From: Bacillus kwashiorkori
Lineage (GTDB): Bacteria > Bacillota > Bacilli > Bacillales > Caldibacillaceae
Direction: 5' to 3'
DNA length: 24,000 nucleotides
Assembly: GCF_001375515.1 (NCBI RefSeq)
Contig: NZ_CTDX01000016.1
Coordinates: forward strand, 446,942 to 470,941
Part shown: piece after piece, positions 1-24,000 of the stretch
How the letters are laid out: every line of letters starts with the position of its first letter
Numbering within the stretch: the first letter of the stretch is position 1
Translations under genes and position numbers: made by a program
Notes under the pieces: generated by a model
Databases searched by the model: none
What the model was told of the DNA's origin: nothing
What the model saw: the letters and a program-made list of their open reading frames with translations, nothing else

Positions 1-114
1 TCAAAACCAGCAAAATTAGAAACTGGTCTAATCGTGCAAGTACCATTTTTCATCAATACTGGTGATAAATTAATTATTAATACTTCGGAAGGTACGTACG
101 TATCCCGGGCATAA
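1..114 (+). CDS. efp: Elongation factor P, C-terminal fragment (5' end outside window)
   Basis: Frame 1 reads [36 protein letters not shown] and stops at TAA 112-114. This is a typical EF-P C-terminus, and efp precedes spoIIIA in Bacillus. Confidence 0.85.
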
Positions 115-133
115 ATAAAATAACTACTTTTTT

Positions 134-163
134 AGGACCTCGATGAAGAGGTTCTTTTTTTTT
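134..163 (+). terminator. Rho-independent terminator after efp
   Basis: 8-bp stem AGGACCTC (134-141) / GAGGTTCT (148-155) with one G-T wobble and a 6-nt loop, followed by a run of T to 163. Confidence 0.8.
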
Positions 164-164
164 G

Positions 165-194
165 TCATACTTTAAAGAATATAACAATACATTT
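165..194 (+). promoter_or_regulatory. Candidate sigma-E type promoter of the spoIIIA operon
   Basis: TCATACT (165-171) resembles the sigma-E -35 (kmATAtt). aATACAtT (187-194) resembles the -10 (CATACAnT). Spacer is about 15 nt. The spoIIIA operon is sigma-E dependent in B. subtilis. Confidence 0.4.
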
Positions 195-239
195 AAAAGT
201 GAGAAAAGCTTTGATTGGAAAAGTGAAGGGCGGATACCA

Positions 240-1169
240 ATGATGGAATCAATATTATCTTTTCTACCATCGAAAATAAAAGAACAACTTAACTACATTC
301 CAAAGACTATTCAACAAAATATTGAAGAAGTCCGAGTAAGAATTAATCGTCCAATAGAAATTATTACGAAGGAAAAAACTTACTATTTGCCATACATCAT
401 TAATACCCATGATAGTGAACAACTATTAAATAAAATTAGTCATCATTCCCTTTACACGTTAGAGGAAGAATTAAAACGCGGGTTTATCACAGTAGAAGGT
501 GGCCACCGGATTGGTTTAGCTGGAAAAGTGATCTTAGAAAATGGACAAGTAAAAGCAATTAGGCAAATTTCTTCATTCAATATTCGCTTGGCAAAGGAAG
601 TTGTTGGCATCGGGGATGAACTAGTACCTTATTTATTTGATAAACAATGGCAACATACGATGATTATCGGTCCACCACAAACTGGGAAAACAACGCTTTT
701 AAGAGACATCGCAAGAATTATAACGACAGGTGTAAAAGAAAAAAACATCCCAGCTCTGAAGGTAGGAATTGTCGATGAACGTTCGGAAATTGCCGGTTGT
801 GTTAATGGTATTCCCCAAATGACGTTCGGAGTAAGAGTGGACATTTTAGATGCTTGTCCAAAAGCGGAAGGAATGATGATGATGATTCGTTCCATGAGCC
901 CGGACGTGTTAGTAGTAGATGAAATTGGCAGAAAGGAAGATAGCGAAGCGATATTGGAGGCGATGCATGCGGGAATTCGCCTTGTAATGACTACCCATGG
1001 AAATTCTTTTGCCGATTTGAAAAAACGCCCAACTTTACAACCGATATTAGAACAAAAAGTTTTTGATAGATTTATTGAACTTTCTAGAAAAAATGGGCCT
1101 GGGACAATTGCCAATATTAAAGACAAGAATGGGATGGAAATAGTGAGAAAAGTGAGTGTTCGGACATGA
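240..1169 (+). CDS. spoIIIAA: Stage III sporulation protein AA (AAA+ secretion-type ATPase)
   Basis: The track ORF 162-1169 begins inside the efp terminator. ATG at 240 follows GAAGGG (225-230) and gives ~309 aa, similar to B. subtilis SpoIIIAA. Walker A GPPQTGKTT is present. It is first in an eight-gene spoIIIA cluster. Confidence 0.9.
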   Translation: MMESILSFLPSKIKEQLNYIPKTIQQNIEEVRVRINRPIEIITKEKTYYLPYIINTHDSEQLLNKISHHSLYTLEEELKRGFITVEGGHRIGLAGKVILENGQVKAIRQISSFNIRLAKEVVGIGDELVPYLFDKQWQHTMIIGPPQTGKTTLLRDIARIITTGVKEKNIPALKVGIVDERSEIAGCVNGIPQMTFGVRVDILDACPKAEGMMMMIRSMSPDVLVVDEIGRKEDSEAILEAMHAGIRLVMTTHGNSFADLKKRPTLQPILEQKVFDRFIELSRKNGPGTIANIKDKNGMEIVRKVSVRT

Positions 1170-1681
1170 TGAAGATTATCGGTGCAGTTTTTATTATCGG
1201 TGCAACGAGTTGGATCGGGTTTGAGGCGGCAAGACAATTATCAGAAAGAGCAAAACAATTACGCTTATTAAAGTCTGCATTACAAAGCTTGGAAGCTGAA
1301 ATTATGTTTGGCCATGCCCCACTTCATGAAGCTTCACGTCGAATTGCAAAACAACTAAAAGAACCGTTATCACAAATATTCGGAAAATTTTCGACGTATT
1401 TGTTAGAACAGGAATTGACAGCAAAAGAAGCATGGGATTTAAGCTTGATCAATACGTGGAACGAGACAGCAATGAAACAAGAGGAGTTAGAAATTTTACA
1501 CCAATTTGGAGAAACACTCGGAAAGCATGACTTAATTCAACAGCAGAAACAAATCCGACTAGCATTGACGCATTTAGAAAGACAAGAAACGGAAGCAAGA
1601 GAAAAACAATTAATATATGGAAAAATGATGAAAAGTTTAGGATTTTTATCTGGATTACTGCTCGTACTTTTGCTAGTTTAG
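1166..1681 (+). CDS. spoIIIAB: Stage III sporulation protein AB
   Basis: 171 aa, the same length as B. subtilis SpoIIIAB. ATG overlaps the spoIIIAA stop (ATGA). N- and C-terminal TM segments are present. It is second in the operon. Confidence 0.9.
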   Translation: MMKIIGAVFIIGATSWIGFEAARQLSERAKQLRLLKSALQSLEAEIMFGHAPLHEASRRIAKQLKEPLSQIFGKFSTYLLEQELTAKEAWDLSLINTWNETAMKQEELEILHQFGETLGKHDLIQQQKQIRLALTHLERQETEAREKQLIYGKMMKSLGFLSGLLLVLLLV

Positions 1682-1720
1682 CAAAAATCATGTTGTCGGT
1701 ACAGTTGGGAGGATAAGAGA

Positions 1721-1927
1721 ATGGGTATTGATGTCGATGTAATTTTCAAAATAGCTGGAGTTGGAATCGTAGTAGCTTTTTTACACACCATATTAGATCA
1801 AGTTGGCAAAAAAGAATATGCCCAATGGGTTACATTATTTGGTTTTATTTATATATTATTTCAAGTAGCATCTATTGTTGAAAATTTATTTCAAAAAATT
1901 AAATCGGTCTTTTTATTTAGTAGCTAG
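1721..1927 (+). CDS. spoIIIAC: Stage III sporulation protein AC
   Basis: 68-aa two-TM protein preceded by RBS GGGAGGA. Size and position match SpoIIIAC. Confidence 0.9.
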   Translation: MGIDVDVIFKIAGVGIVVAFLHTILDQVGKKEYAQWVTLFGFIYILFQVASIVENLFQKIKSVFLFSS

Positions 1928-1939
1928 GAGGGGTTAGCA

Positions 1940-2329
1940 ATTGAAATTTTACAAATAGTTGGTACCGGCTTAATTGCTGCCTTCCTCGCCTTAATTATAA
2001 AAGAACAAAAACCAAATATTGCCTTTTTACTAACGGTATTTACCGGTTGTGTTATTTTCTTATTTTTAATCGACCAAATTTACGTTGTTGTTCAAATGGT
2101 GGAGAGGCTAGCAATTAATGCAAAAGTGAATTTAGTTTACGTGGAAACGATCTTGAAAATCATTGGAATTGCCTATATTGTTGAGTTTGCTTCACAAATA
2201 ACGAAAGATGCAGGCCAAGGATCTATTGCTTCAAAAATCGAGTTAGCAGGGAAAATAATTATTCTTGCGATGGCAGTCCCTATCCTGACAGTACTAATTG
2301 AAATGGTTCTTCAAATGATTCCTTCATAG
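1940..2329 (+). CDS. spoIIIAD: Stage III sporulation protein AD (apparent ATT start codon)
   Basis: The frame is open from the stop TAG at 1925-1927 and reads (I)EILQIVGTGLIAAFLALIIKEQKPNIAFLL..., homologous to the SpoIIIAD N-terminus. There is no ATG, GTG or TTG in frame before 2096. AGGAGGGG (1926-1933) lies 6 nt before ATT 1940. The track ORF 2096-2329 is only the C-terminal part. Confidence 0.75.
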   Translation: MEILQIVGTGLIAAFLALIIKEQKPNIAFLLTVFTGCVIFLFLIDQIYVVVQMVERLAINAKVNLVYVETILKIIGIAYIVEFASQITKDAGQGSIASKIELAGKIIILAMAVPILTVLIEMVLQMIPS

Positions 2330-2374
2330 ACATGTAATAAATTTTGTTATGAAACGGGCTAAAGAGGTGAAAAG

Positions 2375-3559
2375 ATGAAGCAGCGATTCCTCCTATTAAT
2401 AACGTTGAGTTTGTTATTTTTCTGGACAAGCAATGTGCAGGCAGAAACATCGGAATCAGAAGAACAAACACCGTTAAATATCGTCGAAGAACAAATCGAT
2501 AACCTTGATTTAAGTGAAATTCAACGGTTTTGGAATGAAATAACGGAAGAATACGGTGGTTTTTTTCCAAATAGTGAAAAAGGCAGTTTAGTAGACTATA
2601 TAAAAGCAGCTGGTGATTTTTCTTTCAAAGAATGGCTTTTAGGCATTTTGAAATTCATTTTCCATGAATTAATAGAAAATGGGAAATTAATCGGTTCACT
2701 AATAATGTTAACGATTTTCAGTATGTTTTTACAATCGTTGCACAATTCTTTTGAAAAAAGCTCTATAAGTAAAATCGCTTACTCCATTGTTTTTATGGTT
2801 CTTATGATTATTGCATTAAATAGCTTTCATATTGCGATTAACTACGCAAGCCATGCCATTGAAAATATGATTCACTTTACTTTAGCTTTTATCCCACTTT
2901 TGCTCGCATTGATTGCGACTAGTGGAGGAATTGTATCAGCAAGTTTTTTCCATCCAGTCATTTTATTTCTAACAAATATTAGTGGTGTTTTCGTAAATCA
3001 TATCGTCTTACCATTATTATTTTTATCGGCATTATTAAGTATCGTTAGTACGTTAACAGAACATTACAAGGCAACACAATTAGCACAACTTTTAAGAAAT
3101 TGGAGTATCGGACTTCTCGGTATATTTATGACGGTTTTTTTAAGTGTCGTATCTATTCAAGGAACGACCACAGCTGTAGCAGACGGTGTCGCCATCAAAA
3201 CAGCAAAATTTGTAACAGGTAATTTTATTCCAGTTGTAGGCAGAATGTTTACGGATGCAGCAGATACGGTAATTAGTGCATCTGCCTTATTAAAAAATAC
3301 GATTGGGATTGCAGGGGTTGGCATATTACTAGTGTTAATGCTCTTCCCAGCAATAAAAATATTAATGATTGCCTTTATTTATAAATTTTCAGCAGCGCTA
3401 CTACAACCACTTGGAGGAGGTCCGATTATTACTTGCTTAGATGTCATTTCCAAATGTGTCATTTATTTATTTGCAGCACTGGGGATTGTTTCCATTATGT
3501 TCTTTTTAAGTTTAACAGTCATTATTATGGCAGGGAATTTAACAATGATGGTTAGATAA
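2375..3559 (+). CDS. spoIIIAE: Stage III sporulation protein AE (polytopic membrane protein)
   Basis: 394 aa with N-terminal signal peptide (LLFFWTSNVQAE) and multiple TM segments. RBS is AAGAGGTGA. It is fifth in the operon. Confidence 0.9.
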   Translation: MKQRFLLLITLSLLFFWTSNVQAETSESEEQTPLNIVEEQIDNLDLSEIQRFWNEITEEYGGFFPNSEKGSLVDYIKAAGDFSFKEWLLGILKFIFHELIENGKLIGSLIMLTIFSMFLQSLHNSFEKSSISKIAYSIVFMVLMIIALNSFHIAINYASHAIENMIHFTLAFIPLLLALIATSGGIVSASFFHPVILFLTNISGVFVNHIVLPLLFLSALLSIVSTLTEHYKATQLAQLLRNWSIGLLGIFMTVFLSVVSIQGTTTAVADGVAIKTAKFVTGNFIPVVGRMFTDAADTVISASALLKNTIGIAGVGILLVLMLFPAIKILMIAFIYKFSAALLQPLGGGPIITCLDVISKCVIYLFAALGIVSIMFFLSLTVIIMAGNLTMMVR

Positions 3560-3577
3560 ATCAAAGTAGGTGGAAGG

Positions 3578-4195
3578 ATGGAGTTTTTATCTAGTTGGAT
3601 TGGCAATGTTTTAATGTTTATATTACTAGCTGTCATCGTAGAAATGTTACTTCCACAATCAAATATACAAAAATATGTAAAAATGGTTCTTGGATTATTA
3701 TTGATTGTTATCATACTAACACCTATTTTTCAAATATTTTCTGTAGACGTGAATACTTTGTTAAATCAAGTAGCTAATTCTTCCAATGAACAAAATTTTC
3801 AACTAGAAAATTCAATAGAAAATAAGAAAAAAGAAATACAAGCCACTCAAGATGCATATATTTTAGAACAAGCAGCTTATCAATTAAGAGAAATAGTGGA
3901 AAAGGAGTTGATAGAGGAGTTTGGCTTAACATTTCAAGATATTCAAATTGTGTTAAATAATATGGATGGGGACTTTCCGGAAAATTTAAAACATATTTCA
4001 GTCCGGTTAAAAGAGTATAAAGACTCTAATGAAATTGAAGAAGTGCAAGAAGTGCTCGTTACTATGGATCAAAAGCCGAGTAATAATGATGACCAGTTAA
4101 TAACTGCCGTCGCAACATTTCTTTCATCACGATGGGATATAGCAAAAGAGACGGTGAATATTTCTATTGAAAGGGGGAGGGCAGTTAATGAATGA
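3578..4195 (+). CDS. spoIIIAF: Stage III sporulation protein AF
   Basis: 205 aa with two N-terminal TM segments. RBS is GGTGGAAGG. Size and position match SpoIIIAF. Confidence 0.9.
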   Translation: MEFLSSWIGNVLMFILLAVIVEMLLPQSNIQKYVKMVLGLLLIVIILTPIFQIFSVDVNTLLNQVANSSNEQNFQLENSIENKKKEIQATQDAYILEQAAYQLREIVEKELIEEFGLTFQDIQIVLNNMDGDFPENLKHISVRLKEYKDSNEIEEVQEVLVTMDQKPSNNDDQLITAVATFLSSRWDIAKETVNISIERGRAVNE

Positions 4196-4838
4196 AGAAA
4201 AGGGACCATTAACTTCCATAAAGAAATGGCTCAATCAAACGAATAATTCCCAAAATGATAAGCTGAACAAAAAACACTATTTACTACTAGTGCTGGTCAT
4301 AGGAATAGCCTTTATGCTCTTTAGCAGTTTTATCAACAATGATCAAGATGACAAACAATTGCCTGTCACCTCCAATGAATCGGCTGAAGATCGAGATGTT
4401 GAAGTTTTTGGAAAGTCTAAAGATACCGATTTTAATACGATGGCAGAATATGAAAGGTATTATGAAAACTCGATAAAGGAAGCGTTAGAGTCAATTGTTG
4501 GAGTCGAGGATGTAACTGTCGTTGTAAATGTTGATTCAACAGAGAAGAAAGTGTATGAGAAGAATAAAATTCAGAAGAACCAAACTACTGATGAAACCGA
4601 TGCTAACGGTGGAAAACGTAAAGTAGAAGATCGTACAACAGAAGAACAAATGGTCATTATCCGTGAAGCGGAAAAAGAAATACCGTTAGTCAGTGAGACA
4701 AAGAAACCAAATATTCGGGGTGTCCTTGTCGTTGCCAAAGGAGCAGAAAATATTGCGGTGAAAAAAATGATTATTGAGGCTGTAATGCGGGTGCTAGATG
4801 TTCCGAGCCATCGCGTATCCGTTTTAGCGAAAAAATAG
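4188..4838 (+). CDS. spoIIIAG: Stage III sporulation protein AG
   Basis: ATG 4188 follows GGGGGAGGG and overlaps the spoIIIAF stop (ATGAATGA). The protein has a single TM and a conserved C-terminal domain (IRGVLVVAKGAEN...VSVL). The track start at 4167 (TTG) lacks an RBS. Confidence 0.88.
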   Translation: MNEEKGPLTSIKKWLNQTNNSQNDKLNKKHYLLLVLVIGIAFMLFSSFINNDQDDKQLPVTSNESAEDRDVEVFGKSKDTDFNTMAEYERYYENSIKEALESIVGVEDVTVVVNVDSTEKKVYEKNKIQKNQTTDETDANGGKRKVEDRTTEEQMVIIREAEKEIPLVSETKKPNIRGVLVVAKGAENIAVKKMIIEAVMRVLDVPSHRVSVLAKK

Positions 4839-4862
4839 TGTAATAATGGGAGGTAAATGTCA

Positions 4863-5420
4863 ATGATGTTAAAAAAGCAAACTGTTTGGTTATTAACAAT
4901 GTTAAGTTTAGTCGTAGTTTTATCCATATACTATATTCTCTCACCAGAAAATAAAACGAATAATAATGTTGCTCAAGTAAATCAAAATCAAGAGCAAAAA
5001 CAAGAGGAAGCGGATAAAGGGAAGGAAGATAATAAAACAAATATTACAAACGTCACTGGTGATGAAGCGTTTGAAATTATCCGCATGCAATTAGCAGATG
5101 AGCGCAGTAAGGAATTCGAGCAATTGCAAATTATTGCCGCTTCAACGGAACTTACCGCTGAAGAGAGAAGTGAAGCTAGAGATGAGATGAATCGTATAAG
5201 TGATTTTGCAGAAAAAGAAAAAATGTTGGAAACGTTAATAGTATCTAATTTAGGTTATGAAGATGCTTTAGTTCAAGCAGATGAGAGTGCTGTGAAAATT
5301 ACTGTAAAAGGTCATGAGCCATCTAAGACAAAAGCGAATGAAATAGTCCGTATGGTTCAAAAAGAAACAGGTATAACAATGGTAAATGTTGCTTTTCATA
5401 CAGAAAATGAAGAAAACTAA
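4863..5420 (+). CDS. spoIIIAH: Stage III sporulation protein AH
   Basis: The N-terminus MLKKQTVWLLTMLSLVVVLS is nearly identical to B. subtilis SpoIIIAH. GGAGG (4849-4853) is too close to ATG 4857, so ATG 4863 or 4866 is preferred. The exact start is uncertain by 1-3 codons. Confidence 0.85.
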   Translation: MMLKKQTVWLLTMLSLVVVLSIYYILSPENKTNNNVAQVNQNQEQKQEEADKGKEDNKTNITNVTGDEAFEIIRMQLADERSKEFEQLQIIAASTELTAEERSEARDEMNRISDFAEKEKMLETLIVSNLGYEDALVQADESAVKITVKGHEPSKTKANEIVRMVQKETGITMVNVAFHTENEEN

Positions 5421-5423
5421 TCT

Positions 5424-5448
5424 AGTGCTCCTATGGGGCACTTTTTTC
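5424..5448 (+). terminator. Rho-independent terminator after the spoIIIA operon
   Basis: Stem AGTGCTCC (5424-5431) / GGGGCACT (5435-5442), 3-nt loop, then TTTTTT. Confidence 0.8.
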
Positions 5449-5468
5449 CATTCATCCATACTCATTTA

Positions 5469-5497
5469 TTGTAAATCTGTTAAAACTGCTGTAAGAT
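5469..5497 (+). promoter_or_regulatory. Candidate sigma-A promoter for accBC
   Basis: TTGTAA (5469-5474), 17-nt spacer, TAAGAT (5492-5497). It lies between the spoIIIA terminator and accB. Confidence 0.35.
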
Positions 5498-5551
5498 ATT
5501 ATCGTATAGTATTAGTATCTAGTCATAAATTAATCATAAGGGGTGCTAAAA

Positions 5552-6052
5552 TTGCTAAAAGTACAAGAAATTCGTGAACTAATTAGACTTGTAGACCAAT
5601 CAAGTATTAATGAATTTGATTATGAATACGACGGTTTAAAATTAGTAATGAAAAAAGCGGTAAAAAATCCGATTGTAAATGAAGTGCAACAAGTTGTTCC
5701 ACAAGAGCCAATTGTTACTGTAGCCCAACCGAACAACGTTCAACAGGAAGTAAAACAACAAGTGGCTGAACCAGCTGTACCTTTAGAGCCAACTGTAAAA
5801 AATGAAGAAAATCTTCATCCAATTACTTCGCCTATGGTAGGGACGTTTTATCAAGCTCCTTCACCAGATGCTAATCCTTATGTTACTGTCGGCGCCAAAG
5901 TTGCTAAAGATACGATAGTATGTATTGTCGAAGCAATGAAACTATTTAATGAGATTGAAGCAGATGTCAACGGAGAAATTGTTGAGATATTAGTAAAAGA
6001 TGGCCAATTAGTAGAATATGGTCAGCCACTCTTTTTAGTGAAAGCAGAATAA
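5552..6052 (+). CDS. accB: Biotin carboxyl carrier protein of acetyl-CoA carboxylase
   Basis: TTG 5552 lies 8 nt after AAGGGG and gives [13 protein letters not shown], aligned with the B. subtilis AccB start. The biotinylation motif [11 protein letters not shown] and C-terminus QPLFLVKAE are conserved. Confidence 0.92.
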
Positions 6053-6063
6053 GGGGTGGGAAT

Positions 6064-7419
6064 GTGATAAAAAAAGTTTTAATTGCAAATCGTGGAGAGA
6101 TTGCCGTAAGAATTATTCGGGCATGTAAAGAGTTGAATATCGAAACAGTTGCTGTGTATTCAGAAGCTGACCATGAAGCATTGCATGTTCAATTAGCAGA
6201 TGAAGCATATTGTATCGGACCGAAAACTTCCAAAGATAGTTATTTAAACATAACAAATATACTAAGTGTAGCCAAATTAACTGGCTGTGATGCCATTCAT
6301 CCTGGGTACGGCTTTTTAGCGGAAAATGAAAATTTTGCAGAGCTTGTAAAAGAATGTCAATTAATTTTTATCGGACCAAGTCCAGAAGCGATAGCAAAAA
6401 TGGGTACGAAAGATGTTGCTAGGGAAACGATGAAACAAGCAGGGGTCCCAATTGTACCTGGTTCCAACGGAGTGATAGCAAATATAGAGGAAGCTATTCA
6501 CATTGCTGAAAAAATAGGTTATCCTGTTATTATAAAAGCTACTGCTGGTGGTGGCGGAAAAGGGATTCGTGTAGCACGCTCAGAGGAGGAACTTATTAAA
6601 GGAATTAATATCACTCAACAAGAAGCGGCAACAGCTTTTGGCAACCCAGGGGTCTATATTGAAAAGTACATTGAAGATTTTCGTCATGTGGAAATTCAAG
6701 TACTCGCCGATAACTATGGCAATGTCATTCATTTAGGTGAGAGGGACTGTACGATCCAACGAAGACTGCAAAAGCTAATAGAAGAAGCTCCATCTCCTGC
6801 ATTAAACGAAGAAATTCGTCATAAAATGGGAGAAGCAGCAGTAAAGGCAGCAAAGGCAGTAAATTATTCAGGTGCTGGTACAATCGAGTTTATTTATGAT
6901 TATCGCAATCAACAGTTTTATTTCATGGAAATGAATACGAGAATCCAAGTAGAACACCCAGTTACAGAACTAATTACTGGTGTTGATTTGATAAAAGAAC
7001 AAATTCTCGTTGCTTCAGGTGAAAAATTATCTTTAACACAAGAAGAAGTACAATTTTCCGGTTGGGCGATTGAATGTCGGATAAATGCGGAAAATCCTGC
7101 CAAAAACTTTATGCCATCTGCTGGGAAAATTAATATGTATCTACCGCCAGGAGGTCTTGGGGTTAGAGTCGATTCTGCAGCCTACCCTGGTTATATGATT
7201 CCGCCTTATTATGACTCGATGATTGCGAAACTTATTACATATGGTAAAACAAGGGAAGAAGCAATCAATCGGATGAAACGGGCGTTAAATGAATTTGTCA
7301 TTGATGGAATTCATACGACCATTCCTTTTCATTTGAAAGTATTAGACCACGAAGCATTTAAATCTGGTCAATTTAATACAAAATTTCTTGAATTATATGA
7401 TGTAATGAGAGAAACTTAA
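6064..7419 (+). CDS. accC: Biotin carboxylase subunit of acetyl-CoA carboxylase
   Basis: 451 aa with GTG start after AAGGGGTGGG. It is near-collinear with B. subtilis AccC ([20 protein letters not shown]..., [23 protein letters not shown]). Confidence 0.97.
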
Positions 7420-7437
7420 TAAGGAGGTGGATTTTTT

Positions 7438-7830
7438 ATGGCAGAAACAAGTGCATTAGAAATGTCCCAAGGCGGATTAGGAAAAATTGAAATAGCTCCT
7501 GAAGTAATTGAAATTATTGCCGGAATTGCCGCATCAGAAATTGACGGTGTTTCCTCAATGCGAGGTAATTTTGCAGCAGGGGTCGTTGAACGTTTCGGCA
7601 AGAAAAACCATGGTAAAGGTATAAAAGTAGATTTAACAGATAATCAAGTAAAAATTGATGTATACTGTGTATTAAATTTCGGTGTTTCGATACCAAAAGT
7701 GGCAACAAAAATGCAAGAACATATTAGACAAACACTTCTTACAATGACAGGTCTTGAAACAGAGGAAATTAATATTCATATTGTCAATATTAATTTTGAG
7801 ACGCAAAAAGAAGAAAAAACTGAGGAATAA
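7438..7830 (+). CDS. yqhY: Asp23/Gls24 family (alkaline shock protein-like) protein
   Basis: 130 aa with strong RBS AAGGAGGTGG. It shows Asp23-family features (IAPEVIEIIAGIAASEIDGV). Its position after accC matches B. subtilis yqhY. Confidence 0.85.
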   Translation: MAETSALEMSQGGLGKIEIAPEVIEIIAGIAASEIDGVSSMRGNFAAGVVERFGKKNHGKGIKVDLTDNQVKIDVYCVLNFGVSIPKVATKMQEHIRQTLLTMTGLETEEINIHIVNINFETQKEEKTEE

Positions 7831-7834
7831 AGGG

Positions 7835-7870
7835 AAGCCAAGGTGGGGAAACCTGCCTTGGCTTATTTTA
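7835..7870 (+). terminator. Hairpin terminator after yqhY
   Basis: 9-bp stem AAGCCAAGG (7835-7843) / CCTTGGCTT (7856-7864), followed by ATTTTA. The T tract is weak. Confidence 0.6.
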
Positions 7871-8126
7871 CGAAAATTTTTCCGCATGAACGACGTAGCT
7901 TATCATGAAACATATCTTCATTAATAAAGATGAAAATGTAATACCACATTAAATTTGAGTAAAGTGGTAAGAAGGGCGGGAGATTGGATCAAACAGCCCG
8001 TATTTCCCGATTGATTAGCCCAGCACAATATGGTTACAGAAGAATACTTGTTTTACATTTGATGATTTGGGGGATAAGGTAAATACCCACTGATGGAAGT
8101 TATACTTTATTTTCTTGTCAAAAATA

Positions 8127-8135
8127 TGCTATTAT
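8127..8135 (+). promoter_or_regulatory. Candidate extended -10 promoter upstream of nusB
   Basis: TGcTATTAT (8127-8135) matches TGnTATAAT, about 45 nt upstream of the nusB ATG. The -35 is poor (TTATTT). Confidence 0.3.
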
Positions 8136-8180
8136 CTACATAGCTATTTTGGAACAATTAAGTATTAAAGGAGTAAGCAT

Positions 8181-8567
8181 ATGAATAGAAGGACAGCAAG
8201 GGAAAAAGCATTACAAATTATTTTTCAAGTGGATGTCGGAGGAAATGACTTACATAAAGTAATGGACCATTATGATGATCCGTTTTTATTGGAAGTAGTC
8301 AATGGGACCTTTGAACATCTTCAACCAATTGATCAGTTTATTGGTGAACATTTAGAAAAATGGTCTTTTGACAGACTCGCCAATGTAGACAAAAATATTT
8401 TAAGAATGGCTACATATGAAATGAAATATATGGATGAGATACCTTATAATGTCACAATCAATGAAGCGGTTGAAATAGCGAAGAAATTTGCTGATGAAAA
8501 AGCAGGTGGCTTTATTAACGGAGTATTATCGAAAATGAAGCTTAGTTTAGAAAATATGGAAAAATGA
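8181..8567 (+). CDS. nusB: Transcription antitermination factor NusB
   Basis: 128 aa with RBS AAAGGAG. The N-terminus MNRRTAREKALQIIFQ and the C-terminal GFINGVL motif are typical of NusB. Confidence 0.95.
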   Translation: MNRRTAREKALQIIFQVDVGGNDLHKVMDHYDDPFLLEVVNGTFEHLQPIDQFIGEHLEKWSFDRLANVDKNILRMATYEMKYMDEIPYNVTINEAVEIAKKFADEKAGGFINGVLSKMKLSLENMEK

Positions 8568-8593
8568 AGTTGCCCTATAGAGGGGGGAAGACA

Positions 8594-9448
8594 ATGTCAA
8601 GTGTTATAATCGATGGAAAAGCTATAGCTAAGAAAAAACGAATTGAAATCAAGCGAAAAGTCGAACAGTTAAAAATACAAGGAATTATACCAGGTCTTGC
8701 TGTCATTTTAGTTGGAGAGGATTCAGCGTCTAAAACATATGTACGTAATAAACAAAAAGCGTGTATGGAGACAGGCATTCAATCATTTTTATTTGAATAC
8801 GAAGCTAGCGTCACAGAAACTGTCCTTATCGAGAAAATAAAGGAGTTAAACGATAAAGAGGATGTACATGGTATTTTAGTCCAGCTACCTCTTCCTAAAC
8901 ATATAAATCCGAAAAACATCATTCAAGCGATATCCCCAGATAAAGATGTAGATGGCTTTCATCCAATTAATATTGGGAAAATGGTGTCAGGTGAGGACGG
9001 ATTTGTCCCGTGCACGCCGCTTGGCATTATTCATCTTTTGAATGAAATAAACTATACTATTCGTGGAAAGCATGCGGTCGTTGTCGGAAGAAGTAATATT
9101 GTCGGAAAACCAATGGCTCAATTATTATTGAATATGGACGCAACGGTTACCATTTGCCATTCTAAAACGAACCAATTGGAAAATTATACAAAAAATGCCG
9201 ATTTATTAATTTGTGCGGTAGGTAAGGCAAAGTTCTTGGGCAAAAATCATGTAAAAGATGGTGCTGTGGTCATAGATGTTGGGATGAACCGGGACGAGAC
9301 TGGAAAATTATGTGGCGATGTAGACTTTAATCATGTGAAAGATGTCGCAAGTTACATCACTCCCGTACCAGGTGGTGTCGGTCCGATGACGATAACGATG
9401 CTTCTTGAAAATGTAATTAAAGCAGCAAAAAATATTAACAAAATTTAA
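8594..9448 (+). CDS. folD: Bifunctional methylenetetrahydrofolate dehydrogenase/cyclohydrolase
   Basis: ATG 8594 follows AGAGGGGGGA and gives MSSVIIDGKAIAKK, 284 aa. Conserved motifs GRSNIVGKPMAQLL and PVPGGVGPMTI are present. The track start at 8564 is an upstream in-frame extension. Confidence 0.95.
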   Translation: MSSVIIDGKAIAKKKRIEIKRKVEQLKIQGIIPGLAVILVGEDSASKTYVRNKQKACMETGIQSFLFEYEASVTETVLIEKIKELNDKEDVHGILVQLPLPKHINPKNIIQAISPDKDVDGFHPINIGKMVSGEDGFVPCTPLGIIHLLNEINYTIRGKHAVVVGRSNIVGKPMAQLLLNMDATVTICHSKTNQLENYTKNADLLICAVGKAKFLGKNHVKDGAVVIDVGMNRDETGKLCGDVDFNHVKDVASYITPVPGGVGPMTITMLLENVIKAAKNINKI

Positions 9449-9481
9449 TGGAAAACACCGTTTAATTAAATAATCAATATG

Positions 9482-9520
9482 AAGTCCTATGTATCAAATT
9501 GATATGATTAGGGCTTTTTA
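9482..9520 (+). terminator. Rho-independent terminator after folD
   Basis: Long imperfect hairpin: AAGTCCTA (9482-9489) pairs with TAGGGCTT (9509-9516), with an inner TATC/GATA stem, followed by TTTTT. Confidence 0.65.
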
Positions 9521-9675
9521 ATTTGTATCGATCAACAAAGTCTATTCTTTCAACTCTCCATTAATGAGCAATCTTTATTGGTTGTAGTTACCGAATTCTA
9601 TAGGTGACTGCTTGATTCTTTTTTCATATACTATAAATATAAGAAATTTTGGATGAAAGGAGTGTCCTAAAGGTC

Positions 9676-11043
9676 TTGACAATAAATAATCATCAATATT
9701 TATCAGTACAAGCATTAACGAAATACATAAAACGAAAATTTGACTTTGATCCACATTTACAAGGAATTTTTGTAAAAGGTGAAATCTCAAATTATAAAAG
9801 ACATTCTAGCGGTCACTTGTATTTTACATTGAAAGATGATAAAGCGAGAATATTAGCGGTTATGTTTTCTGCGAATGCGAGGACAATACAATTCGAACCA
9901 GAAAATGGAATGAATGTACTAATTCGCGGTGATATTTCTGTATATGAACCGAGCGGACAGTATCAAATATATATAAAAGAAATGCAGCCAGATGGAATCG
10001 GAGCCCTGTATTTAGCTTTCGAACAGTTAAAGGAAAAGCTTAGTAAAGAAGGTCTCTTCAATAAGGAGTATAAAAAGCCAATCCCAAGTTTTCCGAAAAC
10101 GGTAGGAGTAATTACATCTCCAACAGGAGCTGCTATCCGGGATATTATTACTACAATCAAACGGAGATTTCCTGTAGCCCGAATTATTATCTATCCGGCA
10201 CTTGTCCAAGGAAAAACAGCAGCACCGTCAATCGTCAATGCTATTGATGTCGCGAATCAAAAAAGGGAAGCCGATATATTAATTGTTGGTCGTGGCGGAG
10301 GTTCCATTGAAGAACTGTGGGCATTTAATGAAGAAGTGGTAGCAAGGGCTATATTCCGTTCGAAAATTCCTATTATTTCGGCTGTTGGTCATGAGACAGA
10401 TACAACTATTGCTGACTTTGTTGCCGACTTAAGAGCACCGACACCAACAGGAGCAGCAGAAATGGCTGTACCACATATGGAAGATTTAATGGAACGTATT
10501 CTAAATCGAAAAATTCGCCTCATGCGTGTTATGAAAGAAAAAGTGGTGACGGAAAGAAATACATTAGACCGCTTAGTGAAATCATACGCTTTCCGTTATC
10601 CGCAAAAAATGTATGAACAAAAACTAGAGCAACTTGATAAGACAGTGGAACGTTCTTTTATTGCTTTAAAGCGGTTATATAGTCAAAAACAAGAAAATTT
10701 GCAGTTGTGGCAGAGACGGTTAAAAAGAAATCATCCTCATGAAAAATTTGATCAAGCCAGAGGGAATTACATTGAAAAACAAAAGCGTCTAATCCGAGTA
10801 ATGGAGCAATTGATAAAGGATAAGCAAAAAGAATTTGTCCACGCAATAGCTACGTTAGAAGCATTAAGCCCGTTAAAAATAATGGAACGCGGTTATAGCA
10901 TCGTTTATGAGGAGAAGAACAATTTAGTGAAAAGTATCCATGATGTGAATGTGGGAGACAATGTGGAAATTTCTTTAAAAGACGGGGTATTAAACTGTGA
11001 AGTAAAAAAACGGAAGGAGATATCGATAAATGAGCAAAACTGA
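9676..11043 (+). CDS. xseA: Exodeoxyribonuclease VII large subunit
   Basis: Homologous along its length to B. subtilis XseA (ALTKYIKRKFD, GVITSPTGAAIRDI, GRGGGSIEELWAFNEE). The start is ambiguous. TTG 9676 lies 13 nt after AAAGGAG, and the alternative TTG 9649 has no RBS. Confidence 0.9.
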   Translation: MTINNHQYLSVQALTKYIKRKFDFDPHLQGIFVKGEISNYKRHSSGHLYFTLKDDKARILAVMFSANARTIQFEPENGMNVLIRGDISVYEPSGQYQIYIKEMQPDGIGALYLAFEQLKEKLSKEGLFNKEYKKPIPSFPKTVGVITSPTGAAIRDIITTIKRRFPVARIIIYPALVQGKTAAPSIVNAIDVANQKREADILIVGRGGGSIEELWAFNEEVVARAIFRSKIPIISAVGHETDTTIADFVADLRAPTPTGAAEMAVPHMEDLMERILNRKIRLMRVMKEKVVTERNTLDRLVKSYAFRYPQKMYEQKLEQLDKTVERSFIALKRLYSQKQENLQLWQRRLKRNHPHEKFDQARGNYIEKQKRLIRVMEQLIKDKQKEFVHAIATLEALSPLKIMERGYSIVYEEKNNLVKSIHDVNVGDNVEISLKDGVLNCEVKKRKEISINEQN

Positions 11044-11260
11044 TTTAACATTTGAAGAAGCAATGGAAAAATTAGAAGCAATTGTGGATGTTCTAGAGGA
11101 AGGTGATGTCCCGTTAGAAGAGGCGATTACGAAATATAAAGAAGGGATGGAATTAGCAAAAATTTGCAATGTTAAACTGAAAAACGTTGAACAGCAGCTA
11201 GTAGAAATTTTAAATGAAAATGGTGAAACAGAAAACTTTTCCATTCAAGAGGAGGAGTAA
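11030..11260 (+). CDS. xseB: Exodeoxyribonuclease VII small subunit
   Basis: 76 aa with RBS GGAAGGAGA. It overlaps the xseA 3' end by 14 nt. LTFEEAMEKLEAIV is typical of XseB. Confidence 0.93.
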   Translation: MSKTDLTFEEAMEKLEAIVDVLEEGDVPLEEAITKYKEGMELAKICNVKLKNVEQQLVEILNENGETENFSIQEEE

Positions 11261-11262
11261 TT

Positions 11263-12144
11263 TTGTCCGATCTATCCTTGTTTATGGAACAGAATTTATC
11301 TAGTTTAAACATGAAACTAAGTGAGTACGTAAACCGTCTCGACGCACCTACCATATTAAAAGATTCAATGGATTATTCTATTCAAGCTGGTGGAAAAAGA
11401 ATCCGTCCCTTATTAATTTTAATGACTTTAGAAGCATTTCAAAAAAATCATGATAATGGACTTCCAGTTGCGTGTGCAGTGGAAATGGTTCATACATATT
11501 CGCTTATTCATGATGATCTTCCAAGTATGGATGATGATGATTTTCGGCGAGGAAAGTTTACGAACCATAGAGTATTTGGTGAAGCAAATGCTATTTTAGC
11601 TGGAGATGCATTATTAACGTATGCATTTCAAATGATCGCAGAATCACCTTCTATTTCCGACAAACATAAAGTTCAATTAATATTTGAACTAGCAAAGGCT
11701 GCTGGTCCAGAAGGTATGGTGGCAGGACAAGTAGCTGATATAGAGGGAGAAAATAAAACACTCTCGATAAAAGAATTAGAATATATTCATGTAAATAAAA
11801 CTGGGAGATTATTAGCTTTTTGTATTAAAGCTGGCGCTATTCTTGCTGACGCGAAAGAGGAAATAATCTCAGCTTTAGAGGAATTCTCATTACATCTTGG
11901 TCTAGCGTTTCAAATTCGAGATGATATATTAGATATTGAAGGCTCATTAGAAACGATTGGGAAACAAGTTGGTAGTGATGAAGGTAAGCAGAAAGCAACA
12001 TATCCTGCCCTTTTAACATTAGCAGGTGCAAAAGAAAAATTAACCGAACATATTAATCGTGCTAAAACTATTTTAGAAAACTTGCCGATTAAAAATAATT
12101 TATTATTGGAAATGACAGAGTTAATCGCGACAAGAAATTCGTAG
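11263..12144 (+). CDS. ispA: Farnesyl diphosphate synthase
   Basis: 293 aa with TTG start 5 nt after GAGGAGGAG. Both aspartate-rich motifs are present (IHDDLPSMDDDDFRRG and FQIRDDILD). Confidence 0.95.
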   Translation: MSDLSLFMEQNLSSLNMKLSEYVNRLDAPTILKDSMDYSIQAGGKRIRPLLILMTLEAFQKNHDNGLPVACAVEMVHTYSLIHDDLPSMDDDDFRRGKFTNHRVFGEANAILAGDALLTYAFQMIAESPSISDKHKVQLIFELAKAAGPEGMVAGQVADIEGENKTLSIKELEYIHVNKTGRLLAFCIKAGAILADAKEEIISALEEFSLHLGLAFQIRDDILDIEGSLETIGKQVGSDEGKQKATYPALLTLAGAKEKLTEHINRAKTILENLPIKNNLLLEMTELIATRNS

Positions 12145-12177
12145 TGGAAGTGTCCTTTTTTACCAAAAAACCGTTCA

Positions 12178-12206
12178 TTGTCTATAGAAAAATGTTATGT
12201 TATAAT
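12178..12206 (+). promoter_or_regulatory. Near-consensus sigma-A promoter with extended -10, directly after ispA
   Basis: TTGTCT (12178-12183), exactly 17-nt spacer, TGt-TATAAT (12198-12206). The predicted start near 12213 would initiate the noncoding segment. Confidence 0.6.
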
Positions 12207-12212
12207 TATTTT

Positions 12213-12825
12213 GTTATAGTGGTGCAGTATTCTAGTCGGACTACTGAACTTGAAGGTAGGGCTAAAAATCTACTAAAGGGCATATCGATGAAGTTTCTAG
12301 TATAGGCTTGAGGCGCCCAGCTTTGGGTCGATACTGGAAGTAAGGTTAAAGGGCGATCCGCAATGGCATGCGGGCGTGGACCCTCTAATCGCGGAGGCTC
12401 CATATTTGGGTAACCGATATGGAGTAAAACCTGATACGTGAGGGAGAGGATCAGCACGTACAGTGTAGCCTGCCTTGAGTGAAACATGAGGGGATTATGG
12501 TTATAAAAATAAATAACAGTTGGCCATTGTTACTTATTTTTCCGTCCATATGAAATCTGTTTTGCAAAAGAGGATAGAGTTCAGAAAAAGTTTGTTAGAG
12601 GAAAACTCCTAGACTGTTCCGAAAGACATAATGTAAGGATTATAGTACGGACTAAGTGGCAATCCAGTCTAACAATTGGTGACAATGTTAAGGCAGATTT
12701 AAAGGGAAACCGCCTGTGTGGCGACACTGGGTATTTGCCTGGGAAAACCTACTGGACCTAAGCCGTAATTTTGCCTTTAATTATGACCACTAAATGATTA
12801 GCTTAAGGGGATTTTCCCCTACTAC
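12213..12825 (+). ncRNA. ole: Candidate OLE (ornate, large, extremophilic) RNA; boundaries approximate
   Basis: About 610 nt with no credible ORF, lying between ispA and a 4-TM protein followed by dxs, which is the published OLE context. GC-rich blocks contain local helices: 12398-12405/12417-12424 (8 bp), 12358-12362/12369-12373, 12435-12440/12455-12460 and 12806-12810/12816-12820. The call rests on context and structure, not a covariance-model hit. Confidence 0.75.
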
Positions 12826-12853
12826 ATAATTTTTGCGCGGAAAGAGACATTTT

Positions 12854-13465
12854 ATGAGACAAATGTTAAAAAATTCGTTAAAATGGAGTTTAACAATCGC
12901 CGTTACCACATTTGTGTTAGCGGCTATTTTTTCAATATTCTCCAACTATATTTTAAATGATATTAGTTGGATTGCTGGAATTGGTGTCGTATTAGGCATT
13001 GTGTTAATAGGGATTTTTTTTGATATGATTGGTATTGCTGCTACTGCTGCTGATGAAGTACCGTTTCATGCGATGGCCTCTAATAAAGTGTATGGTGCAA
13101 AACATTCGGTTCGAATTGTTCGCAATGCAGACAAAGTCGCTTCTTTTTGTAATGATGTTATTGGCGATATATCCGGCATCATTAGTGGTACTGCCTCAGC
13201 TATTGTCATTATCCAACTTACAGCTAATTTTTATATAGGTAAAAATAGTTTATTCGAATATATTATTTCTGTTATTTTTACAAGTTTCATTGCAGCATTA
13301 ACAGTTGGCGGCAAAGCATTCGGAAAATCCTTTGCTATTCAATTTTCTAAGCAAATTATTTTACAAGCTGGGAAAGTGTTGCAATTTTTAGAAGAAAAGT
13401 TTCATATCGTAATATTAAAAGAGAAAAAGAAACGTAAAAAAAAGAAAAATCGATTAAGAAAGTGA
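12854..13465 (+). CDS. oapA: OLE-associated membrane protein A candidate (4 TM, polybasic C-terminus)
   Basis: About 203 aa from ATG 12854. Four hydrophobic segments are present, plus acidic motifs (FFDMIGIAATAADEV and NDVIGDISG) and the C-terminal tail KEKKKRKKKKNRLRK. It sits between the ncRNA and dxs. The start could also be 12833 or 12863. Confidence 0.7.
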   Translation: MRQMLKNSLKWSLTIAVTTFVLAAIFSIFSNYILNDISWIAGIGVVLGIVLIGIFFDMIGIAATAADEVPFHAMASNKVYGAKHSVRIVRNADKVASFCNDVIGDISGIISGTASAIVIIQLTANFYIGKNSLFEYIISVIFTSFIAALTVGGKAFGKSFAIQFSKQIILQAGKVLQFLEEKFHIVILKEKKKRKKKKNRLRK

Positions 13466-13477
13466 GTGATCTGCTTC

Positions 13478-15370
13478 ATGGATGTATTATCCATTAAAGA
13501 TCCTTCGTTTTTAAAAGACTTATCTATCGAACAGTTAGAAGATTTGAGTCAACATATCCGAGATTTTTTAATCGAAAAACTTTCCATCACTGGTGGACAT
13601 ATCGGTCCTAATCTAGGTGTTGTGGAGCTGACGATTGCACTTCATAAAAGCTTTAACAGTCCGAAAGATAAATTTATTTGGGATGTTGGTCATCAATCAT
13701 ATGTTCACAAAATTTTAACTGGGCGGGCAAAAGACTTTGATTCCATAAGGCAATATAAAGGTTTAAGTGGATTTCCAAAACGCAGTGAAAGTGAGCACGA
13801 TATTTGGGAAACTGGCCATAGTTCGACGAGCCTATCTGCTGCGATGGGTATGGCAATTGCCCGCGATTTACGTGGAGAAAACCACCATATTGTGCCAATT
13901 ATTGGGGATGGTGCACTAACAGGTGGCATGGCATTAGAAGCATTAAACCATATTGGTCATGAAAAGAAAAATATTATCGTTGTATTAAATGATAACGAAA
14001 TGTCAATTGCACCTAACGTCGGAGCCCTGCATAATATGCTTGGTCGAGTCCGTACGGCAAGTAAATACAACTTTGTCAAAGATGAAATGGAGTCATTATT
14101 AAAAAAGATACCTGCAGTAGGTGGAAAAGTCGCCTCCACAGCAGAAAGAATTAAAGATAGTTTTAAATACTTTTTTGTTCCTGGAATTTTCTTTGAAGAA
14201 CTAGGTTTTACGTATTTAGGTCCTGTTGATGGTCATGATTTTGACGATTTATTTGATAGCTTGCGAAATGCGAAAAAAACAGAAGGACCAGTATTGCTTC
14301 ATGTTGTAACGAAAAAAGGGAAAGGATATAAACCAGCGGAAACTGATAAAATAGGTACATGGCATGGTACAGGCCCATATAAAATTGAAACAGGTGCATT
14401 TGTTAAGCCAGTTACAAGCCCTCCTGCTTGGAGTAAGTTAGTAAGTGAAACGGTTAGAACATTAGCTAGACAAGATGAGCGAATTGTAGCAATAACTCCA
14501 GCTATGCCCGTTGGTTCAAAGTTGGAAGGTTTCCAGCAGGAATTTCCAAACCGATTTTTTGACGTAGGAATTGCTGAACAACATGCAACGACATTAGCGG
14601 CAGGTTTGGCGATAGATGGAATGAAACCATTTTTAGCCATCTATTCCACTTTTTTACAGAGGGCATATGATCAGCTTGTCCATGATATTTGCCGACAAAA
14701 TTTGAACGTCTTTATCGGTGTCGATCGTGCGGGTTTAGTTGGTGCCGATGGAGAAACTCATCAAGGTGTATTTGATATCGCCTTTTTAAGGCATTTACCA
14801 AATATAGTATTAATGATGCCTAAAGATGAAAATGAAGGCCAACATATGGTTTATACAGCTTTACATTATGATGATGGACCAATAGTTATGCGTTTTCCAC
14901 GTGGAAATGGATTAGGAGTTCCGTTAGACGAACAATTGTGTGAAATCCCTATCGGATCTTGGGAAATACTACGGGAAGGCCGAGACTTAGCAATTCTCAC
15001 TTTTGGAACAACGATTCCACTTGCCTTAGAAGCAGCTGAATATTTTTCGAAAAAAGGAATTAGCATTAAAGTTGTGAATGCTAGATTTATTAAGCCATTA
15101 GATGAAGAAATGTTAAGACAAATTTTTCAGGAAAATATGCCTATAATAACAATAGAAGAAGCGGTTTTACAAGGCGGCTTTGGCAGTTCTATTTTGGAAT
15201 TTGCCCATGATCAAGCATACCACCACGTAAATATTCAACGAATGGGTATCCATGATCAATTTATTGAACACGGCAGTGTAAATAAATTGTTAGAAGAAAT
15301 TGGATTAACGACGGAAAACTTAATCCAACTAGCCAATAGTATGATTCAAAAACTAGCAAAAAGGGCATGA
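13478..15370 (+). CDS. dxs: 1-deoxy-D-xylulose-5-phosphate synthase
   Basis: ATG 13478 gives [14 protein letters not shown], aligned to the B. subtilis Dxs start (MDLLSIQDPSFLKN). 630 aa. The TPP-binding motif [15 protein letters not shown] is present. Confidence 0.96.
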
Positions 15371-15373
15371 AAA

Positions 15374-16198
15374 ATGAAAACAGAAAAAGTACGTATTGAT
15401 ACATTATTAGTGGATCGAGGCTTTTTTGATACACGTGAAAAAGCGAAAAGAGCAATAATGGCTGGAATTGTTTATTCGAATGAAGTAAGATTGGACAAAC
15501 CGGGTGAAAAGGTAGCTTCAGACTTACCGATTACGATTAAAGGAAAGCAAATGCCATATGTTTCAAGAGGCGGATATAAATTAGAAAAAGCTTTAAAGGA
15601 ATTCGATCTAGCAGTTAAAGATAAAGTGATTATCGATATTGGGGCATCGACTGGTGGATTTACGGATTGTGCCTTACAAAATGGTGCCAAATATTCCTAC
15701 GCTATCGACGTCGGTTACAATCAGCTTGCTTGGAAACTGCGTCAAGATGAACGGGTAATTGTAATGGAAAGAACGAATTTCCGTTATTTAAAAAGGGAGG
15801 ATTTACTTAAAGAACTTCCTGAATTCGCCTGTATAGACGTATCTTTCATCTCCCTAAAATTAATTTTACCAGCATTAAAGCCGATACTCGTTTCGAATGC
15901 AGATATTGTTGCACTTATAAAGCCGCAATTTGAGGCTGGGAAAGAGCTTGTCGGTAAAAAGGGAATCGTTCGGGATAAAAAAGTTCATCAACAAGTAATT
16001 GATGAAATAGTCAATTTTTCACTAAAGACAGGTTATGACGTTGAAAATATAACATTTTCCCCAATCACTGGTGGGGATGGGAATATTGAATTTTTAATTC
16101 ATTTAAAAAAACCAGAAGCACAAAGACAAGGAGAAAATCATTTATTCATTTCTATTGAAAAAATTGTAGAAAAGGCTCATGATCAATTGCAAAAATAA
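15374..16198 (+). CDS. yqxC: TlyA-family rRNA 2'-O-methyltransferase with S4 domain
   Basis: 274 aa with an N-terminal S4-like segment (RIDTLLVDRGF) and SAM-binding motif IDIGASTGGFTD. Its position after dxs matches B. subtilis yqxC. Confidence 0.88.
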   Translation: MKTEKVRIDTLLVDRGFFDTREKAKRAIMAGIVYSNEVRLDKPGEKVASDLPITIKGKQMPYVSRGGYKLEKALKEFDLAVKDKVIIDIGASTGGFTDCALQNGAKYSYAIDVGYNQLAWKLRQDERVIVMERTNFRYLKREDLLKELPEFACIDVSFISLKLILPALKPILVSNADIVALIKPQFEAGKELVGKKGIVRDKKVHQQVIDEIVNFSLKTGYDVENITFSPITGGDGNIEFLIHLKKPEAQRQGENHLFISIEKIVEKAHDQLQK

Positions 16199-16229
16199 GA
16201 GAGGAATATTTCCTTTCTTTTTTATTTTG
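16199..16229 (+). terminator. Rho-independent terminator after yqxC
   Basis: Stem GAGAGGAA (16199-16206) / TTCCTTTC (16210-16217), loop TAT, then TTTTTTATTTT. Confidence 0.75.
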
Positions 16230-16337
16230 TTTTTCTGTTAAAATAAATGTAGATTTAGCAGGATTTTTGTCGATAAAAATCGAAAGCAATAGTACGAAGG
16301 TAAGTATTATTGGTTGACATACATAGAGGTGACAGAA

Positions 16338-16790
16338 TTGAGTAAAAAGCAACGTCATATAAAAATTCGCGAAATAATTGGGAAAAAGGAAATAGAGACC
16401 CAAGATGAATTAGTTCACTATTTGCGGGAAGCTGGTTTTAAAGTGACACAAGCAACGATTTCTCGGGATATAAAAGAACTTCACTTAATTAAAGTCCCAA
16501 CAATTAAAGGTCATTATAAGTATAGCCTTCCAGCAGATCAACGTTTTAACCCTTTGGAAAAACTAAGGAAAACGCTTTTTGACGCATTTGTAAAAATCGA
16601 TTATGCCGACCATTTGCTCGTACTAAAAACAATACCAGGCAATGCACAAGCGGTAGGAGCACTAATCGATCAATTGGAATGGGAAGAAATTATTGGTACT
16701 ATTTGTGGAGACGATACTTGTCTAGTCATTTGTCGTAGCCCAGAGATGGCGCAAAATCTTTCAACTCGAATTACAGATATGCTGACTTAG
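16338..16790 (+). CDS. argR: Arginine repressor
   Basis: TTG 16338 lies 7 nt after AGAGGTG and gives [14 protein letters not shown], aligned to B. subtilis AhrC ([14 protein letters not shown]). 150 aa. GTICGDDT is conserved. Confidence 0.93.
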
Positions 16791-16805
16791 GGGAGGAGGA
16801 AAGTA

Positions 16806-18500
16806 ATGTTAGCAGAATTATCAATAAAAAACTTTGCAATTATTGATGAAATTCATATTTCCTTTGATAGTGGTTTTATCGTTTTAACTGGCGAAACTGG
16901 GGCAGGGAAATCGATTTTAATTGATGCCATTCAATTATTAGTTGGTGGGCGCGGTTCCAGTGATTTTGTTCGCCATGGTACAGATAAAGCAGAGATTGAA
17001 GGGCTTTTTCTTGTAGAGGAAAACCACCCTAGTTTGAACAAGTTATCAGAATTTGGAATTGAAAGTGAAGAAGGGATGGTTGTCATTCGCCGCGATATTT
17101 TTCAAAATGGAAAAAGTACGTGTCGAATTAACGGGAAATTAGTGACAATTTCCATCTTACGTGAGGTTGGCAGAACATTAGTTGATATTCACGGACAACA
17201 TGAGCATCAAGAGTTACTCGATGAGCGGAGCCATATAAAGTTATTAGATGAGTTTGGCGGTGTCAATCTAAAATTAGCATTAAAAGAATACCAAGATTTA
17301 TACCATGAATATGAAAAAATTAAACGTGACTTTAAACGTCTGACAGAAAATGAGCAAGAAATGGCGCAACGTCTTGACTTATTAAAATTTCAATTAGAAG
17401 AAATTACAAAGGCTAATTTGCAATTAAATGAAGATGAGCTACTACTAGCTGAGAAAAAGAAATATTCTAATTATGAAAAATTATTCACTTTTCTGAGTAC
17501 AAGTTATGAAGCACTTCAAGGAGAACAAAAAGGACTAGACTGGATTAGTCTTGTCCAAGCAAATTTAGAATCAGCAGCAGCAGTCGATGAGGAATACCAG
17601 TCTATTTACGAACAAGTTGCCAATTGTTTTTACCAGCTTGAAGATATTTTGCATGTACTACGAAATGAGTTAGATAATTTAGAATACAATCCAGACAGAT
17701 TAATGGAAGTTGATAACCGATTAATGGAGATTAATCAGCTGAAACGGAAATATGGTCAAACAATCGAAGAAATTTTAGAATACGGGGCAAAAATAGAAGA
17801 AGAAGTGGAAACAATTGAGAATCGAGAAAGTTATGTTAGTCAATTAGATAGCAAACTTCGATCAGTTGAAAAGGATTTAATCATTGAAGCAGAAAATTTA
17901 ACATCGATTCGAAAAAAAACAGCAATAACTTTAACTACTGCTATTCAACAGGAATTAAAAAGCTTGTACATGGACAAAACTGTATTTGAAGTTTTTTTTG
18001 CAAAAGATGTTAAACAATTTAAATACGACGGGATGGACCAAATCCAATTTTTAATTAGTACTAATCCTGGAGAACCATTAAAACCTTTATCTAAAGTCGC
18101 CTCTGGTGGAGAGTTGTCGCGAATAATGCTCGCTTTAAAGGCAATTTTTTCAAAGCACCAAGGTGTCACTTCTATTATTTTCGATGAAGTGGATACTGGA
18201 GTTAGCGGAAAAGTTGCTCAAGCAATCGGTGAAAAAATTTATCAAATTTCTTTAGGTTCACAAGTATTATCCATCACTCATTTACCCCAGGTGGCTGCAA
18301 TTGGTGACATCCATTATTTTATTGCTAAAACAGTTGAAAATGAACGGACAATAACAACAATAACTACCCTTACAGAAGCAGGACGGATAAAAGAAATTGC
18401 CCGAATGATATCAGGAGCAAAAATTACTGCTTCCACCGAATCACATGCAAAAGAAATGCTCGATTTAGCCAATAAAATGAAAGAAAAAAATGAGATGTAA
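16806..18500 (+). CDS. recN: DNA repair protein RecN
   Basis: 564 aa with RBS GGGGAGGAGG. It has Walker A GETGAGKS, a long coiled-coil middle, the signature ASGGELSR and Walker B IIFDEVD. Confidence 0.96.
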   Translation: MLAELSIKNFAIIDEIHISFDSGFIVLTGETGAGKSILIDAIQLLVGGRGSSDFVRHGTDKAEIEGLFLVEENHPSLNKLSEFGIESEEGMVVIRRDIFQNGKSTCRINGKLVTISILREVGRTLVDIHGQHEHQELLDERSHIKLLDEFGGVNLKLALKEYQDLYHEYEKIKRDFKRLTENEQEMAQRLDLLKFQLEEITKANLQLNEDELLLAEKKKYSNYEKLFTFLSTSYEALQGEQKGLDWISLVQANLESAAAVDEEYQSIYEQVANCFYQLEDILHVLRNELDNLEYNPDRLMEVDNRLMEINQLKRKYGQTIEEILEYGAKIEEEVETIENRESYVSQLDSKLRSVEKDLIIEAENLTSIRKKTAITLTTAIQQELKSLYMDKTVFEVFFAKDVKQFKYDGMDQIQFLISTNPGEPLKPLSKVASGGELSRIMLALKAIFSKHQGVTSIIFDEVDTGVSGKVAQAIGEKIYQISLGSQVLSITHLPQVAAIGDIHYFIAKTVENERTITTITTLTEAGRIKEIARMISGAKITASTESHAKEMLDLANKMKEKNEM

Positions 18501-18612
18501 AAATTAGCCTCAATTACCCAAATATAATTCGCAAAAACAATTATAAAGATACGTCGGAAAGGCAAGATTATTAATGTAGCATGTTGGTGTGGATTAGAAG
18601 CGAGGAGAGTGA

Positions 18613-19902
18613 ATGCGATTGGATTTAGATAAAATTAGAAAATTATTAGGGATAATTCTCCTTGTTTCTTTCGTTTATATCGGCTTTTTTTCACCAGTAA
18701 GTAAGTTATTGAAACAACCGACAACGATGACAGTTTTTGAAGGTGCAAATGAAGTAATTCCAACGACAGCAAATGTCCAGGCAATAAAGAATAATGATAA
18801 TATTCACATTGCTTATGATGAGAAAAATGTTTCTTTAACTGCATTAAATAGCGGTGATAGTGAAGTGTTATTAGAACTAGCTGGAATACCGCTAAAGAAA
18901 GTGAAAGTAAATGTATTAAAAGATTTAAGAGTCATTCCTGGCGGTCAATCTATAGGAGTAAAAATTAATACTAAAGGTGTCTTAGTAGTAGGTCATCACC
19001 AGGTGGACACAACTAGTGGGAAAATATCACCTGGGGAAAAAGCTGGTATAAAAGTTGGGGATTTAATCACCGAAATTAATGGAAAACCAATTTTATCTAT
19101 GGGAGAAGTTACTCCTTTCGTACAGCAAGCTGGATCAAGTGGAAAACCATTAAAACTCGTGATTAAACGAAATGAAGAAACGATTAAGACAGAACTTTCT
19201 CCAGAAAAAGATAAAAATGAAGACAAATACAAGTTAGGCTTATATATTCGTGACTCTGCGGCAGGCATTGGTACGTTAACATTTTATGAACCGAATAGTA
19301 AAAATTACGGTGCGTTAGGTCATGTTATTTCTGACATGGATACAAAAATGCCAATCGTAGTGAAAGATGGTTATATCGTTCCGTCTACCGTCACTTCCAT
19401 TAATAAAGGTAGTAACGGAGTACCTGGAGAAAAGCTAGCCCGTTTTTTACCAGAACGTAGTATAGTTGGTAATATTCGAGCTAATAACCAGTTCGGCATA
19501 TTCGGTCAATTAAACAAAAATATAAAGAATGGAATAGCAGATAAACCAATTCCAGTTGCGTTGTCTCATGAAGTGAAAAAAGGACCGGCGAAAATTTTAA
19601 CGGTTGTCGATGATGATAAAGTAGAAGCATTTGACATCGAAATCGTTAACTCTATTCCGCAAAAGTTCCCTGCAACGAAAGGGATGGTAATTAAAATAAC
19701 TGACCCTCGATTATTGGAAAGAACAGGGGGAATTGTTCAAGGAATGAGCGGAAGCCCTATCATCCAAAACGGTAAATTAATTGGGGCTGTCACACATGTT
19801 TTTGTCAATGATCCTACGAGTGGTTACGGTGTTCATATCGAATGGATGCTAAGAGAAGCAAATATAGACATTTATAAAAAGGACTTAAATAATGCAAGTT
19901 AA
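18613..19902 (+). CDS. spoIVB: SpoIVB signalling serine peptidase (PDZ + S55 peptidase)
   Basis: 429 aa with an N-terminal TM and a PDZ-like segment ([16 protein letters not shown]). The S55 catalytic region [11 protein letters not shown] is present. Its position between recN and spo0A matches B. subtilis. Confidence 0.94.
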
Positions 19903-19933
19903 AGTGGGGAAATTTATTTTCCTCACTTTTTTA
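19903..19933 (+). terminator. Rho-independent terminator after spoIVB
   Basis: Stem AGTGGGGA (19903-19910) / TCCTCACT (19920-19927) with one G-T wobble, then TTTTTT. Confidence 0.7.
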
Positions 19934-19935
19934 AT

Positions 19936-20083
19936 GAAAAGCGAAGGCGACTGTTTAGCGGCGTATGGACTGGACCCAAACCGCAGGAGATAAAGGAAAC
20001 ACGATGAGCCCCGCGAATCGATGTTGACTTATCGTACGGAGGTTTGGGGAAGTCCACTAGCCGCTAGGAGCCGCAGCTGGACA
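19936..20083. repeat. Repeat unit 1 (variant A)
   Basis: Self-complementary helices: 19956-19962/20060-20066, 19966-19970/20052-20056, 19975-19982/20041-20048, 19989-19993/20029-20033 and 20002-20005/20017-20020. Confidence 0.85.
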
Positions 20084-20151
20084 TCAAGGTTCGCAGACTA
20101 AGTACGCGGCGTCCTGCCGCAACGTCTGCATGACCAACGTCGTGTTGGCCC
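20084..20151. repeat. Unique GC-rich connector module with nested and adjacent short hairpins
   Basis: GCAGAC (20093-20098) / GTCTGC (20124-20129) encloses GCGGC (20106-20110) / GCCGC (20116-20120). CCAAC (20134-20138) / GTTGG (20144-20148) follows. The module occurs only between units 1 and 2. Confidence 0.6.
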
Positions 20152-20294
20152 AAGCGAAGGCGACTGTACAGCGGCGTACGAACTGGAGCCAAGCTGGCGG
20201 AGATATAGGAAACACGGCGAAGAATGAGCCGATGTTGACTTATCGTACAGAAGCTTGGTGAAGTTCGCTAGCCGCTAGGAGCCGCAGCTAGCCA
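20152..20294. repeat. Repeat unit 2 (variant B)
   Basis: Same architecture as variant A with changed helix sequences: 20179-20183/20263-20267, 20188-20195/20252-20259 and 20215-20218/20228-20231. Confidence 0.85.
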
Positions 20295-20445
20295 GAAAAG
20301 CGAAGGCGACTGTTTAGCGGCGTATGGACTGGACCCAAACCGCAGGAGATAAAGGAAACACGATGAGCCCCGCGAATCGATGTTGACTTATCCTCGTACG
20401 GAGGTTTGGGGAAGTCCACTAGCCGCTAGGAGCCGCATCTAGCCA
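20295..20445. repeat. Repeat unit 3 (variant A)
   Basis: Essentially identical to unit 1 at an offset of 359 nt. Differences are a 3-nt insertion (TTATCctcGTACGG) and three substitutions at the 3' end. Confidence 0.9.
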
Positions 20446-20510
20446 GAAAAGCGAAGGCGACTGTACAGCGGCGTACGAACTGGAGCCAAGCTGGCGGAGA
20501 TAAAGGAAAC
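20446..20510. repeat. Repeat unit 4 (variant B, 5' half only)
   Basis: Matches the unit 2 left arm with one mismatch and stops at GGAAAC, at the base of the apical stem-loop. The right arm is absent. Confidence 0.85.
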
Positions 20511-20667
20511 CGCATTATCTAACAATGTGGGTGTTTAAACTATGGATAATTGGGTAAATACGTATTGACTTCGTCTGGACAAATAATGACAGCAAATCCC
20601 ATCTTATGTCATAAGCATTAATAAATAGTGGAAAGGAAAAGAAAATTAATATTTTTTGTATATTTAT

Positions 20668-20696
20668 AAAGGAATTTAAATATACATGTCGAAAAT
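20668..20696 (+). promoter_or_regulatory. Candidate sigma-H promoter (Ps-like) of spo0A overlapping a Spo0A box
   Basis: AAAGGAATT (20668-20676), 11-nt spacer, GTCGAAA (20688-20694) fits RnAGGAwWW-N11/12-RnnGAAT apart from the final base (A for T). TGTCGAA (20687-20693) is a perfect 0A box (TGNCGAA). Confidence 0.5.
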
Positions 20697-20753
20697 GTTT
20701 AATAGCGTAAATTTTTATTGAAGGAAATTGCGTCAATTGGGGAGGATACTTTT

Positions 20754-21551
20754 GTGAAAAAGATTAAAGTTTGTATCGTTGATGATAATAAAGAATTAAT
20801 TAGCTTGCTGGAAGATTATATAAATGGCCAAGAAGATATGGAAGTAATTGGAAAAGCATATAATGGTCAAGAATGTTTAAAATTATTAGAAACGGTCGAA
20901 CCCGATGTCGTTCTTTTAGATATAATAATGCCTCATCTAGACGGACTGGCAGTATTGGAAAAATTACAAGAAAAGAGTTATTTCCCGAATATCATTATGC
21001 TTACTGCTTTTGGCCAAGAAGATGTAACGAAAAAAGCGGTAGACTTAGGTGCTTCCTATTTTATGTTAAAACCATTTGATATGAATCATTTAACGAATCA
21101 AATACGAAATGTTACTGGAAAGAAATCGAAGTTACCGATTAAACAAACAAATAACAATGAAAATATAAACAAAACCGAAGAACCTGTACATAAGCCAAAA
21201 AACTTAGATGCAAGTATAACAAGTATTATTCATGAAATTGGTGTCCCTGCCCATATTAAAGGGTATTTATATTTACGGGAAGCTATTTCGATGGTATATA
21301 ATGATATTGAATTATTAGGTTCCATTACGAAAGTGTTATATCCTGATATTGCAAAAAAGTTCAATACGACAGCTAGCCGTGTGGAACGAGCCATTCGTCA
21401 TGCTATTGAAGTAGCCTGGAGTCGTGGAAACATTGATTCTATCTCTTCTCTATTTGGCTATACCGTTAGTATGTCAAAGGCAAAACCAACAAATAGTGAG
21501 TTTATCGCAATGGTCGCAGATAAATTACGACTTGAACACCAAGCATCGTAA
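20754..21551 (+). CDS. spo0A: Sporulation master regulator Spo0A
   Basis: GTG 20754 lies 7 nt after GGGGAGGA and gives [15 protein letters not shown], aligned to B. subtilis MEKIKVCVADDNREL. The C-terminal DNA-binding domain is almost identical ([29 protein letters not shown]...[10 protein letters not shown]). Confidence 0.97.
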
Positions 21552-21664
21552 CGGTGATAATTTATACAGTAACGGTAAAGAATGTTACGGTAAATTCCAA
21601 CAAAATGAACATGAAGCAATTAGTATAAGAGGGTTTATAGTTGAAGTAAAAGGTGGTCCTACAC

Positions 21665-22384
21665 ATGACATTAATTTTTGCACATCGTGGTGCAAGTGGT
21701 ACATATCCTGAAAATACGATGCTTGCTTTTCACGAAGCAGAACGTGTTAAAGCGGACGGTATTGAACTAGATGTTCAACTGACAAAAGATGGGGAAATTG
21801 TCATTATTCATGATGATAAAGTAGACAGAACAACAGATGGAAAAGGGTATGTAAAAGACTTTACTTTAAAACAAATAAAAAAGTTTAACGCAGCTGCCAA
21901 TTTTGATAAAGGCAAATATAAGGAACCGATACCAACATTAGAAGAGTTTCTATTATGGTTTAAAGAAACCGAAATGATTTGCAATATTGAGTTGAAAACA
22001 ACAACCATAACTAACCAAGATTTAGAGGACAAAGTTATTGCACTAATTAATAAATATCAACTGGAAGAACGGATAATAATTTCTTCCTTTAATCATTATA
22101 GTATTGTTTATTGCTATCGAATTGCGCCAAATATAGAAACAGCACCGTTATATATGGAAGGCCTATATATGCCTTGGGTGTATGCTCAATCTATTAAAGC
22201 AAAAGCAATTCATCCATATCATAAAGTAACACCAGATGAATTAGTAACTTTAGCACAGCAAAATGGAATTCATGTCCGACCATTTACAGTAAATAAAAAA
22301 CATGATATGAAACGATTTCTCAAAGTGAAGGCAAATGCCATTATTACGGATTACCCGGAAATAGCATTGAAATTACGTGATTAA
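21665..22384 (+). CDS. yqiK: Glycerophosphodiester phosphodiesterase (GDPD family)
   Basis: ATG 21665 lies 9 nt after AAAGGTGG. The protein starts MTLIFAHRGASGTYPENT, followed by ELDVQLTKDG and IHDDKVDRTT, which are GDPD catalytic motifs. 239 aa. Confidence 0.85.
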   Translation: MTLIFAHRGASGTYPENTMLAFHEAERVKADGIELDVQLTKDGEIVIIHDDKVDRTTDGKGYVKDFTLKQIKKFNAAANFDKGKYKEPIPTLEEFLLWFKETEMICNIELKTTTITNQDLEDKVIALINKYQLEERIIISSFNHYSIVYCYRIAPNIETAPLYMEGLYMPWVYAQSIKAKAIHPYHKVTPDELVTLAQQNGIHVRPFTVNKKHDMKRFLKVKANAIITDYPEIALKLRD

Positions 22385-22391
22385 TAAATAT

Positions 22392-22416
22392 GGGGCTGTC
22401 TAATTTGGACAGCCCT
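22392..22416. terminator. Hairpin between convergent genes (possible bidirectional terminator)
   Basis: Stem GGGCTGTC (22393-22400) / GACAGCCC (22408-22415) with a 7-nt loop. No strong T tract on the + side, and a modest one on the - side. Confidence 0.55.
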
Positions 22417-22436
22417 GTCGTTAAATCCGTAAATTA

Positions 22437-22694
22437 TCATCCGCGATTAGCATTTTTTAATCTGCTTTGAAATCGCTTTTGAACTTTATTTCTTTTTTTG
22501 TCACGATGGAAGATGAATCCACCGATTAAACCTACACCTGCAAAGAAGAAAAGTAGTCCGATAAAAAACTGAATAAATATCGATTGAAATGGCCATTGAA
22601 AAACCCCGAAAACACTATCCCTCATTAACTTAACCCCAAGGGCAGCGACTATTCCCGGAATAACAACGATGATTAATGCAATAAGACGAACCAT
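22437..22694 (-). CDS. Small two-TM membrane protein with basic C-terminus (hypothetical)
   Basis: ATG at 22694 (- strand) lies 8 nt after GGAAAGGA and gives MVRLIALIIVVIPGIVAALG..., 85 aa. The longer track ORF (to 22760) has no RBS. A small membrane protein gene lies upstream of bkdR in B. subtilis, but homology is not verified. Confidence 0.6.
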   Translation of the reverse strand: MVRLIALIIVVIPGIVAALGVKLMRDSVFGVFQWPFQSIFIQFFIGLLFFFAGVGLIGGFIFHRDKKRNKVQKRFQSRLKNANRG

Positions 22695-22753
22695 TGTAAA
22701 AGTCCTTTCCAATAATATATCGTTATACTTGAATGTTAAACGAATAGAGAAGT

Positions 22754-22782
22754 TTGTCAAGAAACATGACTTCTATTAAAAT
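22754..22782 (+). promoter_or_regulatory. Candidate sigma-A promoter for bkdR
   Basis: TTGTCA (22754-22759), 17-nt spacer, TAAAAT (22777-22782). The complement of the same hexamer region reads TTGACA for the divergent small gene. Confidence 0.45.
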
Positions 22783-22844
22783 GATAGAAAGAAAGAAAAT
22801 CTCTCACAACTCAAAAACAAGCACTTTGAAAAAGAGGTGATAGC

Positions 22845-24000
22845 TTGCAAACAATTATGATTGTTGGTGCTGGCCAAGGGGGCTCCGCTTTATATCGAAT
22901 ATTAAAACAGTCAGAACGTTTCCGAGTTGAAATTATAGTTGATATAAATGAACAGGCACCAGGTTTGCACTTGGCAAGGCAGGATGGTGTAAAAACGGAT
23001 ATTGATTATCAAAATTATTTAAATGATGGGATAGACATTATTATTGATGTAACTGGAGATCCAACTGTTCACTCCACTCTAATGAAAATGAGGGGTTCCA
23101 AACAAACCATTATCCCAGGTAGTGTTGCACACTTAATTGTAAAATTGATTAATGATCGGGAATTATTAATTGAGCAATTGAAAATGAAAACTGCAAAAGA
23201 TGAGTTGATTTTTAATGCGGTTAACGACGGCATGATAATAATCGATGAAAATGGAATGATTACTTCTTATAATGTAGCAGCTGAAAATATTATGGGACTT
23301 AGTAAAATGAAAGTAATTGGTCAGCCGATTGAAAAAATAATACCAATGTCCAAACTACCACAAGTGCTAAAAACAAAGAAAGCAGAAATAAATCAAAGAT
23401 TAACTTTTACAAATGGAAAAAAAGTAATTACGACTAGAATCCCAATTATTTCAAAAGTAGGGAAAGTGTTAGGGGCATTTGCGGTATTTAAAGATGTAAC
23501 AGAAGTTGTTCAATTAGCGGAGGAAATTACAAATCTAAAAGAAATTCAAACGATGTTAGAAGCAATTATTCAATCGAGTAATGATGCGATATCTGTAGTA
23601 GATGAAAAAGGGAAAGGAATTTTAATTAACCGAGCTTATACTCGATTAACCGGTTTAACTGAAAAAGATGTAATTGGACAGCCTGCAGATACCGATATAC
23701 ATGAAGGTGAAAGCATGCACATGCAAGTGTTGAAAACGAAAGAGCCGGTACGTGGTGTGAAAATGCGTGTAGGCCCAATGAAAAGGGAAGTGATTGTGAA
23801 TGTAGCACCAATTATCGTTAATAACGTTTTAAAAGGTAGTGTTGGTGTAATTCATGATATGTCGGAAATTCAGTCATTAACCCGAGAACTAAAAAAAGCG
23901 AAAGAAATTATTCGCTCATTAGAGGCAAAATATACGTTTGATGACATCATCGGACAGTCGGAAGAAATGCAAGTTGCTATTGAACAAGCAAGAATTGGTG
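22845..24000 (+). CDS. bkdR: Sigma-54-dependent transcriptional activator with PAS domains, N-terminal part (3' end outside window)
   Basis: The frame is open from TTG 22845 (after AAGAGGTGA) to the window end, so the track does not list it. It reads LQTIMIVGAGQGGSALYRIL, then two PAS-like segments (NAVNDGMIIIDENG and SSNDAISVVDEKG), then YTFDDIIGQSEEM, the entry to the sigma-54 AAA+ domain. This matches B. subtilis BkdR. Confidence 0.85.
   Translation, partial: MQTIMIVGAGQGGSALYRILKQSERFRVEIIVDINEQAPGLHLARQDGVKTDIDYQNYLNDGIDIIIDVTGDPTVHSTLMKMRGSKQTIIPGSVAHLIVKLINDRELLIEQLKMKTAKDELIFNAVNDGMIIIDENGMITSYNVAAENIMGLSKMKVIGQPIEKIIPMSKLPQVLKTKKAEINQRLTFTNGKKVITTRIPIISKVGKVLGAFAVFKDVTEVVQLAEEITNLKEIQTMLEAIIQSSNDAISVVDEKGKGILINRAYTRLTGLTEKDVIGQPADTDIHEGESMHMQVLKTKEPVRGVKMRVGPMKREVIVNVAPIIVNNVLKGSVGVIHDMSEIQSLTRELKKAKEIIRSLEAKYTFDDIIGQSEEMQVAIEQARIG

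Follow-up and report, generated by a model that had tools for sequence, protein, structure and literature searches.

The segment between ispA and dxs in Bacillus kwashiorkori almost certainly encodes a full-length OLE RNA (12203-12806) followed by OapA (12854-13465), and the pairing of OLE RNA with OapA is very probably the best overall explanation of this locus within the window, that is, the whole 24,000-nt stretch of DNA analysed here. OLE (ornate, large, extremophilic) RNA is a membrane-bound bacterial RNA of roughly 600 nt; among bacterial non-coding RNAs that still await a biochemical function, few are as large or as well conserved. The host is a gut-derived, spore-forming, facultatively anaerobic mesophile that grows at 25-56 °C and thus tolerates 56 °C; it is not alkaliphilic, has a G+C content of 35% and a small genome (2.78 Mb), and grows fast and can be cultured aerobically. 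In the window, the ispA gene for farnesyl diphosphate synthase (NF045485, 419.6 bits) runs to position 12144, and dxs (TIGR00204, 971 bits) starts at 13466 (GTG) or, more likely, at 13478 (ATG). The gap between ispA and oapA (12145-12853) measures 709 nt and contains no credible ORF, with 10-21 stops in its sense frames. A sequence-only reading of this DNA had described an ORF-free segment and a gene for a protein with four transmembrane (TM) segments as separating ispA from dxs, and this is borne out by the 709-nt gap and a 203-aa gene. The GC-rich region to which it drew attention is likewise evident, with a G+C content of 0.41-0.46 across 12100-12550 versus roughly 0.33-0.35 in the flanks. 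Since the promoter lies upstream of the RNA (12203-12806) and oapA extends to 13465, the span it had singled out (12145-13465) takes in all three. As relatives we used the best 80 of 593 loci from a contig scan, among which are neither the B. kwashiorkori record nor Halalkalibacterium halodurans. The order xseA-xseB-ispA-OLE-oapA-dxs-tlyA-argR-recN is the majority arrangement in these best 80 of 593 loci, as is the order ispA-OLE-oapA-dxs-tlyA inside a nusB...recN cluster that the sequence-only reading had given. The features of the locus are as follows.

12178-12206, + strand: predicted OLE promoter, with -35 TTGTCT (12178-12183), a 17-nt spacer and extended -10 TGtTATAAT (12198-12206)
12203-12806, + strand: OLE RNA gene (Rfam envelope, RF01071)
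12206-12487, - strand: antisense ORF of 93 aa with an ATG start, wholly within the OLE RNA gene; spurious
12218-12791, + strand: paired core of OLE, from the 5' strand of P1 (12218) to its 3' strand (12791)
12218-12223, + strand: P1, 5' strand; partner 12786-12791
12224-12227 and 12231-12235, + strand: candidate P2 5' strands, containing a UCUAG palindrome; partner 12609-12617
12237-12242, + strand: P3, 5' strand; partner 12589-12594
12244-12249, + strand: P3.1, 5' strand; partner 12579-12584
12255-12274, + strand: P4 hairpin, with the A-rich loop CUAAAAAU at 12262-12269
12284-12289, + strand: AUCGAU palindrome of the P4a/J4a-5 region, in invariant columns
12294-12340, + strand: P5/P5.1, a long hairpin of 20 bp with loop GCCCA (12315-12319)
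12344-12390, + strand: P6/P6.1, with loop AUGGCA (12363-12368)
12398-12424, + strand: P7 hairpin, 27 nt, with a GUAA loop
12431-12463, + strand: P8 hairpin, 13 bp, covarying at the base of the stem
12472-12574, + strand: P9, a long arm that is A/U-rich here, with the palindromic loop UGGCCA (12521-12526)
12627-12785, + strand: 3' domain (P12-P15 region), including P13 (12670-12690)
12805-12820, + strand: small hairpin AAGGGGAUUUUCCCCU after the OLE RNA
12854-13465, + strand: oapA, ATG start, 203 aa; coordinates identical to the public annotation
16314-16790: argR, downstream of OLE-oapA-dxs-tlyA

The sequence-only reading had named the OLE covariance model as the check on its proposal, and the whole model indeed matches: RF01071 aligns to 12203-12806 on the + strand over model positions 1-616 of 616, untruncated, with 465.5 bits (gathering threshold, 50 bits) and an E-value of 7e-134. 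Of the 159 base pairs in the model, 148 are present in the window and 138 of them are standard. Stems P1-P3.1 are absent from the Rfam model and were placed from the description in PMC12265935; when they are counted in, 165 of 175 base pairs (94%) are standard. The window RNA can form the whole OLE fold from P1 to P15, and the motifs reported as functional in OLE are intact apart from one nucleotide in the k-turn region. Across 81 related sequences, 89.6% of cells at the Rfam model pairs do pair, compared with 39-45% when the partners are slid, and both sides have changed at 103 pairs. The 5' stems not modelled by Rfam behave alike: 95.5% of cells in the P1/P3/P3.1 set pair (28-47% when slid; 81 sequences), and 15 of 27 pairs in these stems show changes on both sides among the relatives. 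Helices 6 and 8 pair poorly in the alignment (45% and 35%, respectively), but we rejected this as evidence against the fold: MAFFT misaligned hairpin tips of differing lengths, and P7 and P8 of the window itself pair well.

Roles have been described for several of the individual elements. P3 and P3.1 add up to 12 bp and form the helix that has been proposed to cross the membrane (PMC12265935). The helix of P4 is 99.8% paired in the 81 sequences, with four covarying pairs, and its A-rich loop CUAAAAAU, an RNA-RNA dimer contact according to cryo-EM work (summarised in PMC12265935), is invariant in all of them (n=81). The AUCGAU palindrome is a reported partial binding site for OapA, with a 5' side that forms part of the OapC k-turn (Lyon et al. 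2022; PMC12265935). In P5/P5.1, 96% of cells pair, 10 pairs covary and the GCCCA loop is invariant (81 sequences). The P6.1 loop is complementary to that of P5.1, and the two form a kissing contact in the OLE dimer (PMC12265935). P9 ends in a palindromic loop that has also been reported as a dimer contact (PMC12265935); its GGCC is invariant in the 81 sequences, where helices 9-14 display many changes on both sides. In the same set, pairing within the helices of the 3' domain (17-22) amounts to 92-100%, and many of their pairs covary. OapB is known to recognise a GNRA loop together with a one-nucleotide bulge (PMC7936274), and P13 (12670-12690) carries both determinants, a GUGA tetraloop (12679-12682) and the single-nucleotide bulge A12675; a second GNRA loop, GCGA, is found in the 3' domain at 12721-12724. 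The unpaired motif GAGGAAAACUCCUAGACUGUUC and the loops of P4, P5.1, P6.1 and P9 are all present in invariant or nearly invariant columns. Two departures stand out. P7 is unusually short, with 27 nt versus about 45-50 nt for most relatives, a shortening that appears as 9+9 deleted model positions in the covariance-model alignment and is also visible in alignment columns 200-250. The OapC k-turn region retains AUCGAUGAAG as its 5' strand as well as the GG of P6, and J5/6 is one U short, a feature shared by about 22 of the 80 relatives (best 80 of 593 loci). When the k-turn is tentatively rebuilt after its written description in Lyon et al. 2022, the missing U shifts the non-canonical helix, and the shorter J5/6 may alter the OapC k-turn.

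The OLE RNA is predicted to have its own sigma-A-type promoter with an extended -10 element. The candidate matches 10 of 12 consensus positions in addition to the TG, and would place the start at about 12213-12216, just 5' of P1. In 73 of 81 loci the conserved UGGUGCAG is preceded, at a distance of 11-20 nt, by an equivalent promoter (at least 9 of 12 positions), and in H. halodurans the corresponding proximal promoter is active and the RNA highly stable (PMC3413148). The start codon of oapA follows 47 nt past the Rfam envelope on the same strand, preceded by a weak Shine-Dalgarno sequence, GGAAAGAG, at 12839-12846. Because no U-run adjoins the small hairpin AAGGGGAUUUUCCCCU, it is not a canonical terminator, and a terminator scan of the + strand between OLE and oapA found none; a terminator-like site is likewise absent from this interval in 73 of 80 loci, the window included (RNAfold and a separate scan; best 80 of 593). 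Since there is no terminator ahead of oapA or of dxs, oapA is probably co-transcribed both from the OLE promoter and by read-through from upstream.

The protein encoded by oapA has the hallmarks of OapA, the identity that the sequence-only reading had proposed: four hydrophobic segments (approximately residues 12-30, 40-64, 102-124 and 133-155), a DxxxD motif, a basic tail, a predicted fold like that of CNNM/CorB proteins and a gene position 3' of OLE. The motif, D101-V-I-G-D105 in the window protein, is invariant in 66 homologues and is distinctive of OapA, being absent from CNNM domains (PMC11332333). The C-terminus, KEKKKRKKKKNRLRK, is rich in Lys and Arg and would correspond, by its charge, to the positively charged cluster that OapA has on its cytoplasmic face (PMC12265935). 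In each of the 80 relatives (best 80 of 593 loci) an oapA homologue directly follows the OLE gene; among them, the OapA proteins of Halalkalibacter species, the nearest to the H. halodurans lineage in this set, share 56-58% identity with the window protein. The 203-aa protein matched none of the Pfam and NCBIfam families at E<=0.01, a cut-off relaxed to E<=10 brought up nothing but noise, and Pfam CNNM (PF01595) gave no match even at E<=1; weak matches to Pfam CNNM do occur in 56 of 66 close homologues (best E-value, 9e-7). A sequence search of the PDB yielded nothing at E<=1, so that a fold search was needed to reveal the link to CorB. The AF2 model is all-helical (pLDDT 77), and its top Foldseek matches in the PDB are the two chains of the CNNM protein MtCorB, 7m1t_A and 7m1t_B, with E 5.7e-3, probability 1.00 and TMq of 0.52 and 0.43; the next match has an E-value of 0.84. 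The predicted fold of the window OapA is thus closest to CNNM/CorB, the match being modest (TM 0.52).

In most respects the module corresponds to that of H. halodurans C-125, whose OLE has the same helices, invariant loops, proximal promoter, directly 3' oapA and ispA...dxs-tlyA-argR-recN neighbourhood. The window RNA differs in its P7 of just 27 nt, a J5/6 with one U fewer, a P9 very rich in A and U and a U in place of C81 of the CAUCGAUG palindrome, and the host is a gut mesophile rather than an alkaliphile. In its family features OapA likewise resembles its H. halodurans counterpart (BH2780 family): a size of about 200 aa, four TM segments, DxxxD, a basic cluster, a predicted fold like that of CNNM proteins and a gene directly 3' of ole. 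The TM-domain fold of the CNNM Mg2+ transporters MpfA/CorB/CorC (PF01595; MtCorB, 7M1T/7M1U) is its best structural match, yet OapA has four TM segments instead of three, possesses DxxxD, lacks the conserved CNNM proline and ends at residue 203 without a CBS pair or a CorC/HlyC domain; since it also falls below the Pfam CNNM threshold, it is not a member of the CNNM family by that criterion. Variants 1 and 2 of OLE, described from the gut clades TANB77 and RF39 (Fernando and Breaker 2024), resemble the window RNA in having a gut host with a small genome and a shortened P7. However, those RNAs shorten or lose P8, P9 and often the OapB site, whereas P8, P9 and the GNRA loop and bulge of P13 are intact here, which makes the window RNA one of the full-length type. 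Neither oapB (ybzG) nor oapC (ybxF) is located within the 24-kb window. About 60% of OLE hosts have OapB and about 45% have OapC (PMC11332333).

It might be argued that the segment is no independent RNA gene at all, but a long cis-acting leader or riboswitch for oapA-dxs, or a decaying remnant. In physical terms the RNA does make up the 5' portion of an mRNA precursor, as no terminator precedes oapA, and its P7 is shortened. However, a match to the full length of the OLE model, 94% standard pairs, intact conserved motifs and an intact oapA with its invariant DxxxD all speak against either version, and OLE of H. halodurans accumulates as a single, very stable species that acts in trans with OapA (PMC3413148); we consider this explanation highly improbable. 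Even less credence, practically none, can be given to the antisense ORF (12206-12487) as a gene for a real 93-aa protein. It is open and has an ATG start, and long stop-free antisense runs are common in the relatives (best 80 of 593 loci), but with a median run of already 76 codons in these relatives run length is uninformative, and we rejected it as a test in favour of frame conservation. The length of the homologous region keeps it in frame with the window in only 21 of 80 relatives (best 80 of 593 loci), the other 59 being out of frame, its substitutions track base pairing and not codon structure, no Pfam family matches it, and the sequence-only reading, which had dismissed the ORF and is upheld in this by the frame data, had seen no ribosome-binding site. 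An annotation of the locus would accordingly label 12203-12806 as OLE RNA, change 12854-13465 from 'hypothetical protein' to OapA and give the antisense ORF no gene label.

What an OLE particle of this kind might do is a different matter. If the findings on OLE RNAs of H. halodurans and Clostridium carry over, the RNA would dimerise via the loops of P4, P5.1/P6.1 and P9, OapA dimers would bind at palindromes close to P2 and P4a, anchoring the RNA via P3/P3.1 at the membrane or across it, and OapB would bind the GNRA loop of P13. In the likeliest scenario the particle would tune OapA-mediated flux of divalent cations (Mg2+), with OLE RNA taking over the regulation that falls to the CBS and CorC domains in the all-protein MpfA/CorB transporters, and would thereby help the cell withstand low temperature, alcohol, surplus Mg2+ and poor carbon sources. 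This scenario draws on the OapA-dependent membrane localisation, the stress phenotypes, the anticorrelation with MpfA and the similarity to CorB (PMC11332333), and on the dimer and transmembrane model of the particle (PMC12265935); as the core function of OLE we regard regulation of cation transport as plausible, with somewhat less than an even chance of being correct. It is also possible, if rather unlikely, that the OLE RNP works chiefly as a scaffold or signalling hub ('bTOR') that coordinates stress responses by sequestering or releasing proteins such as bS21, OapC and ArgR, ion transport being secondary. Several protein partners and alternative k-turn conformations have been reported (Lyon et al. 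2022; PMC12265935), and the gene cluster brings together core functions that have nothing in common, with argR (16314-16790) a short way downstream. However, the hub is largely hypothesis, the sequence does not separate it from a transporter regulator, and both may hold together. Finally, the Breaker laboratory has put forward that OLE could be a ribozyme (PMC11332333), for example one making a signalling nucleotide such as c-di-AMP, in which case OapA would be just a membrane anchor. About a quarter of OLE nucleotides are nearly invariant, the complexity of the fold equals that of known ribozymes, and many invariant unpaired stretches of the window OLE have no assigned partner. Yet nearly 20 years have brought no report of catalysis by OLE, a search for splicing and obvious self-cleavage was negative (PMC3413148), and the strict co-occurrence with a CNNM-like protein, together with the anticorrelation with MpfA, points to ion homeostasis (PMC11332333), which renders a ribozyme improbable.

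Returning to the OLE RNA and OapA of B. kwashiorkori, the element is a known one, peculiar only in its short P7 and its J5/6 that is shorter by one nucleotide. The sequence-only reading had acknowledged that OLE is already described and that the locus is not novel, as befits an ordinary full-length copy, but had called OLE rare; it has since been found in 2,822 GTDB Bacillota genomes (PMC11332333), making this copy a routine member. It represents no new kind of element and opens no new question. Recent structures do suggest that OLE may cross the membrane (PMC12265935), and the standard ole-oapA module, with its promoter, predicted partner-binding sites and dimer contacts, is present here in a mesophilic, spore-forming Bacillus of the human gut. 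That a mesophilic gut Bacillus with a small genome carries ole-oapA makes 'extremophilic' a poor description of OLE hosts. Going by J5/6, which lacks one U in the window as in Fervidibacillus and Rossellomorea, one could speculate that the deletion prevents the OapC/bS21 k-turn switch, and that this Bacillaceae subclade would then have full-length OLE particles that work without it. This is doubtful, but if it were true, the B. kwashiorkori OLE, with a P7 of 27 nt and a small genome around it, would be a natural 'minimal' comparator for sorting out the essential partners.

The 709 nt between the end of ispA and the next credible gene hold a typical, full-length OLE RNA that is found by the standard model. 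Two matches exceeded threshold when the whole window was scanned against Rfam 15 (OLE and Bacillaceae-1), and the OLE match (RF01071, 12203-12806, +) reaches 465.5 bits where 50 is the threshold (E 7e-134), spanning model positions 1-616 without truncation. The interval carries 10-21 stop codons per sense frame, and its G+C is locally 0.41-0.46 versus about 0.33-0.35 in the flanks. The sequence-only reading, which had placed an OLE-type RNA in an ORF-free segment, and a four-TM OapA after it, between ispA and dxs and had proposed the Rfam covariance model as a check, was right in observation and interpretation alike. The features of the locus are as follows.

11263-12144: ispA, farnesyl diphosphate synthase (NF045485, 419.6 bits)
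12178-12206 (+): OLE promoter, TTGTCT, 17-nt spacer, extended -10 TGtTATAAT
12218-12223 with 12786-12791: P1, by inspection
12224-12235 with 12609-12617: candidate P2, by inspection
12237-12242 with 12589-12594: P3, by inspection
12244-12249 with 12579-12584: P3.1, by inspection
12854 (ATG), 203 aa: oapA, product identical to a B. kwashiorkori 'hypothetical protein'
13466 or 13478 to 15370: dxs (TIGR00204, 971 bits)

When the Rfam structure line of RF01071 is mapped onto the window sequence, both partners are present for 148 of 159 model pairs, 138 of them standard, and all 11 absent pairs fall in the P7 hairpin. The best 80 of 593 related loci, fetched from reference genomes via OapA (Fervidibacillus, Rossellomorea, Lederbergia, Halalkalibacter, Virgibacillus, Fictibacillus and others), all yield a homologue of the window RNA by nhmmer (E no greater than 1e-68), in every case on the protein's strand and with its 3' end 22-228 nt before the protein start. 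In a MAFFT alignment of these 80 RNAs and that of the window, 89.6% of cells are paired under the Rfam structure versus 39-45% when the 3' partners are slid by 1-3 columns, 103 of 148 pairs change on both sides, and none of 500 shuffles matches any observed measure. Pairing is poor in just two helices, the P7 and P8 tips, whose variable length MAFFT fails to align. The first 53 nt are unpaired in the Rfam model; a 2025 review (PMC12265935) gives the RNA the stems P1 and P2 plus a 12-bp helix, P3+P3.1, which links the two domains and is put forward as membrane-spanning. The P1-P3.1 stems, located here by inspection, are paired in 95.5% of cells versus 28-47% when slid, with 15 of 27 pairs changing on both sides, and their inclusion brings the standard pairs in the window to 165 of 175.

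An ORF at 12206-12487 (-) runs antisense within the OLE RNA gene. It matches no Pfam family, the length of its region differs from that of the window by a multiple of 3 in only 21 of the 80 relatives (best 80 of 593), and its substitutions are compensatory base-pair changes; together these rule it out as a gene, as the sequence-only reading had supposed.

The gene that follows the RNA is oapA. Its 203-aa product has no significant Pfam or NCBIfam model and no sequence match in the PDB. It has four hydrophobic segments, a Lys/Arg-rich tail and, at residues 101-105, the DxxxD motif that distinguishes OapA from CNNM domains (Fernando and Breaker, PMC11332333), which is invariant among 66 homologues. 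The two best PDB matches of its AlphaFold2 model (pLDDT 77, pTM 0.65) are MtCorB, an archaeal CNNM Mg2+ transporter (7M1T: E 5.7e-3, probability 1.00, TMq 0.52; next match E 0.84), and among 66 close homologues, 56 match Pfam CNNM weakly (best E 9e-7). The same relationship has been published for H. halodurans OapA (PMC11332333). Thus, the four TM segments, the DxxxD motif and the CorB-like predicted fold, along with a position 3' of OLE in all 80 relatives (best 80 of 593), identify the gene.

Upstream of ispA lie xseA, xseB, folD, nusB, an Asp23-family gene, accC and the spoIIIA operon, and downstream of dxs follow tlyA, argR and recN. The order folD-xseA-xseB-ispA-[OLE]-oapA-dxs-tlyA-argR-recN recurs in 53 of the 80 relatives (best 80 of 593), the others differing slightly, and the same set of genes is published as clustering with ole (PMC12265935). 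In 6 of these best 80 of 593, oapA leads to tlyA with no dxs match inside the 4-kb flank, so the ispA-OLE-oapA-dxs linkage is common rather than obligatory. The locus sits amid sporulation genes, with spoIIIA (AA, AB, AE, AF, AG, AH; 162-5420) upstream of accB/accC, and spoIVB and spo0A downstream, in agreement with the published correlation of OLE with sporulation proteins. The Bacillaceae-1 RNA (RF01690, 20082-20148, +, 74.6 bits, E 2.4e-12) lies in the gap of about 800 nt from spoIVB (18613-19902) to spo0A (20718-21551). The host, B. kwashiorkori SIT6, is a sporulating, facultatively anaerobic human-gut isolate that grows at 25-56 °C (optimum 37 °C) and has a 2.78-Mb genome of 35.2% G+C.

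The -10 box extends into the 5' end of the Rfam OLE envelope, so transcription probably begins near 12213-12216, a few nt 5' of P1. This position agrees with the proximal promoter of B. halodurans, which raises OLE expression more than 100-fold and yields 5' ends at the start of P1 (PMC3413148). In 73 of the 81 loci a promoter matching the consensus at 9 or more of 12 positions lies 11-20 nt 5' of the conserved UGGUGCAG, and almost all of these carry the TG extension. The strong promoter conserved about 60 nt upstream of OLE has an extended -10 TGnTATAAT and often a TTGAGA-like -35, and Rossellomorea loci show two apparent tandem -10-like boxes, TATAAT then TAGAAT or TATAAT. A 5-bp GC hairpin 3' of the RNA (12805-12820) has no adjacent U-run, and a terminator-like site between OLE and oapA is absent from the window and from 73 of 80 loci (best 80 of 593). 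The oapA stop TGA (13463-13465) directly adjoins GTG 13466, the first codon of the dxs ORF. Translation of dxs likely begins at ATG 13478, and the resulting 12-nt spacing suggests translational or transcriptional coupling. Given this spacing and the lack of a terminator, ole and oapA are likely co-transcribed, with read-through into dxs.

To judge from sequence, the window encodes an intact ole-oapA module. OapA binds OLE and is required for its membrane localisation, and H. halodurans lacking OLE, OapA, OapB or OapC is less tolerant of cold, of short-chain alcohols, of Mg2+ concentrations exceeding about 2 mM and of poor carbon sources (PMC11332333, PMC12265935). OLE forms dimers, and a passage of P3 through the bilayer has been proposed (PMC12265935). 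Across Bacillota, OLE and MpfA-type CNNM Mg2+ exporters show anticorrelated distributions (PMC11332333). Tentatively, the most likely function would be that the ole-oapA particle regulates OapA-mediated divalent-cation flux, the RNA acting in place of the CBS and CorC domains that regulate MpfA/CorB. A scaffold or signalling hub, which is compatible with regulation of cation flux, seems to us rather unlikely, and a ribozyme improbable.

In the RNA, all motifs with a role assigned in the literature appear intact.

12231-12235 / 12609-12613: UCUAG/CUAGA pairing in P2, reported partial OapA site (PMC12265935)
12262-12269: P4 A-rich loop CUAAAAAU, reported dimer contact (PMC12265935)
12284-12289: AUCGAU palindrome near P4a, reported partial OapA site (PMC12265935)
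12315-12319: P5.1 loop GCCCA, reported dimer contact (PMC12265935)
12363-12368: P6.1 loop AUGGCA, reported dimer contact (PMC12265935)
12521-12526: P9 loop UGGCCA, reported dimer contact (PMC12265935)
12670-12690: P13 with GUGA loop (12679-12682) and bulged A12675, reported OapB determinants (PMC7936274)
12721-12724: second GNRA loop GCGA, reported weak secondary OapB site (PMC7936274)

P8 and P9 are of normal length, which places the RNA with the full-length type, unlike the reduced variants of the TANB77 and RF39 clades (PMC11332333). Its sole local peculiarities are a short P7 and a J5/6 linker one nt shorter. The P7 hairpin (12398-12424, GUAA loop) has just 27 nt versus 45-50 nt in most relatives; P7 makes no dimer contact, and some natural OLE variants lack it. 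J5/6 (12336-12345; column 141 of the RNA alignment) reads GGAAGU-AAGG versus GGGAGUUAAGG in most relatives, its core being GU-AAGG versus GUUAAGG, a gap common to about 22 of the 80 relatives (best 80 of 593), Fervidibacillus and Rossellomorea included. A k-turn pairing for OapC, tentatively rebuilt from the written description in Lyon et al. 2022, puts the missing U into a pair of the non-canonical helix; the gap may therefore alter the register of the OapC/bS21 k-turn in the window.

OLE RNA was described in 2006, and the window locus is a routine instance of this known class. OLE has been mapped to 2,822 GTDB Bacillota genomes, nearly always with OapA (PMC11332333). Typical Bacillaceae ispA-OLE-oapA-dxs loci were also found in records labelled 'Pseudomonas sp. 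ISL-84' (L003, JAGGRA010000014.1; OapA 68% identical) and 'Bacillus subtilis strain DE0224' (L029, VTQV01000025.1; OapA 66% identical). Mislabelling or contamination is the probable explanation for both, as B. subtilis proper is, to our knowledge, no OLE host.

Follow-up and report, generated by a model that had tools for sequence, protein, structure and literature searches.

An array of structured hairpin repeats between spoIVB and spo0A in Bacillus kwashiorkori is probably part of a modular, interspersed family that carries Bacillaceae-1 RNA as a module

What is a GC-rich, noncoding block of about 575 bp doing between spoIVB and spo0A, two sporulation genes of Bacillus kwashiorkori? The original prediction described it as an array of long-hairpin repeats in two variants, A and B, and left three options: a structured small RNA family, a REP/BIME-like or MITE-like element, or an insulator or stabiliser between the two genes. 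Using a repeat search and MAFFT, we found that positions 19937–20510 of the window (the whole 24,000-nt stretch of DNA analysed) consist of units A1, B1, A2 and half-B2 in this order, in agreement to within 1–3 nt with the order A, B, A, half-B and the coordinates proposed earlier. The block is GC-rich, as had been claimed (52–60%, against about 36% for the window overall and 24–39% in the local flanks), and contains no ORF longer than 44 aa; a protein search with the 44-aa ORF antisense in unit A gave no matches. The window contains four copies of the 5′ motif AAGCGAAGGCGACTGT (19939, 20152, 20298 and 20449), against 0.1 expected by chance. The parts of the spacer are as follows:

19903–19932, + strand: intrinsic terminator of spoIVB, stem AGTGGGGAAA / TTTCCTCACT followed by TTTTTT, read from the sequence
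19937–20083, + strand: unit A1, full, A subfamily (nhmmer 130 bits, model 2–146)
20082–20148, + strand: Bacillaceae-1 RNA, RF01690 (cmscan 74.6 bits, model 1–67 of 67)
20152–20294, + strand: unit B1, full, B subfamily (nhmmer 110 bits)
20296–20445, + strand: unit A2, full (nhmmer 118 bits), 94% identical to A1
20447–20510, + strand: half-unit B2, terminal, 5′ half (nhmmer 43 bits, family model 2–64)
20511–20753, + strand: AT-rich upstream region of spo0A, 243 bp, read from the sequence

The terminator, directly 3′ of the TAA stop codon at 19900–19902, marks the left boundary of the insertion; it is absent from the consensus terminator scan listing, and an equivalent terminator is seen in the empty spacer of a relative (L009). 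On the right, the spo0A upstream region holds a TGTCGAA 0A-box-like site and an RBS at 20739–20746. It is intact beside the insertion, and its length of 243 bp is about that of the entire spacer of block-free relatives. Unit A1 ends in the canonical GCTGGACA, while A2 has an interior of the A type, into which 3 nt are inserted, and a 3′ end resembling that of B (GCATCTAGCCA). This insertion (TTATCCTCGTAC against TTATCGTAC) had been placed in a poorly paired internal loop; it falls where the central helix borders the internal loop. Half-B2 is cut near the hairpin apex and is 98% identical to B1 over 62 nt, and no partner arm for it was found downstream. A terminator formed by half-B2 and its 3′ flank was rejected, as the fold was no better than those of shuffled sequences (z −1.4). 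Neither the array nor the sequence before it yielded a promoter prediction. The terminal GCUAGACA of the units is not followed by a U-run, and the scan listed no terminator among them on the + strand; having no U-tract, the units are not intrinsic terminators.

Each full unit was predicted to fold as one long, imperfect hairpin, as the earlier reading had it. The minimum free energies (MFE) of A1, B1 and A2 as + strand RNA were −64.1, −61.6 and −61.7 kcal/mol (z −6.3, −4.9 and −5.2), values that none of 200 shuffles equalled, and the − strand folds were weaker (−55.1, −53.4 and −59.6 kcal/mol). A base-by-base check located all six compensatory changes between A and B, in three helices, exactly where they had been reported. 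The helix TGGAC/GTCCA (19966–70/20052–56) becomes CGAAC/GTTCG (20179–83/20263–67) with two double changes; CCCAAACC/GGTTTGGG (19975–82/20041–48) becomes GCCAAGCT/AGCTTGGT (20188–95/20252–59) with two double changes plus C-G to G-T; and CGAT/ATCG (20002–05/20017–20) becomes CGGC/GCCG (20215–18/20228–31) with two double changes. Identity between A and B falls from 93% in the outer segments to 75% in the middle and 39% at the apex. Because the apical segment of B1 matches a copy in Lederbergia graminis (L001) at 100% identity, and the middle and apical segments of A are nearer to metagenome copies than to B, the two variants appear by these comparisons to be two old subfamilies whose compensatory changes did not arise in place.

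Across the family, the unit, of about 145 nt, is a single long hairpin made up of six or seven helices. Both termini are conserved, with (A)GAAAAGCG.AAGCGCC at the 5′ end and GGCGC..AGCT(A/G)GACA at the 3′ end. The central segment GAGATAAAGGAAACAC...GATGTTGACTTATCGTAGG shows little or no variation in any of the gathered copies, while the helices covary freely; this central conservation is partly built in, since the metagenome scan required that motif, and independent support for it comes from B. kwashiorkori, L. graminis and the organism of L007/L008 only. We based the covariation and strand statistics on 57 non-redundant copies, in which 26 of 40 pairs showed double changes. Paired cells made up 94.8% of the total, compared to 82.4% in shuffles, and double-change cells numbered 313 compared to 86. 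When the partners were slid by 1–3 columns, pairing fell to 27–43%. In the sense of the unit, G-U pairs outnumbered A-C pairs by 67 to 26 (p 2.5e-5), and the sense strand folded better than the antisense strand in 57/57 copies (mean MFE −60.4 vs. −48.3 kcal/mol). These results bear out, at the level of the family, both the proposal that selection acts on the fold and the weaker suggestion that the + strand, which is the unit sense, is the favoured one. The compensatory pattern reflects a constraint on a folded single strand, either RNA or single-stranded DNA, of the unit's own sense, and this constraint acts family-wide rather than at the spoIVB–spo0A locus.

Neither unit A nor unit B matched any Rfam model even at E ≤ 10, and our full-text literature searches found no published description of the roughly 145-nt units. 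The earlier statement that the sequence belongs to no named family holds for the hairpin units and fails for the block, which contains Bacillaceae-1. A self-cleaving ribozyme, a riboswitch and an integron attC site were each considered and rejected, with nothing in Rfam at E ≤ 10 and no cassette ORFs.

We then surveyed the distribution of the family. Copies of a 23-mer from the 5′ end of the unit occur at four loci in L. graminis and in two Virgibacillus species, where the ends are the same and the interior is different. The pattern of the central motif was present at no fewer than 120 metagenome loci (at least 120), and nhmmer returned 179 matches, about 90 of them full length. The units have a GC content of 52%, against a median of 38.6% for the host DNA, and in 45 of 120 loci a unit lies within 150 nt of a contig end. 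Relative to neighbouring ORFs, 22 units were co-directional and 21 anti-directional, 8 lay between convergent genes and 9 between divergent genes. The only recurrent neighbours were large generic families (ABC transporters, response regulators and kinases), and no transposase-like family was enriched within 3 kb of the copies. An apparent "Spo0A cluster" of nine neighbour loci was rejected, as these were ordinary response regulators with 28–34% identity. Neither a BLASTN search of the whole block in distant mode against plasmids (7.3 Gb) and phages (2.3 Gb) nor a search for the central pattern in viral contigs (0 matches) found a relative, so the family is not an obvious plasmid, phage or IS fragment.

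Head-to-tail arrays that end in a 5′ partial unit recur elsewhere, and nhmmer placed arrays at L005, L007, L008, L015, L028, L036 and L124. In 21 cases, against 5 of the opposite arrangement, a complete element preceded a 5′ partial copy that broke off at a helix boundary or at the apex. Truncated copies are common, and the units are mosaics. Two loci, L005 (−40.8 kcal/mol, z −10) and L080, carry short derivatives with perfect inverted copies of the 5′ motif; only these derivatives end in CUUUUCUC. Among 55 single copies, we found no target-site duplication: the best direct repeats spanning the unit boundaries, at offsets 0–6 and of length 3–9, had the same length distribution as those in mismatched flank pairs.

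The surroundings of individual copies also varied. The 5′ flanks of most copies are unrelated, and one subfamily has TATAAT-like boxes 7–10 nt upstream of the unit start. Some copies have promoter-like sequence directly upstream, or their 3′ end serves as a −35 box, which hints at expression. Additionally, the unit starts within a few nucleotides of the stop codon of a co-directional ORF in 16 of 87 cases, whereas the mirror control gave 2 of 87.

The 68 nt between A1 and B1, which the original prediction had overlooked, are not a spacer. They correspond to the Rfam family Bacillaceae-1, with a score far above the gathering score of 35 (E 1e-13), and stand in for the usual AT-rich linker and the GAAA start of B1. 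The module forms two hairpins. Members of RF01690 are expected to carry RUCCU in both terminal loops; here loop 1 (CGUCCUG) fits, and loop 2 (CGUCGUG) is degenerate, with UCGU for UCCU. Bacillaceae-1-like modules touch or nest in hairpin units at 13 of 129 loci, where they lie between units, at the apex, in either arm or in place of the whole interior, and on either strand. Their junctions resemble segment replacements and not insertions. In the supplementary alignment of Weinberg 2010, a different long, repeated hairpin of B. subtilis and B. licheniformis carries Bacillaceae-1 at its apex. Weinberg et al. 2010 judged that Bacillaceae-1 is likely to be an RNA acting in trans and took its loops as a sign of a dimeric protein, and Gardner and Eldai matched its reverse complement to the CsrA-binding motif. 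The carrier hairpin in those two species (CAGCGUGUCGACAAACCCU...AAGGGUU...CACGCUGA) is, like our units, long and repeated, and it has eight matches in B. subtilis. It is probably the "190-bp element repeated ten times" of Kunst et al. 1997. The two systems differ in several respects: the roughly 145-nt units match neither RF01690 nor any other Rfam model, the outer hairpin of B. subtilis differs from them in sequence, and Bacillaceae-1 lies between two units in the window whereas it lies at the apex in B. subtilis and B. licheniformis.

SpoIVB of the window is 100% identical to the B. kwashiorkori entries. We compared the spoIVB–spo0A spacer among relatives that are about 70% identical in SpoIVB. 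In five of them the spacer is empty, with lengths of 254 bp (L009), 204 bp (L130) and 172 bp (L131–133). The spacers of L007 and L008 are filled, with the units on the opposite strand; these two loci encode identical SpoIVB and differ in copy number, with spacers of 1565 and 1094 bp, respectively. Given five empty spacers, and the opposite orientation and varying copy number in L007/L008, the suggested insulator or stabiliser specific to spoIVB or spo0A is unlikely.

Overall, the hairpin units are a real structured repeat family and not a regulator specific to sporulation genes. The family behaves like a non-autonomous repeat, selfish or semi-selfish, of the general kind of BOX, BIME/REP, ERIC and bcr1, and the spacer comparison shows what appears to be an array inserted in the B. 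kwashiorkori lineage, with the spoIVB terminator on its left and the spo0A region, still intact, on its right. We consider it fairly likely that the block as a whole is a local cluster of such a modular, non-coding, multi-copy interspersed repeat of Bacillaceae (of the BOX/BIME/bcr1 kind) that was inserted here. As our searches found no target-site duplication, mobilising enzyme or autonomous parent, mobility is deduced only from distribution and from presence or absence, the latter in relatives with about 70% SpoIVB identity and not in a clean pair of filled and empty sites. The array may have been built from the two pre-existing subfamilies and then expanded and homogenised by unequal homologous recombination in the conserved outer segments, which would explain the near-identity of A1 with A2 and of B1 with B2, the two identical junctions and the B-like 3′ end of A2. 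Copies of the family also exchange segments, with Bacillaceae-1 as one exchangeable module. The local effect is probably small: very stable hairpins lying 3′ of a terminator would at most stop or stabilise read-through transcripts. Among the three options first put forward, a REP/BIME-like or MITE-like element fits best, except that a classical MITE is not supported, since target-site duplications are lacking.

A functional RNA would account for the one-strand asymmetry and the conserved central motif no less well than selfish DNA does, and the promoter-like sequence upstream of some copies also counts against the repeat reading. The units, with or without Bacillaceae-1, could be a cellular structured RNA, for example a protein-titrating (sponge-like) or trans-acting one, with arrays and multiple copies raising the dosage of a conserved, putatively protein-binding internal loop (GAUAAAGGAAACAC / GAUGUUGACUUAUCGUAGG). 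Extensive covariation around an invariant centre, the preference for one strand and the subfamily with TATAAT-like boxes agree with such a role, as do the rating of Bacillaceae-1 by Weinberg et al. and the CsrA-motif match of Gardner and Eldai, and units close to co-directional stop codons would be co-transcribed as 3′ UTRs. However, one copy in two runs antisense to the genes beside it, a conserved promoter or terminator is missing from most copies, and presence and orientation vary at the one locus that can be compared. Mosaics, common truncations and the frequent position at assembly breaks also fit this role poorly, and the array in the window stands behind a terminator with no promoter predicted inside; we regard a cellular RNA as possible but doubtful. 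Less probable still, and in our judgement unlikely, is that the hairpin units and Bacillaceae-1 are expressed single-stranded elements that work at the RNA level, for instance as multivalent decoys of a protein such as CsrA, and that multiply via an RNA or single-stranded DNA intermediate by rolling or template-switching copying. Such copying would explain the sense bias, the arrays of mixed subfamilies, the chimeric modules, the 5′ partial copies and the lack of target-site duplications.

A transposon of the IS200/IS605 type, which moves as a single strand, was considered unlikely because gene orientation, a proxy for replication direction, was balanced at 22 to 21. Classical MITEs, i.e., deletion derivatives of a DDE-transposase IS that are moved in trans, by cut-and-paste or copy-and-paste, via terminal inverted repeats, would resemble the units in being small, non-coding, multi-copy and intergenic in both orientations. 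The imperfect inverted ends (GCGCAAGCGCCC vs. the reverse complement GCTCCAGCGCCC), which pair as basal helices, and the short derivatives at L005 and L080 could be read in the same way. Yet a G-U over A-C asymmetry is not expected of double-stranded transposition, the searches of plasmids and phages revealed no IS whose ends are related, and neither the transposase search around the copies nor the replacement-like junctions of Bacillaceae-1 agree with this origin; together with the missing target-site duplications, this makes classical MITEs very unlikely. We give the lowest standing, close to dismissal, to a locus-specific cis element for spoIVB or spo0A, such as an insulator, terminator booster or mRNA stabiliser. 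The block does lie exactly between the spoIVB terminator and the spo0A regulatory region, its hairpins are very stable, and a second lineage (L007/L008) also has an array in this spacer, but that array is inverted and variable in copy number, five related spacers are empty, units without a U-tract are not intrinsic terminators, and elsewhere units adjoin more than 100 unrelated genes. The interspersed repeat thus remains our preferred reading.

Several known repeats resemble the family. bcr1 of the B. cereus group (Okstad 2004, Klevan 2007, PMC3184786) is likewise a non-coding, interspersed sequence of a Bacillus lineage, of about 155 bp. Its genomic distribution is not conserved, compensatory changes keep its RNA-level fold, and it has been regarded as a special class of mobile sequence (PMC3184786). 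However, 5-bp direct repeats border bcr1, and its fold is a cruciform made of two stem-loops (PMC3184786), whereas our unit has no flanking direct repeats and forms one long hairpin. bcr1 is found only in the B. cereus group and the unit in B. kwashiorkori, Lederbergia and Virgibacillus, a comparison based on the published description of bcr1. BOX elements of Streptococcus pneumoniae share with the family a modular build with variable number and order, tandem arrangement, stable predicted RNA folds, intergenic location and non-autonomy. BIMEs, the REP mosaics of enterobacteria, are also modular, tandem, intergenic and non-autonomous, with stable predicted RNA folds. Both have unrelated sequences and hosts. 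BOX modules follow the fixed order A-B(n)-C, whereas the hairpin family repeats a complete 145-nt hairpin in arrays that end in a 5′ partial unit. REP units are palindromes of 20–40 nt that carry a GTAG or CGTC head and go together with RAYT transposases, in contrast to a unit of about 145 nt with six or seven helices; the unit itself is not of the REP/BIME type, and only the mosaic and clustered organisation resembles BIMEs. As a comparison of mechanism and not of membership, the protein-sponge RNAs CsrB/RsmZ also consist of tandem hairpin modules with conserved, purine-rich, GGA-containing loops, whereas copies of our family, which is known from sequence alone, are scattered in both orientations with no single dedicated locus.

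For spo0A biology, the outcome is mainly negative: the block is an insertion and not a conserved regulatory part. For Bacillaceae-1, an orphan Rfam motif with no assigned function since 2010, these findings provide a genomic context. Here and at many other loci it behaves as an interchangeable module of a larger system of nested-hairpin repeats, and its presence on either strand of the carrier bears on the question of which strand is functional. If the decoy and single-strand copying reading were true, Bacillaceae-1 would be a portable module rather than a free-standing small RNA gene. The roughly 145-nt family covaries well and could join RNA and repeat libraries. An entry there would stop its repeated "discovery" as a regulator of single loci and would account for places where assemblies of Bacillaceae genomes and metagenomes break. 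With a one-strand bias, no target-site duplication and arrays ending in 5′ partial units, all of which fit classical MITEs poorly, the family offers a tractable case for studying how repeats spread in Firmicutes.

The 851 bp between the spoIVB stop codon (19900-19902) and the likely spo0A start (GTG, 20754) contain a block at 19937-20510 with a GC content of 52-60%, against 24-39% in its flanks. All four occurrences of the 16-mer AAGCGAAGGCGACTGT in the 24 kb lie in this block, where 0.1 would be expected by chance. Repeat finding and alignment recovered the array of the original prediction in the same place: three full hairpin units of about 145 nt in two variants (A1, B1, A2), followed by a terminal 5' half-unit (half-B2, or B2), for which no downstream pairing partner was found in the window. 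On the + strand, each full unit folds into one long, imperfect hairpin, as had been proposed, with minimum free energies (MFE) for A1, B1 and A2 of -64.1, -61.6 and -61.7 kcal/mol (z -4.9 to -6.3), compared with weaker values of -55.1, -53.4 and -59.6 kcal/mol on the - strand. A base-by-base check found the six predicted double substitutions between A and B, and the C-G to G-T change, all in place in the three helices.

Features in and around the spoIVB-spo0A spacer of the window
12203-12806 (+): OLE (ornate large extremophilic) RNA, RF01071, full length (model 1-616), 465.5 bits; upstream of the block in the same gene row, with an ORF directly behind it at 12833-13465, and also found in L007 and L008, two loci of a metagenomic relative (504-506 bits)
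19865-19893 (+): promoter-like TAGACA, 17 nt, AATAAT (10/12 matches) in the spoIVB 3' end, just upstream of the terminator; such sites are regionally not above chance
20082-20148 (+): Bacillaceae-1 motif between A1 and B1
20447-20510: half-B2

The SpoIVB protein of the window is 100% identical to Bacillus kwashiorkori entries, and its nearest named relative, Perspicuibacillus lycopersici, shares 73% identity. In relatives with about 66-71% SpoIVB identity, the spoIVB-spo0A spacer is short and empty. The metagenomic relative encoding SpoIVB protein P0005 (70% identity) has an enlarged spacer with homologous units in two arrays on the opposite strand, and its loci L007 and L008 differ in unit copy number despite encoding the same SpoIVB protein. 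In the AT-rich sequence that separates these arrays (L007 11790-12030; L008 11630-11880), about six octamers TTTAGCAA occur at irregular spacing.

Spacers between spoIVB and spo0A in relatives
L009: 254 bp, empty
L130: 204 bp, empty
L131-133: 172 bp, empty
L007: 1565 bp, five full and two half units
L008: 1094 bp, two full and two half units

In the window, the 243 bp from the block to spo0A approximate a whole empty spacer in length and retain a 0A-box-like TGTCGAA, indicating that the block was inserted behind the terminator and in front of a regulatory region that stayed intact. The block is thus an insertion and no conserved part of spoIVB or spo0A control, and the presence of the family at this locus is lineage-specific.

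An exact 23-mer from the unit 5' end was found at six loci in species-representative genomes: four in Lederbergia graminis and one each in Virgibacillus flavescens and V. necropolis. The Virgibacillus units are shorter (about 117 nt), share their ends with the family and differ in the interior; they form a head-to-tail array immediately 3' of a stop codon. At least 120 metagenome loci carried the central-motif pattern, and nhmmer with the family model gave 179 hits in the gathered loci, about 90 of them full length. In 45 of the 120 listed metagenome loci, the contig ends less than 150 nt from a unit, as is typical of repeats that break assemblies. Units average 52% GC in host DNA of 34-47%. 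Searches of plasmids, phages and viral contigs returned no family members, and the conserved strings of the units had no match in a full-text literature search. Other hairpin repeat types with family-like ends and unrelated interiors (AAATGCGAAAGGCGCTCGATTATCGGCG...GAGCCGATAGCGCCTTGAGCTAGACA; GAAAAGCGGAACCGGCTTGGTCAGC...; GACTCCTACGGGAGCAAAGGCCTCGATGAGACCCCGCAG) occur at L003 3800-4700 and in the flanks of L079, L101, L029 and L060; their tandem arrangement with units suggests a superfamily wider than the model used.

A and B are most alike in their outer segments (93% identity), less so in the middle (75%) and least at the apex (39%). The apical segment of B has 100% identity to copy L001 of L. 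graminis, and the middle and apex of A have closer relatives in the metagenome copies L060 and L078 than in B. The six compensatory differences therefore arose elsewhere than at this locus; they are inherited from family lineages spread across genera, and A and B are old subfamilies. A1 and A2 are 94% identical and B1 and B2 98%, one sequence (CTAGCCAGAAAAGCG) forms both the B1-A2 and the A2-B2 junction, and the 3' end of A2 resembles B, as expected from unequal recombination or gene conversion. Such exchange within the conserved outer segments may have shaped the window array, and recombination probably drives array growth.

We aligned 57 copies, mutually less than about 93% identical. RNAalifold predicted 40 pairs in seven helices, with compensatory double changes in 26 of the 40. 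Standard pairs filled 94.8% of cells, compared with 82.4% in column shuffles, both-side changes numbered 313 cells against 86, and sliding partners by 1-3 columns reduced pairing to 27-43%. The central segment GAUAAAGGAAACAC / GAUGUUGACUUAUC is invariant in the aligned copies, which is partly circular because the metagenome scan demanded it; B. kwashiorkori, L. graminis and the L007/L008 organism have the segment independently of that scan, and the Virgibacillus variant lacks it. The preference for the + strand, originally a weak hint from one G-T wobble, extends family-wide: on the units' own strand, G-U outnumbers A-C 67 to 26 (p 2.5e-5; pair columns 18 vs 7), and mean MFE is -60.4 kcal/mol in sense and -48.3 in antisense, with sense better in 57/57. 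Both the family itself and a constraint on its fold in a single strand, which may be RNA or DNA, are shown.

The original prediction named no known family. This stands for the hairpin units, which matched nothing in Rfam 15 even at E<=10; it overlooked the 68 nt between A1 and B1, a full-length Bacillaceae-1 motif (RF01690; 74.6 bits, gathering score 35, E 1e-13) with a degenerate second loop. In twenty further unit-carrying loci, the only Rfam matches were to Bacillaceae-1, a tmRNA and a T-box. Of 129 loci, 13 have Bacillaceae-1-like sequences, always in contact with a unit, and five more were confirmed above the gathering score.

Positions of Bacillaceae-1 relative to units
Between two units: window 20082-20148 (+)
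At the apex, opposite strand: L002, L003, L006
In the 5' arm, opposite strand: L082, L040, L076, L043
In the 5' arm, same strand, in place of helix-2 sequence: L077, L037
In the 3' arm: L037, L035, L011
In place of the whole interior, outer stem alone kept: L069, L011
Nested coordinates: L003 4385-4591; L082 51-306; L037 2946-3193; L069 151-217; L011 90-156, 2640-2707

GGCC always follows the nested modules, and the L039 unit retains the second Bacillaceae-1 hairpin alone. The junctions resemble replacement of one segment by another more than simple insertion. The family is modular, with Bacillaceae-1 among its modules. The repeated Bacillaceae-1 hairpin of B. subtilis probably corresponds to a 190-bp element, noted in ten copies in the 1997 genome paper. 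BSGatlas lists eight Bacillaceae-1 hairpin hits in B. subtilis, and the supplementary alignment of Weinberg et al. contains the whole-interior architecture, within a different outer hairpin, for B. subtilis and B. licheniformis. The discoverers of Bacillaceae-1 thought that it probably acts in trans as an RNA, and they took its two RUCCU loops as a hint of a dimeric protein. In a later motif study, the reverse complement of Bacillaceae-1 matched the CsrA-binding site, and the strand was called uncertain; the presence of the motif in either orientation relative to the units bears on this doubt.

Relative to neighbouring ORFs (crude calls), units were co-directional with the genes on both sides in 22 cases, anti-directional in 21, between convergent genes in 8 and between divergent genes in 9, indicating no overall orientation preference; this argues against replication-direction-biased insertion as in IS200/IS605. 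Within 3 kb of copies, the only recurrent protein families were large generic ones. A long co-directional ORF stops a few nucleotides from the unit 5' end in 16 of 87 full units, compared with 2 of 87 in the 3'-end mirror control. The TAA or TAG lies in the flank WTAAG preceding AAAAGCG, placing the unit between stop codon and terminator (for example L120 6550; L060 9311; L015 3662; L057 8228; L005 2377). The L015 ORF encodes a SigG-like sporulation sigma factor. Orphan 5' fragments directly follow a complete element in 21 cases, against 5 orphan 3' fragments directly preceding one. Partial 5' copies end after helix 1, 2 or 3 or near the apex and commonly trail single elements and arrays, including those of the window, L007 (twice), L015, L016 and L039.

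Partial 5' units outside the window
L007 11384-11458 and 12034-12110 (these half-units carry a different, self-complementary segment, GTACGAAGGGGAGACTCCCTCGTAC)
L015 3294-3355
L016 2365-2466
L039 872-943

Several flanking sequences recur. Units in L044, L081, L123, L047, L065, L049, L101, L011 and L069 share a conserved 3' tail, ATTCTCAAAGTCGAAATTTATACTTTCTTATCTTTTAAAAAA, which is about 45 nt long and absent from the window array; with the unit's terminal TGGACA/TAGACA this tail forms a predicted outward-facing sigma-A-like promoter (TGGACA, 17-18 nt, TATACT), and in L011 and L069 the next element begins about 13 nt past the -10 box. Another module combines a perfect DnaA-box-like TTATCCACA, 14-16 nt and TTTTATAATTTCCTAAGAAC (L045 on both sides, L118, L070, L098, L059, L129, L110, L108, L058, L114); where it precedes a unit, the AAAAGCG start falls just past the -10-like TATAAT. 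Short derivatives join the 5' motif to its own reverse complement (GAAAAGCGAAGGCGACTGTT...AACAGTCGTCTTCGCTTTTC; L005 1950-2018 (-), the 3' side of the L080 element, L010) in a near-perfect hairpin (-40.8 kcal/mol and z -10 in L005); CUUUUCUC comes next, and the whole resembles a terminator at the array end.

Chief among the rival readings is that the units form a structured RNA of the cell, which may bind protein. In its favour are the bias towards one strand and the conservation of the loop; random orientation to genes, the lack of conserved promoters, mosaic units and truncated copies argue against it. Among the originally suggested identities, a classical DDE-type MITE is poorly supported, as a search for target-site duplications at unit copies found none, and an insulator or stabiliser between spoIVB and spo0A is made unlikely by the empty spacers of L009, L130 and L131-133 and by the opposite strand of the units in the P0005 relative. 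A spo0A-specific cis element is likewise poorly supported, and the local effect of the block is probably small.

The suggestion of a REP/BIME-like repeat fared better. The evidence best supports a family of non-autonomous interspersed repeats with a modular build, of the general kind of BOX, BIME/REP, ERIC and bcr1. In this lineage, a cluster of these repeats was inserted between spoIVB and spo0A; the family is probably mobile. The closest Bacillus analogue is bcr1, with a length of about 155 bp, a non-conserved distribution and RNA-level compensatory changes; however, bcr1 is flanked by 5-bp direct repeats and folds into two stems, neither of which applies to the hairpin family. Overall, the original observation was right and its interpretation partly so; this is a new family within the bacterial interspersed structured repeats, and it provides a useful link to the orphan Rfam motif Bacillaceae-1.
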